This document shows, piece after piece, positions 1-64,000 of a DNA stretch of 64,000 bases; positions within the stretch are counted from its first letter, which is position 1; every line of letters begins with the position of its first letter. Location: contig MGVS01000070.1 in the NCBI GenBank assembly GCA_001800605.1, positions 2,910-66,909 of the forward strand. Direction: 5' to 3'. The notes beneath the pieces are model-generated. The model did not search any database and was not told the origin of the DNA. It saw only the letters and a program-made list of their open reading frames with translations. The DNA comes from Elusimicrobia bacterium RIFOXYD2_FULL_34_15 (GTDB lineage: Bacteria > Elusimicrobiota > UBA8919). The position numbers were made by a program, and so were the translations under genes.

Positions 1-515
1 TTAAAGTTTTTAATGACTTTAGCAAAAACCAGTTCTAAAGATGTATCTTTTTTTATAATTTCCTTCAAAGAAATTGCTATATTTCTAAGGGATTTAGGTA
101 ATGTATTGTTTATATCTATTCCTACTCCGATAATAACCCAGTTTAATTTATTTCGTCTAATAGAGCTTTCTGTTAAAATTCCGCATATTTTTCTGTATTT
201 TTGCTGTTTTTTGTCTTTGATAATTACATCGTTAGGCCATTTAAGTTTAATTTCAGAATATTTACTAAGTGAATCCAGTACTGCAAGAGCCATTTGGTAT
301 GTTAAAATAAAAATTTCATTCAGTTTTATTCTTGGTTTTAAAATAATTGAAAAATATAAACCGCCTTTTTGCGAACTCCAAGTTCTCTCAAAACGGCCTC
401 TGCCTCTGGTTTGTATATCAGATATTACAACAGTATTATCGTTAGCTTTATCGGCAATTTTTTTTGCGAAATTCTGAGTAGAATCTACTTTAGATAATCT
501 GATTATTTTTAACAT
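1..515 (-). CDS. birA: Biotin--[acetyl-CoA-carboxylase] ligase (BirA), partial. The C-terminus runs off the window start.
   Basis: Own reverse-strand translation from the ATG at 513-515 gives MLKIIRLSKVDSTQNFAKKIA...QTRGRGRFERTWSSQKGGLYFSIIL, the BirA catalytic-core signature (GRGRxGRxW, GGLYxS). It is absent from the ORF track because it is truncated by the window edge. Confidence 0.6.
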   Translation of the reverse strand, partial: MLKIIRLSKVDSTQNFAKKIADKANDNTVVISDIQTRGRGRFERTWSSQKGGLYFSIILKPRIKLNEIFILTYQMALAVLDSLSKYSEIKLKWPNDVIIKDKKQQKYRKICGILTESSIRRNKLNWVIIGVGIDINNTLPKSLRNIAISLKEIIKKDTSLELVFAKVIKNF

Positions 516-614
516 GATTATGATTATTCAAAACCAATAATCGATGATTACAGTGATACTACTTTCAAGTCCTAATCTGTGTAATCTTTGTTTTAATCTG
601 TGTAATCTCTTCTA

Positions 615-1424
615 TCAAAATTCCAGGGATATATCTAAGGACGGAGCGGAATGGGTGATGACGCCTACTGATATTCTGTCGGGTTTCAGGCCTGCGAATT
701 TTTCAATAGTTTTTGAATTAACATTGCCTGAGATTTCGATTTCGCATTTTGAATGGTTACGGATATATTGTATTGATTTTTTCATTTCATTGTAATTCAT
801 ATTATCTAGCATAATTATATCCGGATTTAATTTTACGAATTGTTTGACATGACTGAAGTTTTGTGCTTCAATTTCTATTTTTTTATTTTTAGGGAAATTT
901 TTTATATTCAAATGCAAATTTTTTACTAATTCAAGATGATTGTCTTTTATTAAAACCATATCTGAGAGGTTCAGCCGGTGATTATAACCCCCGCCGCATC
1001 TAACTGCATATTTCTCAACTTCTCGTAATAGAGGAGTTGTTTTACGTGTATCATAGATTTTTGTTTTTTTACCGGCAGATTTGACAAATTTATTTGTAAG
1101 TGTTGCAATACCAGAGAGATGTTGTAAGAAATTTAACGCTGTTCTTTCACCGGTCAAAATAGTTTTTACATTTCCTTTGATTTGGGCTATAACTTGACTA
1201 TTCTTAACTTTCTGACCATCTTTAACTATCTTGTTAAAAATTATTTTATTGTCAAGTAACTGAAAGACCATTTTTGTTATGTCAAGTCCACAAACAATAC
1301 CGGCTTCTTTAGCAAAAAAATCTGCGGAGATAATTTTATTATTTTTTATAAGAGAATTAGTTGTGATGTCGCCTTTTGCAACATCTTCTTTTAATGCTAA
1401 TTTAACTAGAGTTTTTATGTTCAT
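615..1424 (-). CDS. nadC: Nicotinate-nucleotide pyrophosphorylase [carboxylating] (quinolinate phosphoribosyltransferase)
   Basis: 269-aa ORF with clear full-length NadC/QPRTase family similarity and typical NadC length. Confidence 0.85.
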   Translation of the reverse strand: MNIKTLVKLALKEDVAKGDITTNSLIKNNKIISADFFAKEAGIVCGLDITKMVFQLLDNKIIFNKIVKDGQKVKNSQVIAQIKGNVKTILTGERTALNFLQHLSGIATLTNKFVKSAGKKTKIYDTRKTTPLLREVEKYAVRCGGGYNHRLNLSDMVLIKDNHLELVKNLHLNIKNFPKNKKIEIEAQNFSHVKQFVKLNPDIIMLDNMNYNEMKKSIQYIRNHSKCEIEISGNVNSKTIEKFAGLKPDRISVGVITHSAPSLDISLEF

Positions 1425-1443
1425 ATAAAATCAGGATATCCCT

Positions 1444-1531
1444 TGGTGTCATTGCGAAGAGCATAGCGATGAAGCAATCTCGCTTTAAAATATGTTTTGG
1501 GATTGCTTCGCTAACGCTCGCAATGACCAAT
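1444..1531. repeat. Long imperfect GC-rich palindrome (about 88 nt). Arms are TTGGTGTCATTGCGA...GAAGCAATC and GATTGCTTCG...TCGCAATGACCAA. It sits between the uvrB stop and the nadC start, so it may be a terminator or an REP-like element.
   Basis: Reverse complement of 1499-1530 aligns to 1444-1484 with an internal bulge. It stands out as GC-rich in an AT-rich spacer. Confidence 0.5.
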
Positions 1532-1589
1532 AAAAATTCTTAATAGCAATCTCATTTTCATTCTATTAAATTTTGCCTTTTTTTTCAAC

Positions 1590-1666
1590 CCTATTCTTTC
1601 TGCGTTTATCTGCGTAAAAATTCGCGTAAATCTGCTTATAGTTCTCTCAGCGTGGATCTGCTTCTA
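1590..1666. repeat. Member of the ATCTGCGT/ATCTGCTTC interspersed repeat family, located at the 3' end of uvrB.
   Basis: tctgcgtttatctgcgtaaa...cagcgtggatctgcttcta. Related copies occur at 5190-5290, 5693-5830 and 37405-37502. Confidence 0.6.
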
Positions 1667-3700
1667 TTTTTTCACAGACATTTCTTTCAATTCAAATATC
1701 TTATCCCTTAATATAGCGGCAACTTCGAAATTCAAATTATCGGCTGCATCATTCATTTCTTTTTCAAGTTCCCGTATTAATTCAGGAATATTTTTCTTTT
1801 GGGCATATTTTACCCAGTCCTCTCTTAATAATGACAGCGAATCCTTGGTTGCTTTGTATTGGAACTCTTGCAGTTCTTCAATTGCTTTTATTATTGATTT
1901 GGGTTTTATATTATGTTTTATATTATAAGCAACCTGTTTTTTTCTTCTGCGATTCATTTCCGCTAAGGCACGTTTCATTGAGCCGGTTACGGTTTCAGCA
2001 TATAAAATAACTTTTCCGTTGATGTTTCGTGCTGCACGGCCCGAAACTTGAATTAACGATGTTTCGCTTCTTAAAAATCCTTCTTTATCAGCGTCTAAAA
2101 CAGCAACCAGCGAAACTTCGGGCAAGTCAAGGCCTTCACGCAGAAGATTTACACCAACTAAAACGTCAAAATTTCCCTTTCTTAAATCACTTAAAATCTC
2201 TATTCGTTCCAATGCCTGAATTCCGGAATGCAAATATTTTACTTTTATTTTTTTTTCAAAAAGATATTCTGCAAGGTCTTCCGCCATTTTTTTTGTTAAT
2301 GTAGTAACCAGGACCCGTTCTTTTTTAATAACACATTTTTCAATTTCTGAAATTAAATCATCAATCTGGTTTTCAACCGGTTTTACCACAACTTCAGGAT
2401 CAATAAGTCCGGTAGGTCTTACAATCTGTTCGACTATAGCACCCCTGGATTTTTTTAGTTCGTATTCCGAAGGTGTAGCGGACATGTAAATGACATTATC
2501 AACTAGCGATTCAAATTCTTCAAGTTTCTGAGGGCGGTTATCCAGGGCTGACGGCAGACGAAACCCGAAATCAATAAGAGTTTCTTTTCTTGCTTTATCC
2601 CCTTTATACATTCCGTTAATTTGCGGGATTGTGACATGTGATTCGTCGATAACCGTAAGAAAATCTTTTGGAAAATAATCAATGAGACATTCGGGTCTTG
2701 AACCGGGTTTTCTGCCTGAAAGGTGTCTTGAATAATTTTCAATTCCATGGCAATAACCCAGTTCAAGCATCATTTCTATGTCGTAATTCGTTCGTTGTTC
2801 AATTCGTTGCGCTTCCAAAAGTTTCCCTTCTTTTTTAAAATATTGAATCCGTTCTTTTAGTTCCCTTCTTATTTCTTCAACTGCTTTTTCCAACTGTGGA
2901 CGTGGTGTAACGAAGTGCTTTGCGGGATAGATGAAATATCGTGAGATTGTGGGATAGTGCGATGGTGCGATTGAGTGGCCGGTAAGAGGATTTATTTCGG
3001 TTATTTTTTCGATTTCATCACCGAAAAATTCAACCCTTATTGCTGTTTCGGAGTTTGCAGGAAAAATATCTATTAAGTCGCCCCGTACCCTGAATTTACC
3101 GCGTATAAATTCGATATCATTTCTTTCATAGTGTATATTTATTAATTCATTCAATAAAAAATTACGGTTAACCGTTTTACCTTTTTCGAGAACTACGCAC
3201 ATTTCTTTAAAATCTTCAGGAGAGCCGAGATTGTAAATTGAAGATACAGAAGCGACAACAATAACATCGGTTCTGGATAATAGAGAAGTTGTTGTTTTAA
3301 TACGTAGTCGGTCTATGTGTTCGTTTATTGAAGCGTCTTTTTCTATATAGGTATCTGTTTGCGGTATATATGATTCCGGCTGGTAGTAATCATAATATGA
3401 AATAAAATATTCAACTGCGTTATCAGGAAAAAAAGCTTTAAATTCGGAATAAACTTGTGCGGCAAGCGTTTTATTGTGCGATATTACAAGAGTAGGTTTG
3501 TTAATTTTTTGTATTACGTTTGCAATTGTAAAAGTTTTACCGGAACCGGTAACACCGAGAAGAACCTGATGTTTTTGATTTATTTTAATTCCATTAAGTA
3601 ATTGTTTTATTGCTTCGGGTTGGTCACCTGCAGGTTTGAATTTAGATATGAGATTAAATTGTCCCCGTACGAAAATGTTGTTAATATTGTTTTTTGCCAT
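1664..3700 (-). CDS. uvrB: Excinuclease ABC subunit B
   Basis: 678-aa ORF with Walker A LGVTGSGKTFT, the helicase motifs and a C-terminal UvrB/UvrC interaction region. Full-length UvrB. Confidence 0.95.
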   Translation of the reverse strand: MAKNNINNIFVRGQFNLISKFKPAGDQPEAIKQLLNGIKINQKHQVLLGVTGSGKTFTIANVIQKINKPTLVISHNKTLAAQVYSEFKAFFPDNAVEYFISYYDYYQPESYIPQTDTYIEKDASINEHIDRLRIKTTTSLLSRTDVIVVASVSSIYNLGSPEDFKEMCVVLEKGKTVNRNFLLNELINIHYERNDIEFIRGKFRVRGDLIDIFPANSETAIRVEFFGDEIEKITEINPLTGHSIAPSHYPTISRYFIYPAKHFVTPRPQLEKAVEEIRRELKERIQYFKKEGKLLEAQRIEQRTNYDIEMMLELGYCHGIENYSRHLSGRKPGSRPECLIDYFPKDFLTVIDESHVTIPQINGMYKGDKARKETLIDFGFRLPSALDNRPQKLEEFESLVDNVIYMSATPSEYELKKSRGAIVEQIVRPTGLIDPEVVVKPVENQIDDLISEIEKCVIKKERVLVTTLTKKMAEDLAEYLFEKKIKVKYLHSGIQALERIEILSDLRKGNFDVLVGVNLLREGLDLPEVSLVAVLDADKEGFLRSETSLIQVSGRAARNINGKVILYAETVTGSMKRALAEMNRRRKKQVAYNIKHNIKPKSIIKAIEELQEFQYKATKDSLSLLREDWVKYAQKKNIPELIRELEKEMNDAADNLNFEVAAILRDKIFELKEMSVKK

Positions 3701-3748
3701 TAGTATATTTAATATTTATTATATGACTGCATTTTCTAACGGGGCTTA

Positions 3749-3794
3749 CCCCGTACGAGATAGGAAGCGTTTGTAAAAATGCTTCCGTGTATTG
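3749..3794 (-). promoter_or_regulatory. Conserved 46-nt element, copy 1. The motif is CCCCGTACGAGATAGGAAGCGTTTGTAAAAATGCTTCCGTGTATTG and it lies immediately upstream of uvrB. It contains the hairpin GGAAGC..GCTTCC.
   Basis: Near-identical copy (1 indel) at 36096-36140 upstream of hom. Both copies are in sense orientation relative to the downstream minus-strand gene. Confidence 0.4.
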
Positions 3795-3886
3795 TATATG
3801 AAATATTCATATATTTTTATATCTTACTTTTAATAGCACATATTTAGTATACAAACTAATCTCTAACGGGGCAGGTTCACAGGAAA

Positions 3887-5149
3887 TTATAATGACCATC
3901 TAGGAGACAATTCTTTCCACGATTCTCTTACAGGTTTTGCTGTTGATGTAGTTTTTATGTTTTGGGCACAGGTTTTATCATAATATATTGTAGGTGTTCC
4001 GCCTCCAAGTGCAGTACCCCGAACTATAACAACTCCGTAAATATTAGGATTTGCGCTGGCGGTACATGTGCCATATACATATATTAATCCTCTGAAGCAA
4101 GGCTTGGTTATTGAAAAATCTTTAATTTGATGGTATCCGCCGTCACCGTCATATTGATTCTGATCAGTATTGTCAGGTTCAATGCCACCGGTATTAGGGG
4201 TATCAACACAATATTCTTTCCAGGCATTTACATGAGGAGTAGCTAAATAATCATCTCCTTTATTACTTGATTCAATGGTCAAATTACCTTTAACTATTAA
4301 ATTACCGTAAACATTGCAAGATTTTAATGTACAGTTGGCTTCCGTATAGTAAGTAGTAAAGGTTGTAGAAAATGCTTCTTTATATGGACCAGAGGAGCCG
4401 CCACCGGCATATGCACCTGTTAAGTCCAAATTACCAACTAAGTAGGTAGGTGTTGCCGGATTTGCAGTAGTATATGCTTGTGCATCCGTTTTGTAATCTG
4501 AAGTTATTTCAGGTATTTCCGCAACCTCAAATTCGTCATGCCATTCACGAAATTCATCATCTAAAGCGGAAGGTCCGGATGTCGGTGCGCCAGGTGTTGG
4601 GTCATTATGATTATGTCCGGCGCTACCGCAGGATATCTGACCACGAGAATATTTTCTTGGGTAAAAATTATCAGCTGAACCGCTTAAACTTATACCTAAA
4701 GTAGAAGAAACAGGCCCCCAATTAATTACAAAATTTCCGGTTACGGATATTCCGGGAGCAATCAATGCTGATGATACACCCGGTGTTTTAGAATAAATCG
4801 CCTGAATTGTTCTGCATTCATCTGTAGCTTGATCTTTTCCTGAAGATAGTATAGTTATCTGATTATCAGAAGGACCGCTTGAGAATTTTATTCTGTAATA
4901 ACCGCCTTCAACATCGGAATATGTTGAATCAGTACTGCTTCCGGTATAACCAGGGATTGCAGTTCCTAAAACAGCTATATCCCAAATGCCTGATTCATTT
5001 AATTTAAAAATACCTCTGTCTATTCCCGCTTCAGCGAGATGAAAAGCCCTTGTAGATTTTGTTTGCTTGGTAATTGATTTTGCTTCAAAAGTTGACATAT
5101 AGACAAGTGCCGGTATGACAACCCCTATAATCATAGCAATGATTAACAT
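3887..5149 (-). CDS. Type IV pilus minor pilin / assembly protein, PilX-like. The start is most likely the internal ATG at 5149. The longer ORF to 5314 reads through an intergenic repeat.
   Basis: A hydrophobic N-terminal segment (MLIIAMIIGVVIPALV) is followed by STRAFHLAEAGIDRG, resembling the PilX_N motif (RAF.AAEAGLE). The ORF-track N-terminal extension IRSRYTHKRYRSGFTRITTQ is encoded by the ATCTGCGT repeat family. Confidence 0.5.
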   Translation of the reverse strand: MLIIAMIIGVVIPALVYMSTFEAKSITKQTKSTRAFHLAEAGIDRGIFKLNESGIWDIAVLGTAIPGYTGSSTDSTYSDVEGGYYRIKFSSGPSDNQITILSSGKDQATDECRTIQAIYSKTPGVSSALIAPGISVTGNFVINWGPVSSTLGISLSGSADNFYPRKYSRGQISCGSAGHNHNDPTPGAPTSGPSALDDEFREWHDEFEVAEIPEITSDYKTDAQAYTTANPATPTYLVGNLDLTGAYAGGGSSGPYKEAFSTTFTTYYTEANCTLKSCNVYGNLIVKGNLTIESSNKGDDYLATPHVNAWKEYCVDTPNTGGIEPDNTDQNQYDGDGGYHQIKDFSITKPCFRGLIYVYGTCTASANPNIYGVVIVRGTALGGGTPTIYYDKTCAQNIKTTSTAKPVRESWKELSPRWSL

Positions 5150-5291
5150 TATGACTACAACCTGACCTTTTGAAGAACTCGAAGCTGACTTACGCTGAAC
5201 AATACGCTGATTGACGCAGACAAAATCAGTGTTTATCTGCGTTGTAATCCGCGTGAATCCGCTTCTATATCTTTTATGCGTGTATCTGCTT

Positions 5292-5690
5292 CTAATCTTT
5301 TCTAGCTTTATCATAAATTCGTCTCCGGATTTCTAATTTCTTGCTTCCAAAATTTATTAGTAAACCTAATTTATAATTACTTGCTTTTAGATAATACCAA
5401 AATTGTTTTTCATGTTCTTTTGTTATAAACGGCTGGCATTTAATTTCTATTAGGATTTTTTCATTAATAATTTTATCCGGAATGTAAGTTCCAACTTTAT
5501 TTTCATGATAATAAATATCTATTCTTTTTTGTTCTTCTACTTTAAGTCCTTGTTTTAATAATTCTAAACCAAGAGCGTTATCAACGATTGATTCCTTAAA
5601 TGCACCGTGAAATTCTTTCCAAATTTCGAAACATGCTCCTCTTATTTTATAAGTTTCTTTTTCGTATAAAAAATCCCCCATTTTTTTCAT
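5292..5690 (-). CDS. GxxExxY family protein (PD-(D/E)xK-fold, TIGR04256-like selfish small gene)
   Basis: N-terminal FLYEKETYKIRGACFEIWKEFHGAF matches the GxxExxY signature, and the C-terminal LINFGSKKLEIRR matches too. Its stop codon TAG is supplied by the repeat motif ATCTGCTTCTA. Confidence 0.7.
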   Translation of the reverse strand: MKKMGDFLYEKETYKIRGACFEIWKEFHGAFKESIVDNALGLELLKQGLKVEEQKRIDIYYHENKVGTYIPDKIINEKILIEIKCQPFITKEHEKQFWYYLKASNYKLGLLINFGSKKLEIRRRIYDKARKD

Positions 5691-5692
5691 CA

Positions 5693-5830
5693 GCTTAGAT
5701 CAGCGTTGCTATCAGCGTGTATCTGCTTCCATGCCCTTTCCGCGTAAATCTGCGTTCCAATCTGCGTAGATCTGCTTCAACGCACTTTCCGCGTAAATCT
5801 GCGTTCCAATCTGCGTAGATCTGCTTCTAT
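5693..5830. repeat. Repeat block of the ATCTGCGT/ATCTGCTTC family. It includes a perfect tandem duplication of a 43-nt unit, CTTTCCGCGTAAATCTGCGTTCCAATCTGCGTAGATCTGCTTC, at 5736-5778 and 5785-5827 (period 49).
   Basis: Direct reading of the sequence. Identical copies are separated by AACGCA. Confidence 0.8.
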
Positions 5831-5837
5831 GAATTTA

Positions 5838-6365
5838 TCAGTTCATTATACGTACTTTGGCAGTTGAAAGTTGAAGTGCTTTTGTATTTTGATTATATGT
5901 TTTCTTTTCAAAAGTAATGGAAACATTTACTATGGAATCTTCCGATGTTTCCGGATAAGTAAATGAAATACATCTTAGAGATTTTGCCAACGATATAGTT
6001 GAATTTATTACTTCATAAAGTGTCTGATCCTGTTGATAATATACATATATCTGGTTATTTTTTGTAAATGATATCCTAGAATAAGGCGGTTGGTTAGCAT
6101 CATACCTGTCAACTACAATAGAAGATGCGTCAGCTTGTCTAAGATTCTTGTTAATCGCATTAATAGCAGTTCTTCCATCTCTTTGTATGTCAGTTTTTGC
6201 ACTGGATAATTGCCAGAACTGAATAAATTTTAAAAATAATGATGTCAGAGCCATTGCAATTATGCTTACTGATACAATGTTTATCATCAATTCTACAAGG
6301 GTAAGTCCCTTTGAGCGAGTAGATAAGTGGATATGTGGATAAGTGAATAAGTGTTTGCGTTTCAT
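5838..6365 (-). CDS. Prepilin-type N-terminal cleavage/methylation domain protein (type IV minor pilin, PilV/PilE-like)
   Basis: RSKG|LTLVELMINIVSVSIIAMALTSL is a class III signal with a G-(F/L)TL(V/I)E motif. Confidence 0.55.
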   Translation of the reverse strand: MKRKHLFTYPHIHLSTRSKGLTLVELMINIVSVSIIAMALTSLFLKFIQFWQLSSAKTDIQRDGRTAINAINKNLRQADASSIVVDRYDANQPPYSRISFTKNNQIYVYYQQDQTLYEVINSTISLAKSLRCISFTYPETSEDSIVNVSITFEKKTYNQNTKALQLSTAKVRIMN

Positions 6366-6739
6366 TTATTCCTCAAACTTTTAATTAAATTTTGTAACAT
6401 TCTGCTGATGAAAAACAAGTGTTTAGTAGTTAGGTTGTCAAGTTGATATTCAGTAATAAATTTTAGTTCCTTTGCAATAACGAGTTGTGTATGTAATTCT
6501 CCACAAGAACCAAGTGAAATATACAGGAATTGAATAATTTCAGGTTTATACTGTCGCATAAATCCTTCTGCTATATTCGATGATATTGACACTGTGGCTC
6601 TTCGTATTTGACTTGTTAAACCATAAACTTCTTCTTTTGGAAAACTTTTTGTAATCAGATATACTTCTTTCACTAACTCAATACTTTTCTGCCATACTAA
6701 TAAATCAGTATAACTTTTTACTTTATCAATACTAACCAC
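6362..6739 (-). CDS. Four-helix-bundle protein. This is the 23S rRNA intervening-sequence protein family (PF05635/TIGR02436), the same family as DGR Avd.
   Basis: KSYTDLLVWQKSIELVKEVYLITKSFPKEEVYGLTSQIRRATVSISSNIAEGF is the diagnostic family motif. The ATGA overlap with the downstream pilin gene suggests co-transcription. Confidence 0.8.
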   Translation of the reverse strand: MVSIDKVKSYTDLLVWQKSIELVKEVYLITKSFPKEEVYGLTSQIRRATVSISSNIAEGFMRQYKPEIIQFLYISLGSCGELHTQLVIAKELKFITEYQLDNLTTKHLFFISRMLQNLIKSLRNK

Positions 6740-6779
6740 TTAGCCACCCGTTTTCTCTTTCACTTAACCACTTTTTTAT

Positions 6780-9353
6780 TTATGGCCATGTGCCAGTAAA
6801 ATCTACAGTTACAGTTGAATTAGTGTCATCGACAGCTGTAGCAGTTACTCCTGTTTTAGTTTTTGTTGTTACAAAATCACCGGAAGTTTTTGTATACCAC
6901 GCCCGTAAGTTATAAGTATAACCTTTCCTTACTATTATTTCATATGTTCCGGAAGAGCCTGAAATAGAACCATAATATATATTTGCTCCGCTTCTAAATG
7001 TTGAATTGATTGTTTCGGGACTTTCTGCAGGGACCGTTCCGTTTGTCGCTATAATAAGGACACCCGTGGTTATATTGCCGCCTATCGCAGTATCACTGAC
7101 TGTCCCGATAATTTTTCCCCAGACCGATGTTATTTTAAAATTTTTGCCGGTTAAATCATCTCCTTGTGCAAGATTTATTGGAGTGGGCCAGTTGTCCTCT
7201 CTTATATAAGAGTCAGCAGAATCTAATACAGGATAAAGAACAACATCGGTTGCCGTTCTTATACCTTTTAAAGAGTATGTTCCGTCACTGCCGGAAACGG
7301 TGTCTTTTGAAAAGCCTGAGCTTGTACTTGTTGCTCTTACTGTGACAAAAGGCAATGCATCTCCTGAAGAATTTTTTGTTATTCCGGATATTTTTCCGGC
7401 CGTATATAGTTCCAGATTATCTACGGTTACGGATCTTCCTGCAGTTACTTCAATGAATTTTGTATCTTCTGTCCAATTTATATCGTCACAGTCCTGATTA
7501 GCAACTATTGTGTATGAACCTTCTGCTACTGTATAATTGTAATATCCGTTTGAATCTGTTGTTGCAGGCGAGTATCCGCTAACTGCAACTTGTATACCAG
7601 ATATACCTGTTGATGTTCCGCTGCGTATGACTCTTCCTGTGATAAATCCGCCGACTGACGGAGAAGATAATAAAACAGCGTTTATCTTATAATCTGAATG
7701 ATAAACTGGATATTTAGGTGAAGTAGAGGAATTAGGAATTGCTGTTCCAACATTGGAATTTACCGAGACATTTGCAATTTCTCTGTAATAACTACCCGAT
7801 GTAATATAAATAGACCAAGTTCCAGTAGCAACTGTAAGGGAAAAATATGCATTGGGTTTATTATTATTCTTATAGTATGCGGTAGTTGGTGAAGATAGTC
7901 CGTCGTTTGCGGATATTACAGCACCATATGCAGGTGTTCCGCTTACCGGTGGTGAAGAAGTTGAAGAATTATAAGGACAATAATTTTCAATACCATGTCT
8001 GTAATAAAAATCATAATCGTTAATATTAGAATCATATGCTCCACCGCCACGGATATCGGAAACGTATCCATAAGTTTGACCTGTAAAATGGTATCTGAAA
8101 AGTTCATGATCAGGTTCAATAGGACCATCATTACTTTTGAAACCTGTAGTTTCAGTTGCTTGTGAAGGAGGATCAGCGCCAAGTCCAGTATTTTTTCCCC
8201 ATGCTACTGAATCAATCTTGTTTGATGTTCCGGAATCATAAGAAAGAATAATTCCTCCCGGAACACTATTTTTTATGAAATCAGGATATGGACTTCCTTG
8301 ATCGTAAGTTGCGTCTGCAGTGACGCTTGTGTTATTAATATAAACAGTGCCTGTGTTTGCTATTAAGTAATAACTGAACGAAGGAACAGAAGTATTAGAA
8401 AAGCTAAGCGGAAATTCAGATAGATTATTGTCATCATAGTATAAATCAATTGATGCATCATCTATTGTCCATGCCCACGTTGTTGGATTAAATAACTGAA
8501 TGTATTCTTGTTCATGACTGTCATAATCCGTAGCTGTAACTATCAAAGAAATTAAAAGATGGTCATTAATCATCGCCCAACCTGTAACTGTTCCAGTCAA
8601 TTTTTGTGTTAATTGGATGTTTTGGTTGGCAGATACAGCAAAATTTGCAGTAGTATTGTTCCAGTAACCATCCTTTGATACAGTAAGTTGTATTGTTGCC
8701 GGAGTTGTGGTTTTAATCAGATAATAACCCGTAGAAGAAGTTTGTGAAGCCCAGTTTAGATTTTGAGCAACTTCAACTCTTGCGCTTGCGATACCTACTG
8801 CGGTTCCTGTTGTTGTTACAAGGCCATAAATTGTACCGCCTAAAGTTGTTCTGTAAGGATCATCTCTAAGGTTATATAGTACAAGCGATTTTGATTCGTT
8901 ATTTTCTGTCCAGGTTACTTCCACTTTTATTTTTTTTATACCTTCATCTGCCCCGGTCGGAGACATTGTTGATATTACTGTGTTCCCGGCATCGACTTCT
9001 TCCCGTGCACGCCAAACTGTAGTATATCTTACAAAAGTAGCATCACCGATTCTCAAAGTTTCCGGAGTATAACCTGTATAGGTTTCATCATGACCATGAT
9101 TTGCTAAATCGTCCAATGTTGTTACCAGTAATCTTGCATATGAATAGTTTTTTAAATATTCAATTTTTTCTTGTGCTAGATTATTTGCAATAGTTCTGGT
9201 TTTTGATGTAATAAGTCCTTTTCCGATTGTGCCGAAAGTTGTAATAATACCCATTATTACTATGCTTATTACAAGTATAGTAACCATTATTTCAACTTGA
9301 GAAAAACCAGAAGGTTTTTTTAATTTATAGAGTGAAAATATTTTTTCGTTCAT
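6780..9353 (-). CDS. Large (857 aa) type IV pilin-like protein with a prepilin N-terminus. Putative pilus tip or adhesin minor pilin.
   Basis: KKPSG|FSQVEIMVTILVISIVIMGII is a class III signal peptide. The body is long and S/T/G/N-rich, beta-rich and extracellular-looking. Confidence 0.5.
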   Translation of the reverse strand: MNEKIFSLYKLKKPSGFSQVEIMVTILVISIVIMGIITTFGTIGKGLITSKTRTIANNLAQEKIEYLKNYSYARLLVTTLDDLANHGHDETYTGYTPETLRIGDATFVRYTTVWRAREEVDAGNTVISTMSPTGADEGIKKIKVEVTWTENNESKSLVLYNLRDDPYRTTLGGTIYGLVTTTGTAVGIASARVEVAQNLNWASQTSSTGYYLIKTTTPATIQLTVSKDGYWNNTTANFAVSANQNIQLTQKLTGTVTGWAMINDHLLISLIVTATDYDSHEQEYIQLFNPTTWAWTIDDASIDLYYDDNNLSEFPLSFSNTSVPSFSYYLIANTGTVYINNTSVTADATYDQGSPYPDFIKNSVPGGIILSYDSGTSNKIDSVAWGKNTGLGADPPSQATETTGFKSNDGPIEPDHELFRYHFTGQTYGYVSDIRGGGAYDSNINDYDFYYRHGIENYCPYNSSTSSPPVSGTPAYGAVISANDGLSSPTTAYYKNNNKPNAYFSLTVATGTWSIYITSGSYYREIANVSVNSNVGTAIPNSSTSPKYPVYHSDYKINAVLLSSPSVGGFITGRVIRSGTSTGISGIQVAVSGYSPATTDSNGYYNYTVAEGSYTIVANQDCDDINWTEDTKFIEVTAGRSVTVDNLELYTAGKISGITKNSSGDALPFVTVRATSTSSGFSKDTVSGSDGTYSLKGIRTATDVVLYPVLDSADSYIREDNWPTPINLAQGDDLTGKNFKITSVWGKIIGTVSDTAIGGNITTGVLIIATNGTVPAESPETINSTFRSGANIYYGSISGSSGTYEIIVRKGYTYNLRAWYTKTSGDFVTTKTKTGVTATAVDDTNSTVTVDFTGTWP

Positions 9354-9392
9354 AAAAAGGATATAATGAGATTGAAAAACCCAACAATCTCT

Positions 9393-9477
9393 GATTACAC
9401 CGATTAAACAGCAAGATTACACAGATTAGATACCGACAGTAATATCCGTGTAATCGTCTTTTAAAATCTGTGTAATC
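9393..9477 (-). promoter_or_regulatory. Cluster of GATTACAC(A/C)G motifs (GATTACAC x4) upstream of the large pilin gene
   Basis: The same motif pairs occur at 573-608, 22716-22838 and 44571-44622. Each is in sense orientation upstream of a gene. Confidence 0.35.
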
Positions 9478-9552
9478 AAGAGCGGTGAATGCTTTTCAAC
9501 GCTCTAATATTTATAACACAAAACACACAAAAAGTCAAGGAGTTTTTAAATT

Positions 9553-9716
9553 CAGTATACAGTACACAGGATACAGTCTTAAGAAAAATCATAAGTTAAA
9601 ATTAAATCTAAATAGTAAGAGCTATTTGCTATTTATGCGTGCTGTGTACTGTCTTTTTAGTGCTATATTCTGTGTACTGTATTCTGTATTCTGTATACTG
9701 AGTACTGTCTTTTTAA
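9553..9716. repeat. ACAGGATACAG/CTGTATTCTGTAT repeat block with inverted-orientation arms. MITE-like element, about 165 nt.
   Basis: Left arm cagtatacagtacacaggatacagtc, right arm ctgtattctgtattctgtatactgagtactgtc. Same family as 15412-15470 and 34680-34725. Confidence 0.5.
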
Positions 9717-11632
9717 TATCTCCATGGATACCATTTTCTTTCTTCATCTTCAGGATTTTCAGTCTTTTTCTCACCGCCACCCGGTTTTATCCGGATGTTA
9801 AACCAGAATTCATAATAATTTTCTTTTTGGTCAAGAGGAATTCTTTGAATATAAGAAAAAGATGCTTCCCAACAGTGTAAATTTCTATAAACTTTTATAG
9901 CATTTTCATAATATCTGAAATTTGAAAAATTATAATTTAAAAAATCATAATTTAAAGATGTCTGCATTTTATATGCAATTTCCCAGTTTTTTGTTGGTCT
10001 AATTCCGGTTTCTGCAAAGGTGGTAAGTTTGCCCGGAGCAGCAAGGTTATAAGATACTCCGTTTTTTAAATAAGCATTTCCCTTAAAATTTATATTTGTA
10101 TCTAATTGTACGGAATTTGGTTTTCTGAATAATACGTTATAATCATTTCTATAGTAGACATTAAAAAATCTGTATGGGCTATAATCAATTTCAGTAGTTA
10201 TGCCTTCTAAACGTTCTCTAAAAGATATTATTTTTTCATTAAGCGCTCTGCGTATATTAAGTGCTGTAAAACCTCTAACAGTTAGATTATTCAAATATAC
10301 GGATTGAATTGTTCTTATCTTGTTTGTTAATACTCCATGATAATCATCATGCCGTAAATCAGGTTGTTGTTCAAATTCATGGATAAATTGGTGGTCAAAA
10401 ATTCTGGTTGAGCGTATATCCAAATCTAAATTTGTCCTGTATCGCCATGAATAAACATTTTTTTCTCTCGCAGTAATTTCGTCTCTATCTTTCCAAAATT
10501 GCTTATATCCTACTGCGGAGGTTAGTGTAATCCTTCTTGAAATAGAAAGCGGATTGGAAAATTTGATATCACCGGTTGCACCGGTTGTATAGGCACCGGT
10601 GGAAATAATTGACTTATCCCATGACCTTGCTCCGCTTAGATTTAATTCGTAATAAAGCGGTAATTTTTTTATTTTTATTTGCCTGGTCGCAAAAGATACT
10701 GCAGGAACAGATAGGGAATTCAAGATATAAATATTTTTGTTATTATCAAAGACATCACTTCTTGCAAATGTGATACGGGTTGTTGTTTGCTCTTTGTTTT
10801 TTGTAAGTGAAATCGAAGAATCTAAACTATTATAAATTTTTATCCAGTCATTTGTATAATATGCGTTAAATGACTCGTCGCTTGCATAATTTGAATTAAT
10901 TTGAGCAATCCAGTTTTGGCCTAAATTCTGCCAGTGATAAACCCTTGAATTCCACCTGATTTGTCCGGGTTTAGATGCGAAATTTTTTCCTTTAATTCTA
11001 TATCCATAAATTGTCCCGTTAACTTTGCCTTCATCTTTATAGAAAATTTCCCCTCCAGTTCCGATACCATTTATGGTAAAGTAATCAAGATAAAGTTTCC
11101 CGTAGATATATTCTGAAAGCGGATACCCAAGCATACCTTTTGCAAAAAATCCGTCGCGATTATTATAACCCGGCTTAATTTCAATTTTGTATTTTCTTTG
11201 TTTTAAATTTTTGTAATAGTATGGAAGTATTGCTGAAGGAATATCTCCTAGAAATAATACGACGTTTGTTGCGGTTATTCTTTTATTGACTATAAGGCTG
11301 GCACTTCTTGCATAATATTTGTAGTGCGGATTTTCGAGGTCACAAGTAGTGAAATAAATTCTTTTCAACAAAAGCTCTTGTGTTTTTTGATATGCTTCCA
11401 CAGAATCGCAGTTTAAATATGTATCCGTAGTTTTTAATTTTACATTGCCTGAAAAAATAGTTTTCCCTTGTAATTTATCAAACTGAACTTTATCGGAAGT
11501 TATATTGACTTCCTGCTCGCAATATAAATAAGTAACGGGTAACGAGTAACGGGTAACGAAAAGAACAGTAATGAGTAATGAGTAACGGGTAACGGGTAAT
11601 AAGATTATAAATAGTTTTTTTATATGTTTCAT
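9713..11632 (-). CDS. lptD: LPS-assembly protein LptD (OstA family)
   Basis: An OstA-like N-domain (NITSDKVQFDKLQGKTIFSGNVKL) is followed by a long beta-barrel body. The N-terminal signal region LPVTRYSLLITVLFVTRYSLPVTYL is encoded by the GTAACGGGTAACGAG repeat. Confidence 0.7.
   Translation of the reverse strand: MKHIKKLFIILLPVTRYSLLITVLFVTRYSLPVTYLYCEQEVNITSDKVQFDKLQGKTIFSGNVKLKTTDTYLNCDSVEAYQKTQELLLKRIYFTTCDLENPHYKYYARSASLIVNKRITATNVVLFLGDIPSAILPYYYKNLKQRKYKIEIKPGYNNRDGFFAKGMLGYPLSEYIYGKLYLDYFTINGIGTGGEIFYKDEGKVNGTIYGYRIKGKNFASKPGQIRWNSRVYHWQNLGQNWIAQINSNYASDESFNAYYTNDWIKIYNSLDSSISLTKNKEQTTTRITFARSDVFDNNKNIYILNSLSVPAVSFATRQIKIKKLPLYYELNLSGARSWDKSIISTGAYTTGATGDIKFSNPLSISRRITLTSAVGYKQFWKDRDEITAREKNVYSWRYRTNLDLDIRSTRIFDHQFIHEFEQQPDLRHDDYHGVLTNKIRTIQSVYLNNLTVRGFTALNIRRALNEKIISFRERLEGITTEIDYSPYRFFNVYYRNDYNVLFRKPNSVQLDTNINFKGNAYLKNGVSYNLAAPGKLTTFAETGIRPTKNWEIAYKMQTSLNYDFLNYNFSNFRYYENAIKVYRNLHCWEASFSYIQRIPLDQKENYYEFWFNIRIKPGGGEKKTENPEDEERKWYPWRY
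11523..11605. repeat. GTAACGGGTAACGAGTAACG-family tandem repeats, here inside the 5' end of lptD
   Basis: aacgggtaacgagtaacgggtaacgaaaagaacagtaatgagtaatgagtaacgggtaacgggtaat. Family members occur at 16745-16785, 17205-17260, 21050-21100, 24060-24095, 25605-25690 and 48570-48760. Confidence 0.8.
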
Positions 11633-11690
11633 AATGCTTTTTAATCTGTTGATAATTTATGCTTCAGTAATAGTAACTACGAACTATTAA

Positions 11691-12581
11691 CTATTCTCTA
11701 CTCAAATATGCTGCACCTATTGCTCCGAGATCTTTAGAATAATTCGATTTTCTAATTTTAACATGCTTTAAAGGTGTTTTAAAAGTAAATTTATTTAATT
11801 CTTTCATTAAAGTATCTTTTAATAAATCAAAAGAATTTGAAACGCCGCCGGAAAAAGTTATCATATCAGGATTAAATATATGAATGATGTTGTGTAAACC
11901 TACAGCTAAATAAAAAGCTATTTTACTAAATGCTGCAATCGCATTTTTGTTTCCATTTCTTGCATATTCTGTTAATATTTTAGTATCAGACACGTGTTTG
12001 TTAAAACCCATACTTTTAGCGATGCTTATTCTTCCTTTTTTCCCGATATATGCTTCAAGGCATCCAGGATTACCACAACTGCATTTAGGTCCGTTTGGAT
12101 TAATTGTAATATGCCCTATTTCTCCGGCAGAGCCGGTAGAGCCTCTGTAAAGTTTACCATCAATTACAATTCCACCTCCGATACCCGTTCCTAAAGTTAG
12201 AGTTATAAGATTCTTATTTTTTCTTTTTCCGTCAAGCACAAATGAACCATATGCAGCGCAATTGGCATCATTGTCAACTATCGTTTTAACTTTTAATTTT
12301 TTTTCAAAATATTTTTTTAAATTGATATTTTTCCATTCAGGGATGTTAGGTGAATATCTTATAATTCCTTTTTTACTGTTGATATCTCCTGCAGAGCCTA
12401 TACCGATAGATTTAAACTTACCGAAAGTTTTTAAATTTAGCAATATTTTTTCTAGCACATTTTTATATTGTTTATTAATCATAGGAAATTCAATTCTTTT
12501 TATGATTTTCCCTTTTTTATTGATTAATATTATCAATATTTTTGTTCCGCCTATATCTATACCAACTAGATTCTCAGACAT
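11691..12581 (-). CDS. ROK family sugar kinase (glucokinase-like)
   Basis: LVGIDIGGTKI, DNDANCAAYGS and the zinc motif CSCGNPGCLE. Start chosen at the ATG giving MSENLVGIDIGGT. Confidence 0.7.
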   Translation of the reverse strand: MSENLVGIDIGGTKILIILINKKGKIIKRIEFPMINKQYKNVLEKILLNLKTFGKFKSIGIGSAGDINSKKGIIRYSPNIPEWKNINLKKYFEKKLKVKTIVDNDANCAAYGSFVLDGKRKNKNLITLTLGTGIGGGIVIDGKLYRGSTGSAGEIGHITINPNGPKCSCGNPGCLEAYIGKKGRISIAKSMGFNKHVSDTKILTEYARNGNKNAIAAFSKIAFYLAVGLHNIIHIFNPDMITFSGGVSNSFDLLKDTLMKELNKFTFKTPLKHVKIRKSNYSKDLGAIGAAYLSRE

Positions 12582-13792
12582 TTTATGGCCTCCGAAACCG
12601 TATAAAATGAACCGGTTATACAAAAATTGCTTAAACTATTTACTGCTGATTTTGTTGCAGATTTGATATCCTTATACACAAAGACGTTCTTTATAGGAAT
12701 ATATTTAATAAATTCGTTCTTTACCGTTTCAGGCTTTAATGCCCGCTTTATTTTTGGTGCTGAAATAAAAACTTTATTTGCAATAGGTGAAATATTCTTT
12801 ATCATATTTTTATAATCTTTATCTTTTAAAACTCCAAAAACAAAATTTAGTTTTTTATTAAAATATTTTTTTATAGAATCTTTTAAAACAAGCATACCCG
12901 CCGGATTATGCGCCACATCTACAATAATTTTGAATTTATTTTCGCCATTACTTCTATGGCGAATCCGCCAAAGTCTCAGTGGCGGAAATTGCCTTACTTC
13001 AAATCTTCCGGGCAAATTAGTTTTTTTTAATCCTTCTTGAATGTTCTTATTAGAAATATTCAATATTTGTGCGCATTTAGCTGCAATAGAAGCATTTTGT
13101 TGCTGATGATTTCCAAATAGCGGAAGCTTATATTTCTTTGTTATTTTCACAGGGAAAATTGCCGCATTCTTTTTTTTTGCAAATTCTTTTATAGTTTTTA
13201 ATGCAATACCTGTTGAACCGGTTATAACAGTTCCATTGTTTTTTATAATTCCCGATTTTTCTCCTGATATTTTTTTTATTGTATAACCAAGATATTGTGT
13301 ATGTTCAAGCGAAATATTTGTAATTATAGAAATAAGAGTATTTTTTACTACATTTGTTGCATCTAATCTGCCACCAAGGCCCACTTCTATTACTGCAAAA
13401 TCTACTTTTCTTCTTTCGAAATGCCAGAAAGCCATTGCCGTTAAAAATTCAAAATAGGTTAATGAATATTTATTTGCTAATTTATGAAATTTTGTTGTAA
13501 ATTCTGAAAACTCATTTTTAGATATTAATTTTCTATTTATTTGTATTCGTTCCCTGATATCTGAAATATGAGGAGATGTAAAAAGTCCGACATTGTATTT
13601 TGCATTTTGTAAGGTTGAGGAGATGTAGGCACAGACAGAACCTTTTCCATTGGTTCCTGCGACATGAATTATCTTGAGTTTATCCTGCGGATTAGCGAGT
13701 TTTTCTAAAAATATTTTTATTCGATTCAAATCAAAATCATATGAAAATTCGCCAAGATTATATACATATTTTAGCGATTGTTGATAGTTCAT
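12566..13792 (-). CDS. folC: Bifunctional folylpolyglutamate synthase / dihydrofolate synthase
   Basis: IHVAGTNGKGSV P-loop, FTSPHI, Mur ligase fold. Confidence 0.85.
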   Translation of the reverse strand: MNYQQSLKYVYNLGEFSYDFDLNRIKIFLEKLANPQDKLKIIHVAGTNGKGSVCAYISSTLQNAKYNVGLFTSPHISDIRERIQINRKLISKNEFSEFTTKFHKLANKYSLTYFEFLTAMAFWHFERRKVDFAVIEVGLGGRLDATNVVKNTLISIITNISLEHTQYLGYTIKKISGEKSGIIKNNGTVITGSTGIALKTIKEFAKKKNAAIFPVKITKKYKLPLFGNHQQQNASIAAKCAQILNISNKNIQEGLKKTNLPGRFEVRQFPPLRLWRIRHRSNGENKFKIIVDVAHNPAGMLVLKDSIKKYFNKKLNFVFGVLKDKDYKNMIKNISPIANKVFISAPKIKRALKPETVKNEFIKYIPIKNVFVYKDIKSATKSAVNSLSNFCITGSFYTVSEAIKCLRI

Positions 13793-14604
13793 TTTAACAT
13801 ATCTAAAATTTTTGATATTGTATTTTTAAGTTCTTTCCTTTCAACAATCATATCAATCTGACCATGCTCAAGTAAAAATTCTGAAAGTTGGAATCCTTCC
13901 GGAAGTTTTTGTTTTATTGTTTGCTCAATAACCCGGGGGCCTGCGAATCCAATTAAAGCTTTCGGTTCTGCTATTATTACGTCGCCTAAAATCGCAAAAG
14001 AAGCGGATACACCGCCGGTAACAGGATGAGCCAGAATTGATATAAAAGGAATATTTTTTTCAGATAGTCTTGCTAGTGCCGCCGAAGTTTTTGCCATCTG
14101 CATAAGCGAAAATATACCTTCCTGCATTCTTGCACCGCCGGAAGACGATACTATTATAAGTGGCAATTTATTTTTTATAGCAGTTTCAATTGTTATTGTA
14201 ATTTTTTCGCCCACAACACTTCCCATACTTCCACCCATAAAATCAAAATTCATAACACATAGCGCAATTTCTGTATTATTTATTTTGCCTGTACCGATAG
14301 TTACGGCTTCATTTAATTTTGTTTTTTTCTTGGTGTTTTTTATTCTCGACGAATATTTCTGTGTGTCCTTGAAATTTAGCGGATCTGTTGATTCTAAATT
14401 AGGTTCTATCTCGATAAAACTATTTTCATCGAGAAGTTGTTTTATTCTTTCTTGATAAGATAATCTGAAATAATATCCGCATTTTGGACAAACAAAAAGA
14501 TTTTCCGAAAGCTCCTTATTATAAATAATATTCTGACAGCTATCACATTTCTTCCATAAGCCGTCAGGTACGGATATTTTACCTTTTGGTTCTTCTACTG
14601 GCAT
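13789..14604 (-). CDS. accD: Acetyl-CoA carboxylase carboxyltransferase subunit beta
   Basis: N-terminal Zn-ribbon CDSCQN..CPKCGYY plus the carboxyltransferase domain. Confidence 0.9.
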   Translation of the reverse strand: MPVEEPKGKISVPDGLWKKCDSCQNIIYNKELSENLFVCPKCGYYFRLSYQERIKQLLDENSFIEIEPNLESTDPLNFKDTQKYSSRIKNTKKKTKLNEAVTIGTGKINNTEIALCVMNFDFMGGSMGSVVGEKITITIETAIKNKLPLIIVSSSGGARMQEGIFSLMQMAKTSAALARLSEKNIPFISILAHPVTGGVSASFAILGDVIIAEPKALIGFAGPRVIEQTIKQKLPEGFQLSEFLLEHGQIDMIVERKELKNTISKILDMLK

Positions 14605-14623
14605 AATGAACCCTCCACAAAAA

Positions 14624-15403
14624 TTAAATGTTACGAGTGATATATTTAAGAAAATTTATAATAGATTTCTTCTTTTTTATTAAACTAATTATTGCACTTC
14701 CTATGATAAAACCTTCGCAATATTTCTTTAATTTTTCTATATGTTCAGGTTTAGAAATACCGAAGCCAACAAACAATGGTTTTGAAGTTTTGTTTTTAAG
14801 TTTTTTTAAAAATGGAATTAATTCATCGGATAATTCTGCTCGCGCTCCTGTGATACCGGTTACTGCTGTGACATAAATAAAACCTGTGGATATTTTAGAT
14901 ATTTTTTCTGCTCTTTTTAAACCGCTTGTTAATGCTACAAGCGGTATATAAGCTATATTATATTTTTTTGCTAATTTTCTTATCAACGAACTTTCTTCAA
15001 AAGGTAAGTCAGGAATTATAATACCGTCTACTCCTGTTTTATGTGATTTGCTAAAAAAAGCATTCAAACCATAGTTATAAATCGGATTAAGATATCCCAT
15101 CAATATAACAGGGATTTTTGTTTTTTTTCTTATATTTTTTACAATAGAAAAACATTTTTCTAAATTTACATTATTTTCAAGTGCTTTTTGAGAAGAATAT
15201 TGTATTGTCGGACCATCAGCTATCGGATCTGAAAATGGTATCCCCAATTCAATTATATCAGAATATTTTTCTATTTCAATTATCAATTTCTCTGTAGTAT
15301 TTACATTTGGATAACCTGCAGTAAGAAATATAGAGATTGCTTTCTTTTTTTCTTTTTTTAATTTATATAATGTTTTTTCTAAATTATTCATAATGCAGCT
15401 CAC
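14624..15403 (-). CDS. trpA: Tryptophan synthase alpha chain
   Basis: FLTAGYP, ELGIPFSDPIADGPTIQ. Confidence 0.9.
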   Translation of the reverse strand: MSCIMNNLEKTLYKLKKEKKKAISIFLTAGYPNVNTTEKLIIEIEKYSDIIELGIPFSDPIADGPTIQYSSQKALENNVNLEKCFSIVKNIRKKTKIPVILMGYLNPIYNYGLNAFFSKSHKTGVDGIIIPDLPFEESSLIRKLAKKYNIAYIPLVALTSGLKRAEKISKISTGFIYVTAVTGITGARAELSDELIPFLKKLKNKTSKPLFVGFGISKPEHIEKLKKYCEGFIIGSAIISLIKKKKSIINFLKYITRNI

Positions 15404-15411
15404 AGGATACA

Positions 15412-15470
15412 GGATACAGGATACAGGATACAGGATACAGGATACAGGATACAGAATACAGAATACAGAA
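15412..15470. repeat. Microsatellite (CAGGATA)7(CAGAATA)3, the reverse complement of (CTGTATC)n. It lies directly upstream of the trpA start, between trpB and trpA.
   Basis: acaggatacaggatacaggatac...agaatacagaatacagaatt read directly. Confidence 0.85.
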
Positions 15471-15494
15471 TTATAAACTGCTAACGATCTTTCT

Positions 15495-15530
15495 TTTTAC
15501 CTCTCTACCTCTCTACCCTTCTACCTTGAT
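15495..15530. repeat. CTCTACC-family repeat, abutting and supplying the TAG stop of trpB
   Basis: cctctctacctctctacccttctacc. Related copies at 33985-34005, 34755-34790 and 42262-42306. Confidence 0.6.
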
Positions 15531-16687
15531 TTTAAGTATTCTACATCCTTATCGCCTCTGCCGGAAAGGCATATAATTATAGTTTTGTTTTTTATTTTAT
15601 TTTTTATTTTGGACAAATAAGCGATTGCATGAGAAGATTCAAGTGCCGGTATAATACCTTCACTTTCAGATAATAATTTAAAACCGTAAATTGCTTCTTT
15701 GTCAGTAACAGAAACATACTCAGCACGTTTTGTTGATTTATAGTAAGAATGTTCTGGTCCGACTCCCGGATAGTCAAGTCCGGCTGAGATTGAATGTGTT
15801 TCTAGAACCTGCCCGTCTTTATTTTGAAGTATGAAACTTTTTGATCCGTGCAGAATACCGATCTTTCCTTTTTCCAGTGTTGCGGAATGTTTCCCGGAAG
15901 AAAGTCCTAAACCACCGGCTTCGACACCGATAAACTTTACGTTGTTGTCGTTATAGAAAGGATGGAAAAGGCCGATGGAGTTGCTTCCGCCGCCGACACA
16001 AGCTAATAGATAATCCGGCAAATGTCCTTCAATTTCTAAAATCTGTTTCCTTGCTTCCTTACCAATTATAGATTGAAAGTCACGCACAATCATGGGATAT
16101 GGATGCGGTCCGACACAAGAACCGATAAGATAATGGGTTGTTTTTATGTTTGTCACCCAATCGCGCATAGCTTCATTTATAGCATCTTTAAGTGTTTTTG
16201 AGCCGGAATATACCGGTATAACATTAGCACCCAGTATTTTCATTCTATAAACATTTAAAGCCTGTCTTTTTGTATCTTCGTAGCCCATAAAAATTTCGCA
16301 TTTAATTCCTAACAGGGCACAAACGGTAGCTGTTGCTACTCCATGCTGACCTGCCCCTGTTTCTGCTATTATCCTGGTTTTACCCATTTTTTGGGCAAGT
16401 AGTGCCTGTCCAAGTGCATTATTAATTTTATGTGAACCTGTATGGCATAGATCTTCTCTTTTTAGATAGATTTTTGATGAAAATATTTTTGAGATGTTTT
16501 TGGCGAAATATAGAGGTGTTGATCTTCCTGCGTAGTTTTTAAGATAGTAGTTTAACTGAGCATGAAAACTTTTGTCAGTTTTAATATTTTTATAGAAATT
16601 TTCAAGTTCAATAATTGCTGGAATTAACGTCTCAGGAGCATATCTGCCTCCGAATTTTCCAAAGTAACCGTTTTTATCAGGTAACAT
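15521..16687 (-). CDS. trpB: Tryptophan synthase beta chain
   Basis: [16 protein letters not shown] motif. Full-length TrpB. Confidence 0.95.
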
Positions 16688-16784
16688 ATCGATTTATTAT
16701 ACAAAAAATAGCATAAAAAACAATAAAAATAGCAGTTAACATATTACCCATTACTCGTTACTCATTACCCGTTACTTATTTTCT

Positions 16785-17207
16785 TTATTGTTTTGTTGTT
16801 TTTTTTCTTCTTTGGAGGTTACTTACAACTTTTAGGCGGATCATAGCTTTTCTAAGCGAAGCTTGGATTTCCATCATATTTTTATCCGGAGTTTTTAGTT
16901 TTTCTTCAGCTCTAAGTTTAGCTAATTTCGCTCTTTCAATGTCTATTTCTTCGGCACTTTCTGCAGTTTCACATAAGATTGTAACATTATTTTTATGGAT
17001 TTCGGCGAATCCGCCTGATATAGCAAATAGTTTTATATCGTTACCATTTTTTATTTTAATTTCACCCGGCACAAGAAGTGTCAGATAATCGATATGTCCC
17101 GGTAATACCCCCATTTCGCCTTTGTATGCGGGAAAAGACACAAATTCTGCTGTGTCTTTAAAAGATATTTTTTCCGGGGTTAATATTTCTAGTGAAAATG
17201 TTTTCAT
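16785..17207 (-). CDS. atpC: F0F1 ATP synthase subunit epsilon
   Basis: LEILTPEK...PGHIDYLTLL. Last gene of the atp operon. Confidence 0.85.
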   Translation of the reverse strand: MKTFSLEILTPEKISFKDTAEFVSFPAYKGEMGVLPGHIDYLTLLVPGEIKIKNGNDIKLFAISGGFAEIHKNNVTILCETAESAEEIDIERAKLAKLRAEEKLKTPDKNMMEIQASLRKAMIRLKVVSNLQRRKKTTKQ

Positions 17208-17250
17208 TTTACCCGTTACTCGTTACTCAGCCTGTCCCGATTTATCGGGA

Positions 17251-19475
<2,225 letters not shown>

Positions 19476-19486
19476 ATATTTCCAAT

Positions 19487-20998
19487 TTATTCAGTTGTAA
19501 AAATGTTTTTAAATTCTTTCAAAACATCGCTTAATTTTGTTTCAAGCTCTTTGGTTATTTCCTTTTTTTGAATTAAGTCGCTTATTATTTCCGGATGATT
19601 TTTTTCACAGAAATCAAACAAATCTTTCTCGAATTTTTTTATTTTGGATAATTCTATATCATCGAGAAAACCTTTTGTTCCTGCAAAGATTATGAGTATT
19701 TGCTTTTCAACTATTAACGGTTCAAATTGGTCCTGTTTAAGAATTTCAACGAGTCTTTCTCCTCTTGTTATCTGAGATTTAGTTGCAGCATCCAATTCGG
19801 AAGAAAATTGTGCAAAAGAAGATAAATCATTATATTGTGCAATATCAAGCCGTAAACTGCCCGCTATTTGTTTCATCGCTTTTATTTGGGCACTCCCGCC
19901 GACACGTGAAACTGATAATCCTACATTTACCGCGGGGCGGATACCGGAATAAAATAAATTATTTTCAAGATAAATCTGTCCGTCAGTTATCGATATAACA
20001 TTTGTCGGAATATAAGCTGAAATATCACCGGCTTGAGTTTCTATTATAGGCAATGCGGTTATAGAACCGGCGCCATTTTCATCCGAAAGTTTACACGCCC
20101 GTTCAAGCAGACGAGAATGTAAATAGAAAACGTCTCCGGGGTATGCTTCCCTTCCGGGAGGTCTTCTTAAAAGCAAAGATATTTGTCTGTACGCCTGAGC
20201 ATGTTTTGAAAGATCATCAAATACAATCAGGACATCTTTTCCTTTCCACATGAACTCTTCTGCAATTGCACAGCCGGAATAGGGTGCAATATAAAGAAGC
20301 GGGGCTGCATCTGCGGCAGAAGCTGCTATCATAATGGTATATTCATCTGCACCATATTTTTTGAATGTATCGAAAATACTTGCTATTGTAGATTGTTTTT
20401 GTCCTATAGCGACATATATACAAATAGGCCTGTTTTTTTCATTTTTCTGGTTGATAATTGCGTCAACAACTATTGCGGTTTTGCCAATCTGCCTGTCGCC
20501 AATAATTAATTCCCGCTGGCCTCTGCCGATTGGAATCATTGAATCGATTGCTTTTAGACCGGTTTGCAGAGGTATTTTTACCGGCTGCCTTTCCGCTATA
20601 TTGGGTGCAACGATTTCTATTGGTCTTTTTTTGTCAGTTTTAGGGTTTTCTTTTCCGTCAAGTGAAAACCCTAAAGGATTAATAATTCGACCTATAAGTT
20701 GTTCACCCACAGGCACTTCCATTATTTGTCTGGTTCTTTTTACAATATCGCCTTCTTTAAGAAGTTTTTCATCTCCGAATAAAATACAGCCTACCTCTTC
20801 CTGTTCAAGGTTAAGAGCCATACCAAAAACACCATTTGGAAATTCAATCAGTTCATTAACAAAAGCATTGTTTAAACCCTGAATTCGCGCAATACCATCG
20901 CCAACAGAAACAATGCTTCCCACCTCATCAACTGAAATATTCTTTTTAAATGATGCAATTTTCGATTTAATAATGTCTGTAATTTCTTCCTGTTTCAT
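19487..20998 (-). CDS. atpA: F0F1 ATP synthase subunit alpha
   Basis: GDRQIGKTA Walker A. Full length. Confidence 0.95.
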
Positions 20999-21104
20999 AA
21001 ATTATCCTTGTTTTGTCAGCCGAAGTTCCTTCGGAACGTAGGTATGCTGCCTTTTACTCATTACCCCCGCCACAGGCGGGCAAGCGTTACCCGTTACTAG
21101 TTAC

Positions 21105-21629
21105 TCATGAATTCATCTCTTGTCCCATTTGCTCTATTTTTCCTCTTACACTTCCGTCAATAACCAAATCACCTGCTTTAATTATTAATCCGCCAAGTAT
21201 TGATTTATCAATAGATTCCTTTATTAAAATATTTTTGTTGGTAATCTTAGCAACCCTATTTTTAATTTTATCCAAAATCTGTATTTCAAGTTTAATACTT
21301 GATATAACTTCTGCAGAAATTGTGTTTTGAGAATCAAGAGTTTCTATTATATATTTAGATTCAATATCAGGTAAAATCCGTAATTCTCTTCTTTCAATAA
21401 GGATAAATAATAAATTTAATAATATCTTTGGCAGACTATCAAAACTACTTTTAATAACATCGAATTTTGTTTCCTCATCAATAAACGGATTAATAAAAAA
21501 ATTTATTGTTTCTTTTTCATAAAGAAGTTTTATTTTCTCAAACGCATCTCCAATTTCTTTTACCTGATTAGTTTCGGTAGCCAATTGAAAGAGTGCCTTG
21601 GCATATTTTCTAGAATTATTTTTTTTCAT
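21105..21629 (-). CDS. atpH: F0F1 ATP synthase subunit delta (OSCP)
   Basis: YAKALFQLA is the delta N-terminal motif. Start set at the ATG codon (MKKNNSRKY); the ORF-track start at 21653 is a TTG. Confidence 0.7.
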   Translation of the reverse strand: MKKNNSRKYAKALFQLATETNQVKEIGDAFEKIKLLYEKETINFFINPFIDEETKFDVIKSSFDSLPKILLNLLFILIERRELRILPDIESKYIIETLDSQNTISAEVISSIKLEIQILDKIKNRVAKITNKNILIKESIDKSILGGLIIKAGDLVIDGSVRGKIEQMGQEMNS

Positions 21630-21689
21630 TGTTTTGATTTTTAAAAAACCCAAAAATCATAGAGATCGTTGAAGACTTTTTCAACGGTC

Positions 21690-22181
21690 TCATTGTTTAA
21701 TCTCGGATATATCCGTTAAAAATTTTTCAATAAGCTGGTTTTGTGTACTTTTATCCATAGTTTTATCTAATATTTTTTCAGCTATGGATATAGCTATTGG
21801 AACAATTTCTTTTCTTAAATCACTTTTTACCGACTCTCTTTCTTGTTCCATCTGTTTTTTAGCTAAATCGAGTATTTTCTTAGCTTCATCCCGTGCTTCT
21901 GTGATTAGCTGCTGTTTTTGGGTTTCGGCAGTAGAAGATGCTTTTTCAAGAAGTTCTTTTGCCTTTTTATCTATATCAATTATCATCTGTTCATAATTTA
22001 CTTTAAGTCTTTCAGTTTCTTGTTTAAAATTTTCCGAGTCGGAAATATTTTTAGCAATATCATTCTTTCTCTTAAATAAAATTTGAACAAGCGGTTTCCA
22101 TGCAATTTTCCATAGTATGAGAATACCTATTAAAAAAGTTACAATTTGAACCAAAATAATCTTTAAATCAATTTCTAACAT
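21690..22181 (-). CDS. atpF: F0F1 ATP synthase subunit b
   Basis: Single N-terminal TM helix then a long charged coiled coil. Position in the operon fits. Confidence 0.75.
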   Translation of the reverse strand: MLEIDLKIILVQIVTFLIGILILWKIAWKPLVQILFKRKNDIAKNISDSENFKQETERLKVNYEQMIIDIDKKAKELLEKASSTAETQKQQLITEARDEAKKILDLAKKQMEQERESVKSDLRKEIVPIAISIAEKILDKTMDKSTQNQLIEKFLTDISEIKQ

Positions 22182-22195
22182 AATACCCTTAATCG

Positions 22196-22312
22196 ATGAA
22201 CGAGGGAGTCGTTGAGGAATGCCCTCACGGAGTTCCGCTTACGCATTCAGCGGAACGAGTGGGGACGGCCCCACCAGGGGACCGTGTGCTGACGAAACGA
22301 ACTCCCGAGCGA
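22196..22312 (-). ncRNA. GC-rich (about 60%) structured element, about 117 nt, between atpE and atpF. Multiple stem-loops, candidate structured RNA of unknown class.
   Basis: Hairpins gttccgct-tacgcattc-agcggaac, gggg-acgg-cccc, cccc-acca-gggg and tgagg-aatgc-cctca, plus a closing pairing gggagt.../...actccc. Surrounding DNA is under 30% GC. Confidence 0.3.
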
Positions 22313-22315
22313 ATG

Positions 22316-22693
22316 CTATTGGATGAAATACTTCGTAAACGGATTTGCAAATAAAAGAATTATACTTATAAATAGTACATATAAAACCAATGATTCAATG
22401 AATGCAAGACCGATAATCATAGATAACTGTAATTGTGCACCGGCTTCAGGCTGACGAGCTATTCCTTCCAATGCTTTTCTAATTGAAAACATTTGTGAAA
22501 GTGCTCCCGCGACGGCAACAATCACTAGTCCAGAGCTTGCAACAACAACTGATTTTGTAAAAAAATCAGCTGCTCCGGGTGCTAAAGTTACAGCAGTTGC
22601 AGCCGTTGATTCAGCAGCACCAAACACAAGTGATGAAATTGATACTACAATTAAAGAACCAAAAAAACCATAAATCCAATACCCTTTTTTCAT
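22316..22693 (-). CDS. atpE: F0F1 ATP synthase subunit c, with an N-terminal hydrophobic extension of about 45 aa
   Basis: C-terminal 75 aa, GLVIVAVAGALSQ...ARQPEAG..L...IGLAFIESLVLY, form a typical c-subunit hairpin with the conserved carboxylate (E). Confidence 0.8.
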   Translation of the reverse strand: MKKGYWIYGFFGSLIVVSISSLVFGAAESTAATAVTLAPGAADFFTKSVVVASSGLVIVAVAGALSQMFSIRKALEGIARQPEAGAQLQLSMIIGLAFIESLVLYVLFISIILLFANPFTKYFIQ

Positions 22694-22715
22694 ATACCAT
22701 CTCCTTTTAAAAATG

Positions 22716-22838
22716 GATTACAGGGATTTAAGCTGCTGATTACGGGGATTAATCATCATAATCCTCTGGCCCCTTAATCACTGTAACCGTTTTGTTTTTA
22801 ATCTGTGTAATCGTCTCTCAAAATCTGTGTAATCAGAC
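22716..22838 (-). promoter_or_regulatory. GATTACA(G/C) / AATCTGTGTAATC motif cluster upstream of atpE
   Basis: aatctgtgtaatcgtctctcaaaatctgtgtaatcagac. Same paired motif as at 573-608. Confidence 0.35.
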
Positions 22839-22840
22839 AT

Positions 22841-23566
22841 CTAATGTTCTGCTTTCACTGCACCAGCAACATAAGTTATACTCAATAGTAAAAATATTAA
22901 TGCCTGTACCAAACCTATTAATATAGCTAAAATAATAATGATTGGTCTTAGAAATAGCGGCATGATAACAATAGTTTTAGACATACCAGGTAATAGAAGA
23001 AATGTAATAATTAAACTTGCCATAACACCCAGCAATGTTTCCTTTGCGAATACGTTGCAAAATAAACGTAGTGACAGAGAAAAAGGTCTAACAAACTGGC
23101 TGATAATTTCTATAAAAAAAATGAGTATGTTTACAGGGAACATCCATAAAGGAAGGCCGGAAATAATAAATTTTTTTAAATAAGAGATTTTATGTTTCAT
23201 AAATCCCTGGAGATTGTAATATAAAAATATAGTTATTGATAGCGCAATAGGAACATTTATGTTGGATGTCGGAGAAATCATACCTGGTATTATACCTAGA
23301 ACATTTGAAAAAAATATGAAAAAAAATATTCCTAAAAATAGAGGATAATATTTTCTTGCATCTTTACCGATTACGTTATCTGCTAAATTGAAAATCTGTT
23401 CGAAAATTATCTCAAAGAAATTCTGCATACTCTTGGGAACTATTGAAATGTTTTTACGCGCTATTATTGATACAATAAAAATTAATGTCCATGAAATTAA
23501 AGACATTAATATTATTGTAGGAACATGCGGGATGTTGAATTCTATTGCTTCTTTAACAATTTGCAT
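22841..23566 (-). CDS. atpB: F0F1 ATP synthase subunit a
   Basis: SLSLRLFCNVFAKE contains the conserved Arg of subunit a. Polytopic. Confidence 0.85.
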   Translation of the reverse strand: MQIVKEAIEFNIPHVPTIILMSLISWTLIFIVSIIARKNISIVPKSMQNFFEIIFEQIFNLADNVIGKDARKYYPLFLGIFFFIFFSNVLGIIPGMISPTSNINVPIALSITIFLYYNLQGFMKHKISYLKKFIISGLPLWMFPVNILIFFIEIISQFVRPFSLSLRLFCNVFAKETLLGVMASLIITFLLLPGMSKTIVIMPLFLRPIIIILAILIGLVQALIFLLLSITYVAGAVKAEH

Positions 23567-23793
23567 CTTATAGCCTCAATGGAGATAAGTATAATTGGTA
23601 AGGCAAATCCGGCTAAAATTGCAATCACGTTTGCCTGTAACCGTAATAGAATATAAAATAGAGTTAGAATTATAGCAAATTTCAGGATTGTTCTCAAGAA
23701 GTATGTTTGAAGTTTAAGATTTCTGGTTGTAAAAAAAATCAAAAAGACATTTATTAAGCCAAGAAACGTTCCGCCGACAATTCCGATTGTCAC
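23542..23793 (-). CDS. Small hydrophobic protein, AtpI-like (ATP synthase protein I). Assigned by position only.
   Basis: 83 aa, 2-3 TM helices, immediately upstream of atpB. Confidence 0.3.
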   Translation of the reverse strand: MTIGIVGGTFLGLINVFLIFFTTRNLKLQTYFLRTILKFAIILTLFYILLRLQANVIAILAGFALPIILISIEAIRCKLLKKQ

Positions 23794-23852
23794 ATATTTA
23801 TCTTGAAATGCAAATGATACAATAGCTACTGTTATTATTGTTAGAATTAAAA

Positions 23853-24059
23853 TTATTGTTTTTGAAATTTTTTTATCTCCTTAAATATTGAATATAATCC
23901 GCTAATCATTCCTATTAACGTAAAAATTATTGTAAATATAGGATGAGTTTTAAATAATTTATCCAAAAAAATACCTATGCCGAGTCCGACTACGATAGAT
24001 AAAAGTAAAATTAATCCAAAAGACGCGGCGGATAAAAAATTATAAAAAACCTCCTTCAT
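23853..24059 (-). CDS. Small membrane protein, AtpZ-like. Assigned by position only.
   Basis: 68 aa with two TM helices at the head of the atp operon. Confidence 0.3.
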   Translation of the reverse strand: MKEVFYNFLSAASFGLILLLSIVVGLGIGIFLDKLFKTHPIFTIIFTLIGMISGLYSIFKEIKKFQKQ

Positions 24060-24097
24060 TTTACACGTTACCCATTACTCGTTACTCGTTACTTTCT

Positions 24098-25036
24098 TTA
24101 TTTAACAAGGCGGCATAAATCACCGCGTATGGGTTTACCGCCGGTAACAACTTTAGCGGTTGAGCCATTTTCACCGAAATAATCAACAACTTCTATCTCT
24201 CCGACTTTGCTTTCTGTTTTACCGATTACCATTCCGGTATCAGGACTTCTAATTTCTTTGCCCTGATGATAAACTACTAATTTTGTACCAAGTTTCAAGT
24301 TTGATTCTTTACCCGCATCCAAATAAATATTATTTTCATCAACTTCTGCAACCCTGCAAGACCATGGGCGGGCGTTAACCTGAATAACAATATTATCTAC
24401 AAATTTTGCAATGGCTGCGCGCAAAGATTCACCTTCAAGCGTTTCATCATATCCGCCTTTAGTGCCCATACCTAAAAATGAGCCTTTTGAAGATTTTGAA
24501 ACACCTTTGCCGGAATCAACGTATATAATTTTACCTGTTTCTACTTCAATAACTCTTATATCAACGGTGCATTCTGCAACCTGTTGTTTGGATTGGGTAA
24601 TAAGGTAATCAGACCCGCCTGTTTTTACGCCAAATTGTGAAATAGAACCGATTACTATTGCATCCAGGCCTAATATTTTCCCCACTTGGGTAACTGTATT
24701 AGCGTCAATTAATCCGGTCGTTTGAATTTTTTGCTCCTCCATAACTTTATCGAGTTTGGATCTTTCAATTAGAATAAATTTTTGTGATTTTCCTAGTTCA
24801 GTCAATAATATATCTGAAGCTGCGGTTCCTAATCTTCTCTGACCGTAAGCTGTTTTATTTTCAAATTCAATAACAGATATTTTCTTTTTTGGCGGAATAA
24901 ATACATTCTCTGATGGTTTCTCAATTGTAACAGCTTGTTTCTTCTTGACTGTTGTTGACGGAGCACAACCAGTAAATGCAGAGATAACGACGAATGATGA
25001 AATCAAACCCAATAACGTTAAACTTTTGACTCTCAT
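24098..25036 (-). CDS. CsgG/HfaB-family lipoprotein (curli-type secretion channel-like)
   Basis: Lipobox FTGC. SVIEFENKTAYGQRRLGTAASDILLTELGKSQKFILIERSKLDKVMEEQKIQTTGLID..GKILGLDAIVIGSI matches the CsgG core. Confidence 0.6.
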   Translation of the reverse strand: MRVKSLTLLGLISSFVVISAFTGCAPSTTVKKKQAVTIEKPSENVFIPPKKKISVIEFENKTAYGQRRLGTAASDILLTELGKSQKFILIERSKLDKVMEEQKIQTTGLIDANTVTQVGKILGLDAIVIGSISQFGVKTGGSDYLITQSKQQVAECTVDIRVIEVETGKIIYVDSGKGVSKSSKGSFLGMGTKGGYDETLEGESLRAAIAKFVDNIVIQVNARPWSCRVAEVDENNIYLDAGKESNLKLGTKLVVYHQGKEIRSPDTGMVIGKTESKVGEIEVVDYFGENGSTAKVVTGGKPIRGDLCRLVK

Positions 25037-25048
25037 GTTTTCCTCCTC

Positions 25049-25711
25049 TTATTTTTTTGGAAGCGTCATTAAAGTTGTGTTAATAACACCGTTAGCTTCC
25101 TCTTTTAACGGTGAGTGCAAAGCTTTATCTATAGTTTTTTCAACAAGTTGTGAGGCAAACGCTCTCCCGATATCCTTAAATTCAAATTCTTTTTTTGAAA
25201 CTTTTCGTTCATCTTCCCATAAAAGCTGTTCTGTTTTTGCATCAAATAATTTAAAATTTCCCTCGACAGTTCTTGCATAATAAAAACCAAGAGTAGTATA
25301 TTTAAACTCTATTACATCTCCGAAAAAAAGCCCGTCAACGTTTAATTTTTCACCTAATTCTTTCGGGGTGGTTGTCGGAAATTGCCCGGCTTCGGTAATA
25401 CCCATTTTTCTTAATTTCTCATCTATTTCTTCAAGCGGAATAGTGTTATAACCAATATTGGTTAGCCGTTTATTAAAAAGATACCGCAATAAAACCGGTG
25501 CATTCAAATCAATGGATTGGTTGGAAAACGGCAAAACAGCAACTCGCGCAGGCGGTATATAATTTTCTATTATATACTTTGCTTTCGGCGCACAACCAAT
25601 AAATAAAAAACAAATAACGAGTAATGAGTAACCAGTAAAAGACAAGTAATGAGTAACGGGTAACGAGTAACGGGGAACGGGTAAAAAGTAAAGTAATTTT
25701 AAATTTTTCAT
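25049..25711 (-). CDS. Lipoprotein, possibly the DUF799-type partner of CsgG-like proteins
   Basis: Lipobox FIGC and adjacency to the CsgG-like gene. N-terminal 30 aa (LPVPRYSLPVTHYLSFTGYSLLVI) are encoded by the GTAACGGG repeat. Confidence 0.35.
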   Translation of the reverse strand: MKNLKLLYFLPVPRYSLPVTHYLSFTGYSLLVICFLFIGCAPKAKYIIENYIPPARVAVLPFSNQSIDLNAPVLLRYLFNKRLTNIGYNTIPLEEIDEKLRKMGITEAGQFPTTTPKELGEKLNVDGLFFGDVIEFKYTTLGFYYARTVEGNFKLFDAKTEQLLWEDERKVSKKEFEFKDIGRAFASQLVEKTIDKALHSPLKEEANGVINTTLMTLPKK

Positions 25712-25771
25712 TGGTTTTATATTAGATTGAATAATTTTTAACTTTTAACTTTTAATTTTTAATTGCTTTTA

Positions 25772-26248
25772 TTATGCGCCTCTTGCGATTGCTATAATAC
25801 CTGTTCTTGCAACTTCTTTTATACCGAACGGTTTAAGCATATTTAATATTGCCTGAATCTTATCTTCGTCGCCGGTCATTTCAATAATAACTGTGTTTAC
25901 TGAAACATCGATAATTTTTGCTCTGAATATATCCACAATCTGTAGTATTTCGTTTCTTGTATTTTTATCTGCTTTAACTTTAATAAGCACTAAATCTCTT
26001 TCAATATGCTCTATATTTAAAAAATCATTTAGTTTTATAACATCAATCAGCTTATTTAATTGTTTTTCTACTTGTTCAAGTATTTTTTCGTCACCGTTTA
26101 CTACAATTGTCATTCTTGAAATAGTCGGGTCATCTGTTTCACCGACTGCTAATGAATCGATATTGTAGCCGCGTGCTGCAAAAAGCGTTGCAATTCTTGC
26201 TAAAACACCTGATTTGTTTTCGACTAAAACTGAAATTGTGTGTTTCAT
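25772..26248 (-). CDS. ilvN: Acetolactate synthase small (regulatory) subunit
   Basis: ACT domain ISVLVENKSGVLARIATLFAARGYNIDSLAV. Confidence 0.85.
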   Translation of the reverse strand: MKHTISVLVENKSGVLARIATLFAARGYNIDSLAVGETDDPTISRMTIVVNGDEKILEQVEKQLNKLIDVIKLNDFLNIEHIERDLVLIKVKADKNTRNEILQIVDIFRAKIIDVSVNTVIIEMTGDEDKIQAILNMLKPFGIKEVARTGIIAIARGA

Positions 26249-26386
26249 AAAACCCCCAAAAAGGCAATTTAAAATTAAAAATTAAAAGTTATAATAAATT
26301 CAAGTTAAAATTTAAAGTTAAAAACTAAAATCAAGTCTTTGTTTTTGTCTCAATTTTTATTTATACTTTTGATTTTAACTTGCTTT

Positions 26387-28114
26387 TCAAGCTAAGCTTG
26401 TTATAATCTCATCCAACGCAGAACCTGCCGGTACCATGGGAAGAACATTTTCTTCTTCTTCTACAATGAAATCCATTATAACAGTTTTATCAATTTTTAA
26501 TGCATTTATTAATGTACTTTCAACATCTTCCTTCTTTGTAATTCTTATGCCAACAGCGCCGTACGATTCCGCTAATTTTACAAAATCCGGTATCATTGCC
26601 GCAGGTCTTTTAGCTGACGCATCCATAGCTAAACAGCCATCGGGTTTAGATAGACAAACCGCGGAATATCTTCTCTTATAGAACAGTTCCTGCCATTGAC
26701 GTACCATGCCAAGGCAAGCGTTATTTAAAATTACTATTTTAACATTTATGTTATTCAATACTGCAGTTGCAAGCTCTTGTATATTCATTTGAATTGAACC
26801 GTCTCCGGCTATATCAATAACTATTTTTTTAGGATTTGCAATTTTTGCACCTATAGCAGCCGGAAAACCATAGCCCATAGTTCCTAATCCGCCGCTTGAT
26901 AAAAAGTGTCTTGGAAATTTGGGTTTGTAGTATTGTGCCGCCCACATTTGGTTTTGACCCACTTCAGTCACAACTATTGCTTCCCCTTTGGTTATCTGCG
27001 AAATTTTATCGATAACATATTGCGGGCGAAGTTTACTATCTTTTTTATATGAGAACGGATTTGTTTTCTGCCATTCGGAAATTTTCTTTAACCATTCCTT
27101 GTTATTTTTCTTTTTTACATATTTTAATAACTCAGTAATAATACTTTTTGCATCGCCTACAACCGGAATATTAACAAAAACATTTTTAGATATAGATGTT
27201 GGGTCGATATCAATATGAATAATTTTCGCTTTTGGCGCAAATGCAGTAAGTTTGCCGGTTACCCTGTCGTCAAAACGGGCGCCGATAGCAATTATCAAAT
27301 CGCAATTTTGAAACGCAAGATTAGCAGCATAATTACCGTGCATACCCGGCATATAAAGATTTAGAGGATGATTTGGAGGAAAACATCCTATAGCTAATAG
27401 AGTTGTTGTCACGGGTGTGTGTATTTTTTCAGCAAGTTTTAATAATTCTAAAGAAGCATTAGATGAAATTATTCCGCCGCCTACATAAAGTAATGGTTGT
27501 TTAGCAGAATTAATTAATTCTGCTGCTTTTTTTATTTGGCCAGCGTGCCCTGTATAAACAGGTTTATAAGAGCGGATATCAACAGTTTCCGGATATTCAA
27601 ATTCTGTAACCGCGCGTTGAATGTCAACAGGTATATCTACAAGAACAGGTCCTTGCCTGCCTGTTTTTGCTATATAAAATGCTTCATGAATTGTTTTTGC
27701 AAGTTCTTTTACATCTTTAACTAGAAAATTATGTTTTGTTACAGGTCTAGTTATACCTGTAGTATCCGCTTCCTGAAAGGCATCGTTTCCAATTAAACTT
27801 GTTGCCACCTGTCCCGTAAATGCAACCATGGGTATAGAATCCATGTTTGCGGTAGCAAGTGCAGTTGTAAGATTTGTTGCTCCGGGACCGCTAGTTACTA
27901 AACAAACACCTACTTCACCGGTTGAGCGTGCATACCCGTCAGCCATATGACCTGCACCTTGTTCGTGCCGGGTTAGAACGAATCTAATTTTGTTTCTGTA
28001 ATCGTAAATTTTATCAAAAATAGGAAGGACTTGTCCTCCGGGAATTCCAAATACTACTTTCACATTTTCTTTTAATAGAGATTCTGCAAATATCTCTGCG
28101 CCTGTCTTTAACAT
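26387..28114 (-). CDS. ilvB: Acetolactate synthase large subunit (biosynthetic type)
   Basis: TPP-enzyme N, M and C domains. GDGSIQMNIQELAT is the TPP-binding motif. Confidence 0.9.
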   Translation of the reverse strand: MLKTGAEIFAESLLKENVKVVFGIPGGQVLPIFDKIYDYRNKIRFVLTRHEQGAGHMADGYARSTGEVGVCLVTSGPGATNLTTALATANMDSIPMVAFTGQVATSLIGNDAFQEADTTGITRPVTKHNFLVKDVKELAKTIHEAFYIAKTGRQGPVLVDIPVDIQRAVTEFEYPETVDIRSYKPVYTGHAGQIKKAAELINSAKQPLLYVGGGIISSNASLELLKLAEKIHTPVTTTLLAIGCFPPNHPLNLYMPGMHGNYAANLAFQNCDLIIAIGARFDDRVTGKLTAFAPKAKIIHIDIDPTSISKNVFVNIPVVGDAKSIITELLKYVKKKNNKEWLKKISEWQKTNPFSYKKDSKLRPQYVIDKISQITKGEAIVVTEVGQNQMWAAQYYKPKFPRHFLSSGGLGTMGYGFPAAIGAKIANPKKIVIDIAGDGSIQMNIQELATAVLNNINVKIVILNNACLGMVRQWQELFYKRRYSAVCLSKPDGCLAMDASAKRPAAMIPDFVKLAESYGAVGIRITKKEDVESTLINALKIDKTVIMDFIVEEEENVLPMVPAGSALDEIITSLA

Positions 28115-28176
28115 TATTCACCTCGCATTATTAGGGTTTGCTGAAAAACTCAGCAGACCCTCAAAAATCAGTATAA

Positions 28177-29829
28177 TCATTTCAAAATAGCGCCTAAGTC
28201 TGCTGATGTTACAAGCTTTGCATATCTTGAAAGCCAACCTGTCTTTATTTTTGGTTCTATCACTTTTTTTCTTGCTAAACGCAGTTTTATTTCAACATCA
28301 GTAAGTCTTACGACTATTTTTCTATTTGGTATATCAATTGTTATCTCTTCACCGTCTTTTATAACTCCTATAACACCGCCTGCTATTGCTTCGGGCGAAA
28401 TGTGTCCGATACACGGACCGCGGGTCCCGCCTGAAAATCTGCCATCAGTAATCAGTGCAACAGATTCAGAAAGTCCCATGCCAACTATCGCGGAAGTCGG
28501 TGAAAGCATTTCCCTCATTCCCGGACCGCCTTTTGGACCTTCATTTCGTATTACAAGCACGTCTCCTTTTTTGACTTTTTTCAGAGTGATTAGGTTCATT
28601 GCTGATTCTTCCGATTCGCAAATTCGTGCTGTTCCGGTAAATTTTAACATTTTGGAACTAACAGCAGATTGTTTTACAACACAGCCGTTAGGTGCAAGAT
28701 TTCCAAATAATATTGCAATTCCGCCTGTTTGATTATATGGTTTATTTAAAGGTCTTATTACATCAGAATTTTTTACTTCACCCTCTTTAATAATTTCGGA
28801 AATGCGCAATCCTGAAACGGTCGGATTATCGTTCAATTTATTTTTTAATACTGACATAACAGCAGAAATTCCGCCTGCATTTTCAAGATCTTCCATATAA
28901 TAATCACCTGCGGGTTCCAGTTTGACAATATTAGGAGTTTTCTTTGAAATTTCATCAAAAAGAGTAAGCGGTAGTTTCTTTCCGCATTCATTTGCTATTG
29001 CAGGAAGATGCAAAACTGTATTGGTTGAACCGCCAAGAGCCATATCCATAACTATCGCATTATGAAAAGCTTCACTGGTCATTATTCTCCTGGGCAATAT
29101 TTGCTTATTTATAAGTTCAACTATACGTACTCCGGAATCATACGCAATTCTTCTTTTTTTACTTGATGCCGCTAAAGCGGTACCGCATCCGGGTAAAGAC
29201 ATACCCATAGTTTCCGTTAAGCATGCCATAGTATTGGCTGTATAAAGGCCCTGACAGCTTCCTGCCCCCGGACATGCGCACATTTCTAATTCTTCAAGTT
29301 CACAATCTTTTATTTTTTTTGCACGGAAAAGCCCAACAGCTTCAAAAGAGTCACGAACCAGAGAACGTCTTTTTCCGTTATAAAAACCGGTCATCATCGG
29401 ACCTGCGGTTACGACTATAGAAGGAATATTTAATCTACCCGCTGCCATAAGCATTCCGGGAGTTATTTTATCACAATTAGTTAAAAATACCAGACCGTCT
29501 AATTTGTGCGCATTTGCTACTGATTCGATGCAATCTGCAATAAGTTCTCTTGAAGGTAATGAATAACACATTCCGGAATGACCCATCGCAATGCCATCAC
29601 ATATCGCCGGAAGTCCAAAGATGAAAGGTGTCCCTCCGCCCGCTTCAACACCTCTTTCAATAAATCTTTCCAAATCTCGCATCCCGATATGGCCGGGAAC
29701 CAAATCAGAAAAACTAGAAGCTATGCCGATAAACGGTTTATGAACCGATTTTTTCGTAATACCAGTCGCATAAATTAAACATCTGTTAGGTGCTCTTTCA
29801 ACGCTTTTTTTGACTTCATCACTTCGCAT
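28177..29829 (-). CDS. ilvD: Dihydroxy-acid dehydratase
   Basis: [12 protein letters not shown] and [14 protein letters not shown] are ILVD/EDD signatures. Confidence 0.95.
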
Positions 29830-29850
29830 TTTTCACTCCTCCCAATAAAA

Positions 29851-31404
29851 TTATTCTTTGAGTAACTTGTATTCAATAGAATCAACAAGTGCTTGCCAGG
29901 AAGCCTCTATAATATTTTCTGAAACACCGACTGTATTCCATTCGGTTTTTCCATCACTGGATTGTATTAGTACTCTCACCTTTGCACCTGTTCCGTCCGA
30001 AGGATTTATTATTCTAACTTTAAAATCTGAAAGACGTACATTTTTTAGTTGCGGATAAAATTTATCCAAAGCTTTCCTTAATGCATTGTCAAGAGCATTT
30101 ACCGGTCCGTCACCTTCCGCTGCCGTAAGTTCCTCTTTTCCATTTACAAAAACTTTTATAGTTGCTTCAGATTTTAAATTACCATTTTGATCTTTTTCAA
30201 CAGAAACCCTAAAGCCGCCTAAATCAAAAAAAGTTTTATGTTTTCCTGTATGTTTTTTTACCAGAAGTTCAAATGAGCCTTCGGCACCTTCATAAGAAAA
30301 TCCTTTTTTTTCAAAATCCTTGACAACCTGCAATATCTTTTTTGTTTTTTCAGAGTCTTTTTCAAAATTAATATTTAATTCTTTGGATTTTAAGAGAATA
30401 TTTGCACGTCCGGATAATTCGGATATTAAAATTCTTCTTTGATTGCCGACAAGAGACGGATCTATATGCTCATACGTTGATGATTTTCTTGCAACTGCCG
30501 AAGCATGAATACCGCCTTTATGTGCAAATGCAGAATAGCCGATATACGGTTGTTTATCATTTGGAACAACATTGGCGATTTCCGATATATATCTCGATGT
30601 TTCTGTGAGAAATTTAAGTCTTTGCTCACTTATGCAATTTATTCCGAGTTTTAATTTTAAGTTAGGAATTATACTCGAAAGATTTGCATTTCCGCATCTT
30701 TCTCCCCAGCCATTAATTGTTCCTTGTATATGAGTGCATCCAGATTGTATTGCAACTATTGAATTTGCAACAGCGCACCCGGAATCGTTATGTGCATGAA
30801 TTCCCAAAGGTGTAGAAATATGGATTTTTACATTTTCAACTATCTTTTTTAATTGATTAGGAAGCATTCCGCCATTTGTGTCACAGAGAGTTATGATATC
30901 CGCTCCGCCGGCTGATGCTGCTTTAATTGCTTTTATGGCATAATCCGGATTAGAATTGAAGCCGTCAAAAAAATGTTCCGCGTCGTAAATAACTTCTAAA
31001 TCTTTAGATTTAAGAAATTTTACTGAAGAATAAATCATATCCAGATTTTTCTCAAGAGTTGTGTTCAAAGCAAATTTAACATGCAAATCCCACGATTTTC
31101 CAAAGATACAAGCACAATCGGGTTTGATATTTACTATAGCTAAAAGATTTTCATCTTTATCCGGTTTTGAATCTTTATGTCTGGTGGAACCAAAAGCTGT
31201 AATTCTAGTTTTTAATTTTAATTTTCTTACTTTTTTAAAAAATTCTATATCTTTGGGATTGGAATAAGGCCAGCCGCCCTCAACATAATGAATTCCGAGT
31301 TCATCCAATGCCGAAGCGATTTTTAATTTATCGTCAACAGTCAGGGAAATCCCTTCGCCTTGAGTTCCGTCTCTTAATGTGGTATCAAATATTTTTACAT
31401 TCAT
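29851..31404 (-). CDS. cimA: (R)-citramalate synthase (LeuA-family, CimA type)
   Basis: [26 protein letters not shown], HxH metal site, about 517 aa with a LeuA-dimer-like C-domain. Length and architecture fit CimA (TIGR00977) rather than LeuA. Confidence 0.7.
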
Positions 31405-31408
31405 AAGG

Positions 31409-32620
31409 TTATCCTAATCCGAACTTTTTATGCAGGATTTTTACAGCTCTATCGGTATCTTTACTTGAAATAATACAGGAAATTTTAATTTCTGAAGTTG
31501 AAATCATCTGAATATTTATATCTTCATCTGAAAATATTTTAAACATTTTTGCTGCAACTCCAGGATGACTTCGCATCCCGATTCCAACTATTGAAACTTT
31601 GGCTACATTTTCATCATAAATTACAGGGCCTGCGTTAAGTTTATTTGAAATATTTTTTAATATTGAAACGGCGTTTTTTAAATCATTTTTGGAAACAGTA
31701 AAAGATATATCGTTATATTTTTCTCTTGCAGCAGACTGAATTATCATATCAACATTTATGTTTTTGCCGGATAATGCGCCGAAAATATTTGCTGCGATAC
31801 CCGGTCTGTCCGGTACGTCTGTTATTGATACTTTAGATTCATTTTTATCGAATGCAACTCCGGATACAACTACATCTTCCATTTGTGAAACCTCCTTGGT
31901 TATAATAGTCCCTTTTTCATTAGAAAATGTTGAACGGACATGTATGTTAACATTGTATTTTTTTGCAACCTCAATTGAACGGGACATCATAACTTGACTG
32001 CCAACACCTGCTAGTTCAAGCATTTCATCGTAAGATATTTTATCAAGTTTTTTTGCTTCTGAAATAAGACGCGGATCAGTAGTATAAACACCTTTTACAT
32101 CTGTATATATCTCACATTCTTTTGCTTTCAAGGCTGCTGCAAGTGCAACTGCGGTAAGATCGCTGCCGCCTCGCCCCAAAGTTGCAAAATCGTCATTGGA
32201 ATTTAATCCCTGAAAACCGGCAACGATAACGATTTTATTTTTTTTAAGTTCCTCTAAAATTTTTTTTGGCCGGATTTTTCTTATTTTTGCTTTAGTATGA
32301 ACATTATTTGCATGAATACCTGCCTGTGGTCCGGTTAAAGATATAGCATCAAAACCTTTTGATTTTATAGCCATAGACAACAATGCGATAGACTGTATTT
32401 CGCCGGTTGCAAGCAACATATCCATTTCCCTGGGATCAGGTGATTCTGTAATAGATTTTGCCCTATCTATCAAATCATCTGTCATATCCCCAGGTGCAGA
32501 AACTACAACCACAATGTGATTTTTCCTTGCTTTTTCTGTTACTCTATTTGCAACATTTATTATTTTTTCTGTATTGGCTACCGACGAGCCGCCAAACTTC
32601 ATCACAATAAGATTATTCAT
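31409..32620 (-). CDS. lysC: Aspartate kinase
   Basis: VMKFGGSSV, two C-terminal ACT domains. Confidence 0.9.
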
Positions 32621-33533
32621 TAATCAAACCCTTATTATCAAAATCACAAACTATAAATTTGGAATTAATTCTATGCTCTGAAAATGCTTTTTGCATGGAT
32701 TTCCCTATTCTATTCGCCAAACTCTTATTACTGATAGCCAATATCGTCGGTCCGCTTCCTGATATGCTAGCACCAAATGCACCCGCTTTATTTGCTGCGT
32801 TAAAAACTTTATCGACTCCGGGAATTAATTTTTTTCTATATGGCTGGTGCAACCTGTCATCCATTGCAATATTAAGCAATTCATATTTTTTTTGGATAAT
32901 TGCCGTTAAAAAAAGAGCTACTCTGCTTGAATTAAAAACCGCATCTTTGTGAGGTATTTTTTTGGGTAAAATCTTTCTTGCCTTGTCTGTTAAGACCTCA
33001 AAATCCGGAATACAAAAAACAGCCTTTAAGTTACCAGGCATATTTATTTTTGTATATATTACATTTTTTTCATCATAATTGCAAACGCATAATCCGCCAT
33101 AAAATGCAGGCACTATATTATCAGGGTGTCCTTCAAATTTTGTTGCTAAGTCAATTATTTCTTTTTCAGAGAGTTTATTACCTGATATTTTATTTGCTGC
33201 TATAATTCCTGCAAGACGCGCTGTTGCCGAACTTCCCAACCCTTTTGTTAAAGGAATTCTATTAGTTAACTTTATATTTGAAACATAATTACTAATTTTC
33301 AATTTATCAAAAACAAAGTTCATAGATTTCCAGACAATGTTGTTCTTATCTCTTGGAAGTTCTTTTTTACCTTCACCATGAATTTCAAAATTTACACGAT
33401 CTTGATTTACTTTTCCTAAATCATAGTTTACTTCAAATTCATTGTAGAGTTTAAGAGAGGCTCCCAAAACATCATAACCTGAACCGAAGTTCGAAGTAGT
33501 AGCAGGTATTTTGATTTTTATAGTTTTCATCAA
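32613..33533 (-). CDS. thrB: Homoserine kinase
   Basis: GHMP kinase motif PLTKGLGSSAT. Confidence 0.85.
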   Translation of the reverse strand: MMKTIKIKIPATTSNFGSGYDVLGASLKLYNEFEVNYDLGKVNQDRVNFEIHGEGKKELPRDKNNIVWKSMNFVFDKLKISNYVSNIKLTNRIPLTKGLGSSATARLAGIIAANKISGNKLSEKEIIDLATKFEGHPDNIVPAFYGGLCVCNYDEKNVIYTKINMPGNLKAVFCIPDFEVLTDKARKILPKKIPHKDAVFNSSRVALFLTAIIQKKYELLNIAMDDRLHQPYRKKLIPGVDKVFNAANKAGAFGASISGSGPTILAISNKSLANRIGKSMQKAFSEHRINSKFIVCDFDNKGLINE

Positions 33534-34703
33534 TTAGAGTTCGATTGCTGATATAATTTTTTTGATATTTGGTTCTAATACTTTTGGTTGTTTTGCCGAT
33601 TTTATTGCTCTATCAGGATCTTTCAGTCCATGTCCCGTTACCGTGCAAACAATCACACAGCCTGATTTTTGGATATTTATTTTTGAATTGAATTTTATAA
33701 GTCCGGCGACGGATGCTGCTGATGCCGGTTCGACAAAGACACCTTCTAAAGAAGCTAATAGTCTATATGCTTTTATTATTTCTGAATCAGTGACCATATC
33801 TATAACACCCTTTGATTCGTCTCTTGCTTCTTCTGCTTTTTTCCAACTTGCGGGATTTCCGATTTTTATAGCGGTTGCTATTGTCTTTGGGTTTTTTATT
33901 GGTTTACCTTTTACAATAGGTGCAGAACCGGATGCCTGAAAACCCATCATGTGTGGCAGGTTACAGGTCTCGCCACGGCGAGCAGGAAAAGGTAGAAAGG
34001 TAGAAAGGTTAGGACTTAATTTTAACCTTTTACTTTTAACTTTTAACTTTGATTTATCATTTGCATATTCTTTATAGCCTTTCCAGTAAGCAGTGATATT
34101 TCCGGCGTTTCCGACCGGAATAAAATGATAATCCGGAGCCCTGCCCAAAAAGTCGATTATTTCAAAAGCTGCGGTTTTTTGGCCTTCAATTCTATATGGA
34201 TTTACTGAATTAACAAGCGTAATCGGATAATTTTTTGTTATTTCAATAACGATTTTTAGTGCCTCATCAAAATTCCCTTTTAATGCTATGACCTTTGCTC
34301 CATGCATCATTGCCTGTGAAAGTTTGCCTAACGCGATAGAACCATCGGGAATTACAACTGAACATTTAAGTCCTGCTCTTGCGGAATACGCAGCAGCTGA
34401 CGCAGCGGTATTGCCGGTTGAAGCACAAATAACTGCTTTGCTTCCTTCTTCAACTGCTTTAGAAATTGCCATTGTCATACCGCGGTCTTTGAAAGAACCG
34501 GTTGGATTCATCCCTTCAAATTTTAAATAAATCTCAGAATTTACCTTTAAGAATTTTTCGAGGTTTCTTGCCCGTAACAATGGCGTATTACCCTCATAAA
34601 GCGTAACTATAGGTGTCTTGTCAGACACGGGTAGATACTTCCTATATCTATCAATAATCCCTTTATAAATCATATTTAAACCAGGATACAGAATACAGTA
34701 CAC
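33534..34703 (-). CDS. thrC: Threonine synthase, carrying an in-frame insertion of about 35 aa derived from intergenic repeat families
   Basis: PLP site [18 protein letters not shown], then ...[18 protein letters not shown]-[insert][14 protein letters not shown]. Confidence 0.85.
33955..34064. repeat. Composite repeat inserted in-frame in thrC. Units are tcgccacggcgag, (ggtagaaag)2 and (ttttaac)n.
   Basis: ggtctcgccacggcgagcaggaaaaggtagaaaggtagaaaggttaggacttaattttaaccttttacttttaacttttaactttga. It translates to [35 protein letters not shown]. Confidence 0.8.
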
Positions 34704-34790
34704 AGGATACAGTATTATAAGTTCTCGTCTATTAACTTCAAATTATAAACTTTTTCCTCTCTACCTTTTTCCCTTTTTACCGTATCTTTA
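34680..34790. repeat. thrC-hom intergenic repeats: an ACAGGATACAG family member plus a CTCTACC family member
   Basis: ccaggatacagaatacagtacacaggatacag ... cctctctacctttttccctttttacc. Confidence 0.7.
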
Positions 34791-36089
34791 TTCTAAAATT
34801 CTCAGCATTACTGTTTTTGAATTTATAACAGATAAACTATCTATTGTTTTAAGTGCTTTTTTAATATTCCCCTCTTTAGCTTTATGAGTTAGTATAAAAA
34901 TAGGAACTGATTGTTTTTTATGCCTTTGTTCCTGGAAACATGCAGCTATAGAAACACCATTCTTGCCCAAAATACCGGATATGTTTGCAAGAACACCCGG
35001 TTTATCTACAGTTGTAAATCTTAAATAATATTTACATTCAGTTTCTTCAATTGGCTTTATGTTGAGCTTAAGTGTTTTATCATATGAAACATAGGGGAAT
35101 TTTCCTGCAGTTCTATAAAATATATTTCTTGCAAGACAAACTATATCTGATGTGACACCGCTTGCTGCAGCAGGGCCGCCGGCGCCTTTACCGTAAAACA
35201 TAATATCTCCGGCAGAATCACCAAATATATAAATCGCATTGTATTCATTTTCAACCGTCGCAAGCGGGTGTTCAGCAGAAATAAATGCAGGGTAAACAGT
35301 TGCAGAAATCTTATTATTATCACTTTTCACTATTGCAAGAAGTTTTAATATATATCCGAATTCATTTTTTGCATATTTAATATCAATAAGATTAATATTA
35401 GCAATACCTTCTCTGTAAATTTTTTCAAAAGGCAGATGATTGCCGTATGCGATAGACGCTAAAACTGAGAGTTTATGGGCAGTATCAGAGCCGTTTATAT
35501 CAAGTGTCGGGTCAGCTTCAGCAAAGCCTGATTTTTGAGCTAATTTTAATGCTTCATCAAAACTCATGTTATCATCCGTCATTTTTGATAATATAAAATT
35601 TGTGGTTCCATTCAATATACCAATAATGGATTGAATTTTATTTGCAACAAGTCCTTCGTTTAAAGATTGAATTACAGGTATACCTGCACCGACAGATGCT
35701 TCAAAGTATACGGATACTCTTTTTCTCAATGCTAATGAAAAAATCTCATCCCAATATTTAGAAAGAACAGCTTTATTTGCGGTAACGACATGTTTATTGT
35801 TGTTTAACGCTTCAATTATTATTTTTCTGGATATATCGGTTCCGCCTATCAATTCAACAAGAATATTGACTTCCGGGTCCTGAATAACTTTGTTTGAATC
35901 AGTAGTTAATTTTTCTTTCGGTAAATTGGAAGCTTTAAGCCGAGAAGAATCCTTGTCACAAACCCATTTTATGTTTATACCGCAGCCAATTTTTTTATTG
36001 ATATCGGACCGGTGTTTCTGCAATATTTTTATTACATTTAATCCGACGGTTCCGCATCCGACAATTCCTATATTGATTTTTTTATCCAT
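34788..36089 (-). CDS. hom: Homoserine dehydrogenase
   Basis: NAD-binding GxGxVG, Homoserine_dh domain, C-terminal ACT. Confidence 0.9.
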   Translation of the reverse strand: MDKKINIGIVGCGTVGLNVIKILQKHRSDINKKIGCGINIKWVCDKDSSRLKASNLPKEKLTTDSNKVIQDPEVNILVELIGGTDISRKIIIEALNNNKHVVTANKAVLSKYWDEIFSLALRKRVSVYFEASVGAGIPVIQSLNEGLVANKIQSIIGILNGTTNFILSKMTDDNMSFDEALKLAQKSGFAEADPTLDINGSDTAHKLSVLASIAYGNHLPFEKIYREGIANINLIDIKYAKNEFGYILKLLAIVKSDNNKISATVYPAFISAEHPLATVENEYNAIYIFGDSAGDIMFYGKGAGGPAAASGVTSDIVCLARNIFYRTAGKFPYVSYDKTLKLNIKPIEETECKYYLRFTTVDKPGVLANISGILGKNGVSIAACFQEQRHKKQSVPIFILTHKAKEGNIKKALKTIDSLSVINSKTVMLRILE

Positions 36090-36095
36090 AAGTTA

Positions 36096-36140
36096 CCCCG
36101 TACGAGATAGGAAGCGTTTGAAAAATGCTTCCGTGTATTG
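36096..36140 (-). promoter_or_regulatory. Conserved 46-nt element, copy 2, ending 6 nt before the hom ATG
   Basis: ccccgtacgagataggaagcgtttgaaaaatgcttccgtgtattg, compared with copy 1 at 3749-3794. Confidence 0.4.
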
Positions 36141-36217
36141 CTGATAAAACTTTTTTATACTTTTAATACTTCTTTTTAATAAAATGTATTTCGTATTCTA
36201 ACGCATCTCTAACGGTG

Positions 36218-37399
36218 CTATTCCCTCAGAAATTTTTTCAGACGAAGTAACGCATCGTGAAATCTATTAAAATGAGTAACTAACGAAAACCTGACGTATC
36301 CTTCACCGTAGTCGCCGAAACCGCTTCCAGGCAAGCATACTATCCCGGTATTTCTTATTAACTGTTCACAAAAATTTAATGAACCCTTTTTTTGAAATTT
36401 TTCCGGAATCTTTGCCCAGAGATACATTGTTGCCTTTGGTTTTTCTACAACAAACCCGAGTTTGTTTAAACCGTCACAAAATTTATCCCTTCTTTTTTTG
36501 TATTCATCTAGAGTAGATTTCATTAAACCGTCTTCACTGTTTAAGGCAGCTACTGCAGCTAACTGCAGGAATGTCGGTACACCATAATCAACAAATGATT
36601 TAAATTTTTCAAGAGGAGCTATTATTTTTGAATTTCCAAGGCAAAAACCAATACGCCAACCGGCCATATTATATGTTTTAGATAGAGAATAAAATTCAAC
36701 GCCCACATCTTTCGCTCCCGGTGTTTGTAGAAACGAAGGAGCAACAAAATCATCAAATGTAACCTCTGAATATGCATTATCATGGCAAACTATGATATCG
36801 TATTTTTTTGCAAATCTAACAACTTCTTTAAAAAAAGATAAATCTTCAACAACAGCAGCAGTAGGATTATTAGGATAATTCAAAATCATGAATTTTGCTT
36901 TTTTAGCAACCTTTTCAGGAATTTTTGTCAAATCCGGTATCCATTTATTCTCCGGCAATAAAGGCATATCAAAAATCTTTCCGCCAGCTAGGATAACATT
37001 GTTAAGATGTGCAGGATATGCAGGATTTGAAACAAGTGCTGTATCACCCAAATCCAGATATGTCATACACATATGTGCGATACCTTCTTTAGAACCAATC
37101 AGTACAATTGCTTCATTATCAGGATTTAAGTCAACATCGAATCTTTTTTTATACCAGCTACAGATTGCTTTTCTTAGTTTTGGCATTCCTTTTGCTTGAG
37201 GGTACCGATGTGTTCCCGGGTGATTTTTTATAGTATCTACAAGGCGGTCAATGATAATACTTGGTGTCGGCAAATCGGGATTTCCCATTCCCAAATCAAT
37301 AACGTCTAATTTTTTTTCAAATGCCTCTTTTTTTAAAACATTTATAATTGAAAAAATATAAGGCGGTAGTTTATCTAATTTTTTGGAATAATGCTTCAT
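36218..37399 (-). CDS. PLP-dependent aminotransferase, class I/II (AspC/AlaT/LL-DAP-aminotransferase-like)
   Basis: SKTYNMAGWRIGF carries the PLP-binding Lys. About 393 aa. Confidence 0.8.
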   Translation of the reverse strand: MKHYSKKLDKLPPYIFSIINVLKKEAFEKKLDVIDLGMGNPDLPTPSIIIDRLVDTIKNHPGTHRYPQAKGMPKLRKAICSWYKKRFDVDLNPDNEAIVLIGSKEGIAHMCMTYLDLGDTALVSNPAYPAHLNNVILAGGKIFDMPLLPENKWIPDLTKIPEKVAKKAKFMILNYPNNPTAAVVEDLSFFKEVVRFAKKYDIIVCHDNAYSEVTFDDFVAPSFLQTPGAKDVGVEFYSLSKTYNMAGWRIGFCLGNSKIIAPLEKFKSFVDYGVPTFLQLAAVAALNSEDGLMKSTLDEYKKRRDKFCDGLNKLGFVVEKPKATMYLWAKIPEKFQKKGSLNFCEQLIRNTGIVCLPGSGFGDYGEGYVRFSLVTHFNRFHDALLRLKKFLRE

Positions 37400-37404
37400 T
37401 AAAA

Positions 37405-37502
37405 CCTCGCGGATTCACGCTGATACCTACGCTGATCTACGCTGAACTTTCCGCGTTGTAATCCGCGTTTATCTGCTTCTATGCTTTCAGCGTGGATCTG
37501 CT
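37405..37502. repeat. ATCTGCGT/ATCTGCTTC family repeat block. It supplies the C-terminus and TGA stop of the 87-aa ORF.
   Basis: cgctgatctacgctgaactttccgcgttgtaatccgcgtttatctgcttctatgctttcagcgtggatctgcttc. Confidence 0.7.
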
Positions 37503-37750
37503 TCGAGTCTTTCAATGTACTCAGGGATCCGTTTAGACAATTCAAAAATCGCTAACCCAATTACTATGCATGCAAGTCCATAAACAACTTCAAAACCCGA
37601 ATATTTTGACCATTTAGCAAGCGGAACGAATTCTGACTCCGGAAAGCCGATGAGAGCATCATAAAGTCCTTTAAGTGCTACAATGCCCCCCCAGACAACA
37701 AAAATCCATCCGCTGCTTTTAAAAACTGCACGATATTTTATTTTTTGCAT
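37487..37750 (-). CDS. Small membrane protein (2 TM), unknown function
   Basis: 87 aa. Hydrophobic segments IFVVWGGIVAL and VVYGLACIVIGLAIF. Confidence 0.3.
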   Translation of the reverse strand: MQKIKYRAVFKSSGWIFVVWGGIVALKGLYDALIGFPESEFVPLAKWSKYSGFEVVYGLACIVIGLAIFELSKRIPEYIERLEADPR

Positions 37751-37802
37751 AGTTAGAAATCAGGTTAAAATTTAGAAGTTATAATTAAATGTTTTAATCC
37801 TC

Positions 37803-37878
37803 AATTTTTTCCGCCACTATTTCTCGGGCGGACCCGCCCCCGCCACTGAGACATTGGCGGGCAAGAACGACTTAGTGG
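37803..37878. repeat. GC-rich hairpin repeats, CCGCCACT...AGTGGCGG family
   Basis: ccgccactatttctcgggcgg, cccgccactgagacattggcggg, acgacttagtggcggg. The relative at 60318-60364 shares ACGACTTAGTGGCGG. Confidence 0.65.
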
Positions 37879-37911
37879 CGGGAACTTTTACCTTTAACTT
37901 TTTAATTGCTT

Positions 37912-38973
37912 TTATTTGCTCTTTTTCCAGTTTTCGGGTCTTAATGACCTTACGGCCGCACCTGCACGCCACATTTCAGAGTCTCTGATTACTTTTAATT
38001 CTTTTTCGAGTTTTTCCCTGTAATCGGCGGCACCGTTTGCTTCTATAACTCTTTTTGTTTCTTCTCCTGTTTTTACTTTGTCATATAATTCTTTAAATAC
38101 AGGATCAACCGCTTTCTTGAATTTCGGCATCCAGTCAAGAGCGCCTCTCTGAGCGGTTGTGCTGCAGTTTGCAAACATCCAATCCATTCCGTTTTCGGCG
38201 ACCAATCTTATCAAGCTTTGAGTAAGTTCTTCAACCGTTTCATTGAACGCTTCGGACGGGCTATGACCGTGTTTTCTTAACAAATCATATTGTGATTCAA
38301 GTATACCGGCTAATGCACCCATAAGGGTTCCTCTTTCTCCGGTGAGATCGCTATAAACTTCATTTTCGAAAGTAGTCGGAAAAAGGAATCCTGAACCGAC
38401 GGCAATACCCAGTGCAAGGGTTCTGTCCATTGCTTTTCCAGTTGCATCCTGGAAAACCGCAAAACTCGAGTTTATACCGCTTCCGCTTAAGAAATTTCTT
38501 CTCACAGATGTACCTGAACCTTTTGGAGCTACAAGGATAACATCAATATCTTTAGGTGGAATAACTTTTGTCTGTTCTTTATATACAATTGTAAAACCAT
38601 GGGAAAAATATAACGCTTTTCCTTTAGTAACATACTGTTGTATTTTAGGCCACACCACCATCTGAGCTGCATCTGATACCAGAAATTGTATTATTGTTCC
38701 TTTTTGTACGGCTTCTTCAATGCTAAAAAGAGTTTTTCCGGGTACCCAGCCATCTGCGACAGCTTTATCCCAGTATACTTTTTCTTCAGGCCGCTGGCCG
38801 ATAATAACATTAATTTTATTATCCCGCATATTCAATGACTGTGCAGGTCCCTGAACACCGTATCCGATTACCGCAACGACTTCATTTTTTAAAACTTCCT
38901 GTGCCTTAGACAAAGGGAACTCGTCTCTTGTCACAACTTCTTCCATAACCCCGCCAAAATCAATCTTTGCCAT
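37912..38973 (-). CDS. ilvC: Ketol-acid reductoisomerase
   Basis: Rossmann motif IGYGVQG, IlvN and IlvC domains. Confidence 0.9.
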   Translation of the reverse strand: MAKIDFGGVMEEVVTRDEFPLSKAQEVLKNEVVAVIGYGVQGPAQSLNMRDNKINVIIGQRPEEKVYWDKAVADGWVPGKTLFSIEEAVQKGTIIQFLVSDAAQMVVWPKIQQYVTKGKALYFSHGFTIVYKEQTKVIPPKDIDVILVAPKGSGTSVRRNFLSGSGINSSFAVFQDATGKAMDRTLALGIAVGSGFLFPTTFENEVYSDLTGERGTLMGALAGILESQYDLLRKHGHSPSEAFNETVEELTQSLIRLVAENGMDWMFANCSTTAQRGALDWMPKFKKAVDPVFKELYDKVKTGEETKRVIEANGAADYREKLEKELKVIRDSEMWRAGAAVRSLRPENWKKSK

Positions 38974-38977
38974 TCTA

Positions 38978-40141
38978 CTATCCTCCTATGATTTTTTTGA
39001 ATTTTCTTTTGCCGACCTGTACTAAAATTGAATCTTCAATTTTAATAACTTTATCATCTGAAACTTTTTGCTCATTTATTTTAACTCCGCCTTGTTGGAT
39101 AAGCCGTTCGGCTTCTTTTTTGCTTGATACTAGTTTTGATTTAACGAGAAGTTCGGAAAGTTTAATTTCTTTTTCCGTTATTTTAAATTCTTCTATAACT
39201 GAAGGTAATTCTTTGTTTGCAAATACTTTGTTGAATTCTTGTTCTGCACTTTCAGCTGCTTCTTGTGAATGAAATTTCGTTATGATAATCTTTGCGAGTT
39301 TTTGTTTCATCTCTTTCGGGTGATTTTTCTTTATTTCATCCAGATTTTCCTGGGTTAAAAGTTCAAAATATGTGTACATAAGCTCATCCGAAATTGACAT
39401 AATTTTTCCGAATATTTCAGATGGCGGTTCCGAAATTCCAATATAATTTTTATACGACTTGGACATTTTATGAACACCGTCTGTACCTACCAGAAGAGGC
39501 ATTGTAATAGCAACTTGAGGCGGTTCGTTATAATCCTTTTGAATATCCCTGGCCATAAGAAGATTGAATTTTTGGTCAGTTCCGCCAAGTTCGATATCGC
39601 TTTTAACTGCAACGGAATCATAACCGGTTAAAAGCGGGTACAGAAATTCAAGAATAGTAATATCATTACCTTCTTTATATCGCTGGTTAAAATCTGCACG
39701 CGCAAGCATCTGTGCAACTGTCGAATGTTTGGATAATTCCAAAAGACCGTCAAGTCCCAATGAATAAAGCCAATGGCTATTAAACATAACTTCTGTTTTT
39801 TCCTTATCTAATATTTTGAAAACCTGATCCTGATAGGTTTTTGCGTTACTGAGAATTTCTTCCTCACCGAGCGTAGGTCTGGTAGCACTTCTTCCTGAAG
39901 GGTCCCCAATTCTTGCAGTAAAATCGCCTATAATAAAGACAATCCGATGTCCTAATTCCTGAAATATTTTCAGTTTTTCAATAACGACAGTATGTCCCAA
40001 ATGTATATCAGGTGAGGTAGGATCAACGCCAAGTTTTACTCTTAACGGTTTGCCGCTTTTTAGTTTTGTTATTAATTCTTCTTCGGAAATTATTTCAACC
40101 GTTCCGCGTTTTATTTTAGCCAGTTGTTCATCTAAAGTCAT
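38978..40141 (-). CDS. tyrS: Tyrosine--tRNA ligase
   Basis: HLGH (HIGH) and KMSKS motifs, C-terminal S4-like domain. Confidence 0.9.
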   Translation of the reverse strand: MTLDEQLAKIKRGTVEIISEEELITKLKSGKPLRVKLGVDPTSPDIHLGHTVVIEKLKIFQELGHRIVFIIGDFTARIGDPSGRSATRPTLGEEEILSNAKTYQDQVFKILDKEKTEVMFNSHWLYSLGLDGLLELSKHSTVAQMLARADFNQRYKEGNDITILEFLYPLLTGYDSVAVKSDIELGGTDQKFNLLMARDIQKDYNEPPQVAITMPLLVGTDGVHKMSKSYKNYIGISEPPSEIFGKIMSISDELMYTYFELLTQENLDEIKKNHPKEMKQKLAKIIITKFHSQEAAESAEQEFNKVFANKELPSVIEEFKITEKEIKLSELLVKSKLVSSKKEAERLIQQGGVKINEQKVSDDKVIKIEDSILVQVGKRKFKKIIGG

Positions 40142-42216
40142 AACTTTACAATTTTATAAAAAAATAAGGCAAAAATCAAGCAAAAAATTGTAAATAACGA
40201 CATAATTTCGCCGATTATTAAATATTTTGATTTATAAACGAATTTTACAGAACAATTTCCGGTTGGAAGCTCAATGGCACGGAAGATATAATTAGCTTTA
40301 TAAATATGTGTTTCTTTGTTATTGACAAACGCTTTCCATCCCGGATACCAGGTATCCGTCAATACAAGAAATCCACCATTGTCTGATGATGCATCTATCT
40401 TAATTTCTTTATTTGAATAGTTTGTTATAATAGCTTTGCCAGTCCCTTTATATTGATTATTTTTTGGGTTTTCTTCCAAAATTACATTATTATTTAAATT
40501 GAAATCTTTTTCAAACATTTTTGTGATAACTTTATTTTCTATTAAAGTAACAGCATTATTAATAAAAATAGCATTTTTAGTAAACGATTTATTTTCGTAA
40601 ATTTTTATGGTCGGACTATCTTTGTAAAATTCAGTTTCTTTCTTTAAAGTAGTGTATTGTGGCGGTAAATCATAAGATGTAATTATATATTTTCCGCCGG
40701 CAAATCCAATAAATCTTAAAGTTTCAAAACCAATACCTTTTTTTGCTATTTCGTCCCAAATTTCATAAAATCTTTTCGGCCGCAGTGCTCCGTGTCCTTC
40801 TATTACCGGTATATTCCAAACAATATTTGAATTTGGCTGTAAGAAATTTCGATAGTTAAAATATGCTGTTAAATCACCTGAAAAATCATTTACGGTTTTA
40901 GTTGCTATATTAAAAGAATTTAAATCCCATACTCGGTAATTTTCCTTATCAATCATCAAAAAATCTACAGACGGCGGCTGGGTAACCCATTTTTTCCTGT
41001 CATAAAAAGCATTTTGTTTAATTGCGAAAAGGAATAATTCAATAACAATTAAAGTAAAAACGGATATTTTTAAAAAATTATTTTTCCAAGCATTGATAAC
41101 AAGCCCAAAAAATAAACAGATTGAAAAAACAGCGAAAATCAAAGTTCTTTGATGTAGACGGAATTGTACAAAACCGGGAATTTTATCGAATAAATTATTG
41201 AGTCCAAGAGAAGACGAAAGTGTTATTAATAAAGTAATAATTGTCATAAATGCAAAAAATTTGTATTTTTTAAATTTCAAAACCAATCCGGATAAACCAA
41301 TAATTAAAGCAAATTTGCCTACGTAAAAAGAATTTTCAATAAATATAGAACGCATTTTAACATAAGAATTATTAAAAGGTAATCCGAATTTGAAAGGAAA
41401 TAGCCAGGTAATAAGATCATCAAAACTATATGACCACCACCACCTTGCGGCATCTTGTTCAAAACCTGATTTTCGTGCTGTAAAATTGACGAGTTCTACT
41501 GTCGGCAGCCACTGAATTGCCGAAAGTCCGATTCCTATTAGAATAAACGTGAGAAAAGCTAAATAACATTTAATAAAATTTTGTCTTTTGAAATTGAAAA
41601 CAAAATAAAAAAAAGAAAAAATTATTGTGTAATATGCAAATTGCGGGAAGCCTGTAAGAATCTGCATCCCAAGAGCGATTCCGGAATAACAAATATTTTT
41701 GTACCCCCCTGCTCTAAAAAATTTCTCGATGAAATAGAAAATCAGCGGAAACCATATCACAGAATTTAACATATTTAAATGCTGAATATGGCAGAAAAAA
41801 AATCCGGAAAAAGAAAATATTGTTGCAGAAAATATTGCGGTCTGTTTTTTAAGGCTTATTTCACTGAAAAATAAAAAACTAAATAACCCGCATAAAATGA
41901 AGTTTATAATAATGGATAAATTGAATCCGACATCTGGCGGAAATAGAAAAAAAATAAGGATATTTAAAGGATAGAAAAAACCGCCTTGTCCTTCGGCATG
42001 AAGCGGGTACCCGCACCAAATCAAATTTGACCAAACCGGAATTTCAAGTTTTTTTATTGATTGTGATAAAAGATGCCTATAAGGATAATTTAAGTCGGTA
42101 ATATCACTTCCGCCAAGCCCAGGCGTAATTGGCAGATGTGACATTAAGAAAATTTTCGGTAGGAAAATTAATGTTAGAAATATAAAAAATAAAACAACAA
42201 GAATGTTTTTTTTCAT
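40138..42216 (-). CDS. Large polytopic membrane protein, YfhO-like (putative glycosyl-transfer/LTA-type membrane protein)
   Basis: 692 aa, more than 10 TM helices followed by an extracytoplasmic C-domain. The family call is tentative. Confidence 0.4.
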   Translation of the reverse strand: MKKNILVVLFFIFLTLIFLPKIFLMSHLPITPGLGGSDITDLNYPYRHLLSQSIKKLEIPVWSNLIWCGYPLHAEGQGGFFYPLNILIFFLFPPDVGFNLSIIINFILCGLFSFLFFSEISLKKQTAIFSATIFSFSGFFFCHIQHLNMLNSVIWFPLIFYFIEKFFRAGGYKNICYSGIALGMQILTGFPQFAYYTIIFSFFYFVFNFKRQNFIKCYLAFLTFILIGIGLSAIQWLPTVELVNFTARKSGFEQDAARWWWSYSFDDLITWLFPFKFGLPFNNSYVKMRSIFIENSFYVGKFALIIGLSGLVLKFKKYKFFAFMTIITLLITLSSSLGLNNLFDKIPGFVQFRLHQRTLIFAVFSICLFFGLVINAWKNNFLKISVFTLIVIELFLFAIKQNAFYDRKKWVTQPPSVDFLMIDKENYRVWDLNSFNIATKTVNDFSGDLTAYFNYRNFLQPNSNIVWNIPVIEGHGALRPKRFYEIWDEIAKKGIGFETLRFIGFAGGKYIITSYDLPPQYTTLKKETEFYKDSPTIKIYENKSFTKNAIFINNAVTLIENKVITKMFEKDFNLNNNVILEENPKNNQYKGTGKAIITNYSNKEIKIDASSDNGGFLVLTDTWYPGWKAFVNNKETHIYKANYIFRAIELPTGNCSVKFVYKSKYLIIGEIMSLFTIFCLIFALFFYKIVKL

Positions 42217-42328
42217 TTATTAGATTTTACTAAATTTTATTTATTTAGGCAAGAACGAATATAAAAGGTAAAGAGGTAAAAAGGTAGAAAGGTAGAGAGG
42301 TAAAAATGTAACAGTAAAATTAAACTTC

Positions 42329-42357
42329 TTGACAAGGTGATTTTGCCATTATATAAT
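42329..42357 (+). promoter_or_regulatory. Consensus sigma70-type promoter TTGACA-17-TATAAT for the PBP1A gene. The ATG is 7 nt downstream of the -10, so the transcript is likely leaderless.
   Basis: TTGACA at 42329-42334, TATAAT at 42352-42357. No SD before the ATG at 42364. Confidence 0.5.
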
Positions 42358-42363
42358 TGATGT

Positions 42364-44544
42364 ATGAAAAAATGGATTTATTTAGCAATTGGAATTGTCT
42401 TATACTTTATTTTCATACAACGTCTCATAAGATATCTCGGTGATATACCGGATCCGGCACAACTTTCCGATTATACCCCATCTTTAACTACAAAAATCTA
42501 TGATATAAATAACGAAGTTATTGCTGAACTTTTTACTGAGAAGAGAACGATAGCTCCTCTTGCTCAGATACCAAAAGATATGATAAATGCCATTATTGCT
42601 ATAGAAGATACAAGATTTTATCAACATTGGGGCATTGATCCTTATAGAATTGTCGGTGCGTTTTTATCAAATATAAAGGCTTTTGGTGTAGTCGAGGGTG
42701 GTTCAACTATTACTCAACAGCTATCCAAAGTCATATTTCTATCCAGACGGAAAACTTTAGCAAGAAAAGTTAAAGAAGTTATACTTGCATTTCAATTAGA
42801 AAGAGATTATTCAAAAAATGAAATTCTTGAGATGTATCTGAACCAGATTTATTTTGGGAACGGTGCCTACGGTGTGGCTACTGCTGCAAAGGTATATTTT
42901 GGTAAAAATGTCCAGAATTTAACATTGGAAGAATGTGCGTTACTTGCAGGATTACCGCGTGCTCCGTCGTCGTATTCCCCGTTTAGAAATCCCGAAAAAG
43001 CTATTCATCGCAGATCAATTGTACTTTCAAGAATGTGGAATGTGGGTTTTATAACTGAAGAACAAAGAAAAGAAGCATCTGAAAAAAATATTGTTGTTTA
43101 TCCTCCTCATATAATGACAAAAGTGGCGCCGTATTTTATTGATGATATCAGACAGACACTTGAAGCAAAATATGGCAGTCAACTTTATCAGGGCGGGTAT
43201 GAGATTTTTACAACGCTTGACAGAAGAATGCAGCAGGCATCTGAAAATGTTTTTGAAAGCAATTTGAAAGAATTCGATTCGTTAAAAAAATCTACGGTTT
43301 CTGTCGAGGGAGCCCTTTTTTGTTTAGATGTTAAAACCGGTGCCATAAGAGCTATGGTTGGAGGACGAAATTTCCAGACCAGTCAGTTTAATAGGGTTTT
43401 CCAGGCAAAAAGACAGCCGGGTAGTGCTTTTAAAATTTTTGTTTATACTGCTGCTATTGAAAACGGATTTACGCCGGTATCTATTATAGATGATTCACCT
43501 ATAACGTTCTATAATAATGCTGTAAATTGGGATCTTTTATCAATGACGACTGATTTTTCCGATGTTCAGGATAAAAGTTTGCTTAATAAGCTAATTGAGA
43601 AAGATAAAGAAGCGAAAAATCCTAACGAAAGAGTTTTGTGGCAGCCGCAAAATTATTCTGAAAAATTTTATGGTCCGGTTCTTTTAAGAAATGCACTGGA
43701 ACATTCTTTGAACATCTGTTCAGTAAAAGTAACAAGTAAGATAGGTCCGCAAACGGTTGCTTCATATGCAAGGAAGTTAGGAATTGAATCCCAGCTCACC
43801 GAAACAATATCCCTGGCACTTGGTGCGTCCGATGTAACGCTTAAGGAGATGACTTCTGCTATTTCAACGCTTGCTAATTCTGGTATAAAGACAACGCCAT
43901 ATTCAATTATAAAAGTTATTGATCATAAAGGCAGGGTTCTTGAAGAATATTCTCCGGAAGAAAACGAAGTTATATCCCCTCAAACAGCATATATTATGAC
44001 TAATCTTTTAAAAGGTGTTATTGAGCATGGAACAGGTGTATATGCTAAGCAACTAAAAAAACCTGCAGCAGGTAAAACAGGAACAACTAACGATTGCGCT
44101 GATGCCTGGTTTATAGGTTATACTCCACAGCTAATATGCGGTGTTTGGGTTGGATATGATGATCACAGAACACTTGGTAATAAAATGACAGGCGGACGTG
44201 TTGCTTGTCCTATTTGGACCGATTTTATGAGAACTGCACAAAGAGGACAACCAGTTCTTGATTTTACAACACCTGCTAACATAACTTTTGTTAAAATTGA
44301 TCCTAAGACGGGCCTTTTAGCACTTGGTAAACCAAAGGGTACATATTTAGAGGCATTTCTAAGCGGTACCGAACCGAAAGATTTTTCATTTAATAAAAAA
44401 GATACGTCAAACATAAGAAAGATTGAAGATGAAGATACCATTACGTCAACCGAAACGATAAATACTTCGGAACTTCAAGATGGCGCAACAAAAGAAGTTC
44501 CGGTTTTGCATACAATAGGTTCTGATACTGAAGGTGGCTTTTAA
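42364..44544 (+). CDS. mrcA: Penicillin-binding protein 1A family (bifunctional glycosyltransferase/transpeptidase)
   Basis: GT51 motifs EDxRFYxHxG and GGSTITQQ, SxxK STVSVEG...S[FA]K, KTGTT. Confidence 0.9.
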   Translation: MKKWIYLAIGIVLYFIFIQRLIRYLGDIPDPAQLSDYTPSLTTKIYDINNEVIAELFTEKRTIAPLAQIPKDMINAIIAIEDTRFYQHWGIDPYRIVGAFLSNIKAFGVVEGGSTITQQLSKVIFLSRRKTLARKVKEVILAFQLERDYSKNEILEMYLNQIYFGNGAYGVATAAKVYFGKNVQNLTLEECALLAGLPRAPSSYSPFRNPEKAIHRRSIVLSRMWNVGFITEEQRKEASEKNIVVYPPHIMTKVAPYFIDDIRQTLEAKYGSQLYQGGYEIFTTLDRRMQQASENVFESNLKEFDSLKKSTVSVEGALFCLDVKTGAIRAMVGGRNFQTSQFNRVFQAKRQPGSAFKIFVYTAAIENGFTPVSIIDDSPITFYNNAVNWDLLSMTTDFSDVQDKSLLNKLIEKDKEAKNPNERVLWQPQNYSEKFYGPVLLRNALEHSLNICSVKVTSKIGPQTVASYARKLGIESQLTETISLALGASDVTLKEMTSAISTLANSGIKTTPYSIIKVIDHKGRVLEEYSPEENEVISPQTAYIMTNLLKGVIEHGTGVYAKQLKKPAAGKTGTTNDCADAWFIGYTPQLICGVWVGYDDHRTLGNKMTGGRVACPIWTDFMRTAQRGQPVLDFTTPANITFVKIDPKTGLLALGKPKGTYLEAFLSGTEPKDFSFNKKDTSNIRKIEDEDTITSTETINTSELQDGATKEVPVLHTIGSDTEGGF

Positions 44545-44571
44545 ACTATTTTTAAAATAAAAATAGTTTTG
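44544..44571 (+). terminator. AT-only hairpin AACTATTTTT-AAAAT-AAAAATAGTT followed by TTG after the PBP1A stop. Weak intrinsic terminator candidate.
   Basis: Perfect 10-bp inverted repeat read from the sequence. Confidence 0.3.
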
Positions 44572-44622
44572 ATTACACACCTGCCTGCCGGCAGGCAGGG
44601 ATTTTAAAAGCTGATTACACAG
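44571..44622 (+). promoter_or_regulatory. Two GATTACACA(G) direct repeats flanking a perfect 20-bp GC palindrome CCTGCCTGCCGGCAGGCAGG. Then TATAAAT, AGGAGG and a GTG start for the DUF2148 gene.
   Basis: gattacacacctgcctgccggcaggcagggattttaaaagctgattacacagatatataaat...gagaggaggtttgtGTG. Confidence 0.4.
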
Positions 44623-44651
44623 ATATATAAATATTATGAGAGGAGGTTTGT

Positions 44652-45182
44652 GTGATTGTAAAATCTAATGAATCGGAAAAGAATGCAATTATGAATATTG
44701 CAAATTTAATGTGTCTCGCAGCAAGAACCGCTCCAAAAGCGAGAGGCATAGACAACATTGTAACCATAATATTAACCGACAAAGAAAAAGAAGGACTTGT
44801 AAATAAAATGATAGAAGTTGCAAATAGCGGTTATCGGACAAACACTTTTTTAAGAGATTCTGAGTGTGTAAGAAAATCTGCTGCAATAGTTATAATTGGA
44901 ACGAAAATTTCTACAATAGGATTAGACTGCGGTTTCTGCGGATTTGAAAATTGTAAGAAATGCGAAGAAATGAAAGGTGTATGTGCATATAATTCCGGAG
45001 ATTTAGGAATCGCTCTCGGGTCTGCAGTTTCCGTTGCTGCTGATAATAGAATTGATAATAGGATCATTTACACAGCAGGTTATGCTGCAGTTAAAAATAA
45101 TATATTAGGCGATAATATTAAAATTGCTTTTGGAGTACCGCTTTCAGCAACCGGAAAAAATATATTCTTTGATAGGAAATAA
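44652..45182 (+). CDS. DUF2148-like Cys-rich ferredoxin-domain protein
   Basis: GLDCGFCGFENCKKCEEMKGVC. GTG start with AGGAGG 6 nt upstream. Confidence 0.5.
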   Translation: MIVKSNESEKNAIMNIANLMCLAARTAPKARGIDNIVTIILTDKEKEGLVNKMIEVANSGYRTNTFLRDSECVRKSAAIVIIGTKISTIGLDCGFCGFENCKKCEEMKGVCAYNSGDLGIALGSAVSVAADNRIDNRIIYTAGYAAVKNNILGDNIKIAFGVPLSATGKNIFFDRK

Positions 45183-45184
45183 CG

Positions 45185-46579
45185 CTAGAATTTTTTTGCG
45201 AACGAGACCATCGGGGTTATATTAGGAGTATTTAGAAAGCCAAAATTCCATTCAGTATCTTTTAAACCACCTGAGAGTTTTTTATAAACTTCAACGTCGT
45301 AATTATGTAAATCAGCAGAAATAAAAACAATCATCTGTAAACCATATATAATTCTCAAAATACCCCTGCTATTTTGTCTAATTTCTCTAATATCAACTCT
45401 TTCAGCATGAACACCATTAGGAATAGGATTGAGAAGTTTATAGTAAAAGAAACCAGTCCAAAACATATATGATAAACCTGTCTCAGGACTATCTCCGATA
45501 TAAATATCTCCCCACCCAGGAAGGATAACCGATCTAATAAATGCACCTGACGGTGATTTTAATTTGTAGTGCTCTTTGTTATTTCTATTATGCGTATATA
45601 GGTAAACTCCTGCAGCATTTGATATATAGAAATTTAAGCAGGAAAAATCCAGAGAATCCTTTGTAAATGAAGCGATCGGATGCGTTTTGTATTCTTTTGT
45701 TTTAGTAACACCATAATCAAACCCAAGCATTATCCATTCTGCAATAAAATTTAAAACTCCTTTTATAGGCCTGTCGGTATAAAAATGTCCCAACCCTGGA
45801 AAAATCAAAGAATATTTTGTTGCAATCCAAGGTTCTTTGTGAGTCCATTCATCTTCTTTGACTTCCATTCTTTTAACGGTAGTATTTTTAAAATAAGTAT
45901 TTCCAAAAATCGTTTTGAAATTGATTTCCAAACTCTTTACATCTTCTGCACTGTAATATGTTCCGCTTGAAATTCTTGTAATTTCTTTAAATTCTTTTTC
46001 TATTTTTTTATCTTTTATTCCATAACCGATAACATTGACAATTATACTCAAGCCTTCTGTTTTTAAGCGATGAACGGTAGAAATTATGTTGCCGCCGCAA
46101 TTTTCCTGACCATCTGTAATCAAAACTATTGTATTATCTCCTGATATCGGGAAATCATAACCTGCTAATAATAAGGAATAGGCAATAGGGCTATAACCTT
46201 TTGGTGTGATTTCTTTAAGTGCGTTTTCAAATTCTTTAATATCTATTTGTTTTATCGGTATAAGAAGCCGTGAATCTTTTTTAAAATCTATTTCCCTTCC
46301 CTCACCGAAGGTTCGTAAACCAATTTTAAATTTTGGTGCTGATTCAGGTAATATTTCTGAAACTATTTTTAAAATTGTTGTTTTTGCAAGATCAATTTTC
46401 TTATCACCATTGATAGTATCATTCATACTATCGGAAGCATCAAGTATAATTTCAATGTTTTTGGTTGTATTCTGGGGAAAAACCTGGCAGGAAAAAAATA
46501 ATGCAAATAAAAAAATACTTAAATATATTTTATACTTTTCCATATAAACCAAAGAAGTAAAGTATTTCACAGGGTTCAA
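45185..46579 (-). CDS. Secreted von Willebrand factor A domain protein with a C-terminal repeat domain. The start is possibly the ATG at 46543.
   Basis: ILDASDSM (DxSxS MIDAS) ... TDGQEN. C-terminal repeats LIFPGLGHFYTD and VILPGWGDIYIGD. Confidence 0.6.
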   Translation of the reverse strand: MNPVKYFTSLVYMEKYKIYLSIFLFALFFSCQVFPQNTTKNIEIILDASDSMNDTINGDKKIDLAKTTILKIVSEILPESAPKFKIGLRTFGEGREIDFKKDSRLLIPIKQIDIKEFENALKEITPKGYSPIAYSLLLAGYDFPISGDNTIVLITDGQENCGGNIISTVHRLKTEGLSIIVNVIGYGIKDKKIEKEFKEITRISSGTYYSAEDVKSLEINFKTIFGNTYFKNTTVKRMEVKEDEWTHKEPWIATKYSLIFPGLGHFYTDRPIKGVLNFIAEWIMLGFDYGVTKTKEYKTHPIASFTKDSLDFSCLNFYISNAAGVYLYTHNRNNKEHYKLKSPSGAFIRSVILPGWGDIYIGDSPETGLSYMFWTGFFYYKLLNPIPNGVHAERVDIREIRQNSRGILRIIYGLQMIVFISADLHNYDVEVYKKLSGGLKDTEWNFGFLNTPNITPMVSFAKKF

Positions 46580-46631
46580 TACTTAAGTATTATTTTTTTT
46601 AAAATCATATATTTAGTATTCAATCTTATCT

Positions 46632-47081
46632 TTAACGGGGTGCATTTGTCATTTTGTACTTAATTAATTCGTTTAATGTATTTACTAGGTCATGTAATTC
46701 GTCTTTTTTACGTATCTTAATTTCAGTTAAATTTCCGTTTTCTATTATCTCTTCTATGTGTTTTTCAATTCTATATAATGGTCCTGCGATTCTATGTGAA
46801 AGACGCAAACTTAACCAGGATGCAAAAGCGACAAAAATCGTTGTTTCGATTATTAGTATATAATTCATTTGAATTAGTACCGGTTTAATTTTTGAAATAT
46901 CGTACATTTCTTTCATCATATTTTCTATTCCATAAAGAAATGTTATATATATGCTTAGTGTAACAATAAGCATCATTACAATAACCGAAGATACAGTAAT
47001 CCAAAAATATTTTAATTGCATTCTTTTTTTAGTAATTAACGCTTTAGGGTTGCTTTTTCTTCTGTCATTATCAGTGATCAT
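46632..47081 (-). CDS. Membrane protein with HAMP-like domain
   Basis: Two TM helices then LSHRIAGPLYRIEKHIEEIIENGNLTE. The start is uncertain; ATG candidates lie at 47156, 47081 and 47024. Confidence 0.4.
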   Translation of the reverse strand: MITDNDRRKSNPKALITKKRMQLKYFWITVSSVIVMMLIVTLSIYITFLYGIENMMKEMYDISKIKPVLIQMNYILIIETTIFVAFASWLSLRLSHRIAGPLYRIEKHIEEIIENGNLTEIKIRKKDELHDLVNTLNELIKYKMTNAPR

Positions 47082-47751
47082 TTTTTTTAACTCCTTTTTC
47101 AAGTTCATATGCTCTATTGAATAAACGTATTCCTTCTTTTTTATCCCCCATATCATTATATATAGAACCGATTTTCCTTAAAGATTCCGCAACCAGAAGA
47201 TCATCATTAAATGAACTGCTTACTTTTATAGATTCTTCGTAATAAAATATTGCCGTTTTTAAATCATTCAGCCTGTAATAAATGTCACCTATACTATTAA
47301 ACGTTTTTGCTTTAAATTTATCATTTTTATTTATATCTAATTTATCTAAAATACTTTCATATGATTTTAATGCTTTATCTAATTCACCGAGTTTTTCATA
47401 AGAAATAGCAATACGGTTCAATATTGCAATAATTTCGGGTTTATTATTAAATATTTTTTTTATTTCCAGTGATTGGTTGAAATATTGCACAGCTTTACCG
47501 TTATCACCCAAATTTTTATAACATAAGCCGATATTGTTCAATGCAATACCCTCAATTTCTTTTGAGTAAATTTGCTGTGAAATTTTTAAAACTTTGCTAA
47601 AATTGGCGATTGCCTCTTCGTATTTTTTATTATTAAAAAGTTTTATGCCTTCTAAGTGATACAAAAGAGCATCATCTTTGTTTTGAGAAAAAAGAAGATT
47701 AATACTAAATACAAAAAATAATAAATAGGTAAACCTTTTACAGGTTTTCAT
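47071..47751 (-). CDS. TPR-repeat protein with signal peptide
   Basis: Repeated YxxAIxxFxKAL / LGxxxKAxxYY motifs. Confidence 0.6.
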   Translation of the reverse strand: MKTCKRFTYLLFFVFSINLLFSQNKDDALLYHLEGIKLFNNKKYEEAIANFSKVLKISQQIYSKEIEGIALNNIGLCYKNLGDNGKAVQYFNQSLEIKKIFNNKPEIIAILNRIAISYEKLGELDKALKSYESILDKLDINKNDKFKAKTFNSIGDIYYRLNDLKTAIFYYEESIKVSSSFNDDLLVAESLRKIGSIYNDMGDKKEGIRLFNRAYELEKGVKKNDH

Positions 47752-48479
47752 TTATTAAAATCTTCCAATTGTTTAAAAAGATCATCCCCAAACTGGGATT
47801 CCTTTTTGGCAGGTTTTTCAGATTTTTTTTCAGTTGATTTTTTTATGCTTATATCTTGCTCAGATTTTTGCTCCGTAATTTCTTTTTTTCGTGTTTCGGT
47901 TTTATATTGAGACAGAGAAATTTTCTTAACTATTATTTTAGGCGGTAAATTTCCTTCGTTCAAAGAAACAACCCCGCCGGCATTTCCGTTATAATATATT
48001 CTAAAAGGTGCATCTTTAATTGTAGGCTGGTAAGAAGTTCCTTTAATTTCTAATTCTGTTTCCCATCTAGGATGAATAATAAGTTTGCCGTTTGCATCTG
48101 CGATGCCTTTTACTATAGGAATTGAAAATCTTACTTTATATATACCATTTACATCCGTCACGGCATTTTCAAATCCTATTCCGTCAACCATAATTTGAAT
48201 ATCAGGCATGGGAATACCGTCTTCTGTGTCTATTTCACCTTTAAGGTAACCCTCTATCCAGTCTGTATAATTTGCACTTGAAAAAAATAAAAATCTTTTA
48301 TAACCGGCTAGTTTTTTTACGACTGATAAATCAGATAAACGATTGGGATTCAGGTTTTCGTTTATAGTCGTGATTTTTCCTGTCGATTTACTACCGATTA
48401 ACGGAAAACCTGAACAACCTATAAAAAGTAATGTAAAAATTAAAAATGAAAAATTAAAAATTAATGTATACTTTTTCAT
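47748..48479 (-). CDS. Lipoprotein, unknown function, with a K/E-rich C-terminus
   Basis: Signal MKKYTLIFNFSFLIFTLLFIGC. The h-region is encoded by the TTAAAA-family repeat at 48435-48467. Confidence 0.4.
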   Translation of the reverse strand: MKKYTLIFNFSFLIFTLLFIGCSGFPLIGSKSTGKITTINENLNPNRLSDLSVVKKLAGYKRFLFFSSANYTDWIEGYLKGEIDTEDGIPMPDIQIMVDGIGFENAVTDVNGIYKVRFSIPIVKGIADANGKLIIHPRWETELEIKGTSYQPTIKDAPFRIYYNGNAGGVVSLNEGNLPPKIIVKKISLSQYKTETRKKEITEQKSEQDISIKKSTEKKSEKPAKKESQFGDDLFKQLEDFNK

Positions 48480-48559
48480 TCAGAGACTCCTTTAAAAGCA
48501 ATTAAAAATTTTATTTATAAATTACAACTTGTACCATTTATCCTTTACTGAAATTTTTT

Positions 48560-48760
48560 GAATTACGCATTAACCAGCCTGTCCCGATTCATCGGAATTA
48601 CCCGTTACTTAGCCTGTCCTGCCGCCCATGGCGAGCCTCGCCCCTTTGGGGCGGGAGCATTTTAAACTGTCGAAGGATTACTCATTACCCCGCCACTAGG
48701 TCTTTGGCGGGCAAGCATTACCCGTTACCCGTTACTCGTTACTATCTTTTTATTCTTTTT
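48560..48760. repeat. Composite intergenic repeat block. It contains a CAGCCTGTCCCGATTCATCGG hairpin unit, GC-rich hairpins (gccgcccatggcgag, ctcgcccctttggggcggg, ccgccactaggtctttggcgg) and GTAACGGG units.
   Basis: The same units recur at 17205-17260 and 21050-21100. Confidence 0.7.
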
Positions 48761-49319
48761 GTTTCTTTAATACTACTTTATCAATTTCTTCAATTTTCTT
48801 TTTTGCCCACCTGTTCTCAGGAAATTTCGTTATTAAAAGTTCTTTTGCTTTTTTTAAAGCATCAGGACGCTGCGGCATAGAATAGTATTCTTCTATTATT
48901 CTTTGGTATAATCTGATAGCTTCCCTGAAATTGGAGAGCTGTTCATCTATTTTTGCTGCTTCATCCAATGACCATGAAGCATACTGACTTTTTGGGAATT
49001 TATTAGCAAGTTCTTCATAAGCGACTGTAGCTTCATTCCATTGATTCATCCTTACAAATGATTCGGCTATTTTCTTTTGAGCTTCATCTCCGTAATAGAT
49101 ATCACCAAACTGGTCTATATAATACTGATATTCGGCAATAGCTTCATTATATTTACCGTCATAATAATATTTTTCTGCCCGTTGGAATTGCTGAACTGCA
49201 GCCTGGTTCCCCCAGTAATCACCGGTTCTAACAGGTCTTCTCAGGGCGCAACCGACAAAAAGGCAATTAAAAATTAAAAATGAAAAATTAAAAATTAAAG
49301 TTAAACTTCTTTTTTTCAT
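48750..49319 (-). CDS. TPR-like lipoprotein (BamD/YbgF-like)
   Basis: Signal MKKRSLTLIFNFSFLIFNCLFVGC is near-identical to the signal of 47748-48479 and is encoded by the repeat at 49265-49298. TPR helices follow. Confidence 0.5.
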   Translation of the reverse strand: MKKRSLTLIFNFSFLIFNCLFVGCALRRPVRTGDYWGNQAAVQQFQRAEKYYYDGKYNEAIAEYQYYIDQFGDIYYGDEAQKKIAESFVRMNQWNEATVAYEELANKFPKSQYASWSLDEAAKIDEQLSNFREAIRLYQRIIEEYYSMPQRPDALKKAKELLITKFPENRWAKKKIEEIDKVVLKKQKE

Positions 49320-49349
49320 ATTTCCCCTCTTTATGATAAAAGATAGAAT

Positions 49350-52070
49350 CTATTTCTTACCTTCAACAACTGCTTGTGCTGCAGCAAGTTTTGCGATAGG
49401 AACTCTAAATGGTGAACAGGAAACATAGTTCATTCCAACGCGATAACAGAATTTTACTGATTCAGGGTCACCGCCATGTTCTCCGCAGATTCCTATTTCC
49501 AAATTCTTTTTTGTTTTCCTGCCTCTTTCAATGCCAATCTTTATTAATTGGCCGATACCTTCGAAATCAATCGTTGCAAATGGATCACAAGGAAGTATAC
49601 CTTTTTCAAGGTAATCAGGCATAAATCCGCCTATATCATCCCGTGAAAAACCGAATCCCATCTGTGTTAAATCATTGGTACCAAATGAGAAGAATTCGGA
49701 AACTTCTGCTATCTTATCTGCTGTAAGTGCCGCACGCGGAACCTCTATCATAGTTCCGAATATAAAAGGGATCTTCTTAGTTCCAAATTTCATTGAAACT
49801 TCTTTATAAATATTTTCAAGAATAACCTTTTGATTTTTTAGTTCTTCTATCGTTGAAACTACGGGGATCATTATTTCCGGAATTATCTTTTTTCCCTCTT
49901 TTATAAGTTCTGCAGAAGCTTCATAAATTGCGCGAACCTGCATTTCAGTAATTTCAGGGAAAGTTACACCTAAACGGACTCCTCGGTGTCCCATCATAGG
50001 GTTGGACTCATGCAAAGCATCAGCCCGCTTGTTGAATTCTTCACTTGATATTCCTAAACTTGCCGCTAATTTATTCCTCTCATCCTCTCTCTTTGGAACA
50101 AATTCGTGGAGAGGTGGATCAAGTAACCGTACAACTACAGGGTATCCTTCCATAGCAGCAAGAGTTCCTTTAATATCACTTTTAACAAATGGGAAAAGCT
50201 CTTCTAATGCTTTTCTTCTTTCCTCTTCTGTATTAGAAATAATCATTTTACGTAATTTAAAGAGAGGTTCTTCCGAGTGTTTACCATAGAACATATGTTC
50301 AGTTCTGAAAAGTCCTATACCTTCAGCACCGAAAGATCTTGCTCTTTTTGCGTCATCAGGAGTATCTGCATTGGTTCTAACACCAAGTTTCTTTACTGAA
50401 TGGCATATTTTCATAAATTCCATAAAGTAAGGATTTTCTTCAGCAGCTTTTACCATAGGTAAATGACCCTTGTAAATATAACCTTTAGAACCGTTTAATG
50501 TTAGCCAATCTCCTTCTTTTAATACTATATCACCGATTTTCAATGTTTTTTCTTTGTAATCTACATGTATTTCACCGGCACCCACTATACAACATTTTCC
50601 CCATCCGCGAGCAACGAGCGCTGCATGAGATGTCATACCGCCCCGTGCAGTCAAAATTGCATTAGCAGCACGCATACCTTCAACATCTTCAGGGTTGGTT
50701 TCTTCTCTTACTAGGATTATATCTTTGCCTTCTTTTCTCCATTTTACCGCATCATTAGCGGAGAAAACAATCATACCGGTAGCACCGCCAGGACCTGCAG
50801 GCAGACCTTTTGCCAATGGTTTTGAATTTTTCTCAGAGATAGGATCTACTATTGGATGTAAAAGTTCATCTAATTGAGATGGAGTTACTCGCATTACCGC
50901 CATTTCTTTTGTAATGAATTTTTCTTTTACCATATCAACAGCCATTCTTACAGCAGCCGGTCCGTTTCTTTTGCCTACACGGCATTGCAGCATCCATAAC
51001 TTTCCTTCTTGTATAGTAAATTCAATATCCTGCATGTCTTTATAATGTTTTTCAAGTTTTTTTTCAATGGTATCAAGCTCTTTATATAATTCCGGCATGC
51101 TTGTTTCAAGTGAAGGGATATTTTTATTCTGTTCATTTTTTGCTTTTTCATTTAATGGATTTGGGGTTCTTATTCCTGCAACCACATCTTCACCTTGTGC
51201 ATTTACAAGCCATTCTCCATAGAATACTCTTTCACCTGTTGCAGGATTTCTTGTAAAAGCAACACCCGTAGCGGATGAGTTACCCATATTTCCGAAAACC
51301 ATCGCCTGAACATTTACAGCTGTTCCCCATTCGTCAGGAATGTTTTCTATACGCCGGTAAGATATAGCGCGTTTTCCGTTCCACGATTGAAAAACGGCAC
51401 CAACACCACCCCAAAGCTGTTCCATAGGATCTTCCGGGAAATCTTTGCCTAATACTTCTTTAACTTTATTCTTATAAATTTCAATTAATTCTTTTAGGTC
51501 TTCAGCTTTAAGATCTGTATCTAATTTCGCACCTCTTTTTTCTTTCATCTTGTGTAGTTCTTTTTCAAGTTGCTGGCGAACTCCCATACCATCTGCTGGT
51601 TCTATTCCTGCCGCTTTTTCCATAACTACATCAGAATACATTTGTATAAGACGGCGATGTGCATCATAAACAAATCTTGGATTATTTGTTTTTTTAATAA
51701 GTGCTTCACGGGTAACGTTATTTAAGCCGACATTTAAAACCGTTTCCATCATTCCGGGCATTGAACGTCTTGCACCGCTTCTAACGGATACTAATAATGG
51801 ATTTTCAGAATCTCCGAATTTATAGCCCATTATTTTTTCAACTTTTTTTAACGCATCTTCTACCTGTTTTTTCAGTTCAGGCGGATATTTCTTTTTATTT
51901 TTATAAAATGCCGTACAGACATCAGTTGATAGCGTAAAACCCGCCGGAACCGGAAGTCCGATTTTTACCATCTCTGCGAGATTGGCACCTTTGCCGCCCA
52001 AAAGATTTTTCATCTTTTCATTTCCATCTGCATGTCCCTTGCCAAAAAAATACACATACTTCTTTGCCAT
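49350..52070 (-). CDS. ppdK: Pyruvate, phosphate dikinase
   Basis: 906 aa. PPDK N-terminus MAKKYVYFFGKG...GGKGANLAEM, phospho-His domain GGMTSHAALVARGWGKCCIVG, PEP-utilising C-domain. Confidence 0.9.
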   Translation of the reverse strand: MAKKYVYFFGKGHADGNEKMKNLLGGKGANLAEMVKIGLPVPAGFTLSTDVCTAFYKNKKKYPPELKKQVEDALKKVEKIMGYKFGDSENPLLVSVRSGARRSMPGMMETVLNVGLNNVTREALIKKTNNPRFVYDAHRRLIQMYSDVVMEKAAGIEPADGMGVRQQLEKELHKMKEKRGAKLDTDLKAEDLKELIEIYKNKVKEVLGKDFPEDPMEQLWGGVGAVFQSWNGKRAISYRRIENIPDEWGTAVNVQAMVFGNMGNSSATGVAFTRNPATGERVFYGEWLVNAQGEDVVAGIRTPNPLNEKAKNEQNKNIPSLETSMPELYKELDTIEKKLEKHYKDMQDIEFTIQEGKLWMLQCRVGKRNGPAAVRMAVDMVKEKFITKEMAVMRVTPSQLDELLHPIVDPISEKNSKPLAKGLPAGPGGATGMIVFSANDAVKWRKEGKDIILVREETNPEDVEGMRAANAILTARGGMTSHAALVARGWGKCCIVGAGEIHVDYKEKTLKIGDIVLKEGDWLTLNGSKGYIYKGHLPMVKAAEENPYFMEFMKICHSVKKLGVRTNADTPDDAKRARSFGAEGIGLFRTEHMFYGKHSEEPLFKLRKMIISNTEEERRKALEELFPFVKSDIKGTLAAMEGYPVVVRLLDPPLHEFVPKREDERNKLAASLGISSEEFNKRADALHESNPMMGHRGVRLGVTFPEITEMQVRAIYEASAELIKEGKKIIPEIMIPVVSTIEELKNQKVILENIYKEVSMKFGTKKIPFIFGTMIEVPRAALTADKIAEVSEFFSFGTNDLTQMGFGFSRDDIGGFMPDYLEKGILPCDPFATIDFEGIGQLIKIGIERGRKTKKNLEIGICGEHGGDPESVKFCYRVGMNYVSCSPFRVPIAKLAAAQAVVEGKK

Positions 52071-52718
52071 TTACTTTGCCTCCCCTTCAGGTGAAACCAA
52101 TTTAATTAAAAACACGACCCTTCTATTTTTAGCCCGATTAATGTCTATATCATTAGAAACAAGCGGTTTGTGTTCGCCGTAACCAATTGCTGCGATTTTT
52201 TCAGGTGGTATTCCAACGTTATTAATAAGATATTTTACTACCGTAGTAGCACGTGCTGTAGAAAGCTCCCAATTGGATGCAAATTGCGAGGTTGCGATAG
52301 GAACATTATCTGTATGTCCTTCAACAACTAAAACATTATTTTTTAACGATATACCTTTTTTCAATGCAGGTGCGATTTTATCTATATAATTTTTCATCGC
52401 AGGGAGCAGTTCCGCACTACCTGATACAAAGAATGGAACGCTTTGTTGTTCTTCAAAAGTAATTTTAAGCCCTTCTTTTGTCATCTTTGCTTCACCGGCT
52501 ATTCCTGCTTCTTCCATGGTTTTTTTAACTTCAGCTGTTGCCTTTTGCATTGTACCTGATAATGCTGCAGACATAGCATACATCATTAAAAAGAAACATG
52601 CAATTTCTGTCATTAAATCTGCATAATTTACAAGCCATGGAGGCGCAGCATGACCAACCTGTGAAACTTTCGGGTCATTTTCTGCAATATATCCTCTTGG
52701 TGCTTTCATTATTGACAT
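52071..52718 (-). CDS. motB: Flagellar motor stator protein MotB (OmpA-like C-domain)
   Basis: N-terminal PPWLVNYADLMTEI (the TM carries the conserved Asp). C-terminal OmpA motif VVEGHTDN...NWELSTARA. Confidence 0.75.
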   Translation of the reverse strand: MSIMKAPRGYIAENDPKVSQVGHAAPPWLVNYADLMTEIACFFLMMYAMSAALSGTMQKATAEVKKTMEEAGIAGEAKMTKEGLKITFEEQQSVPFFVSGSAELLPAMKNYIDKIAPALKKGISLKNNVLVVEGHTDNVPIATSQFASNWELSTARATTVVKYLINNVGIPPEKIAAIGYGEHKPLVSNDIDINRAKNRRVVFLIKLVSPEGEAK

Positions 52719-52721
52719 ATT

Positions 52722-53501
52722 TTATTTTGATGTTTTTAACGTAAGACGTTGTGCCGGTTCAAGATAAGCTTTTAAATTTGACTCCATAATAATTGGGCTT
52801 ACTCCTGATTGTAAAAGTAACACACCACGTATAATAATTTCTTTTACTAACAATTCTTCTTCCGAACGCCGGCGTAATTTCCCGGCCATCGGATAAAATA
52901 AAAGATAGCCTGCTGATAGACCATAAAAAGCTGCAGCAAGTGCTAATCCCATTCTTTTCGGTACCATTGCAATATCATCAACACCGCTTAGAAGCAATAT
53001 CATACCTAAAACAGTTCCAATAATTCCAAATGCGGGTGAATAGGTGCCAAGAGAGTTAAAAATTTCCTGACCTACTTTATGTCTTTCACGAATAAACCCT
53101 ATTTCAGTTTCTAACATATTTCGAATAAATTCAGAATCAAATCCGTCAATAACAAGCTGTACGCCACGGCGCATAAAATCATTTTTTACATTTTTTACAT
53201 CACTTTCAAGTGATAAAAGTCCTTCTGTTCTTGCTTTTTTTGTAAAATCGACAAACGAACTGACAATTTCAGTTGTATCTTCTCCTGTTGTTAAAAGAAC
53301 TTTTTTTAAAACTCTTCGTAAACCCAAGACCTGACTTAAAGGATAGTTTACAAGAAGTGCACAAAAAGTTCCGCCGATAACTACTAAAAATGCTTCCATA
53401 TTTATAAATGGCAGAAAACCTTTCATTCCCTCTGCCAAAAAAATAGAAGCAAAAACAAATCCTAAAAATACGATTATGCCGGTTATCGTTGCTATATCCA
53501 T
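52722..53501 (-). CDS. motA: Flagellar motor stator protein MotA
   Basis: MotA/TolQ/ExbB family: 4 TM, GIIGTVLGMI. Adjacent to motB and flbD. Confidence 0.8.
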   Translation of the reverse strand: MDIATITGIIVFLGFVFASIFLAEGMKGFLPFINMEAFLVVIGGTFCALLVNYPLSQVLGLRRVLKKVLLTTGEDTTEIVSSFVDFTKKARTEGLLSLESDVKNVKNDFMRRGVQLVIDGFDSEFIRNMLETEIGFIRERHKVGQEIFNSLGTYSPAFGIIGTVLGMILLLSGVDDIAMVPKRMGLALAAAFYGLSAGYLLFYPMAGKLRRRSEEELLVKEIIIRGVLLLQSGVSPIIMESNLKAYLEPAQRLTLKTSK

Positions 53502-53514
53502 GTCCTATCTCCTA

Positions 53515-53700
53515 TTATTTATTAAAAATTCTTTTTTTAAATTCTACGATTCTATTTACGACTTCATCCGGTGTTTCCTTAACAATTATTTTTACTCCGG
53601 TTGTTAAAAGTATAGTTGTATTAGGATGACTCTCTATATTATCTATTAAATCAGGATTTAAATAAATCTCTTTATCGTTAAGCTTTGTCAATTTTATCAT
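53515..53700 (-). CDS. flbD: Flagellar FlbD family protein
   Basis: MIKLTKLNDKEIYLNPDLIDNIESHPNTTILLTTGVKIIVKETPDEV is the canonical FlbD sequence. Confidence 0.7.
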   Translation of the reverse strand: MIKLTKLNDKEIYLNPDLIDNIESHPNTTILLTTGVKIIVKETPDEVVNRIVEFKKRIFNK

Positions 53701-53780
53701 TCAAAGATTATACCATTTTTCAAACCGTTGTCAATCCTGTCAAATATATATATTATTTATATTTCAATATTTTACTTAAA

Positions 53781-54521
53781 TTACTTAGCGAGGTCAAGTC
53801 CTTGCTGACGGATTATTTCATAAAAAATTATTGATGCTGACATCCCGGCATTTAAGGATGATATTCTTGGGGTAATAGGTATTTTAACTAAAAAATCACA
53901 TTTTTCTTTAGTAAGTCTTTTTAAACCTGAACCTTCATTTCCAATCACAACTGCTATTTTCCCTTTTATTTCTTTTCCAGAAATATTTTCACCGGACATA
54001 TCAGCGCCATAGGTCCAAAATCCGTTCTTTTTTAACGTTTCAATAGCGTAGACGATGTTTGCTACACGTACAATTGGAATATGTTCTATTGCACCTGCCG
54101 ATGCTTTTGATGTGCCTGTTGAAATTCCTGCTGAAGATCTTTGCAGTACAATAATAGCATCTATACCGAAACATACAGCAGAACGGATAATTGTTCCTAG
54201 ATTTTGCGGATCTTCAATCTCATCTAAAATACATACTTTTGCATTTTCCTTTTCATTGACAAGATGCAACAACTGTTCAAAAGGCAAATATTCTTTGGGA
54301 GATACAAATGCAACCGTACCCTGGTTATTTGGAGAATAAGCGGTTAATTTATGTGAATCTACAAATTGAACCGGTACATTTCTCTTTCTTGCAAGAGCTA
54401 TTATTTTATCGACAATTTCGCCTTCGTAATGTTTGGAAACAAATAATTTTTTAAATTTTCTTCTGCCTGCGCTTAATGCTTCAAAAATAGGATGACGGCC
54501 GTAAATAATTTCAGTATTCAT
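53781..54521 (-). CDS. rlmB: 23S rRNA (guanosine-2'-O-)-methyltransferase, SpoU/TrmH family (RlmB-like)
   Basis: SpoU_sub_bind N-domain plus SPOUT motifs LDEIEDPQNLGTIIRSA and VIGNEGSGL. Confidence 0.8.
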   Translation of the reverse strand: MNTEIIYGRHPIFEALSAGRRKFKKLFVSKHYEGEIVDKIIALARKRNVPVQFVDSHKLTAYSPNNQGTVAFVSPKEYLPFEQLLHLVNEKENAKVCILDEIEDPQNLGTIIRSAVCFGIDAIIVLQRSSAGISTGTSKASAGAIEHIPIVRVANIVYAIETLKKNGFWTYGADMSGENISGKEIKGKIAVVIGNEGSGLKRLTKEKCDFLVKIPITPRISSLNAGMSASIIFYEIIRQQGLDLAK

Positions 54522-55915
54522 AGTTTAATTATCCTTGTCCCAGATTTTGTATCTTCGACTTCAAAACCCAATTCTTTCATTTTCTGCCTTATTTCATCTG
54601 AAAGTTTCCAGTTTTTATTTTTTCTTGCTTGCTCTCTTTCTTCAGATAATTTTAAAATATTTTCAGGTATTTTTAATTCTTGTTCAAATGATAAACCAAG
54701 AATATCGCAAAGTTTCAATAGCTTGTTACGGTATAATACTATCCAGTCTTTTGCACCTTTTTTATTTTCTAAAAAGTCATTATAAAAGCCATTTAACATA
54801 TTTACAATTCCGTGAATCATAGCTAGTGATTCAGCGGTATTAAAATCGTCATCCATTGAATTTTCAAAATTTTGAATATAGTTTTTAATAGTGGTATCAT
54901 TTATATGATCAGCAGTGCCGTCAGGTAAAATATTTTTTGTTTTTTCCAAAATATTCAATATTCCAAAATATGTATTTTTAGATTGTTGGAGTTTTTCTTG
55001 CGTAAAATCGAGCGGTTGCCGGTAATGCTGAGACAAAAGCATATATCTTACGACCATCGGTTCGTATTTTTCAAAAATCTCCCTTAATGTAAAAAAATTC
55101 CCGAGTGATTTTGACATTTTTTCTTTATTAATTGTGACAAACCCGTTATGTATCCAATATTTAACAAATTGTTTTCCAAGAGCTGCTTCTGACTGTGCAA
55201 TTTCATTTTCATGATGCGGAAAAATAAGATCCTGTCCTCCGCCGTGAATGTCAAATGTATTTAAACCAAATTCTTTTAATGACATTGCGGAACATTCAAT
55301 ATGCCATCCTGGACGTCCCTTCCCCCATGGACTATCCCATGAAGGTTCACCGTCTTTAGCTTTTTTCCAAAGAGCAAAATCTAACGGGTCTTTTTTTTTC
55401 TCACCTGGTAAGACTCTTGCGCCGACTTTTAAATCTTCAATATTTCTTTTTGAAAGCTTACCATAATCTTTAAATTTTCTAACTTGAAAATATACATCAC
55501 CGTCTACAACATATCCATAACCATTGTCAATAATTTTTTTAATAAATTCTATTATCTCAGGAATTTTTTGTGTAACTCTTGGATAAGAATCAGCATCCAC
55601 AATATTAAGCTTTCTCATTTGTACAAAATAATCATCGATATATTTCTGAGCAAGCTCTGAACTCTGAATTTGCATCTCGTTACTTCTGTTTATAATTTTA
55701 TCATCTATATCAGTAAAATTCTGTACATATTTTACAGTATAACCTTTATATTTTAGATAACGGCGGATAATATCAAAAACAACGTAGCATCTTGCATGCC
55801 CGAGATGTACTTCGTCATAGGGTGTTATACCGCAGACATACATATTGACGTTATTATCAGACAATGGTTTGAATTCTTCTTTTTTACCGGAAAGAGTATT
55901 ATGAATTGTTAGCAT
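54518..55915 (-). CDS. cysS: Cysteine--tRNA ligase
   Basis: HLGHARCY (HIGH), KMSKSLGN, and Zn-binding C/H residues. Confidence 0.95.
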   Translation of the reverse strand: MLTIHNTLSGKKEEFKPLSDNNVNMYVCGITPYDEVHLGHARCYVVFDIIRRYLKYKGYTVKYVQNFTDIDDKIINRSNEMQIQSSELAQKYIDDYFVQMRKLNIVDADSYPRVTQKIPEIIEFIKKIIDNGYGYVVDGDVYFQVRKFKDYGKLSKRNIEDLKVGARVLPGEKKKDPLDFALWKKAKDGEPSWDSPWGKGRPGWHIECSAMSLKEFGLNTFDIHGGGQDLIFPHHENEIAQSEAALGKQFVKYWIHNGFVTINKEKMSKSLGNFFTLREIFEKYEPMVVRYMLLSQHYRQPLDFTQEKLQQSKNTYFGILNILEKTKNILPDGTADHINDTTIKNYIQNFENSMDDDFNTAESLAMIHGIVNMLNGFYNDFLENKKGAKDWIVLYRNKLLKLCDILGLSFEQELKIPENILKLSEEREQARKNKNWKLSDEIRQKMKELGFEVEDTKSGTRIIKL

Positions 55916-55918
55916 GAA

Positions 55919-56203
55919 TTAATTGTTTTCTTCGGCTGATTCATTAACTGAAGAATTTTTAAACCTGTTCAATTCGGATTTGAGTTTTATATATTGTACT
56001 GTAAGAACAAATAACATTGATATTAAAATTATAATTACTGTTATCAGCCAGAAGTTTTGATTTATTCTGCCCAACGCAAAACCGAAAACCCCCGCGAAAG
56101 TAGTTGTTAACCACTTGGGTGAATTATCCCACAAATTTTTTCCGTGTGTGTTCATGAACACTTTACCTTTGTTTAAAGTAGCTTCTAATCTTTCCTTATC
56201 CAT
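55919..56203 (-). CDS. Small 2-TM membrane protein, paralog A of the WD(N/S)SPKW(L/F) family. Start set at the ATG giving MDKERLEATL.
   Basis: ...GKNLWDNSPKWLTTTFAGVFGFALGRINQNFWLITVIIILISMLFVL. The ORF-track extension to 56230 runs into the ispF-tail repeat. Confidence 0.45.
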   Translation of the reverse strand: MDKERLEATLNKGKVFMNTHGKNLWDNSPKWLTTTFAGVFGFALGRINQNFWLITVIIILISMLFVLTVQYIKLKSELNRFKNSSVNESAEENN

Positions 56204-56204
56204 T

Positions 56205-56306
56205 TTTAATAATACATACAGCGCAGGCACAGATTGCTTTGCCTTTACCGATGCCCCCCACCCGTTCTCTTGTTGTTGCCTTGATGCTTATATTTTTTGT
56301 TTTTAA
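56205..56306. repeat. Partial duplicate of the ispF 3' end, copy 1, about 100 nt. It reads in frame as IKATTRERVGGIGKGKAICACAVCIIKNG*.
   Basis: ttaataatacatacagcgcaggcacagattgctttgcctttaccgatgccccccacccgttctcttgttgttgccttgatgcttatattttttgtttttaaagcc, compared with the native ispF tail at 59150-59255. Confidence 0.8.
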
Positions 56307-56328
56307 AGCCAATATTTAATATATTTAA

Positions 56329-57474
56329 TTATTCTAAATAATTTTCTTGAAATTCATCAAAACCATCAATTTTTGTAAAATCAATATTAAAATTATTTTT
56401 ATCTATTTTTGTTATTCTAACACTATCAATTCCTATTATTTTTAACTTTTCATATGTTAGTAGTTCGTCTTCTTTTAATTTTAGAACTTTTCTTAAAAGC
56501 CAATCTGAAAGAGCATTATTCGGATTTGTCATCAATGCTTTTGAATTTTCCTGACAAACTTTTGCATTTAATATTTCACCAGTAGGAATATGTAAATTAA
56601 ACGATTTATCCCTTGGTGGCAAAAAATTAGGAAAGTTTTTGTGAATTTGGATTGGAATGGGAATATATACTTCTCCCGAGTCTCTTTTTCTACCACCGGC
56701 ATTCCACTGATTTAAACCGCTTTTTTCTGCAACTACTTTGTTATTTTTTTTACTTTCTCTTAATGAATATAAAGGTAAAATTATATAATCTTCTCCTGGA
56801 ACTTCTGAGGTAGGTTGTTTTATATCAATTTTTCTAAACAAAGTTAAAATTAACTCATAAGGATCTTCTAAAATCTGTATTGGTAGGTCAATTGAGTTAG
56901 TAGGAATTTCAAATTTTTTAAATAGAGTACTTTTTGAAAAATTAAAAGAATATTCATTTTTTATATCATTAAACTGAATACCTGCTATTGAAGATTTTAT
57001 ATTTCTTATTTTATTTTCATCAATTAATTCATAATCAGTTTCAAATATTTTTAGTATTTTTTTTCCACGAGCAATACAATGATAAATGGAATTTTCAACA
57101 CCATATGTTCTTATAGCAAATTTAATTCTTTCGTTTCTTAAATTAGATAAACGCAGTACTAATTTTGTATTGTCTAAATTTCTTAATTCTTTACTAAAAG
57201 CATTGAATTCGGCAATCTTTTCAATCGCATATTTTCCTTTCACGGTAAAAGTTTTTAATCCGATGCCGATATTATCTTTTTTGGCATCAAATGCTAAATC
57301 ATCTCTTGACAGGTTATCAGCATTGAAAGATTTACAAAAGATATTCTCTGCTACTCTATAATATAGATAAGGAACTTCATTGTCACTAAACAATTTTGAT
57401 AAAGAACAAATTGCTTTTAAATAGTTAAAATAAAGTTTTTTAGAATTATCTGGTTGTGATGAAATGAATATCAC
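56329..57474 (-). CDS. Putative type II restriction endonuclease (family not recognised). A possible PD-(D/E)xK core lies in the N-terminal region.
   Basis: 381-aa ORF overlapping the 3' end of the adjacent MTase gene by 29 nt, a typical R-M arrangement. N-terminal D...FDAKK. No similarity to housekeeping families. Confidence 0.45.
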   Translation of the reverse strand: MIFISSQPDNSKKLYFNYLKAICSLSKLFSDNEVPYLYYRVAENIFCKSFNADNLSRDDLAFDAKKDNIGIGLKTFTVKGKYAIEKIAEFNAFSKELRNLDNTKLVLRLSNLRNERIKFAIRTYGVENSIYHCIARGKKILKIFETDYELIDENKIRNIKSSIAGIQFNDIKNEYSFNFSKSTLFKKFEIPTNSIDLPIQILEDPYELILTLFRKIDIKQPTSEVPGEDYIILPLYSLRESKKNNKVVAEKSGLNQWNAGGRKRDSGEVYIPIPIQIHKNFPNFLPPRDKSFNLHIPTGEILNAKVCQENSKALMTNPNNALSDWLLRKVLKLKEDELLTYEKLKIIGIDSVRITKIDKNNFNIDFTKIDGFDEFQENYLE

Positions 57475-58402
57475 TTTGATAAGTCTCCTTTAGTGGTAAT
57501 TGATTTTCAATTGTTTTTTTCGAATTTAATATTCTTTCTTCTGCCAAATTACAAAATTTTTCATTTATTTCAAAACCAATATAATTTCTATTTGATACTA
57601 TACTTGCTATGGCAGTTGTACCACTTCCCATAAAAGGGTCTAAAACTATATCGTTTTCTTTAGAAGTTGTTAAAACCAAAGGTTTTATTAGTGACTCAGG
57701 ATAAGATGCTTGATGTTCTCCAAAAGGTTCTATTCCGCATCTTATTATATCTCTGTGATAATTAAGCTGTTTTGCCATATTTAAGTCAAAATAATATTTT
57801 CGTGATTTTACAAAATGAAAAATATGTTCATAAACAGGATATCTTCTATCAGGTGAATAAGAGGGAACAGGATTAGGCTTTTCCCAAATTATTTTATTGC
57901 GTAAAATCCAACCTTGTTCTTGCATTCCCATTGCAACTCTTTCAGGTAACATTAAAAGTTGTTTATATTGTAAATATTTTCCATTGGGCTTTGCAATTTT
58001 ATGTTCTTTATAATGTTTATCTGTTTTTCTTGCATATTTTCCTTTATTTCGCACAAATCCTTTTGTACCAAAATATACATCTCCAATATTTAAATAAAAA
58101 GACCCTTCTTTATTTAAAACTCTTTTTAATTCATTACTATATTTTAATAAATTTGTGACATATTCTAATGGATGCTCTTCTCTTCCAAGAGTTTCATTCC
58201 CGTAGATCCTGCATCCAAAATATGGTGGACTTGTAATAATTAAATTAACAAAATTATCTGGCAATTCTTTTATTAATTTTAAAGAGTCTCCACAGATGAT
58301 TTTATTAACAAAATCAATCCCATTTTTATTGAGATTCTTTGTATCATAAATAACAATATTATTTTTAAATAATAATTTTTTTCTTTTTTTCTTTTTATAC
58401 AT
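57446..58402 (-). CDS. DNA methyltransferase, beta-class amino-MTase (N4-cytosine or N6-adenine)
   Basis: Motif IV SPPY precedes motif I DPFMGSGTT. ParB-less type II solitary-size enzyme, 318 aa. Confidence 0.85.
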   Translation of the reverse strand: MYKKKKRKKLLFKNNIVIYDTKNLNKNGIDFVNKIICGDSLKLIKELPDNFVNLIITSPPYFGCRIYGNETLGREEHPLEYVTNLLKYSNELKRVLNKEGSFYLNIGDVYFGTKGFVRNKGKYARKTDKHYKEHKIAKPNGKYLQYKQLLMLPERVAMGMQEQGWILRNKIIWEKPNPVPSYSPDRRYPVYEHIFHFVKSRKYYFDLNMAKQLNYHRDIIRCGIEPFGEHQASYPESLIKPLVLTTSKENDIVLDPFMGSGTTAIASIVSNRNYIGFEINEKFCNLAEERILNSKKTIENQLPLKETYQSDIHFITTR

Positions 58403-58404
58403 TT

Positions 58405-58605
58405 TTAAAAATCTAACTCTTTTTTATAACTTATATTTAAAACTAAAACAATAGACAATACTATGATAAGAACTAAAAAAATTATGCTTATCCAAAATGG
58501 TGGACCTGCTTGAATTTTGGATAATATAGCTGTAAAAATTATAGCAACAATGGTAATAAACCATTTAGGTATTTTATACAAGATATTCTTTGCCAAGTTA
58601 CTCAT
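58405..58605 (-). CDS. Small 2-TM membrane protein, paralog B of the SPKW family
   Basis: MSNLAKNILYKIPKWFITIVAIIFTAILSKIQAGPPFWISIIFLVLIIVL. The ORF-track N-terminal extension (KAKQSVPALYVLL) is the ispF-tail repeat read in another frame. Confidence 0.4.
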   Translation of the reverse strand: MSNLAKNILYKIPKWFITIVAIIFTAILSKIQAGPPFWISIIFLVLIIVLSIVLVLNISYKKELDF

Positions 58606-58607
58606 AA

Positions 58608-58672
58608 TTGTTATTAATAATACATACAGCGCAGGCACAGATTGCTTTGCCTTTACCGATGCCCCCACCCGT
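58608..58672. repeat. Partial duplicate of the ispF 3' end, copy 2, about 65 nt. 58 nt are identical to copy 1 apart from a single-C indel.
   Basis: taataatacatacagcgcaggcacagattgctttgcctttaccgatgcccccacccgttt. Confidence 0.8.
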
Positions 58673-58676
58673 TTTT

Positions 58677-59141
58677 CTAAAACTTTAGTTCTTTTTTGAC
58701 AAATTCCAGAGCTTCTTTAAGATCAAATTTTTTACAATCTTCATTCATCAGTTCTCTAATACTGTTTCCGACATCGCAGGAAAAATGCGCTCCGAATCCA
58801 TAAGTTTGAGGAAAATATTTCATTTGTCTAGGTTCTCTACAACAAGTACAATATGGTCTATTATCGATTGTTTTTTTATTATAATTTATCAACCATTTTA
58901 CGCCAAATCTTGAAATAAATTCTTTTTTATCTTTTCTTTGAGTTATTTGTATATACTTCTTAGTTTTGAAATATAAAACAATGAATACAAATAAAGCAAA
59001 AACTAAAATTATAATAGCTATAATCGGCCAGAATAACTGACCTTTTTTAATTTTTAAGATAGTGGTTGTTAAAATTGCTGTAAAAAGTACAAGCAACCAT
59101 TTTGGGGAAGAATCCCATATATTTTTAGCCCACTTAATCAT
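58677..59141 (-). CDS. Small 2-TM membrane protein, paralog C of the SPKW family, with a C-terminal Cys-rich (Zn-ribbon-like) domain
   Basis: MIKWAKNIWDSSPKWLLVLFTAIL..KKGQLFWPIIAIIILVFALF. C-terminal CTCCREPRQ...HFSCD. Its ATG overlaps the ispF stop (ATGATTAA). Confidence 0.45.
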   Translation of the reverse strand: MIKWAKNIWDSSPKWLLVLFTAILTTTILKIKKGQLFWPIIAIIILVFALFVFIVLYFKTKKYIQITQRKDKKEFISRFGVKWLINYNKKTIDNRPYCTCCREPRQMKYFPQTYGFGAHFSCDVGNSIRELMNEDCKKFDLKEALEFVKKELKF

Positions 59142-59646
59142 ATTTTCCGTTTTTTATTATACATACAGCATAGGCGCAGATTGCTTTACCTTTGCCGATG
59201 TTTCCAACTCCTTCGTTTGTTGTTGCTTTGATGCTTATATTCTTTGTTTTTAAAATCTTTGAAATTTTACTTTTCATATTTTCTATATATGAAGAAATTT
59301 TTGGCTGTTCTGCAATAACCATAGAATCTATATTTTCAATTTTGTATCCTAATTTTTTAATTAAATTATGTGTTTTTTCCAGCAAAATTAAACTTGAAAT
59401 ATTTTTAAACTTTTTATCAGAATTTGGAAAATGAATGCCTATATCACCTAGCCCTGCCGCACCAAGAAGTGAATCACAAATTGCATGAAGCAGGACATCA
59501 CCGTCAGAATGAGCAAGCATCCCTTTTTTAAATTTTATTTTTACTCCACCTAAATAAAGAGGCTTACCTTTTACTAATCTATGAATATCATAACCAAAAC
59601 CAATACGGATAGTGGTGTTCTGATGTTCTATAGTTCTACTGTTCAT
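59134..59646 (-). CDS. ispF: 2-C-methyl-D-erythritol 2,4-cyclodiphosphate synthase
   Basis: IGFGYDIHRL, HSDGDVLLHAICDSLLGAAGLGDIGIHFP, and C-terminal KATTNEGVGNIGKGKAICAYAVCII, which corresponds to the canonical IspF C-terminus. Confidence 0.9.
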   Translation of the reverse strand: MNSRTIEHQNTTIRIGFGYDIHRLVKGKPLYLGGVKIKFKKGMLAHSDGDVLLHAICDSLLGAAGLGDIGIHFPNSDKKFKNISSLILLEKTHNLIKKLGYKIENIDSMVIAEQPKISSYIENMKSKISKILKTKNISIKATTNEGVGNIGKGKAICAYAVCIIKNGKYD

Positions 59647-60287
59647 AAGTTTTTGATATCGTCTTTGGTTGTTATTTTTATGTTTTTATATTCGCCCAAA
59701 ACAATTCTTACTTTCCTACCTAATTTTTCTACCAATGCCGAGTCGTCTGTTGAAAAATAGTTATTTTTAAATGCTTTTTTATAAGCCTGCATAATTATCG
59801 AATATTTAAATGTTTGCGGTGTTTGAGCTAGAAATATATTTCTACGTTCAGGTGTTGAGATAATATATTCATTTTTTACAATTTTAACAGTATCTTTTAC
59901 CGGTACGGCAACAATGGCTGCTCCACATTTTTTAGCAGCCGAAATACTCTCAGAAATAATTTCTTTAGATATAAAAGGTCTTACACCGTCATGTATTATT
60001 ACAATATCAGTATTTAACGGAAGTGCGGAAAGCCCGTTAAAAACTGAATGCTGTCTTGTTTTTCCACCTGATACGATTTTAACATTTTCAGGAAATTTCA
60101 AGTTTTTAATTATATTTTTGATATTATCTTTTGGTAAAACAATAACTATATTTTTTAGCTGATTAATGCCTAGAAATTTAGAAAGCGTTATTTCAAATAT
60201 CCGTCTATGGCCTATATATTCAAATTGTTTTTTTGAACCAAATCTCTTACCTGAACCGGCAGCAACAATTATTGCGGAAATATTCAT
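59643..60287 (-). CDS. ispD: 2-C-methyl-D-erythritol 4-phosphate cytidylyltransferase
   Basis: AIIVAAGSGKRFG nucleotide-binding motif. Confidence 0.9.
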   Translation of the reverse strand: MNISAIIVAAGSGKRFGSKKQFEYIGHRRIFEITLSKFLGINQLKNIVIVLPKDNIKNIIKNLKFPENVKIVSGGKTRQHSVFNGLSALPLNTDIVIIHDGVRPFISKEIISESISAAKKCGAAIVAVPVKDTVKIVKNEYIISTPERRNIFLAQTPQTFKYSIIMQAYKKAFKNNYFSTDDSALVEKLGRKVRIVLGEYKNIKITTKDDIKNL

Positions 60288-60317
60288 TGTTTTTTAAGAG
60301 TCAATTTAAAATTTAAA

Positions 60318-60364
60318 ATTTCCACCACTGATACTTCGGTGGATCCGCCTACGACTTAGTGGCG
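60318..60364. repeat. GC-rich hairpin pair (CCACCACTGATACTTCGGTGG, CCGCCTACGACTTAGTGGCGG) downstream of ispD
   Basis: Family shared with 37803-37878, 48686-48718 and 21066-21092. Confidence 0.65.
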
Positions 60365-60450
60365 GAAAAAATTAAGATTTTATATCTCAATTTTTAATCC
60401 AGTAACTAACTCGGGACAAGTTTTTGCATTTTTAATTTTTTTTAACTCTC

Positions 60451-61443
60451 TTAGCTTTCTTCAGTTTCTTTTGTTACATTAGCAAATACCATTCTACCGG
60501 TTGATGTTTGCAGAATATTTGAGACAACAATATTAACCTTTTTACCTATATGACTGCGTCCGTTTTCAACAACTATCATTGTACCATCGTCAAGATATGC
60601 TACTGCCTGACTTTTTTCTTTTCCCTCTTTCATAAGATAAATACTTAATATCTCTCCGGGTAATAGTGCAGGTTTTATTACACCTGCAAGTTCGTTAACA
60701 TTAAGTACTGCGACACCGTGTACCGATGCTACTTTGTTAAGGTTGAAATCCGTTGTTATAATTTTTGCTTTTAAATCCTCTGCGAGTTTCAATATTTTTG
60801 CATCAGTTTGTTTTATTTCAGAATAATCTTTTTCAAAAAATTTTACCGGTACTATAGAGTTTTGTCTTATTTTGTTTAACAAATCCAGTCCTCTTCTTCC
60901 GCGCTGACGCTTGATAGAATCTGCAGAATCAGCTAAAATTTGTAATTCCGCAACGATAAATTCAGGAATAACGATAATTCCTGATATAAAATTTGTTTCA
61001 ATAATATCTATTATTCTCCCGTCGATTATTGCTGAAGTATCAAGTATTTTCAGGTCGCCTTGTCTTTTTTGGGATGTTAAATGGATATCTTTATCAAGTA
61101 AAGATAGTTCTTCCTTTTTTCTAACTGCGATTATAAGTCCCAAATATGCTAAAACCATTTTAATTAAAATTGAATATGTCTTCATAAACCTGTCTAATTT
61201 TGGTTCTTCCATTAAATATACAGAATAATCCATAAGTTTTGCGGCAATTAACCCGAGAATTGCGCCAAGACATCCAGCTATTATTGAATCTAGCGGAATC
61301 ATTTCTATAACTATTTCAATTAATATTACTAATAAAGCAACACCGACACCTATTAAAATTCCTTTAGCATCTTTTGAAATTTGAAACCAGCCAATTACCG
61401 GGCCGGCAATTATAATTATTGATCTAATAATCCAGATAAACAC
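60451..61443 (-). CDS. PIN/TRAM domain protein (YacL-like) with N-terminal TM helices
   Basis: PIN core ILDTSAIIDGRI, followed by a TRAM-like C-domain. Confidence 0.7.
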   Translation of the reverse strand: MFIWIIRSIIIIAGPVIGWFQISKDAKGILIGVGVALLVILIEIVIEMIPLDSIIAGCLGAILGLIAAKLMDYSVYLMEEPKLDRFMKTYSILIKMVLAYLGLIIAVRKKEELSLLDKDIHLTSQKRQGDLKILDTSAIIDGRIIDIIETNFISGIIVIPEFIVAELQILADSADSIKRQRGRRGLDLLNKIRQNSIVPVKFFEKDYSEIKQTDAKILKLAEDLKAKIITTDFNLNKVASVHGVAVLNVNELAGVIKPALLPGEILSIYLMKEGKEKSQAVAYLDDGTMIVVENGRSHIGKKVNIVVSNILQTSTGRMVFANVTKETEES

Positions 61444-61572
61444 GACTCCTCCTTAACAGCAATTAAAAATTTGAAATTAAAAATGTAAAATTGATGTGAA
61501 AATATTTTTAAATTCGATTTTATTAATAAATACCTCAATTTTTAATTTTGCATTTTGCATTTTAAATTGTTT

Positions 61573-62940
61573 CTATACTTTTATGGCGTTTATTGCTTCA
61601 AATACTGTTTCAACCGGCACGATTTTTATCTTTAATTTTTCGTCAATTCCTTTTACATTGTGTTTTGGAATTAAACATTTTTCAAAACCAAGTTTTTCTA
61701 GTTCAGTTAACCTTTGAGAGATATGCGTAACTGCTCTAATTTCGCCTGTTAAACCAACTTCACCTATAATGCCAAAATTAGCGGGTATTACAAAATTCAT
61801 AGTAGCAGAAGCAATAGAACATGCAACTGCTAAATCACAAGACGGTTCTTTTGTCTTAATCCCGCCGACTATATTTACAAAAATATCCTGATTTGAAAGT
61901 CTAAGCCCGAGCCGTTTCTCCAATACAGCAATTATAATAGATGCCCTATTGTATTCAAAACCGGAGAATTGCCTTCTTGGAACAGGTATTGGGGTCGAGG
62001 CAACCAAAGCCTGAACTTCCAGTAAAATCGGTCGATTCCCTTCTATAATGCATGTAATGACACTACCGGAAACATTTTTAGGTTTCTCACCTATAAAAAT
62101 TTCAGAAGGATTTTTAACCTCTTTTAAGCCGGTTTCCTGCATTTCAAAAATTCCGACTTCATTAGTTGCGCCGAACCTGTTTTTAAAACATCTTAAAATA
62201 CGGTAAGAATGATGTTGTTCTGCACTAAAATAAAGAACTGTATCTACAATATGCTCTAAAAGCCGTGGTCCCGCAAGAGTGCCTTCTTTTGTTACGTGTC
62301 CGCATATAAATGTTGAAACCGGCAAAGATTTACTAATTGATAAAAGTTCTGCGGTAGTTTCTCTAACCTGCGAAACACTTCCGGGAGCAGATGCTATATC
62401 GTCCCTGTACATAGTTTGTATTGAATCAATAAAGAGAAATTTTGGTTTAATTTCGTTAACTTTTGAAATTATTTCAGAAAGCAATGTCTCAGAAGCAAGA
62501 AAGAGATTACCTTTATCTATTTTTAACCTTTGAGCGCGCATTTTAAGCTGTTCTAAAGATTCTTCACCGGATACATATAAACAAGTATATTGCTTTGAAA
62601 GATTTCCTGCTATCTGTAACAGTAAAGTTGATTTACCTATGCCGGGTTCGCCGCCGATTAAAATTAATTGGCCGTCAACTATTCCGCCGCTTAACAGATT
62701 ATCAAACTCATTAATCAATGTTTTATATCTGTTTTTTGTTGTCTGGATCTCGGAGATTTCATCTATTTTCTTGGCCGGTGAAGAAAAATTTGTTATATTT
62801 GTTCTGGTTTTTGATTCGGCAAATTTCCGTTCTTCGATAAATGAGTTCCACTTATCACAGTCGGGACATTTACCCAGCCATTTTGTTGATTCATAACCGC
62901 ATTCCTGACAAATAAATATAGTTTTATCTGCTGTTTTCAT
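61573..62940 (-). CDS. radA: DNA repair protein RadA/Sms
   Basis: Zn-finger CxxC..CxxC, Walker A GEPGIGKST, KNRFG motif, Lon-like C-domain. Confidence 0.95.
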   Translation of the reverse strand: MKTADKTIFICQECGYESTKWLGKCPDCDKWNSFIEERKFAESKTRTNITNFSSPAKKIDEISEIQTTKNRYKTLINEFDNLLSGGIVDGQLILIGGEPGIGKSTLLLQIAGNLSKQYTCLYVSGEESLEQLKMRAQRLKIDKGNLFLASETLLSEIISKVNEIKPKFLFIDSIQTMYRDDIASAPGSVSQVRETTAELLSISKSLPVSTFICGHVTKEGTLAGPRLLEHIVDTVLYFSAEQHHSYRILRCFKNRFGATNEVGIFEMQETGLKEVKNPSEIFIGEKPKNVSGSVITCIIEGNRPILLEVQALVASTPIPVPRRQFSGFEYNRASIIIAVLEKRLGLRLSNQDIFVNIVGGIKTKEPSCDLAVACSIASATMNFVIPANFGIIGEVGLTGEIRAVTHISQRLTELEKLGFEKCLIPKHNVKGIDEKLKIKIVPVETVFEAINAIKV

Positions 62941-63818
62941 TGATTTGAATTTTGTTTATTTTTATCTTTTTCTAAATTACTTTTCACTTCTTTTGCTTTT
63001 TTTTCATCAACAATCCACTTTGAAGGAGCATTCTCCATCATTTTTGAAAAGATATGTAAACTGCCAATAGTATCCCTTAAATCACTATCAAGTTTTTTAT
63101 CTGCAACTAGTCCGCCGAGCGCTCCTTTACCGTTTTCAATTGATTTCGAAATATTTTCAAGAGATGTAAGTGTATTACTTAATTTTTGTGTCATAGTGTC
63201 AAGTTTGCCCTGTGACGTCACTTTTCGCAGGTCTTTAGAAAATGCATTAAGATTACTAAAAGTCGATTTGAAATCTGATTCTCTTAATTCTTTTGAAATA
63301 GCTGCTAAATCAGCAGAAAATGAATTTAAGTTACTAATAGTAGATTTAATACCGGTATCCGAAGTTAAACCTTTTAGAGAATCTAGTAAGGAATTAATTG
63401 CACTTTGTGTTTTGTCGAACATTTTATCTATACTTATCGGATCTATCCCTGTAATAGTATCATTATCTACTAATAATTTTGTATCGGGAGTTCCGGAAGT
63501 TAGCTGAATAAATTTTACTCCGATAATTCCGGACGAAAATATATATGCCTGAGTGTTTGAAAAAATTTTTACATTATCATTTATCCAAACTGTTACTTTT
63601 GCTTTTTCATTTTCAAGTTCGATGTCTTTAACATAACCGACATTTACACCTGCTACCTGTACTTTTGCTTGTCTTAGAAGTCCTTGAATGTCATTATAAA
63701 GAATATTAACTTTATAACCTTTTTCTAAAAATCGTATTCCTGATAGTATCATAATAGAAGCTGCAAGTACCAATGTTCCAAAAATAATAACAATCCCGAC
63801 TTTGGTTTCCTGTTTCAT
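62937..63818 (-). CDS. MCE/MlaD family protein (outer-membrane lipid asymmetry / Mla system substrate-binding component)
   Basis: N-terminal TM then MCE domain (YKVNILYNDIQGLLRQAKVQVAGVNVGYV). Confidence 0.7.
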   Translation of the reverse strand: MKQETKVGIVIIFGTLVLAASIMILSGIRFLEKGYKVNILYNDIQGLLRQAKVQVAGVNVGYVKDIELENEKAKVTVWINDNVKIFSNTQAYIFSSGIIGVKFIQLTSGTPDTKLLVDNDTITGIDPISIDKMFDKTQSAINSLLDSLKGLTSDTGIKSTISNLNSFSADLAAISKELRESDFKSTFSNLNAFSKDLRKVTSQGKLDTMTQKLSNTLTSLENISKSIENGKGALGGLVADKKLDSDLRDTIGSLHIFSKMMENAPSKWIVDEKKAKEVKSNLEKDKNKQNSNQ

Positions 63819-63877
63819 TATAAATTATCTCCTTAATTTACCCTGTATCCCACGCGATACTGGGGGGTTAACTTTCA

Positions 63878-64000
63878 AACATTTTCATTTTTATTGGACC
63901 TGTAGAAGAACCTGTTGTAAATTGTTTTATATATGGATTTTTAGTATTTTTTATCTCTTCTGAAGAACCTTCACCTATAATTTTACCTTCGAATAGCATT
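63878..64000 (-). CDS. ABC transporter ATP-binding protein, MlaF-like, C-terminal fragment. The N-terminus lies beyond the window end.
   Basis: Own translation ...LFEGKIIGEGSSEEIKNTKNPYIKQFTTGSSTGPIKMKMFES*. The MlaF/Mkl C-terminal motif is PYVRQF. Confidence 0.5.

Follow-up and report, generated by a model that had tools for sequence, protein, structure and literature searches.

A GC-rich element in the atpE-atpF spacer of an Elusimicrobiota ATP synthase operon is probably one member of a small family of structured intergenic repeats

Small structured repeats that lie between genes form a known class of bacterial sequences, among them ERIC, Correia, RUP, YPAL and REP/REPIN (PMC2229807, PMC3184786, PMC3733652). 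In Yersinia, ERIC is co-transcribed and its effect on mRNA stability depends on its orientation (PMC2229807). REPs measure 20–40 nt, are marked by a GTAG or CGTC tag (PMC3733652) and number in the tens to hundreds. Correia repeats come in length variants of ~107 and 155 bp that arise by internal insertion, and REPs have been proposed to stabilize the 3' ends of mRNAs. Short tandemly repeated repetitive (STRR) heptamers occur in heterocystous cyanobacteria.

The F-type ATPase operon on the minus strand of the window, i.e. the whole 64,000-nt stretch of DNA analyzed here, is complete, and the spacer between its atpE and atpF genes holds a GC-rich element. We regard it as probable that this element belongs to a small family, not described before, of structured non-coding repeats from a groundwater Elusimicrobiota clade, MITE/REP-like in character, low in copy number and passively co-transcribed. 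In kind, the copies (~110–150 bp, in short intergenic spacers) appear to resemble bacterial MITEs and intergenic repeats of the REP/ERIC type. Like the ERIC/IRU, Correia/NEMIS, RUP and YPAL sequences, the element is non-coding, falls within 100–170 bp and has inverted-repeat ends that close a long structure, and like them it is found in short spacers, including those inside operons, in either orientation, where it would be co-transcribed with its neighbors. Length variants by internal insertion, as in Correia, are also seen, with 18 nt added in the copy on contig L039 and 31 nt in that on L013. Unlike this group, the element has neither TA termini nor a demonstrable target-site duplication, is GC-rich instead of AT-rich, ends in a branched tip with conserved internal loops in place of a plain long hairpin, and apparently has a low copy number. 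With REP, BIME and REPIN sequences, which RAYT (Y1 HUH) transposases mobilize, and the PATEs derived from IS200/IS605 it has in common that it is a GC-rich extragenic palindrome of operon spacers; compensatory upkeep of structure and occurrence in both orientations are further features shared with REP/BIME/REPIN, and a strand-specific fold would fit single-strand-DNA transposition as in the REP/IS200/IS605 group. Unlike the REPs, it is ~130 nt long, has GAGCGA boxes and occurs once in 74 kb; size, head motif and local copy number all speak against membership of REP/REPIN, which was rejected. The likeness to STRR lies in the tandem 7-nt repeats that fill the surrounding genome and the atpE-atpF spacer of relatives, but the element has no tandem-repeat make-up of its own, and the link is only that the same spacers are colonized. 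No sequence similarity to any described repeat family was seen, and literature searches on Elusimicrobia repeats and on stem-loops in atp operons turned up nothing specific. Since the element is GC-rich and branched, lacks TA ends and a GTAG tag and seems to be low in copy number, we place it in a new family of a known class. The coordinates of the operon and of the parts of the element are given in Table 1.

Table 1. Positions in the window of the atp genes and of the parts of the element in the atpE-atpF spacer
Feature	Position	Strand	Remarks
atpB	22841-23566	-	atp operon
atpE (c subunit, 125 aa)	22316-22693	-	PF00137; upstream neighbor of the element
atpF (b subunit, 163 aa)	21690-22181	-	homologues with PF00430, named F0F1 ATP synthase subunit B (Elusimicrobiota); downstream neighbor of the element
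atpH	21105-21653	-	atp operon
atpA	19487-20998	-	atp operon
5' flank, TTAATC	22189-22194	+	start of similarity between copies; followed by three variable bases
5' GA box, GAACGA (family consensus GAGCGA)	22198-22203	+	abuts P1 in every copy with the 5' end present
P1 closing helix, 5' strand, GGGAGTCGTT	22204-22213	+	pairs with 22296-22306; 10 bp, one bulged A
P1 closing helix, 3' strand, AACGAACTCCC	22296-22306	+	A 22300 bulged
Linker with two alternative pairings	22214-22228	+	small hairpin GAGG/CCTC, or P2 extension CCTCAC (22223-22228) with 22259-22264
P2 hairpin	22229-22258	+	GTTCCGC 22232-22238, loop TTACGCATTCA 22239-22249, GCGGAAC 22250-22256
P2 internal loop, conserved GGA/GA	22229-22231 / 22257-22258	+	flanks the P2 hairpin
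P2 extension, 3' strand, GTGGGG	22259-22264	+	with CCTCAC: 6/6 pairs in the window and L039, 5/6 in L013
P3 hairpin, ACGGCCCC, loop ACCA, GGGG-A-CCGT	22265-22285	+	A 22281 bulged
Variable joiner J3/1, GTGCTGACGA	22286-22295	+	an 18-nt hairpin is inserted here in L039
3' GA box, GAGCGA	22307-22312	+	identical in the window, L005, L026, L013 and L015
3' flank, ATGCTAT	22313-22319	+	overlaps the atpE stop codon (CTA 22316-22318 = TAG on the minus strand)

Similarity among the copies spans the sequence from TTAATC (22189) to TAT (22317–22319), and the full element of about 131 bp is therefore slightly longer than first described. At one end it touches or overlaps the atpE stop codon, and at the other it stops 8 nt short of the atpF start codon. 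The stretch drawn in the initial annotation (22196–22312, 117 nt) had been put at roughly 60% GC, in agreement with the 61.5% found here; its helical core (22204–22306) reaches 63%. Overall, the atpE-atpF spacer has 58% GC over 134 nt, with a peak of 68% in a 60-nt sliding window, and the GC content of the whole window is 33.7%. Together with a stretch at 37791–37896 (70%) this spacer makes up the two top non-coding GC islands of the window. The remaining long spacers range from 13% to 49% GC, for several of which the initial figure of less than 30% for intergenic DNA was too low. All of the hairpins named at the outset were recovered, that is, GTTCCGC(T)/(A)GCGGAAC at 22232–22256, TGAGG/CCTCA at 22213–22227 and the closing GGGAGT/ACTCCC pairing, which lies in P1; GGGG/CCCC and CCCC/GGGG were both found as well, as alternative pairings around 22261–22280. 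Over 120 nt, the plus strand folds at -52.7 kcal/mol vs. -38.3 +/- 3.4 for shuffled sequences (z -4.2; none of 200 shuffles as good), and the minus strand, which is the sense of the atp mRNA, at -46.4 kcal/mol (z -2.6; one of 200 shuffles as good). Within the spacer, no terminator-like site was found. The sole promoter-like match nearby is a weak one (9/12) on the plus strand upstream of the element (22117–22145), and 15 matches of this quality are expected by chance in the AT-rich region that was scanned. Co-transcription of the element within the atp mRNA is plausible.

On the plus strand, the modeled overall shape is a helix, P1, closed by the ends of the element, from which two parts branch off: P2, a long arm, and P3, a hairpin with a bulge. 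The 5' flank reads TTAATC in the window and L005, CTAATC in L026, TGAATC in L013, TTAATG in L031 and TTGATG in L039, and outside of it the copies have unrelated sequence. Across the family, P1 has 10–13 bp and a one-base purine bulge on its 3' strand (L013 being the exception), and it is kept paired despite a different sequence in L013 (9/9), L005 (13/13) and L026 (13/13), with only 6/8 pairs in L039; changes on both sides affect four of its 10 pairs. P2, a helix of 7–8 bp in the family, has all cells paired in four sequences, with four of seven pairs changed on both sides. Its loop starts with UUA in the GC-rich copies; it is identical in L039, agrees at 9/11 positions in L015, and begins with UUA and ends with UCA in L013. 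For the linker, the minimum-free-energy fold picks the CCTCAC/GTGGGG pairing, whose family form is CCUCAC with GUGRGR. The sequence CCTCACGGA is the same in the window, L039 and L013, and the insertion in L013 replaces the small linker hairpin. The shape of P3, whose stem has two parts and is bulged on its 3' side, recurs in L013 and L015 with another sequence, and the CUGACGA of the joiner is conserved in neither of these two copies.

Both GA boxes spell one word, on one strand. Set antiparallel, they give G.A, A.G, G-C, C-G, G.A and A.G in L005 and L026; the window differs at the third position, where A.C is mismatched. Tandem sheared G.A pairs are known to be stable, and by analogy the boxes may form a purine-purine extension of P1. 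The 3' GA box of L039 is degenerate (TAAACC). GAGCGA-NNNN-TAT is common to the window, L005, L026, L013 and L015, and in the three antisense copies concerned it is the reverse complement of the A-TAA or A-TAG of the upstream gene. That these directly repeated boxes are a target-site duplication was set aside as the less likely reading: they are identical at unrelated sites and mutually complementary through G.A pairs, and thus look like part of the element. As for other features typical of MITEs, the size (about 131 bp, non-coding) is in keeping, terminal inverted repeats are present in the form of the P1 arms of 10–13 bp beside both ends (degraded in L039), and copies occur at non-homologous loci and in both orientations, the ThiD2 locus among them coming from a doubtful contig. 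Unlike terminal inverted repeats bound by a transposase, the P1 arms differ in sequence among copies.

In order to compare the spacer among relatives, atp regions were collected via atpF homologues (54–71% identity, all Elusimicrobiota), which gave about 20 other genomes or metagenome contigs. The atpE-atpF spacer is hypervariable in this set. Most relatives have no element there and carry two inverted arrays of 7-nt repeats, some have a spacer of only 20–45 nt, and in L006 the GC-rich core is another one. L005 (UBA4817) and L026 have a homologous element with more AT (41–43% GC), in the same orientation as in the window. In L026 it is present as two tandem units, and the duplication takes in a few bases of the end of atpE. 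In L015/L023, a GC-rich homologue is located directly before atpF in the opposite orientation; the plus strand of L015, sense to atpF, matches the plus strand of the window, antisense to atpF, with 67% identity over 92 nt (blastn E 5e-8). An invertible promoter switch was considered for this case and rejected: the GA boxes of L015 are flipped along with the core, and recombination between the P1 arms can therefore not explain the flip. Conservation at the atpE-atpF junction is thus seen in L005 and L026, but not in most relatives.

A copy at another locus was reached through a spurious 52-aa ORF (22196–22354), which was searched against 1.8 billion protein representatives. A profile search of a word-indexed protein database with this ORF gave no candidates, but an index-free search did give P0031, which is 84% identical across the part that belongs to the element. 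The contigs of P0031 are L038, L039 and L040, together with a record of Elusimicrobia bacterium RIFOXYD2_FULL_34_15. In these, the copy is located between a phosphoribosyltransferase gene and the gene for tRNA-Arg(CCU), on the strand of the tRNA, and a 17-nt orphan fragment that repeats the 5' end of the element lies 150 nt upstream of it. The L039 copy is 91% identical to that of the window over 101 nt; its insertion is an extra hairpin in one joiner, and its 3' arm is partly degraded. L039 and the contig of the window both come from sample ERZ27254750. A further member, L013, occupies the spacer from the ilvB stop codon to ilvN, antisense to those genes. In contig L031, the element has another 5' flank (GAGTGA, the form seen in L039), by which it and atpE are joined to a ThiD2 gene, so that a copy is probably present upstream of ThiD2, which hints at a second copy in the species of the window. 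However, L031 looks chimeric because of a foreign GC-rich tail, and the ThiD2 relatives have neither a spacer nor the element upstream, and the second copy is thus unconfirmed. With respect to neighboring genes, four copies have the plus orientation antisense (window, L005, L026, L013) and two have it sense (L015, L038).

Within 74 kb of the contig (the 64 kb of the window and 10 kb more) no second copy was found, even with filters off, and the element is therefore not a high-copy REP. Contig L031 and the frequent ends of contigs inside the element hint at further copies. BLAST and a descriptor scan of local DNA for GA boxes and P1 revealed no copies beyond those listed, pattern scans of IMG/VR gave no match, and blastn against phage and plasmid records returned only chance matches of 33 nt. 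The expectation that a GC-rich repeat might have further copies in the genome was thus not borne out for its own contig, and was borne out in related genomes, where homologues are scattered over unrelated loci (ilvB-ilvN, tRNA-Arg and probably ThiD2). A REP-type reading is accordingly favored by the scattered copies and disfavored, as far as a high-copy REP is concerned, by the single copy in 74 kb.

These data bear on a reading in which the element is a dedicated cis-acting part of the atp mRNA, i.e. an intercistronic stem-loop that would serve the stability of the atpE segment, processing, or the uncoupling of atpF translation, with the result that many c subunits are made per b subunit. In favor of this, the element fills the spacer almost completely, the mRNA strand folds at -46 to -49 kcal/mol, the homologues of L005 and L026 sit in the same spacer with P1 and P2 compensated despite a drift to ~42% GC, and many other relatives have a different palindrome, the inverted 7-nt arrays, at this position. 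However, the same element occurs at ilvB-ilvN and before a tRNA gene, and probably before ThiD2 as well, the L015 copy is inverted relative to atpF, and several relatives manage with unstructured spacers of 20–45 nt. In addition, the purine motifs GAGCGA and GGA/GA lie on the antisense strand in the window, L005 and L026 and become pyrimidine-pyrimidine mismatches on the mRNA, a difference that may be significant, and similar palindromes occupy most spacers of the genome, beyond the atp operon. In its strict form, as a regulatory RNA with a fixed place and orientation in the atp operon and present nowhere else, the reading was rejected on the inverted L015 copy, the other loci and the absence from most relatives; in its wider form we consider it unlikely. 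Of the three options offered initially (a processing or stability element, an sRNA or a GC-rich mobile remnant), that of a mobile or REP-type repeat was thus strengthened by the unrelated loci and the inverted L015 copy, which speak against an element dedicated to the atp operon.

The structure itself is supported by covariation. A covariance model built from three copies found L013 with 54.5 bits (E 1.9e-14) and L005 with E 2e-4, and after rebuilding, the full and near-full copies scored 79–137 bits, L005 29 bits and L026 18 bits (filters off). When four sequences are aligned, pairs form in 90.8% of cells vs. 34–54% when the partners are slid by 1–3 columns, and 12 of 29 pairs have changed on both sides, a number that none of 500 shuffles reached. 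As this alignment was fitted to the model, the counts lean towards the structure; the helices read by hand from six copies agree with them. MAFFT did not bring the GC-rich and AT-rich subfamilies into register, and the pairs of L005 and L026 were counted with a script from hand-read helices. The window and L039 differ by four helix substitutions, all of which fall into two compensating pairs (U-A to C-G in P2; C-G to U-A in P3, the only difference in that hairpin), and between L005 and L026 there are two double changes in P1 and one in P2. A lack of covariation, which together with the lack of a discrete transcript would have told against the element according to the initial annotation, was thus not observed. 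A small protein gene was also considered, the 52-aa ORF being open across the element. In this frame, one of the helix changes between the window and L039 (P0031) is synonymous and three are non-synonymous, and all of them are compensatory in the RNA, so that the pattern of conservation does not fit a protein and the gene was rejected.

Which strand is under selection is relevant to a second alternative, according to which the plus strand would be a functional RNA gene or mobile module, such as an antisense or trans-acting sRNA, an RNA that binds a protein, or a self-cleaving ribozyme of a new kind. Of the copies tested, the three full-length ones fold better on the plus strand than on its complement (z -4.2/-2.6, -2.9/-2.1 and -2.5/+0.4), while the truncated fragment of L015/L023 shows no difference between strands. 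The conserved unpaired motifs are purine-rich on the plus strand, where they could form tandem G.A pairs, and would make sense only there; conservation extends to the junctions CCUCACGGA and GAGUG and to a portion of the P2 loop, the helices covary, and in L038 the element is on the same strand as the tRNA-Arg directly downstream. However, the modeled helices contain four G.U and three A.C pairs, a balance that makes this test of the strand not decisive, with G.U not clearly above A.C. Furthermore, the copy in the window has no space for a promoter or terminator of its own, the one 9/12 match being at chance level, CUGACGA is unconserved, no ribozyme or riboswitch model matches at threshold, and P1 is degraded in L039. 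We thus judge a plus-strand RNA of this kind improbable.

A more specific version, modeled on the same features, would be a mobile three-way-junction RNA in which the plus strand is selected, with the GA boxes as a purine-purine helix and the conserved GGA/GA loop, and which might recruit a protein or be self-cleaving or self-processing. To this we attach little credence, though if it were true, a three-way-junction RNA could live antisense inside essential operons. Finally, chance GC-rich hairpins or an assembly artefact are refuted: several assemblies have contigs that end inside the element, as fits a repeat or a hairpin that is hard to sequence, but at least five samples yielded the identical sequence in independent assemblies, homologues with compensated helices are present in several other genomes, and none of 200 shuffles folds as well as the plus strand.

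Known RNA identities were also examined. In the whole window, Rfam 15 gave no match at gathering score and ARAGORN found no tRNA or tmRNA, which agrees with the initial statement that no common ncRNA is present; for the L038 copy, Rfam returned only the neighboring tRNA and noise. The best Rfam match in the spacer at E<=10 is Guanidine-II, with 15.4 bits vs. a gathering score of 32. This riboswitch (mini-ykkC) needs two hairpins with ACGR loops before genes related to guanidine, of which only GGGG-ACGG-CCCC fits, on the strand antisense to the operon; covariation backs the competing P3 pairing, the motif is missing from L013, L015 and L005, and the assignment was rejected. For a hammerhead, CUGACGAAAC at 22290–22299 resembles pieces of the core (CUGANGA ... 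GAAA), but the two boxes have no helix between them where stem II would be, the motif is missing in L013 and L015, and no Rfam hammerhead model matches. An HDV-like reading was likewise rejected. The loops of the element have no T-loop sequence, which together with the negative ARAGORN result speaks against a tRNA, a tmRNA or a tRNA-like processing element. An integron attC site was discarded, as the ends do not fit the R''/R' core sites (RYYYAAC ... GTTRRRY) and the context is a housekeeping operon instead of a cassette array beside an integrase gene.

The reading we prefer is thus that of a dispersed structured repeat. Comparison of the copies demonstrates, at the level of sequence, that the family exists, that its predicted structure is maintained by compensatory changes and that its members occupy non-homologous loci in both orientations. 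In the distribution and size of its copies and their variation in length, as in the inverted ends, the orphan fragment and the tandem duplication, the family matches small structured intergenic repeats. It is the distribution of the copies that points to mobility, as no pair of filled and empty sites, no target-site duplication and no candidate transposase came up, and the family would spread, or have spread, by some kind of transposition or recombination. The copy in the window would have landed directly after the atpE stop codon with its better-defined strand antisense to the operon, and would be passively co-transcribed with the atp mRNA. There, the structure of the reverse complement (about -46 kcal/mol) could block 3' exonucleases or act as a spacer that uncouples translation, either of which would favor output of the c subunit over the b subunit. 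Such an effect would be a by-product or an exaptation and not the reason why the family exists. The strong covariation and the persistence at atpE-atpF in several species make a local effect on the mRNA by exaptation possible, as do the unrelated palindromes found at this position in others. One point against the repeat reading is that persistence at this locus in at least three to four species, with compensation even in the AT-rich copies, suggests selection there, which would be more in line with a role for the host than with pure selfishness.

For the organism, a member of a candidate phylum with an AT-rich genome, this means that a GC-rich island within one of its essential operons is probably a dispersed structured repeat and not an operon-specific riboswitch or ribozyme, and that such islands should be filtered out before GC-based searches for ncRNAs are made in these genomes. 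For the groundwater Elusimicrobiota, the family provides a compact structure that covaries strongly, for which there are six members and a model. The atpE-atpF spacer of the clade appears as a hot spot that has repeatedly been filled by different hairpin-forming repeats, and it may offer a natural test case for exaptation in the tuning of subunit stoichiometry.

Tandem 7-nt repeats were observed in almost all longer spacers of the window genome and its relatives, with units such as AGGATAC, GTTACYC, TCTGCGT, TTTTAAC and CTCTACC. The heptamers are frequently arranged as two inverted arrays, which would form long hairpins, and the same spacer carries different heptamers in different genomes. They are reminiscent of the STRR heptamers of cyanobacteria, and a literature search found no description of such spacer repeats in Elusimicrobiota. 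In L038, a contig carrying a copy of the element upstream of tRNA-Arg(CCU), three tandem units of ~82 nt, each consisting of inverted heptamer arrays, lie downstream of this tRNA gene.

The window also contains several copies of a second family of GC-rich hairpin repeats, unrelated to the element in the atpE-atpF spacer and characterized by the sequence pairs CCGCCACT...AGTGGCGG and GGCGAGCCTCGCCCC...GGGGCGGG. One copy lies in the atpH-atpA spacer, and the copies in L039, another contig with an element copy upstream of tRNA-Arg(CCU), are near-identical to those of the window. Within the same operon, short repeats of the GATTACR/YGTAATC type are present in the atpB-atpE spacer. The adjacent atpE encodes a c subunit of 125 aa, in which the usual hairpin is preceded by ~45 aa of hydrophobic N-terminal extension; this extension is common to the relatives, the version in L013 (the contig with an element copy between ilvB and ilvN) being 121 aa long.

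Direct repeats of 37 nt are located on both sides of the L038 element copy; they are short hairpins whose loop contains GAGCGAAGC or GCGAAGC. Similar words are found just upstream of atpF in L006, a relative with a different GC-rich core in its atpE-atpF spacer, before atpF in L041, and in a long hairpin of the window that gives a weak match (14 bits) to the covariance model built from the element copies. These hairpins may represent a related mini-family, or may share a protein or structure motif.

In several independent assemblies, contigs end within the element, at differing positions. Such breaks could reflect a repeat, a drop in coverage at a GC-rich hairpin, or population variation.

Two adjoining tRNA-Pro calls, identical in their 5' two-thirds, are present in both L039 and L038. 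The T-arm region of the first call consists of GTCCCGATACATCGGGAT, and since this hairpin recurs in spacers of the window, that call may correspond to a tRNA pseudogene struck by a further small repeat.

Locations of spacer repeats and associated features
Feature	Sequence	Positions
Heptamer repeats	window	5226-5836, 9550-9712, 11516-11628, 15404-15470, 15490-15527, 16715-16782, 24056-24093, 25605-25692, 25719-25775, 34662-34720, 37400-37514, 42260-42318, 48700-48761
Heptamer repeats, atpE-atpF spacer	L004, L007, L008, L009/L010/L017, L018, L041	
~82-nt units	L038	2835-3090
Second GC-rich family	window	12938-12988, 21060-21085, 37805-37880, 48600-48720, 60318-60368
Second GC-rich family	L039	9062-9148, 11233-11308
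GATTACR/YGTAATC type, atpB-atpE spacer	window	22694-22840
GATTACR/YGTAATC type, other sites	window	538-588, 9413-9463, 44545-44651
atpE	window	22316-22693 (-)
37-nt direct repeats	L038	2451-2487, 2636-2672
Long hairpin with similar words	window	1484-1568
Contigs ending inside the element	L002, L022-L024, L029, L030, L032, L033	
tRNA-Pro calls	L039	7422-7620 (= L038 47-224)
GTCCCGATACATCGGGAT hairpin	window	17233-17255, 48580-48600

What the first reader, a model, noticed from the sequence alone, without database searches (positions are those of the whole stretch)
33955..34064. In-frame insertion of a composite intergenic repeat (about 105 nt, 35 aa) inside threonine synthase
thrC reads ...[18 protein letters not shown], then [35 protein letters not shown], then [14 protein letters not shown]. 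The inserted stretch is built from repeat units that otherwise occur only between genes in this window: a tcgccacggcgag GC hairpin, (ggtagaaag)2 of the CTCTACC family, and (ttttaac)n of the TTAAAA family. The frame is preserved and the ORF continues to a normal ThrC C-terminus, so this is not a disruption.

Either an essential enzyme tolerates a mobile mini-repeat in a surface loop, or this is an assembly artefact.
Basis: seen in the sequence. Interest (0 to 1): 0.75.

Follow-up and report, generated by a model that had tools for sequence, protein, structure and literature searches.

The report
Translated repeat hairpin inside threonine synthase
An essential amino-acid enzyme of an uncultivated groundwater bacterium carries, in frame, a hairpin-forming cassette of 7- and 8-base tandem repeats in a surface loop, and related bacteria carry a matching cassette at the same spot, so it is a long-lived, evolving passenger and not an assembly error.

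Summary
thrC (33534-34673, minus strand) has a 39-residue loop (203-241). The same loop is 12 residues in other phyla, so the net insert is 27 codons.

The insert has three parts: a heptamer array (AAAGTTA, ~4.5 copies), an inverted octamer array (CCTTTCTA, ~3 copies), and a nested 14-nt GC palindrome. The two array units also occur in intergenic arrays of the window. The GC palindrome is unique. Two independent assemblies are base-identical, so this is not an artefact.

It is not a private insertion. Ten related Elusimicrobiota thrC genes carry a cassette of the same architecture at the same codon position. The repeat units differ between lineages, but the two arms stay complementary (permutation p=4e-5). 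Some lineages have lost it.

AlphaFold places it as a disordered loop between a helix and a strand. Array imperfections remove stop codons.

The cassette is more conserved than synonymous sites. Its type does not follow the ThrC tree.

In about 1.3 Mb examined, all 33 deep-intragenic 7/8-nt arrays lie in thrC, thrB (or an analogue) and valS.

Best reading: a tolerated DNA-level repeat cassette, like Rickettsia palindromic elements, kept uniform by slippage, template switching and exchange between loci. A functional nucleic-acid element is not excluded.

The parts
33534..34673 (-). thrC coding sequence (379 aa). The ATG is at 34673. The longer GTG-started ORF reaching 34703 runs into the upstream repeat array.
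   Evidence: The protein is 100% identical to P0001, 'threonine synthase, Elusimicrobia bacterium RIFOXYD2_FULL_34_15'.
33951..34067 (-). Codons 203-241: the whole helix-to-strand loop, 39 aa. The canonical loop is 12 aa.
33972..34052 (-). Codons 208-234: the net 27-codon insert, predicted to be disordered.
   Evidence: pLDDT is below 50 for residues 208-234 only. Helix 191-206 lies before it and strand 241-247 after it.
34016..34053 (-). Arm A: a heptamer array, sense (AAAGTTA/AAGTTAA), about 4.5 copies. A -1/+1 imperfection (AAGT-AA, then AAGGTTAA) removes the in-frame TAA that a perfect array would create.
   Evidence: The same imperfection is present in L083.
34010..34019 (-). A/T-rich centre, the loop of the hairpin.
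   Evidence: the MFE structures are centred here.
33984..34011 (-). Arm B: an octamer array, sense (CCTTTCTA), about 3 copies. On the plus strand it reads GGTAGAAA. It belongs to the same family as the arrays upstream of promoters at 15498-15527, 34756-34781 and 42263-42311.
33969..33982 (.). Nested 14-nt GC-rich palindrome CTCGCCACGGCGAG. It is unique to this genome's copy and encodes part of PARRGET.
   Evidence: It is absent from the otherwise similar cassette of L083.
26259..26390 (.). Intergenic periodic palindrome in the ilvN|ilvB spacer, built of the same AAAGTTA-type units. It is the closest relative of the thrC cassette in the window.
   Evidence: I4, I8; 48 nt at 79% identity, E=6e-6, including non-array flanks.
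25731..25764 (.). Intergenic (TTTTAAC)n array of the arm-A family.
42263..42311 (+). Intergenic (AAAAGGTA/GGTAGAAA)x6 array of the arm-B family, about 20 nt upstream of a TTGACA-17-TATAAT promoter-like site.
34682..34781 (-). The thrC upstream region, read in the direction of transcription: an octamer array (34756-34781), a promoter-like site (34741-34714), then a heptamer array (CAGGATA)n at 34682-34712 that abuts the start codon.

Best explanation
**What it is.** The segment is a translated, structurally tolerated repeat cassette that I call a periodic quasi-palindrome. It consists of two inverted arrays of 7-8-nt tandem repeats around an A/T-rich centre. It lies in the surface connection between helix 191-206 and strand 241-247 of threonine synthase. 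In this genome it also carries a nested GC palindrome.

**History.**
- It was present in the ancestor of a sub-clade of Elusimicrobiota.
- It has persisted at the same codon position since then.
- Several lineages have lost it.

**What it does (inferred).** The enzyme does not need it. It loops out as a disordered peptide. Purifying selection acts only on reading frame and on absence of stop codons.

**How it stays repetitive and palindromic (inferred).** DNA-level processes are responsible:
- replication slippage within arrays;
- template switching between the two arms;
- copy-paste or gene conversion with arrays of the same unit family elsewhere in the same genome.

**What it resembles.** In effect it behaves like a Rickettsia palindromic element. 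In make-up it is built from the heptanucleotide tandem arrays that crowd the intergenic DNA of these genomes.

**Shown versus inferred.**
- Shown: anatomy, in-frame translation potential, orthologous position, co-varying arms, stop-avoiding imperfections, unit families shared within a genome.
- Supported only by structure prediction: the disordered-loop placement.
- Inferred: the homogenising mechanisms and the lack of host function.
For: **Position and structure.**
- Anatomy and in-frame status.
- Loop placement: only residues 208-234 have pLDDT below 50. The rest of the model is confident (pTM 0.84) and matches solved ThrC structures (TMt 0.87 to 2zsj).
- The canonical loop is 12 aa in other phyla and 7-13 aa in other Elusimicrobiota.

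**The cassette in relatives.**
- The same architecture sits at the same codon position in L083, L084, L085, L086, L090, L097, L103, L108 and L109.
- The empty site in L088 (EWKTRPK) is shorter than the canonical loop, as expected after an imprecise deletion.

**Hairpin.**
- All inserts fold as one long hairpin.
- Stouffer z over 10 inserts is -10.5 for the sense strand and -13.9 for the antisense strand.
- The window copy folded as plus-strand DNA gives z=-3.24, with 0 of 200 shuffles as stable.
- Arm A is more complementary to arm B of the same species than to arm B of other species: 14.4 against 7.8, permutation p=4e-5.

**Selection on frame only.**
- Every copy is open and in frame.
- Array imperfections remove stops.
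- The peptides share no conserved sequence.

**Unit families shared within a genome.**
- In the window, arm-A and arm-B units recur at 7 and 3 loci respectively, the thrC copy included.
- The cassette has a 48-nt match to the intergenic element at 26291-26337.
- The same unit occurs in two genes of one genome in L035, L057 and L085.
- The window's arm B is an octamer of the window's own GGTAGAAA family. The otherwise similar L083 cassette has a heptamer there.
Against: **Conservation above the neutral level.**
- Third-codon-position identity peaks at 70-83% inside the cassette. The background is 30-50% in three species pairs.
- Four-fold sites are saturated at 29-43% identity.

**Incongruent phylogeny.** The cassette type does not follow the ThrC tree. 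The window shares the AAGTTAA type with the distant P0025, not with its nearer relatives. This needs either lateral replacement or selection.

**Restricted gene distribution.** All 33 deep-intragenic arrays found are in thrC, thrB (or an analogue) and valS. They come from about 1.3 Mb and roughly 1150 ORFs. A purely neutral process would not be expected to be so restricted.

**Strand asymmetry.** G.U pairs number 48 on the antisense strand against 12 on the sense strand. This could indicate a structure that works on the other strand.

**Birth problem.** Seven-nt units cannot arise in an ORF by single slippage steps without frameshifts.
Confidence: 0.55

Rival explanations
1. The cassette is a functional cis-acting nucleic-acid element embedded in the coding sequence and kept by selection. 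It could be a periodic hairpin or repeat array read by an RNA- or DNA-binding factor. It could also act as an antisense RNA or an mRNA processing site that tunes expression of the threonine-specific genes. This would resemble the way TRAP or HutP read periodically spaced triplets in mRNA. That analogy comes from my own knowledge and was not tested.
For: - The cassette is far more conserved than synonymous sites, and the flanks show no such rise.
- The arms co-vary.
- Intragenic arrays are restricted to thrC, thrB or an analogue, and valS across several phyla.
- The same unit occurs in different genes of one genome.
- Arrays of the same families lie directly upstream of start codons and of promoter-like sites.
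- G.U pairs are 48 on the antisense strand against 12 on the sense strand.
Against: - One genome uses many unrelated units and shows no shared core motif. L085 has AGTGTAA, CCCAATCT, TCAGAAT, TTTACAC and AGCGGTC.
- Several lineages lost the cassette and kept the operon.
- There is no excess of promoters or terminators and no Rfam hit.
- The G.U asymmetry can also come from avoidance of T-rich stop and hydrophobic codons in the pyrimidine-rich arm.
- Thr codons are only about twofold enriched, by hand count.
Confidence: 0.25
2. Recent, independent insertions of mobile MITE-like elements at a target hotspot. On this view the window's cassette is a lineage-specific new arrival, not an inherited one.
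For: - Cassette type is incongruent with the ThrC tree.
- Identity is high and confined to the element.
- The left junction lies after GGCAAATTC in the four lineages that keep those codons, and these lineages carry three unit types (L083, L086, L090, L103).
- Related intergenic elements exist in the window.
Against: - No terminal inverted repeats distinct from the arrays and no target-site duplication are visible at the junctions.
- No full-length second copy exists in the window.
- The A-rich centre and the 'xAGTTxx / xxAACTx' core are shared by most lineages, as expected from descent.
- In ThrB, arrays replace native sequence with no length change. That is conversion-like, not insertion-like.
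Confidence: 0.12
3. Contingency locus. The heptamer tracts, whose unit is not a multiple of 3, would let thrC and thrB switch off and on by slippage. This would give reversible threonine auxotrophy in a cross-feeding community.
For: - Units of 7 nt inside ORFs of conditionally dispensable biosynthetic genes.
- This is the only way that stepwise slippage could create such arrays inside an ORF.
Against: - The tracts are short (3-5 copies) and imperfect.
- All 11 thrC alleles read at the DNA level are in frame.
- Eight contigs of this genome carry the identical protein, and the two assemblies compared at the DNA level are base-identical.
- The 90% cluster has a single member.
- valS is strictly essential yet also carries arrays.
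Confidence: 0.05
4. Assembly artefact or chimeric join.
For: None found. Repeats can in principle mislead assemblers.
Against: - Two assemblies, whose contig names indicate different assemblers, have identical sequence over 5140 nt.
- The ORF is intact.
- Orthologous cassettes occur in 10 other genomes from unrelated studies.
Confidence: 0.01

Closest known systems
Rickettsia palindromic elements (RPEs): selfish palindromic repeats inserted in frame in housekeeping genes (review PMC10969869)
   Same: - A short palindromic, hairpin-forming repeat.
- Inserted in frame in a metabolic enzyme and translated.
- Located where the fold tolerates it.
- Related copies also lie between genes.
   Different: - RPEs are about 150 bp and fall into families with a conserved encoded peptide.
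- This cassette is about 80 nt, built from 7/8-nt tandem units read in all three frames.
- It has no conserved peptide.
- Its unit sequence turns over between lineages while its position is kept.
- The host phylum is different.
Heptanucleotide tandem arrays: long simple sequence repeats of 5-11 nt, TAACTGA repeats of Beggiatoaceae and cyanobacteria (PMC4679880), cyanobacterial STRR
   Same: - Units of 7 nt in short tandem arrays.
- Mostly intergenic and close to start codons.
- The rare intragenic copies give 7-aa periodic peptides and avoid orientations that create stops.
   Different: - The unit is not TAACTGA.
- Several unit families coexist in each genome.
- Here two arrays are paired as inverted arms.
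- They sit deep inside a conserved enzyme, not at ORF ends.
- The site is orthologous across a clade.
Tandem repeats of Borg elements that create new disordered regions in proteins (PMC9879509, abstract only)
   Same: Fast-evolving tandem repeats inside ORFs that add intrinsically disordered protein segments.
   Different: - From my own knowledge, intragenic Borg repeat units are multiples of 3 nt and are direct repeats only.
- Here the units are 7-8 nt and are arranged as a palindrome.
- The host is a chromosomal housekeeping gene.
REP/BIME-type GC-rich extragenic palindromes
   Same: The nested 14-nt GC palindrome is a small GC-rich hairpin in a genome whose window is 34% G+C. Comparable nested GC palindromes occur in ThrC site 2 of L108 and L034.
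   Different: - It is unique in the window and loci.
- It is intragenic.
- No RAYT gene was examined.

Membership tests
RPE-like in-frame palindromic repeat | Palindromic sequence able to form a hairpin | tested here: met
   - window plus-strand DNA fold z=-3.24, with 0 of 200 shuffles as stable.
- every orthologous insert folds as one long hairpin.
RPE-like in-frame palindromic repeat | Inserted in frame in a protein-coding gene, with no stop codons | tested here: met
   all 11 thrC copies read at the DNA level are open and in frame.
RPE-like in-frame palindromic repeat | Insertion site compatible with the protein fold (surface loop) | tested here: met
   - the extra residues lie between helix 191-206 and strand 241-247, with pLDDT below 50. 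The rest of the model matches solved ThrC structures.
- This rests on a prediction only. Solvent exposure was not computed.
RPE-like in-frame palindromic repeat | Multi-copy dispersed family in the same genome | tested here: inconclusive
   - Unit arrays recur at 7 and 3 loci, thrC copy included.
- One intergenic element gives a 48-nt match at 79% identity.
- No full-length second copy was found in the 64 kb available.
RPE-like in-frame palindromic repeat | Conserved encoded peptide per family | tested here: not met
   the insert peptides of orthologues share no conserved sequence beyond a K/E/N-rich centre.
MITE | Terminal inverted repeats plus target-site duplication | tested here: inconclusive
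   the arms are themselves inverted arrays. No duplication is evident at the junctions. The junctions cannot be set to the base.
Heptanucleotide tandem arrays (LSSR / STRR / TAACTGA type) | Tandem array of a 5-11-nt unit, longer than chance | tested here: met
   - (TRF).
- 10 matches against 0.04 expected, and 24 against 4.3 expected.
Heptanucleotide tandem arrays (LSSR / STRR / TAACTGA type) | Predominantly intergenic, often next to start codons | tested here: met
   all other arrays in the window are intergenic or within 75 nt of an ORF start.
TAACTGA repeat family | Unit sequence TAACTGA | tested here: not met
   1 match with 2 mismatches, against 0.75 expected by chance.
REP elements (for the GC palindrome) | Many copies per genome, extragenic | tested here: not met
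   a single copy in the window and loci, and it is intragenic. The rest of the genome was not available.
Phase-variable contingency locus | Long, near-perfect tract with length polymorphism that switches the frame | tested here: not met
   - The tracts have 3-5 imperfect copies.
- The assemblies are identical.
- The 90% cluster has a single member.
- Read-level polymorphism is not testable here.
Translational bypass or coding-gap element | The insert breaks the frame or contains stops and is skipped by ribosomes | tested here: not met
   every insert length is a multiple of 3, and stops are avoided through array imperfections.

The most novel reading that the evidence does not exclude
The periodic hairpin cassettes and arrays inside thrC, thrB (or its analogue) and valS are functional, selected nucleic-acid elements. 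On this reading they are periodic sites read on RNA or DNA by a lineage-specific factor, or antisense-strand structures, that regulate threonine-branch genes from within their coding sequences in several uncultivated phyla. The protein loops would serve only as permissive housing for these elements.
Probability: 0.2. Interest if true: 0.85.

Novelty: new variant of a known kind. Interest (0 to 1): 0.62.

Why it matters
- It extends the idea of selfish palindromic DNA translated inside essential enzymes from Rickettsia to free-living candidate phyla, with a different construction: inverted arrays of 7-8-nt units.
- It shows that such a cassette can occupy one codon position for a very long time while its sequence turns over in concert.
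- It exposes a pattern that is easy to test. In about 1.3 Mb of Elusimicrobiota, Omnitrophota and other genomes, every deep-intragenic heptamer or octamer array found lies in thrC, thrB or an analogue, or valS. Different genes of one genome share the same unit.
- If this reflects a mutational or copy-paste process, it gives a handle on how heptanucleotide arrays spread, which published work has left open. If it reflects selection, it points to regulatory elements hidden in coding loops.
- Practically, annotators and structure predictors should expect these loops and should not treat them as errors.

Tried and rejected
- **Genome-collection scan.** It was still useful as an outgroup set.
- **Variable-gap DNA patterns.** The revised pattern required AAAA in the centre, so it is biased toward that motif. 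It also picked up an unrelated long-loop lineage (YYELRKKNYKFKNKNLNIDCENKLP) that has no arrays.
- **GC palindrome.** There is no second copy anywhere. Other GC hairpins of the window are unrelated.
- **Rfam.** No family reached the gathering score in the window.
- **Internal promoter or terminator.** No excess of either.
- **Many genes carrying inserts.** Among 14 syntenic genes in up to 11 genomes, only ThrC shows repeat-built length changes.
- **Attenuator-like Thr/Ile codon runs.** Thr is only about twofold enriched by hand count. Not pursued.
- **Translational bypass, intron or intein.** Rejected, because all copies are in frame and stop-free.
- **Recombination of a thrC segment with its flanks.** Rejected for window/L083. 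Identity is raised only inside the cassette, and the flanks are at background.
- **RNA fold of the sense strand of the window copy alone.** Not significant (z=-0.8).
- **Intergenic arrays in general.** Some are not hairpins at all, for example 15400-15530 with z=+2.65.

Full report
**1. The observation**

- The minus-strand ORF 33534-34673 encodes a 379-aa threonine synthase. It gives a Pfam PALP hit at 4.9e-70.
- It is 100% identical to the protein annotated for 'Elusimicrobia bacterium RIFOXYD2_FULL_34_15'.
- Against the solved Aquifex enzyme 2zsj, the alignment breaks at query 206/233, and residues 207-232 have no counterpart. The T. thermophilus enzyme gives the same break. The B. subtilis and M. 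tuberculosis enzymes also align as two stretches, the first ending at query 204-205.
- The loop from Y203 to H241 is 39 residues.
- I fetched 80 genomes of other phyla. In the 60 where the loop could be read, it is 12 residues in 56.
- In other Elusimicrobiota (Endomicrobium, Elusimicrobiaceae and others) the loop is 7-13 residues.

**2. Anatomy, read on the sense strand**

- Arm A is about 4.5 copies of AAAGTTA (34016-34053).
- The centre is short and A/T-rich (34010-34019).
- Arm B is about 3 copies of the octamer CCTTTCTA (33984-34011).
- A 14-nt GC palindrome follows (33969-33982), then AAC CTG CCA, which rejoins the canonical 'LP'.
- The octamer pattern has 10 matches in the window against 0.04 expected. 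The heptamer pattern has 24 against 4.3.
- The other copies of these units are intergenic: 15498-15527, 34756-34781 and 42263-42311 for the octamer, and 12283, 25731-25764, 26271-26330, 37886 and 49283 for the heptamer.
- The window is 91.6% coding. Even so, the thrC arrays are the only ones lying deep inside a gene.
- The GC palindrome is unique in the window and in all loci fetched.

**3. Not an artefact**

- The exact protein is encoded on 8 contigs.
- Two ENA assemblies whose contig names indicate different assemblers are identical to the window over 5140 nt.
- The 90%-identity cluster of this protein has one member. No strain variant without the insert is known in a collection of about 15 billion proteins.

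**4. The two arrays are inverted arms of a hairpin**

- The plus strand of 33955-34064, folded as DNA, gives the GC hairpin plus one long interrupted hairpin pairing the two arrays. The z-score is -3.24, and none of 200 shuffles is as stable.
- The sense strand folded as RNA is weak (z=-0.8).

**5. The cassette is orthologous, not private**

- An alignment of 34 ThrC sequences shows variable-length segments at exactly this site in many Elusimicrobiota.
- I read the DNA of ten of them: L083, L084, L085, L086, L090, L097, L103, L106, L108 and L109.
- Nine have the same layout: a heptamer array of about 4 copies, an A-rich centre (GAAAAA-like), then a second array.
- The second array approximates the reverse complement of the first. 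Examples are AGTTCAG/ATGAACT, AGTGTAA/TTACACC, GTTGnnA/CTCAACy, CGGTTGG/yCAACTr, CAGATAT/CATCTGG and GAGATAC/TCACATC.
- L106 instead has one array plus a GC-rich hairpin. L107 has only a GC-rich hairpin.
- L088 has an empty site (EWKTRPK) that is shorter than the canonical loop, as expected after an imprecise deletion.
- Each insert folds as a single long hairpin. Stouffer z over ten inserts is -10.5 (sense) and -13.9 (antisense).
- Arm A matches the reverse complement of arm B of the same species better than that of other species: 14.4 against 7.8, permutation p=4e-5.
- Most units are variants of xAGTTxx paired with xxAACTx. Changes such as AGTG with CAC, and AGAT with ATCT, occur on both arms. 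This is what descent with concerted change would produce.

**6. Protein level**

- AlphaFold2 with the 34-sequence alignment gives a confident ThrC fold (pTM 0.84). Residues 208-234 are the only segment with pLDDT below 50. That segment has exactly the length of the net insert. It lies between helix 191-206 and strand 241-247.
- The model matches solved ThrC structures (TMt 0.87 to 2zsj).
- The helix begins just after the GNAGN loop, which from my own knowledge binds the cofactor phosphate. Its far end, where the insert sits, should then be remote from the active site. I could not measure that distance.
- Catalytic motifs are invariant in the alignment.
- The insert peptides share no sequence.

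**7. Selection on frame**

- A 7-nt unit is read in all three frames.
- A perfect (AAGTTAA)x3 in this frame would give an in-frame TAA. In the window the third unit has lost a T (AAGT-AA) and the next has gained a base (AAGGTTAA).
- L083 has the same -1/+1 solution.
- In L084, a perfect (ATGAACT)x3 would give TGA, and the array is interrupted just before that point.
- All inserts are multiples of 3 and free of stops. This rules out bypassed or spliced 'coding gaps'.

**8. Observations the simple neutral-passenger model does not explain**

- **(a) Conservation.**
  - Four-fold sites are saturated between window and L083 (29% identical), and among L084, L109 and L097 (40-43%).
  - Third-position identity along thrC nevertheless peaks at 70-83% exactly in the cassette, with the flanks at background.
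- **(b) Phylogeny.**
  - Cassette type does not follow a rough ThrC tree. The window shares the AAGTTAA type with the distant P0025. AGTTCAG occurs in three non-sister lineages.
- **(c) Gene distribution in Elusimicrobiota.**
  - In the window plus ten Elusimicrobiota loci (about 230 kb), all 21 arrays lying at least 100 nt from both ORF ends are in thrC or thrB.
  - In ThrB the arrays replace native sequence with no change in length.
- **(d) Gene distribution in other phyla.**
  - In the 80 loci of other phyla (1.06 Mb, 967 ORFs), all 12 such arrays fall in just four genes.
  - Five are in a second ThrC loop (after AGLIKY), five in ValRS, one in a GHMP-type homoserine kinase, and one in an ApgM-like ORF next to thrC.
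  - Site 2 of L013 is again an inverted pair of arrays. Site 2 of L034 has arrays plus a nested GC palindrome.
- **(e) Shared units within a genome.**
  - Different genes of one genome share the same unit: L035 thrC and valS (CCGAACA), L057 thrC and valS (CAAACAGG), L085 thrC and thrB (TTACACy).
  - Orthologous sites in different genomes have different units.
- **(f) Strand asymmetry.**
  - The hairpins have 48 G.U pairs on the antisense strand against 12 on the sense strand.

**9. Interpretation**

I commit to a tolerated DNA-level cassette.

- It was inherited at this loop.
- It is kept repetitive and palindromic by slippage, by arm-to-arm template switching, and by exchange with arrays of the same family elsewhere in the genome. 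Point (e), the 48-nt match to the intergenic element at 26291-26337, and the window's octamer arm B all speak for such exchange.
- Exchange between loci, or lateral replacement, would also account for points (a) and (b).
- The G.U asymmetry can come from avoidance of T-rich stop and hydrophobic codons in the pyrimidine-rich arm.
- At four-fold sites the sense strand has C over G (skew -0.16).

The restriction to thrC, thrB and valS remains unexplained. So does conservation above the synonymous level. These keep a functional-element reading alive. I give it about 0.2-0.25.

**10. Comparison with known systems**

- **RPEs.** It works like Rickettsia palindromic elements: in frame, palindromic and fold-compatible (PMC10969869). 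It fails the conserved-peptide criterion and is built differently.
- **Heptanucleotide arrays.** Its building blocks belong to the class of heptanucleotide tandem arrays (PMC4679880 and the work cited there). It is not the TAACTGA family.
- **Literature.** Searches of the held library found no description of such cassettes in Elusimicrobia or Omnitrophica.
- **Novelty rating.** I rate it a new variant of a known kind.

Noticed in passing
window 15402-15527, 34682-34781, 42263-42340: A recurring upstream module, read in the direction of transcription:
- an octamer array (GGTAGARA)n;
- then a promoter-like site, TTGAAG-16-TATAAT upstream of thrC and TTGACA-17-TATAAT at 42323-42351;
- then, at two of the three loci, a heptamer array (TATCCTG/ATCCTGT)n that runs up to the start codon with no obvious Shine-Dalgarno sequence.
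   Followed up: partly
L084, L085, L088, L108, L109: thrB (e.g. L085 16248-16276, 16360-16394, 16931-16954): Heptamer arrays encode native-length segments of homoserine kinase at three sites (around aa 35-47, 78-90 and 262-270). The units differ between genomes and the protein length does not change.
   Followed up: partly
L009, L011, L013, L016, L034, L035, L049, L057 and others: thrC 'site 2' (after AGLIKY, before VCxLTGHGLKD); also L083-L086, L108: A second ThrC loop carries in-frame 7/8-nt arrays, inverted array pairs or GC palindromes in Omnitrophota, Nitrospirota and other phyla. The window's own site 2 is plain.
   Followed up: partly
L001, L027, L035, L054, L057: valS: Valyl-tRNA synthetase carries in-frame 7/8-nt arrays at two positions (around aa 207 and aa 430-470). 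In L035 and L057 the unit is the same as in that genome's thrC.
   Followed up: partly
L085 11125-16145, L088 11022-11985, L108 11204-14069, L109 11171-13302: Restriction-modification and other accessory genes are inserted between thrC and thrB in four relatives. In the window, L084, L086 and L090 the next ORF after thrC abuts or overlaps it (thrB, confirmed by Pfam in the window and L084). The thrC|thrB junction looks like an integration hotspot.
   Followed up: no
window 37840-37865 and 48690-48715: Two copies of a 26-nt GC-rich hairpin motif, CCGCCACTnnGnCnTTGGCGGGCAAG, lie in GC-rich intergenic stretches. None is expected by chance. There is no Rfam match.
   Followed up: partly
window 5251-5301, 5699-5831, 37417-37520: Another repeat family with 27- and 49-nt periods (ATCTGCTTC...TTTCCGCGT) lies in and near intergenic DNA. 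It is unrelated to the heptamer arrays.
   Followed up: no
window 9385-9485 and 9545-9694: Two intergenic inverted-array hairpins (DNA fold z=-4.8 and -3.65), built from GATTACAC-like and ACAGGAT/CAGTATA-like units. By contrast, the large (ACAGGAT)x9.6 array at 15402-15468 has no hairpin partner (z=+2.65).
   Followed up: partly
window, whole: Nearly all long ORFs are on the minus strand. The arrays at 24061-24093 (TTACTCG) and 25615-25684 (TAACGAG) are inverted copies of one family. They flank a two-gene block.
   Followed up: no

What the first reader, a model, noticed from the sequence alone, without database searches (positions are those of the whole stretch)
55919..59262. Cassette array between ispF and cysS: a type II R-M pair plus three small-membrane-protein genes, each preceded by a copy of the ispF 3' tail
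ispD-ispF and cysS are commonly adjacent in bacteria, so I expected the same here. Instead a block of about 3.2 kb separates them.

The native ispF tail (59150-59255) is followed by paralog C, whose ATG overlaps the ispF stop (ATGATTAA). A 65-nt partial copy of the ispF tail (58608-58672) then precedes paralog B. Next come a beta-class MTase and a putative REase. A 100-nt partial copy of the tail (56205-56306) then precedes paralog A, and cysS follows.

Both copies keep the ispF reading frame (IKATTRERVGGIGKGKAICACAVCII vs native IKATTNEGVGNIGKGKAICAYAVCII) and the same overlapping stop/start junction with the downstream small gene (aaaaATGGATAA, aattATGAGTAA). Copies 1 and 2 are 58/58 identical to each other but diverged from the resident ispF tail.

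This is the signature expected if [ispF-tail + small gene] cassettes were acquired or duplicated serially at the 3' end of ispF, analogous to tRNA-3'-end integrative elements or integron-like cassette stacking. The R-M module is nested in the array. No recombinase is visible in this window.
Basis: seen in the sequence. Interest (0 to 1): 0.8.

Follow-up and report, generated by a model that had tools for sequence, protein, structure and literature searches.

The report
Restriction-modification genes inside duplicated small-gene array
Between the housekeeping genes ispF and cysS, this uncultured Elusimicrobia bacterium has a small family of membrane-protein genes that multiplied by local duplication, each extra copy dragging along the end of ispF. 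A mobile restriction-modification gene pair has recently landed among them, so this is a real but fairly ordinary example of how such genes move.

Summary
On the minus strand the order is ispF | C | tailB | B | MTase | REase | tailA | A | cysS. TailA and tailB are exact over 53 nt (61/62 with one indel), not 58/58, and tailA is about 83% identical to the true ispF end.

It is not an integron-like or integrase-driven array. No ORF of 200 aa or more in the window is a recombinase, and the tails show no RNA structure.

A, B and C are old paralogues (33-36% identity). A and C are under purifying selection. A pseudo-tail also precedes A in a sister species. Its 58-nt core is conserved well above neutral, probably as the start region of the small gene.

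The R-M pair is a separate, recently mobile unit:
- Its dS is about 0.42, against 0.9-1.4 for flanking genes, and its GC3 is lower.
- It sits in a different slot in the sister species, where it is present or absent among 99%-identical strains.
- A related MTase is fused to a cysS head in a third lineage, and other R-M genes fill the interval in a fourth.

Best reading: tandem duplication of [ispF tail + small gene], R-M invasion, then recombination between the tails. This is a new member of known kinds.

The parts
59134..59646 (-). ispF (2-C-methyl-D-erythritol 2,4-cyclodiphosphate synthase). Its last ~110 nt (59143-59254) are the resident 'tail0' copy of the repeat.
   Evidence: Pfam YgbB, E 4e-63. 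Repeat family D1.
58677..59141 (-). Gene C: 154 aa with two TM helices plus a beta-rich C-terminal domain carrying four invariant Cys. Its ATG overlaps the ispF stop (ATGATTAA).
   Evidence: The orthologue in L005 is 69% identical, with dN/dS 0.16. A third-lineage orthologue, P0125, lies directly after ispF. The family has only 11 hits among 1.8e9 proteins. Invariant residues are G80, W83, P96, C98, C100, C101 and C122.
58606..58675 (-). tailB: a partial pseudo-copy of the ispF 3' end (core only). It begins 6 nt after the stop of C.
   Evidence: 53 nt identical to tailA. Alignments. Frames.
58405..58605 (-). Gene B: 66 aa, two TM helices, paralogue of A and C. An alternative in-frame GTG start lies at 58638. 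B is absent from the sister species.
   Evidence: 33% identity to A and to C; 29/66 identity to the N-domain of the L093 C orthologue. The KKELDF* end resembles the KKELKF* end of C (sequence).
57446..58402 (-). Type II beta-class N4/N6 DNA methyltransferase of the mobile R-M unit.
   Evidence: Pfam N6_N4_Mtase, E 1e-45. PADLOC MTase_II, E 4e-75. dS 0.42 against L005. GC3 0.144.
56329..57474 (-). Type II restriction endonuclease of the NgoFVII family with a B3-like C-terminal domain. It overlaps the MTase by 29 nt.
   Evidence: Pfam RE_NgoFVII_C, E 4e-12. PADLOC REase_II, E 6e-133. More than 4,700 homologues in many phyla. dS 0.43. GC3 0.136.
56204..56306 (-). tailA: a ~100-nt pseudo-copy of the ispF 3' end. 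Its 5' 36 nt is a recent ispF-like copy. Its 58-nt core matches tailB and is conserved in the sister species.
   Evidence: Identity matrix. Core is 0.75 identical to L005 tailA', against a shuffle level of 0.50 +/- 0.04.
55919..56203 (-). Gene A: 94 aa, two TM helices. An alternative GTG start at 56230 would give 103 aa.
   Evidence: The orthologue in L005 is 86% identical, with dN/dS 0.06 and dS 1.26. The upstream start codon is conserved, GTG here and ATG in L005. Gene callers give 103 aa here and 97 aa in L005-species contigs.
54518..55915 (-). cysS (cysteinyl-tRNA synthetase), the downstream boundary of the variable interval.
   Evidence: Pfam tRNA-synt_1e, E 1e-138.

Best explanation
Two separate processes are superimposed.

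(1) A clade of groundwater Elusimicrobia carries a clade-restricted small membrane-protein gene directly downstream of ispF. Its translation start is embedded in or abuts the ispF 3' end.
- The gene multiplied by tandem segmental duplication. The left boundary of the duplicated unit lay about 60-100 nt inside ispF, so every extra copy is preceded by a pseudo-copy of the ispF tail.
- The 58 nt proximal to the small gene have been kept by selection. The most likely reason is that they supply the small gene's translation-initiation region and a short N-terminal extension, read in a frame different from ispF.

(2) A compact Type II R-M pair with no mobility gene of its own has recently been inserted into this array. 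It consists of a beta-class MTase and an NgoFVII-family REase. It rides on the host operon's transcription, and in sister lineages on the host's translation signals.

The tails are direct repeats and recombine. That accounts for the 53-nt identity of tailA and tailB despite the deep divergence of A and B. It also accounts for the freshly ispF-like 5' part of tailA and the absence of B in the sister species.

Shown:
- The repeats exist.
- A, B and C are paralogues, and A and C are under purifying selection.
- The pseudo-tail core is conserved.
- The R-M pair is recent and mobile.

Inferred:
- Tandem duplication as the origin of the array.
- The leader or start-region function of the core.
- Gene conversion or unequal crossover between the tails.
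For: Repeats.

Paralogy: A, B and C are 33-36% identical over the 2-TM domain.

Vertical inheritance and selection:
- A against A': dS 1.26, dN/dS 0.06.
- C against C': dS 1.03, dN/dS 0.16.

Related lineages:
- L094 has a single small gene directly after ispF, then cysS.
- L093 has ispF | C'' with an ATGA overlap.
- Sister species L005 has C' - one degenerate tail - A'.

Age of the pseudo-tails: tailA, tailB and L005 tailA' share derived states, such as GGTAAAGGC where both real ispF tails have GGCAAAGGT. They are therefore an old lineage, not recent copies of ispF.

Conservation of the core:
- True intergenic DNA between the two species is at shuffle level (0.52 vs 0.49; 0.60 vs 0.55).
- The tail core is 0.75 identical against a shuffle level of 0.50 +/- 0.04.

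Start region:
- In the small-gene frame, a start codon sits upstream of the annotated ATG in all three pseudo-tails: 9 codons up for A (GTG) and A' (ATG), and 11 codons up for B (GTG).
- The two in-frame stops of the real ispF tail are replaced by TTA TTA in the window and AGA AGA in L005.
- Within the L005 species the far-upstream TTG is lost in some strains, but the ATG is kept.

Recent mobility of the R-M pair:
- dS is 0.42-0.43 against 0.88-1.36 for six flanking genes.
- GC3 is 0.14 against 0.20-0.23.
- In L005 it sits between ispF and C'.
- It is absent from L110 and L113, whose flanks are 98.6-99.9% identical to L005. There, 107 nt are replaced by 2,194 nt.
- In L094 an MTase of the same family (87.7% identical to the window's over the 65 nt visible before the contig ends) is fused in frame to 12 codons of the cysS head.
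- REases 78-82% identical lie between murB and ddl and in other unrelated contexts.
- Different MTases, one next to a weak PvuII-like hit (E 1.4e-3, below the Pfam threshold), fill the interval in L093.

No ORF of 200 aa or more in the window is a recombinase.
Against: - Only two genomes show the full interval, so the order of events cannot be reconstructed.
- No single simple event produces the mosaic of tailA (5' part 34/36 to ispF, core 45/57) together with a tailB that lacks the 5' part. At least one extra conversion or recombination step must be assumed.
- A function for the tail core is inferred from conservation alone. There is no clear Shine-Dalgarno motif at the right spacing.
- The nucleotide conservation upstream of the 1-nt indel is not explained by a common reading frame.
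- B has no orthologue, so its status as a functional gene is untested.
- The lower dS of the R-M genes could be slightly exaggerated by their extreme AT bias.
Confidence: 0.6

Rival explanations
1. The tailB/tailA pair is the footprint of one event of 'R-M insertion with long target duplication' (Nobusato 2000; Furuta, Abe and Kobayashi 2010). A [B-MTase-REase] segment entered the tail in front of A and duplicated about 60 nt of it. B would have come in with the R-M unit from a related donor.
For: - The published criteria are formally met: R and M both lie inside, the insert is about 2.35 kb, the direct repeats are 53 nt exact, and there is no mobility gene.
- The sister species has C' - one tail - A', which looks like the empty site.
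- In L094 a copy of the cysS head lies to the left of an MTase of the same family. That is what a duplicated target would look like.
- The perfect identity of the repeats fits a recent event, as does the low dS of the R-M genes.
Against: - The 5' 36-42 nt of the tail lies on the wrong copy. It is attached to the right repeat, after the REase, while the left repeat starts 6 nt after the stop of C without it.
- The one R-M insertion whose empty site is actually seen (L005 against L110) is a substitution of 107 nt with no target duplication.
- B is a paralogue of the resident genes, so it would have to come from a related array.
- The right end of the L094 insertion is not on the contig.
Confidence: 0.25
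2. This is a site-specific cassette system. The ispF tail acts as an attachment site, like attC/attI or the 3' end of a tRNA, at which a recombinase encoded elsewhere inserts [tail + gene] cassettes.
For: - Three co-oriented units share a repeat and the same ATGNNTAA junction geometry.
- The gene content of the interval differs between four lineages.
- In L005 the MTase ATG occupies exactly the slot after the ispF tail, with the same ATGTATAA overlap.
Against: - There is no integrase or transposase among window ORFs of 200 aa or more, nor within 10 kb either side of the locus.
- The tails have no significant secondary structure (z from -1.1 to +0.5) and no inverted repeat.
- There are no Rfam hits.
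- The R-M unit inserts at three different sequences that share only an A-run: the ispF end, the end of B, and cysS codon 12.
- The L005 insertion shows no repeat at its ends.
- The pseudo-tail before A predates the species split and is under selection.
Confidence: 0.05
3. The similarity of the tails is due to chance or to a metagenome assembly artefact, such as a chimeric join at a repeat.
For: The sequence comes from a metagenome assembly, and AT-rich DNA gives many weak repeats (one search lists many short families at 72-90% identity).
Against: - A 50-nt exact repeat is found where 0 are expected in 100 shuffles.
- A 96-nt alignment at 84% identity has E 2e-14.
- The same arrangement appears in contigs from several samples and assemblers.
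- The repeat (53 nt) is shorter than the assembler's k of 141 implied by the contig names.
- A homologous tail lies in front of A' in a separate species.
Confidence: 0.01

Closest known systems
Insertion of restriction-modification gene units with long target duplication (Nobusato et al. 2000; Furuta, Abe and Kobayashi 2010, NAR 38:2428, PMC2853133)
   Same: - An R+M pair with no transposase or integrase.
- Flanked by direct repeats longer than 30 bp that occur once at the corresponding site of a related genome.
- AT-richer than the host.
- Polymorphic between close relatives.
- Different R-M systems substitute for one another at the same locus.
   Different: - The flanked segment also contains a paralogue (B) of the resident genes.
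- The repeat is a fragment of an essential gene's coding end. It already existed before the R-M arrived and is conserved in a sister species.
- The layout of the 5' part of the repeat does not fit a simple duplication.
- The only insertion here with a visible empty site (L005 against L110) has no duplication.
Ordinary tandem segmental duplication producing a paralogue array with a truncated fragment of the upstream gene at each junction
   Same: - Head-to-tail paralogues (C, B, A).
- Each extra copy is preceded by the same 3' fragment of the upstream gene.
- The direct repeats then allow unequal crossover, deletion and gene conversion.
   Different: A gene fragment left by a duplication normally decays. 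Here its proximal 58 nt remain 75% identical between species whose intergenic DNA is saturated. Its frame-0 stops have also been removed, which suggests it was recruited as the leader or N-terminus of the small genes.
Integron cassette arrays and integrative islands at the 3' ends of tRNA or protein genes
   Same: - Co-oriented promoterless units stacked behind a fixed point.
- A partial copy of the target gene's 3' end at unit boundaries.
- Variable content between relatives.
   Different: - No integrase.
- No attC-like structure.
- The repeats are old and selected rather than att scars.
- The mobile R-M unit uses several unrelated insertion points.
NgoFVII / BfiI-type Type II restriction enzymes (B3-like DNA-binding domain) with beta-class N4/N6 methyltransferases
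   Same: - The REase C-terminal domain matches Pfam RE_NgoFVII_C.
- PADLOC REase_II and MTase_II models match strongly.
- The M and R genes overlap.
   Different: - The recognition sequence is unknown.
- The N-terminal catalytic domain is not assigned by Pfam.
- No solved structure was found by sequence.

Membership tests
Type II restriction-modification system | A DNA methyltransferase with SAM-dependent N6/N4 MTase motifs | tested here: met
   Pfam N6_N4_Mtase, E 1e-45, full-length 1-221/221. PADLOC MTase_II, E 4e-75.
Type II restriction-modification system | An adjacent restriction endonuclease gene | tested here: met
   PADLOC REase_II PDLC03479, E 6e-133 over 15-376. Pfam RE_NgoFVII_C, E 4e-12. 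The genes overlap by 29 nt.
Type II restriction-modification system | Sequence-specific cleavage blocked by the cognate methylation | not testable with these tools
   Needs enzymology or methylome data.
R-M insertion with long target duplication (Furuta et al. 2010 criteria) | Both R and M homologues lie inside the repeat-flanked segment, and the segment is under 20 kb | tested here: met
   The MTase, the REase and B lie between 58613 and 56259, about 2.35 kb.
R-M insertion with long target duplication (Furuta et al. 2010 criteria) | Flanking direct repeats longer than 30 bp and highly identical | tested here: met
   53/53 exact, or 61/62 with one indel.
R-M insertion with long target duplication (Furuta et al. 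2010 criteria) | No other mobile-element gene is involved | tested here: met
   No integrase or transposase within 10 kb either side or among window ORFs of 200 aa or more.
R-M insertion with long target duplication (Furuta et al. 2010 criteria) | A related genome shows the empty site with one contiguous copy of the repeat, and the insert is simply bracketed by two copies of it | tested here: inconclusive
   L005 and L110 have C' - one tail - A'. However, they are a different species. B is also missing there. In the window the 5' part of the tail is attached to the right copy only.
Integron gene-cassette array | An IntI tyrosine recombinase with attI next to the array | tested here: not met
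   No recombinase domain in any ORF of 200 aa or more in the 64-kb window, or in the flanks of the 97-kb contig.
Integron gene-cassette array | attC sites, which are imperfect inverted repeats that fold as hairpins, at each cassette boundary | tested here: not met
   Fold z-scores are -1.07, +0.49 and -0.55. No inverted repeat lies in the tails.
Integrative element at the 3' end of a gene (att duplication) | The element encodes its own integrase and is bounded by attL/attR copies of the gene end | tested here: not met
   There is no integrase. The distal tail copy is shared with a sister species at saturated neutral divergence and is under constraint.
Tandem segmental duplication array | Head-to-tail paralogous units, each starting at the same point inside the upstream gene | tested here: met
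   A, B and C are 33-36% identical over the 2-TM domain. Each of A and B is preceded by an ispF-tail fragment ending at the same ATGNNTAA junction.
Tandem segmental duplication array | A single-copy ancestral state in an outgroup | tested here: met
   L094 has ispF, one 71-aa 2-TM gene, then the cysS start. More distant relatives have ispF-(cysE)-cysS with no such gene.

The most novel reading that the evidence does not exclude
The ispF/cysS stop-start junction in this clade may be a recombinase-independent landing pad. Incoming gene units, whether R-M pairs or small membrane-protein genes, would be captured so that their ATG falls into an ATGNNTAA overlap or an in-frame fusion with the end or head of an essential gene. 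They would thereby take over that gene's translation signals. The duplicated ispF tail would serve both as the recombination substrate that shuffles units and as the portable translation-coupling leader that keeps them expressed. In effect this would be a primitive, homology-driven cassette system embedded in an essential operon.
Probability: 0.12. Interest if true: 0.7.

Novelty: new member of a known kind. Interest (0 to 1): 0.4.

Why it matters
- It gives a clean natural example, from uncultivated Elusimicrobia, of a naked Type II R-M pair moving between and within closely related genomes. The evidence includes a presence/absence polymorphism at 99% flank identity, three different insertion slots in one 3-kb interval, and in-frame capture of host gene ends.
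- It shows that a fragment of an essential gene's coding end, carried along by a tandem duplication, can be retained under selection as the 5' region of the duplicated neighbour.
- For annotation, the 'hypothetical' ORFs called here begin inside ispF-derived sequence. The ispF-like pseudo-ORFs are not genes.
- It does not reveal a new kind of mobile element or defence system.

Tried and rejected
- RNA element in the tails: fold z-scores were not significant. Rfam at gathering threshold found nothing in the window, and only one chance-level hit in L005.
- Promoters and terminators: promoter-like sites are at chance level, and there is no terminator on the gene strand. The block looks like one operon.
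- Function of A, B and C: nothing above threshold in Pfam, NCBIfam, PHROGs or PADLOC.
- The AF2 model of C (pLDDT 74) has no significant PDB fold match. The best E-value is 0.26, and the phage Rip1 hit has probability 0.54 and TM about 0.3, which is only a lead.
- The afdb50 library was unavailable.
- No C relatives were found in viral contigs.
- Contexts of distant C homologues were uninformative.
- The metagenome scan with cysS returned only distant relatives, at most 64% identical. It was useful for ancestral synteny but not for close comparisons.
- The 112-nt GC-rich segment next to the L005 R-M was tested as an inverted or shared element. It has no similarity, forward or reverse, to the empty-site spacer or to any other locus.
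- The REase has no sequence match to any solved structure.
- A second copy of the cysS head in the window: none found.
- A simple 'long target duplication' model for the window was considered and downgraded, because the 5' part of the tail is on the wrong repeat.

Full report
**What is there**

All genes in the region lie on the minus strand. Pfam and PADLOC confirm the identities.
- ispD 60287-59643
- ispF 59646-59134
- C 59141-58677 (154 aa)
- a 65-70-nt ispF-tail fragment, tailB (58606-58675)
- B 58605-58405 (66 aa)
- a beta-class N4/N6 MTase 58402-57446
- an NgoFVII-family REase 57474-56329
- a ~100-nt ispF-tail fragment, tailA (56204-56306)
- A 56203-55919 (94 aa)
- cysS 55915-54518

A protein identical to C is named in NCBI as coming from 'Elusimicrobia bacterium RIFOXYD2_FULL_34_15'. 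The same arrangement occurs on contigs from several samples.

**The repeats are real**

- The repeat finder returns one three-copy family.
- A 50-nt core occurs exactly twice, where none is expected by chance.
- TailA and tailB are identical over 53 nt, or 61/62 with one G-run indel.
- TailA is 83/100 identical to the resident tail, but unevenly: 34/36 in the 5' part and 45/57 in the core.
- All three junctions have the small gene's ATG five bases before the end of the tail-frame stop: ATGATTAA, ATGAGTAA and ATGGATAA.

**The surrounding synteny**

More distant relatives recovered with cysS keep PIN-domain gene - ispD - ispF - (cysE) - cysS. IspF directly abuts cysS in at least seven loci.

**The small genes are old, vertically inherited paralogues**

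- A, B and C share a two-helix membrane domain at only 33-36% identity.
- In the sister species L005 (Elusimicrobia UBA9627; ispF 79% identical), A' is 86% and C' is 69% identical to A and C. Their dS values are 1.26 and 1.03 and their dN/dS values are 0.06 and 0.16.
- The families are tiny. A word-indexed search finds two clusters each among 5.8e9 proteins. A full HMMER profile search finds 11 hits among 1.8e9.
- Those hits reveal two further lineages. In L093 a C orthologue follows ispF with an ATGA overlap. In L094 a single 71-aa two-helix gene with its own Shine-Dalgarno sequence follows ispF and is followed by the start of cysS. L094 looks like the single-copy ancestral state.
- C and its distant relatives share a C-terminal domain with invariant G, W, P and four Cys.
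- No family, defence or fold match was found for A, B or C.

**The pseudo-tail is old and partly conserved**

- L005 also has one ispF-tail fragment directly in front of A'.
- TailA, tailB and L005 tailA' share derived states that both real ispF tails lack, for example GGTAAAGGC against GGCAAAGGT.
- Genuine intergenic DNA between the two species is at shuffle level: 0.52 against 0.49, and 0.60 against 0.55. The 58-nt core next to the small gene is 0.75 identical against 0.50 +/- 0.04. The 5' part of the tail has fully decayed in L005, at 0.56 against 0.57.
- In the small-gene frame, a start codon sits 9 codons upstream of the annotated ATG in A (GTG) and A' (ATG), and 11 codons upstream in B (GTG).
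- The two stops that the real ispF tail carries in that frame are replaced by TTA TTA in the window and AGA AGA in L005.
- Within the L005 species the far-upstream TTG is lost in some strains while the ATG is kept.
- I infer that the core survives because it supplies the start region, and perhaps ten N-terminal codons, of the duplicated small gene.
- It has no significant RNA fold and no Rfam match, and promoter-like matches are at chance level.

**The R-M pair is a separate and recently mobile unit**

- Against L005 its dS is 0.42-0.43, while six flanking genes give 0.88-1.36.
- Its GC3 is 0.14, against 0.20-0.23 for the neighbours.
- In L005 it lies between ispF and C', with the MTase ATG overlapping a new ispF stop (ATGTATAA).
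- Contigs L110 and L113 have flanks 98.6-99.9% identical to L005 but lack it. There, 107 nt stand in place of 2,194 nt (an 11-nt leader, M, R and a 112-nt GC-rich stretch), with no target duplication.
- L113 comes from the same study as the window's samples.
- In L094 an MTase start of the same family (87.7% identical to the window's over 65 nt) is fused in frame to the first 12 codons of cysS: MLKIYNTLSGKK|MYKKKK... The contig ends there, so no REase is visible.
- In L093 the interval after C'' holds two other MTases. One sits next to a weak PvuII-like hit (E 1.4e-3, below the Pfam threshold).
- REases 78-82% identical lie between murB and ddl in another Elusimicrobiota lineage and in other unrelated contexts.
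- The REase family has thousands of members in many phyla and a few in phages.

**No recombinase**

Pfam assignments within 10 kb either side of the locus, and for all window ORFs of 200 aa or more, are housekeeping functions or unknown. None is an integrase or transposase.

**Interpretation**

The simplest history has these steps:
1. A single small gene lay coupled to the end of ispF.
2. Tandem duplication occurred with a left boundary inside ispF, giving C - tail - A before the two species split.
3. A further copy (B) arose in the window lineage, or was lost by tail-by-tail deletion in L005.
4. The R-M pair invaded recently and independently.

The 53-nt identity of tailA and tailB contrasts with 33% identity of A and B. 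It requires a recent recombination event between the tails. That event could be gene conversion, or a duplication made when [B-]M-R entered.

The published class 'R-M insertion with long target duplication' (PMC2853133) is the closest known phenomenon, and its formal criteria are met. However, the 5' part of the tail is attached to the right-hand repeat only. The one insertion here with a visible empty site shows no duplication. I therefore rank it second.

B is closest to the N-domain of the L093 C orthologue (29/66), and it ends in KKELDF* like C's KKELKF*. It may therefore be an internally deleted C-type copy. This is tentative.

**Verdict**

The integron-like or integrative-element interpretation is not supported. 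The locus is a small paralogue array with selected ispF-tail leaders and is a hot spot for naked R-M units. It is a new member of known kinds and of moderate interest.

Noticed in passing
L094:2099-2212: The first 12 codons of cysS (MLKIYNTLSGKK) are fused in frame to the start of an MTase related to the window's. The MTase could therefore be translated from the cysS start signals. The contig ends before the REase and the presumed intact cysS.
   Followed up: partly
L005:12538-12649: A 112-nt segment with about 50% GC came in with the R-M pair in the sister species. It is absent from the empty allele (L110) and has no similarity to any other fetched sequence or to Rfam. Its origin and role are unknown.
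   Followed up: partly
L093:8468-11090: A third lineage has different cargo after the C orthologue: a 291-aa MTase, a 159-aa protein with a weak PvuII-like hit (E 1.4e-3, below threshold), a 280-aa MTase and an unknown partial ORF. All these MTases begin MYK(K/N)(K/I)KRK. The first 25 nt of the L093 M1 gene are identical to the L094 MTase start, although the M1 protein differs from the window's MTase beyond its first residues.
   Followed up: partly
window 15404-15425 and 34704-34716: Copies of the heptamer TGTATCC (three in tandem at the first site) lie immediately upstream of the GTG starts predicted for trpA and for a PALP-domain gene.
   Followed up: no
window 9713-11632 and 3887-5314 (minus strand): Two long ORFs (639 and 475 aa) have no Pfam match at E <= 1e-5.
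   Followed up: no
P0129-P0132: C belongs to a very rare family of membrane-anchored proteins. They share an FG.KW...P(Y/F)C.CC...C domain with four invariant cysteines, probably zinc-binding, and have no annotation. The best and non-significant fold resemblance is to phage HK446 Rip1.
   Followed up: partly
P0023: A 620-aa fused REase-MTase homologue, 66% identical, is deposited under a freshwater mussel genome (Potamilus streckersoni). It is probably bacterial contamination or a transfer.
   Followed up: no
L106:8432-9249: In one strain of the sister species the SpoU-type methyltransferase gene downstream of cysS is called as two ORFs (76 + 188 aa). This suggests a frameshift or an assembly error.
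   Followed up: no

Follow-up and report, generated by a model that had tools for sequence, protein, structure and literature searches.

The closest described systems to the locus studied here are the insertions of restriction-modification (R-M) genes with long target duplication (Nobusato et al. 2000; Furuta, Abe & Kobayashi 2010), the prophage-encoded protein Rip1, and two groups of small proteins with two transmembrane (TM) helices, the SLATT effectors (PF18186 and relatives; NF033631-4) and the class II holins with other small phage proteins. An R-M insertion of the first kind is recognised by R and M lying inside, an insert of less than 20 kb, a repeat longer than 30 bp and the lack of mobility genes (PMC2853133). 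Rip1 (ring interacting pore 1; PDB 9oox; homologs HK446 gp37 and Pseudomonas Casadabanvirus orf25) is sensor and pore in one protein, in which the N-terminus forms an amphipathic helix and the C-terminal half binds the target (PMC13434031). In the window, the whole 64-kb stretch of DNA that was analysed, three small membrane protein genes (P154, P67 and P94) are found with an R-M pair between ispF and cysS. We favour, at a probability of roughly 0.55, an account in which the P genes are genuine paralogs of the slot next to ispF, multiplied by recombination and serving a constitutive membrane role, while the R-M system is a visitor.

P154, the long paralog (58677..59141, minus strand as are all features given below), is an ORF of 154 aa, and P94 (55919..56203) is a short paralog of 94 aa. 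P67 (58405..58605), a short paralog consisting of the 2-TM hairpin only, has 66 aa from its start at ATGAGTAAC; the lengths of 154 and 94 aa given in the original prediction were thus correct, while that of 67 aa was not. An alternative ORF call of 87 aa extends P67 into a remnant of ispF. Common to all three are the motif K-N-x-W-D-x-S-P-K-W and a loop with F-W. As had been predicted, the motif reads WDSSPKWL in P154, IPKWF in P67 and WDNSPKWL in P94, the inter-TM loops read GQLFW, GPPFW and NQNFW, respectively, and the P154 tail carries CxCC...C...C. Pairwise BLASTP with composition adjustment gave E values of 5e-14, 2e-8 and 6e-9 for the three pairs, and an HMM of the 2-TM core scored all three at 94-110 bits, the next ORF in the window reaching 9 bits. 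By these comparisons the similarity of the three ORFs is well above chance expectation, and the single architecture claimed for them is borne out. The paralogs are only 33-41% identical among themselves.

In an alignment of seven family members P-K-W, the I of the loop, the F in FW and a single L were invariant, and that of the C-terminal domain gave the invariant pattern F..G..W..P.C.CC...C. P94 is the most conserved member; its N-terminal extension of 16 aa (MDKERLEATLNKGKVF) is conserved, and its end lies 3 nt from the cysS start. AF2 models divided P154 into an N-terminal amphipathic helix with WDSSPKW, two TM helices, a beta-rich Cys4 domain and a C-terminal helix; the full-length model had a pLDDT of 68, and the Foldseek search made with it was meaningless. 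The P proteins are likely to have an N-in/C-in topology, in which the cytoplasmic interface would be occupied by the Trp-rich amphipathic helix, which holds the WDxSPKW motif, and, in the long form, a Cys4 zinc-ribbon-like domain would be tethered to the inner membrane face.

Among 1.84 billion representatives the family comprised five clusters at E<1e-10. It was found in four Elusimicrobia lineages, to which the lineage comparison extends (the window genome, a UBA9627-like genome, GCA_043802785 and a JGI contig), in the slot right after ispF. Scans of Pfam, NCBIfam, PADLOC and PHROG with six members and four distant relatives gave no match above threshold, PDB sequence searches with both alignments returned no relative, and collections of phages, viral contigs and plasmids contained none either. 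Pattern scans of genomes, metagenomes and viral sequences yielded no members beyond the already known sister species. The original prediction of an unnamed family was to fall if homology to a known family such as YqaE/Pmp3 emerged, or if the motif was not conserved in homologs; since the family proved to be unnamed, Pfam Pmp3 not being among the matches even at E <= 1, and the homologs keep P-K-W and F, neither ground for refutation arose. The P family is a very small, unannotated group of two-helix inner-membrane hairpins confined to one Elusimicrobia clade, a lineage-restricted orphan.

The home of the family clearly is the slot immediately 3' of ispF, inside the conserved cluster radA-yacL-ispD-ispF-...-cysS-rlmB. 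In the window the stop codon of ispF (59134..59646), which codes for the MEcPP synthase of the YgbB family (PF02542, E 4e-63), and the P154 start codon overlap (ATGATTAA); a P start overlaps the ispF stop in two lineages. This overlap had not been recorded in the original prediction. The downstream boundary of the variable gap is cysS (54518..55915; an ORF matched by Pfam families). The interval from ispD to cysS contains ispD, ispF, the three P genes, M, R and cysS only, and no terminator-like sites were found on its minus strand; the promoter and terminator scan was otherwise uninformative. The P proteins may be constitutive small membrane proteins made together with IspDF and CysS, which we regard as the weakest step of the favoured account.

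Comparison with the sister species gave a dN/dS of 0.16 at a dS of 1.03 for P154/P169 and of 0.058 at 1.26 for P94/P97, while the neighbouring housekeeping genes gave dN/dS of 0.04-0.20 and dS of 0.9-1.4. P154 was 69% identical to its ortholog P0002, and P94 was 87% identical to its ortholog P0004 across the BLASTP-aligned 89% of the query (86% across 88 aligned residues). On these figures the three P ORFs are to be taken as genuine genes under purifying selection and not as chance ORFs, the selection test being that of P154 and P94. At depth the family evolves faster than its neighbours (P154 and P153 are 45% identical, the IspF proteins 73%), IspF identity among the four lineages being only 71-84%.

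In the R-M pair, M comes first (57446..58402; an N4/N6 DNA methyltransferase bearing the motif SPPY, PF01555, E 1e-45) and is followed by R (56329..57474; a restriction endonuclease whose C-terminal DNA-binding domain is B3-like and of the NgoFVII type, PF20731, E 4e-12). A homology block at 56326-58406, whose boundaries are exactly those of M and R, defines a mobile cassette of 2.08 kb. The block is 89.9% identical at the nucleotide level to that of sister species L001, while the flanks are 78-81% identical; dS against the sister species is 0.42 for M and 0.43 for R, compared with 0.9-1.4 in the flanks. The boundaries are sharp, homology in five cassettes beginning about 5 nt ahead of the M start. 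A methylase N-terminus MYKKKKRKK is common to the cassettes, with 33-56% identity over the first 25 residues and 29-38% over the remainder; a conserved recombination module at the methylase 5' ends was considered and set aside, as the evidence for it was weak.

The cassettes of the four lineages differ and occupy different positions of the gap. Lineage L014 carries M, a PvuII-like R and a further M, in L015 an M is inserted after codon 12 of cysS, and haplotype L007 of the sister species retains P169 and P97 without any R-M genes. The P repertoire after ispF also differs between the two closest lineages, with a long form in L014 and a short one in L015. The ispF-cysS gap is demonstrably a defence hot spot, and the R-M pair emerges from the alignments as a separate, horizontally exchanged 2.08-kb cassette that landed at differing points of it, while the P genes are passed down vertically with ispF and cysS. 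Since the cassette position varies by lineage and the cassette is absent from L007, the adjacency of P and R-M genes would reflect a shared hot spot and be a by-product of recombination there. The term cassette-like island used in the original prediction thus suits the R-M pair and not the P genes. Its proposal of abortive-infection, exclusion or holin-like effectors, drawn from that adjacency, is not supported by the neighbourhood comparison, in which P is constant with ispF while R-M is variable and may be missing. Nothing shows cooperation of the P genes with the restriction system; the P genes are the residents here, and an R-M neighbour argues only weakly that a small membrane protein serves in defence.

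Analysis of the gap further revealed that the last ~112 nt of ispF (59143-59254) are the source type of two downstream repeats. The first, rep2 (58614..58673), is a 60-nt remnant of the ispF 3' end that begins 6 nt past the P154 stop and ends 8 nt ahead of the P67 start. The second, rep3 (56196..56307), is likewise a relic of an ispF 3' end, 112 nt long, and matches the ispF end at 83% identity (repeat family D1); translated in the ispF frame it still gives KNISIKATTRERVGGIGKGKAICACAVCIIKNG followed by a stop, and the P94 start codon falls within it. Rep2 and rep3 share an exact match of 50 nt, where none is expected by chance, and the match extends to 60 and 61 nt, the sole difference being one G in a G-run. 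Rep2 and the rep3 core (56206-56266), spaced at 2408 nt, are the left and right direct repeats that bracket the P67-M-R segment. The repeats had no Rfam match and folded no better than shuffled sequences (z +0.66 to -1.49), so that a structured RNA or riboswitch was rejected. The remnants ahead of P67 and P94, too, were absent from the original prediction.

Since a remnant precedes each extra copy, P67 and P94, the unit duplicated or imported is, as read from the repeats, the ispF 3' end together with a P gene. In the sister species one ispF remnant lies between P169 and P97; it belongs to a different species and is only 64% identical. It is the positional counterpart of rep3 upstream of the P94 ortholog, more decayed and 52% identical to the species' own ispF. 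A search for a strain of the window species with an empty site was negative. The segment order P154-core-P67-M-R-long remnant-core-P94 is not fully accounted for by a single simple target duplication, and the repeat core is perfectly identical whereas P67 and P94 are deeply diverged; two or more events, or gene conversion, have to be invoked.

The R-M cassette probably arrived in this genome together with P67, which at 0.239 has the lowest GC of the locus (M 0.265, R 0.256; P94 0.319, cysS 0.313). The history of P67 is where the favoured account meets its strongest alternative, that only P154 and P94 are functional and that P67 is a decaying passenger relic, a truncated long-form gene brought in with the R-M segment. 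We consider this possible, on the less probable side. Besides its GC, the lack of an ortholog in any other genome searched speaks for a relic, as does the motif, which reads ILYKIPKW with the otherwise near-invariant W-D gone; moreover, P67 is most similar to the L014 long form (44% in the core), yet the C-terminal domain is missing from it. On the contrary, the ORF is intact, with none of the six family-invariant residues lost and the two hydrophobic helices still present, and P67 abuts M with a gap of 2 nt, such that it would be co-transcribed with M.

It is rather unlikely that the P proteins act on the membrane by themselves, in defence or exclusion, from within a chromosomal defence hot spot, with the long form as a membrane-anchored, Rip1-like single-protein sensor whose zinc-ribbon binds a phage protein and triggers a pore, and the short forms as hairpin-only partners or modulators. 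The R-M hot spot at the locus in four lineages would fit such a role, and fast divergence, a variable repertoire and divergent paralogs, which are also typical of conflict genes, count against the favoured account, as do the defence hot spot itself and the fold match described below. One distant relative of the C-terminal domain adjoins a CHAT-STAND NTPase gene, while another lies among housekeeping genes (dnaJ/rsmE); the contexts of these relatives are inconsistent and their contigs mostly too short. Against a defence role stand the host-like dS of the P genes, their dN/dS of 0.06-0.16, the translational coupling to ispF, the absence of PADLOC matches and SLATT matches at noise level.

The best fold match of the long-form C-terminal domain was the anti-phage pore protein Rip1. 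Like P154, Rip1 is a small protein whose membrane-active N-terminal helix has many small residues and whose C-terminal domain is beta-rich and zinc-ribbon-like, with four Cys; in the hhalign alignment CTCC coincided with the first CxxC knuckle of Rip1 and the fourth Cys with the second. However, this alignment against 11 Rip1 members was not significant (P 0.05-0.08, probability about 1%), nor was sequence and profile similarity generally; Foldseek gave no match, and small folds of the zinc-ribbon kind are widespread. Rip1 differs further in its coiled-coil linker without a constitutive TM hairpin and in its ligands (CxxC...CxxC, compared with CxCC...C in P154), and the short P paralogs lack the C-terminal domain altogether. 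Rip1 homologs lie in prophages, whereas the P family, devoid of phage, viral-contig or plasmid relatives, lies in a housekeeping cluster. It is doubtful, more so than a defence role in general, that the long P proteins are chromosomal, constitutively membrane-anchored Rip1 analogues whose Cys4 ribbon senses a phage assembly protein and opens a lethal pore, with the short forms as hairpin-only partners and the gap as a defence slot refreshed at the ispF repeats; the family would be worth more only if this lead were confirmed.

Least probable is an integron- or Xer-like attachment site in the 60-nt ispF 3' core, at which a recombinase encoded elsewhere would integrate and excise P or P plus R-M units: three tandem copies of the ispF end each ahead of a small unit, the exactly identical rep2/rep3 core with identity stopping abruptly on both sides and the sharp-edged cassettes would suit it, but the ispD-cysS interval contains no recombinase gene, no tRNA gene occurs in the window, neither a significant secondary structure nor a dyad was seen in the core, the sister remnant has diverged as a neutral relic would, and the cassettes of the sister species, L014 and L015 lie within the ispF end, behind P153 and within the 5' end of cysS, with no core at their flanks.

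The SLATT effectors resemble the P proteins in their two-TM hairpin and similar length, and sub-threshold SLATT matches recurred in the same register in five P members. The SLATT hairpin is, however, followed by a helical extension which the P proteins lack; the best match (E 0.018, 14.9 bits) remained below the cut-off of 55, with Pfam E values of 0.14-0.53, and no SMODS, SLOG or RT-type partner was found fused or in the operon, the neighbours in all lineages being ispF, cysS, M and R. Reversed sequences matched equally strongly (SLATT_5 at E 0.095, a holin PHROG at E 0.005), and the SLATT and phrog_29792 matches were therefore dropped. The P proteins resemble class II holins, and further small 2-TM proteins of phages, in their size (66-94 aa), two TM helices, short turn and charged C-terminus. 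The true sequences gave no holin match above noise in Pfam or PHROGs, no endolysin, spanin or prophage context was found near the P genes, and the P genes, unlike holins, are vertically inherited in a housekeeping cluster. Toxic abortive-infection or holin effectors are not likely.

The locus also resembles the R-M insertions with long target duplication. As in those, a type II M and R pair without a mobility gene lies between high-identity repeats of more than 30 bp, the 2408-nt insert containing only P67, M and R and no transposase, integrase or prophage gene. Also as in those, the GC of the insert is below that of the surroundings, and related genomes carry different R-M systems, one substituting for the other, at this locus. 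The repeat may have a single-copy counterpart at the same place in a relative, the 64% identical remnant of the sister species being a candidate. On the contrary, the repeat of this locus is a gene 3'-end relic that was duplicated before insertion, the insert brings along one more paralog of the small gene beside it, more than one event is needed for the segment order, and the same cassette was inserted without duplication in the sister species. The locus thus presents a clean small-scale case in which a recombination hot spot beside an essential gene gives rise to paralog arrays, each insertion leaving a gene 3'-end relic and an additional copy of the adjoining small gene, while sharp-edged R-M cassettes are swapped in and out between species.

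The genes from ispD to cysS all lie on the - strand of the window and are tightly packed, and a terminator scan found no terminator-like site on that strand from ispD through cysS. In transcription order they are ispD (59643-60287), ispF (59134-59646), P154 (58677-59141), whose start is overlapped by the ispF stop, the ispF 3' remnant rep2 (58614-58673), 6 nt from P154, P67 (66 aa; 58405-58605), the DNA methyltransferase gene M (PF01555; 57446-58402), which P67 precedes by 2 nt, the restriction endonuclease gene R (PF20731; 56329-57474), a second ispF remnant, rep3 (56196-56307), inside which P94 (55919-56203) starts, and, 3 nt after P94, cysS (54518-55915); rlmB is downstream of cysS. P154 is 100% identical to hypothetical protein A2539_04135 of the groundwater MAG 'Elusimicrobia bacterium RIFOXYD2_FULL_34_15'. 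The gene order at 53781-62940 is radA, PIN/TRAM (YacL-like), ispD, ispF, the gap, cysS and rlmB, with flbD-motA-motB coming after this cluster. This order mirrors the radA-yacL-ispD-ispF-...-cysS-...-rlmB arrangement of Bacillus subtilis; the gap carrying the P genes and the R-M pair therefore breaks up a gene cluster that is conserved and very old.

The three small ORFs, their shared motifs and the Cys-rich tail were all present as first described. Pairwise BLASTP among P154, P67 and P94 gave E values of 5e-14, 2e-8 and 6e-9, and a profile of the 2-TM core scored the three ORFs at 94-110 bits and the next-best ORF of the window at 9 bits. Hydropathy analysis showed a moderately hydrophobic helix 1 and a strongly hydrophobic helix 2, and the AF2 model of P154 contained an amphipathic helix (2-11), helices 14-29 and 37-70, a region rich in beta structure and a last helix at the C-terminus. 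Two of the P genes have orthologs in a sister species (UBA9627-like; GCA_003452965 and several metagenome contigs), with dN/dS of 0.16 (dS 1.03) for P154 and its ortholog P169 and of 0.058 (dS 1.26) for P94 and its ortholog P97; the values for ispD, ispF, cysS, rlmB and motA were 0.04-0.20 (dS 0.89-1.37). These comparisons indicate that the P genes are real genes. The P94 start codon (56201-56203) lies inside the ispF remnant, where AAT GGA stands in place of the AAC GGA at the true end of ispF, a change that creates the ATG. Conservation of the extension MDKERLEATL(N/D)KGK identifies the start that yields 94 aa as the true one for P94; since its ATG arose within the remnant, the protein gained a conserved stretch of 16 aa at its N-terminus from relic and spacer.

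Word-based searches of 5.8 billion proteins matched only the proteins themselves and the sister species, and 1.84 billion representatives, searched exhaustively with a profile, yielded five clusters at E<1e-10, two of them new, the long form P0006 (153 aa) and the short form P0007 (71 aa). A third, P0008 (143 aa), is identical to P169 over residues 1-49 and otherwise resembles the N-terminus of a cation/proton antiporter; it is most likely an assembly chimera of P169. The C-terminal Cys domain alone is common to four more distant proteins. No further members turned up in GTDB genomes, JGI metagenomes or IMG/VR, and no phage or plasmid match was found. The view that the family had no name was borne out, as no Pfam, NCBIfam, PADLOC or PHROG model reached threshold and no sequence relative was found in the PDB. 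The P family is thus real, unnamed and very narrowly distributed.

Comparison of the ispF-cysS gap in four lineages, whose IspF proteins share 71-84% identity, showed that a P gene directly follows ispF in each of them and that the remainder of the gap varies. The common haplotype of the sister species reads ispF-M-R-P169-remnant-P97-cysS, and a second haplotype (contig L007) reads ispF-P169-remnant-P97-cysS, without R-M. The order in GCA_043802785 (L014) is ispF-P153 (ATGA overlap)-M-small PvuII-like R-M-..., and in a JGI contig (L015) ispF and P71 are followed by the first 12 cysS codons, joined in frame to the start of a methylase. The original prediction had pointed to effectors of the kind common beside R-M systems; this was not supported, the P family being an ispF-adjacent resident and no accessory of the R-M system.

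Behind ispF-P153, L014 (6468-9090) carries two R-M-like cassettes in tandem: a methylase gene comes first, followed by an ORF of 159 aa that matches PvuII endonuclease below threshold (E 1.4e-3), another methylase gene and an ORF cut by the contig end. In L015 (2100-2214) the methylase (MYKKKKVKK...) starts in frame right behind cysS codon 12; this looks like insertion of an R-M cassette into cysS at its 5' end, and the contig ends ahead of the other junction. The spacer 5' of P169 (L007 2918-3022; sister-species contig L001 7867-7985) is about 105-120 nt long, GC-richer and carries inverted repeats within it; in this one species, the haplotypes with and without R-M have entirely different versions of it, and some parts look like each other's reverse complement. 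A terminator hairpin is one possible reading of this spacer, a small element that inverts or moves another.

Sequence comparison indicates that mobility at this locus lies with the R-M pair. A 2082-bp block with 89.9% identity is common to the window (56326-58406) and the sister species (L001 5786-7866), bordered 4 nt 5' of the M start and 3 nt 3' of the R stop; the flanking genes share 78-81% identity, and the dS of M and R (0.42-0.43) is less than half that of neighbouring genes (~1). These sharp borders, the identity above that of the flanks and the low dS point to recent horizontal exchange of a bare M+R cassette, without a mobility gene. Within the locus, GC is lowest in M, R and P67. All five cassette methylase genes compared (window 58388-58406; L001 5780-5800; L014 6460-6480 and 7860-7880; L015 2120-2140) begin with the invariant AAAAATGTATAAAA (MYK..KRK). 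Their similarity starts about 5 nt ahead of the ATG, the flanks further upstream are unrelated, and the methylases share only ~30-37% identity overall; the common start may reflect a regulatory or junction sequence that the cassettes share, or just a conserved Lys-rich N-terminus.

Recurrent SLATT matches and a PHROG match of the P proteins were no stronger than those from reversed sequences, and both were rejected. Alignment of the long-form C-terminal domain revealed four invariant Cys (CxCC...C) and invariant F, G, W and P. Its profile-profile comparison with an alignment of 11 members, taken from phage genomes, of the anti-phage pore protein Rip1 (ring interacting pore 1) matched the Cys knuckles in order, though it was not significant; a Rip1-like function of the long form is therefore a lead rather than a finding. 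The Rip1 structure 9oox_L corresponds to HK446 gp37 (L023 7912-8406), adjoining the N antiterminator gene; the homolog hkaP of HK620 (L029 148-642) is annotated 'putative superinfection exclusion protein', and those of Pseudomonas Casadabanvirus are encoded on the opposite strand, flanked by the gene for a DNA-binding protein and that for the large terminase. Among distant relatives of the P154 C-terminal domain, P0011 (L019 3-2039) is the divergent neighbour of a gene for a CHAT protease-STAND NTPase, a typical conflict-system protein, and P0010 (L034) adjoins dnaJ and rsmE.

The locus is most informative in its trail of ispF-end relics, which records the assembly of the paralogs and the R-M cassette in a hot spot. 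A repeat search identified a family of three copies, the true ispF end, rep2 and rep3, without Rfam match and folding no better than shuffles. A run of 50 nt is identical in rep2 and rep3 (0 expected by chance); it extends to 60 versus 61 nt with a single G difference and ends abruptly at both edges. The true ispF end has several mismatches to this core. Rep3 is still readable in the ispF frame and is 77% identical to the window ispF, and the sister-species remnant 5' of P97, at the same position, has decayed to 52% identity with its own ispF. So the 'ispF end + P' duplication is old and predates the species split; the remnant of the window lineage was probably refreshed or re-created later, in an event linked to the arrival of P67-M-R. 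If rep2 and rep3 recombined, P67-M-R would be lost and the locus would return to precisely the L007 gene order. The configuration in the window agrees with published operational criteria (PMC2853133) for an R-M insertion with long target duplication; its segment order needs more than one event.
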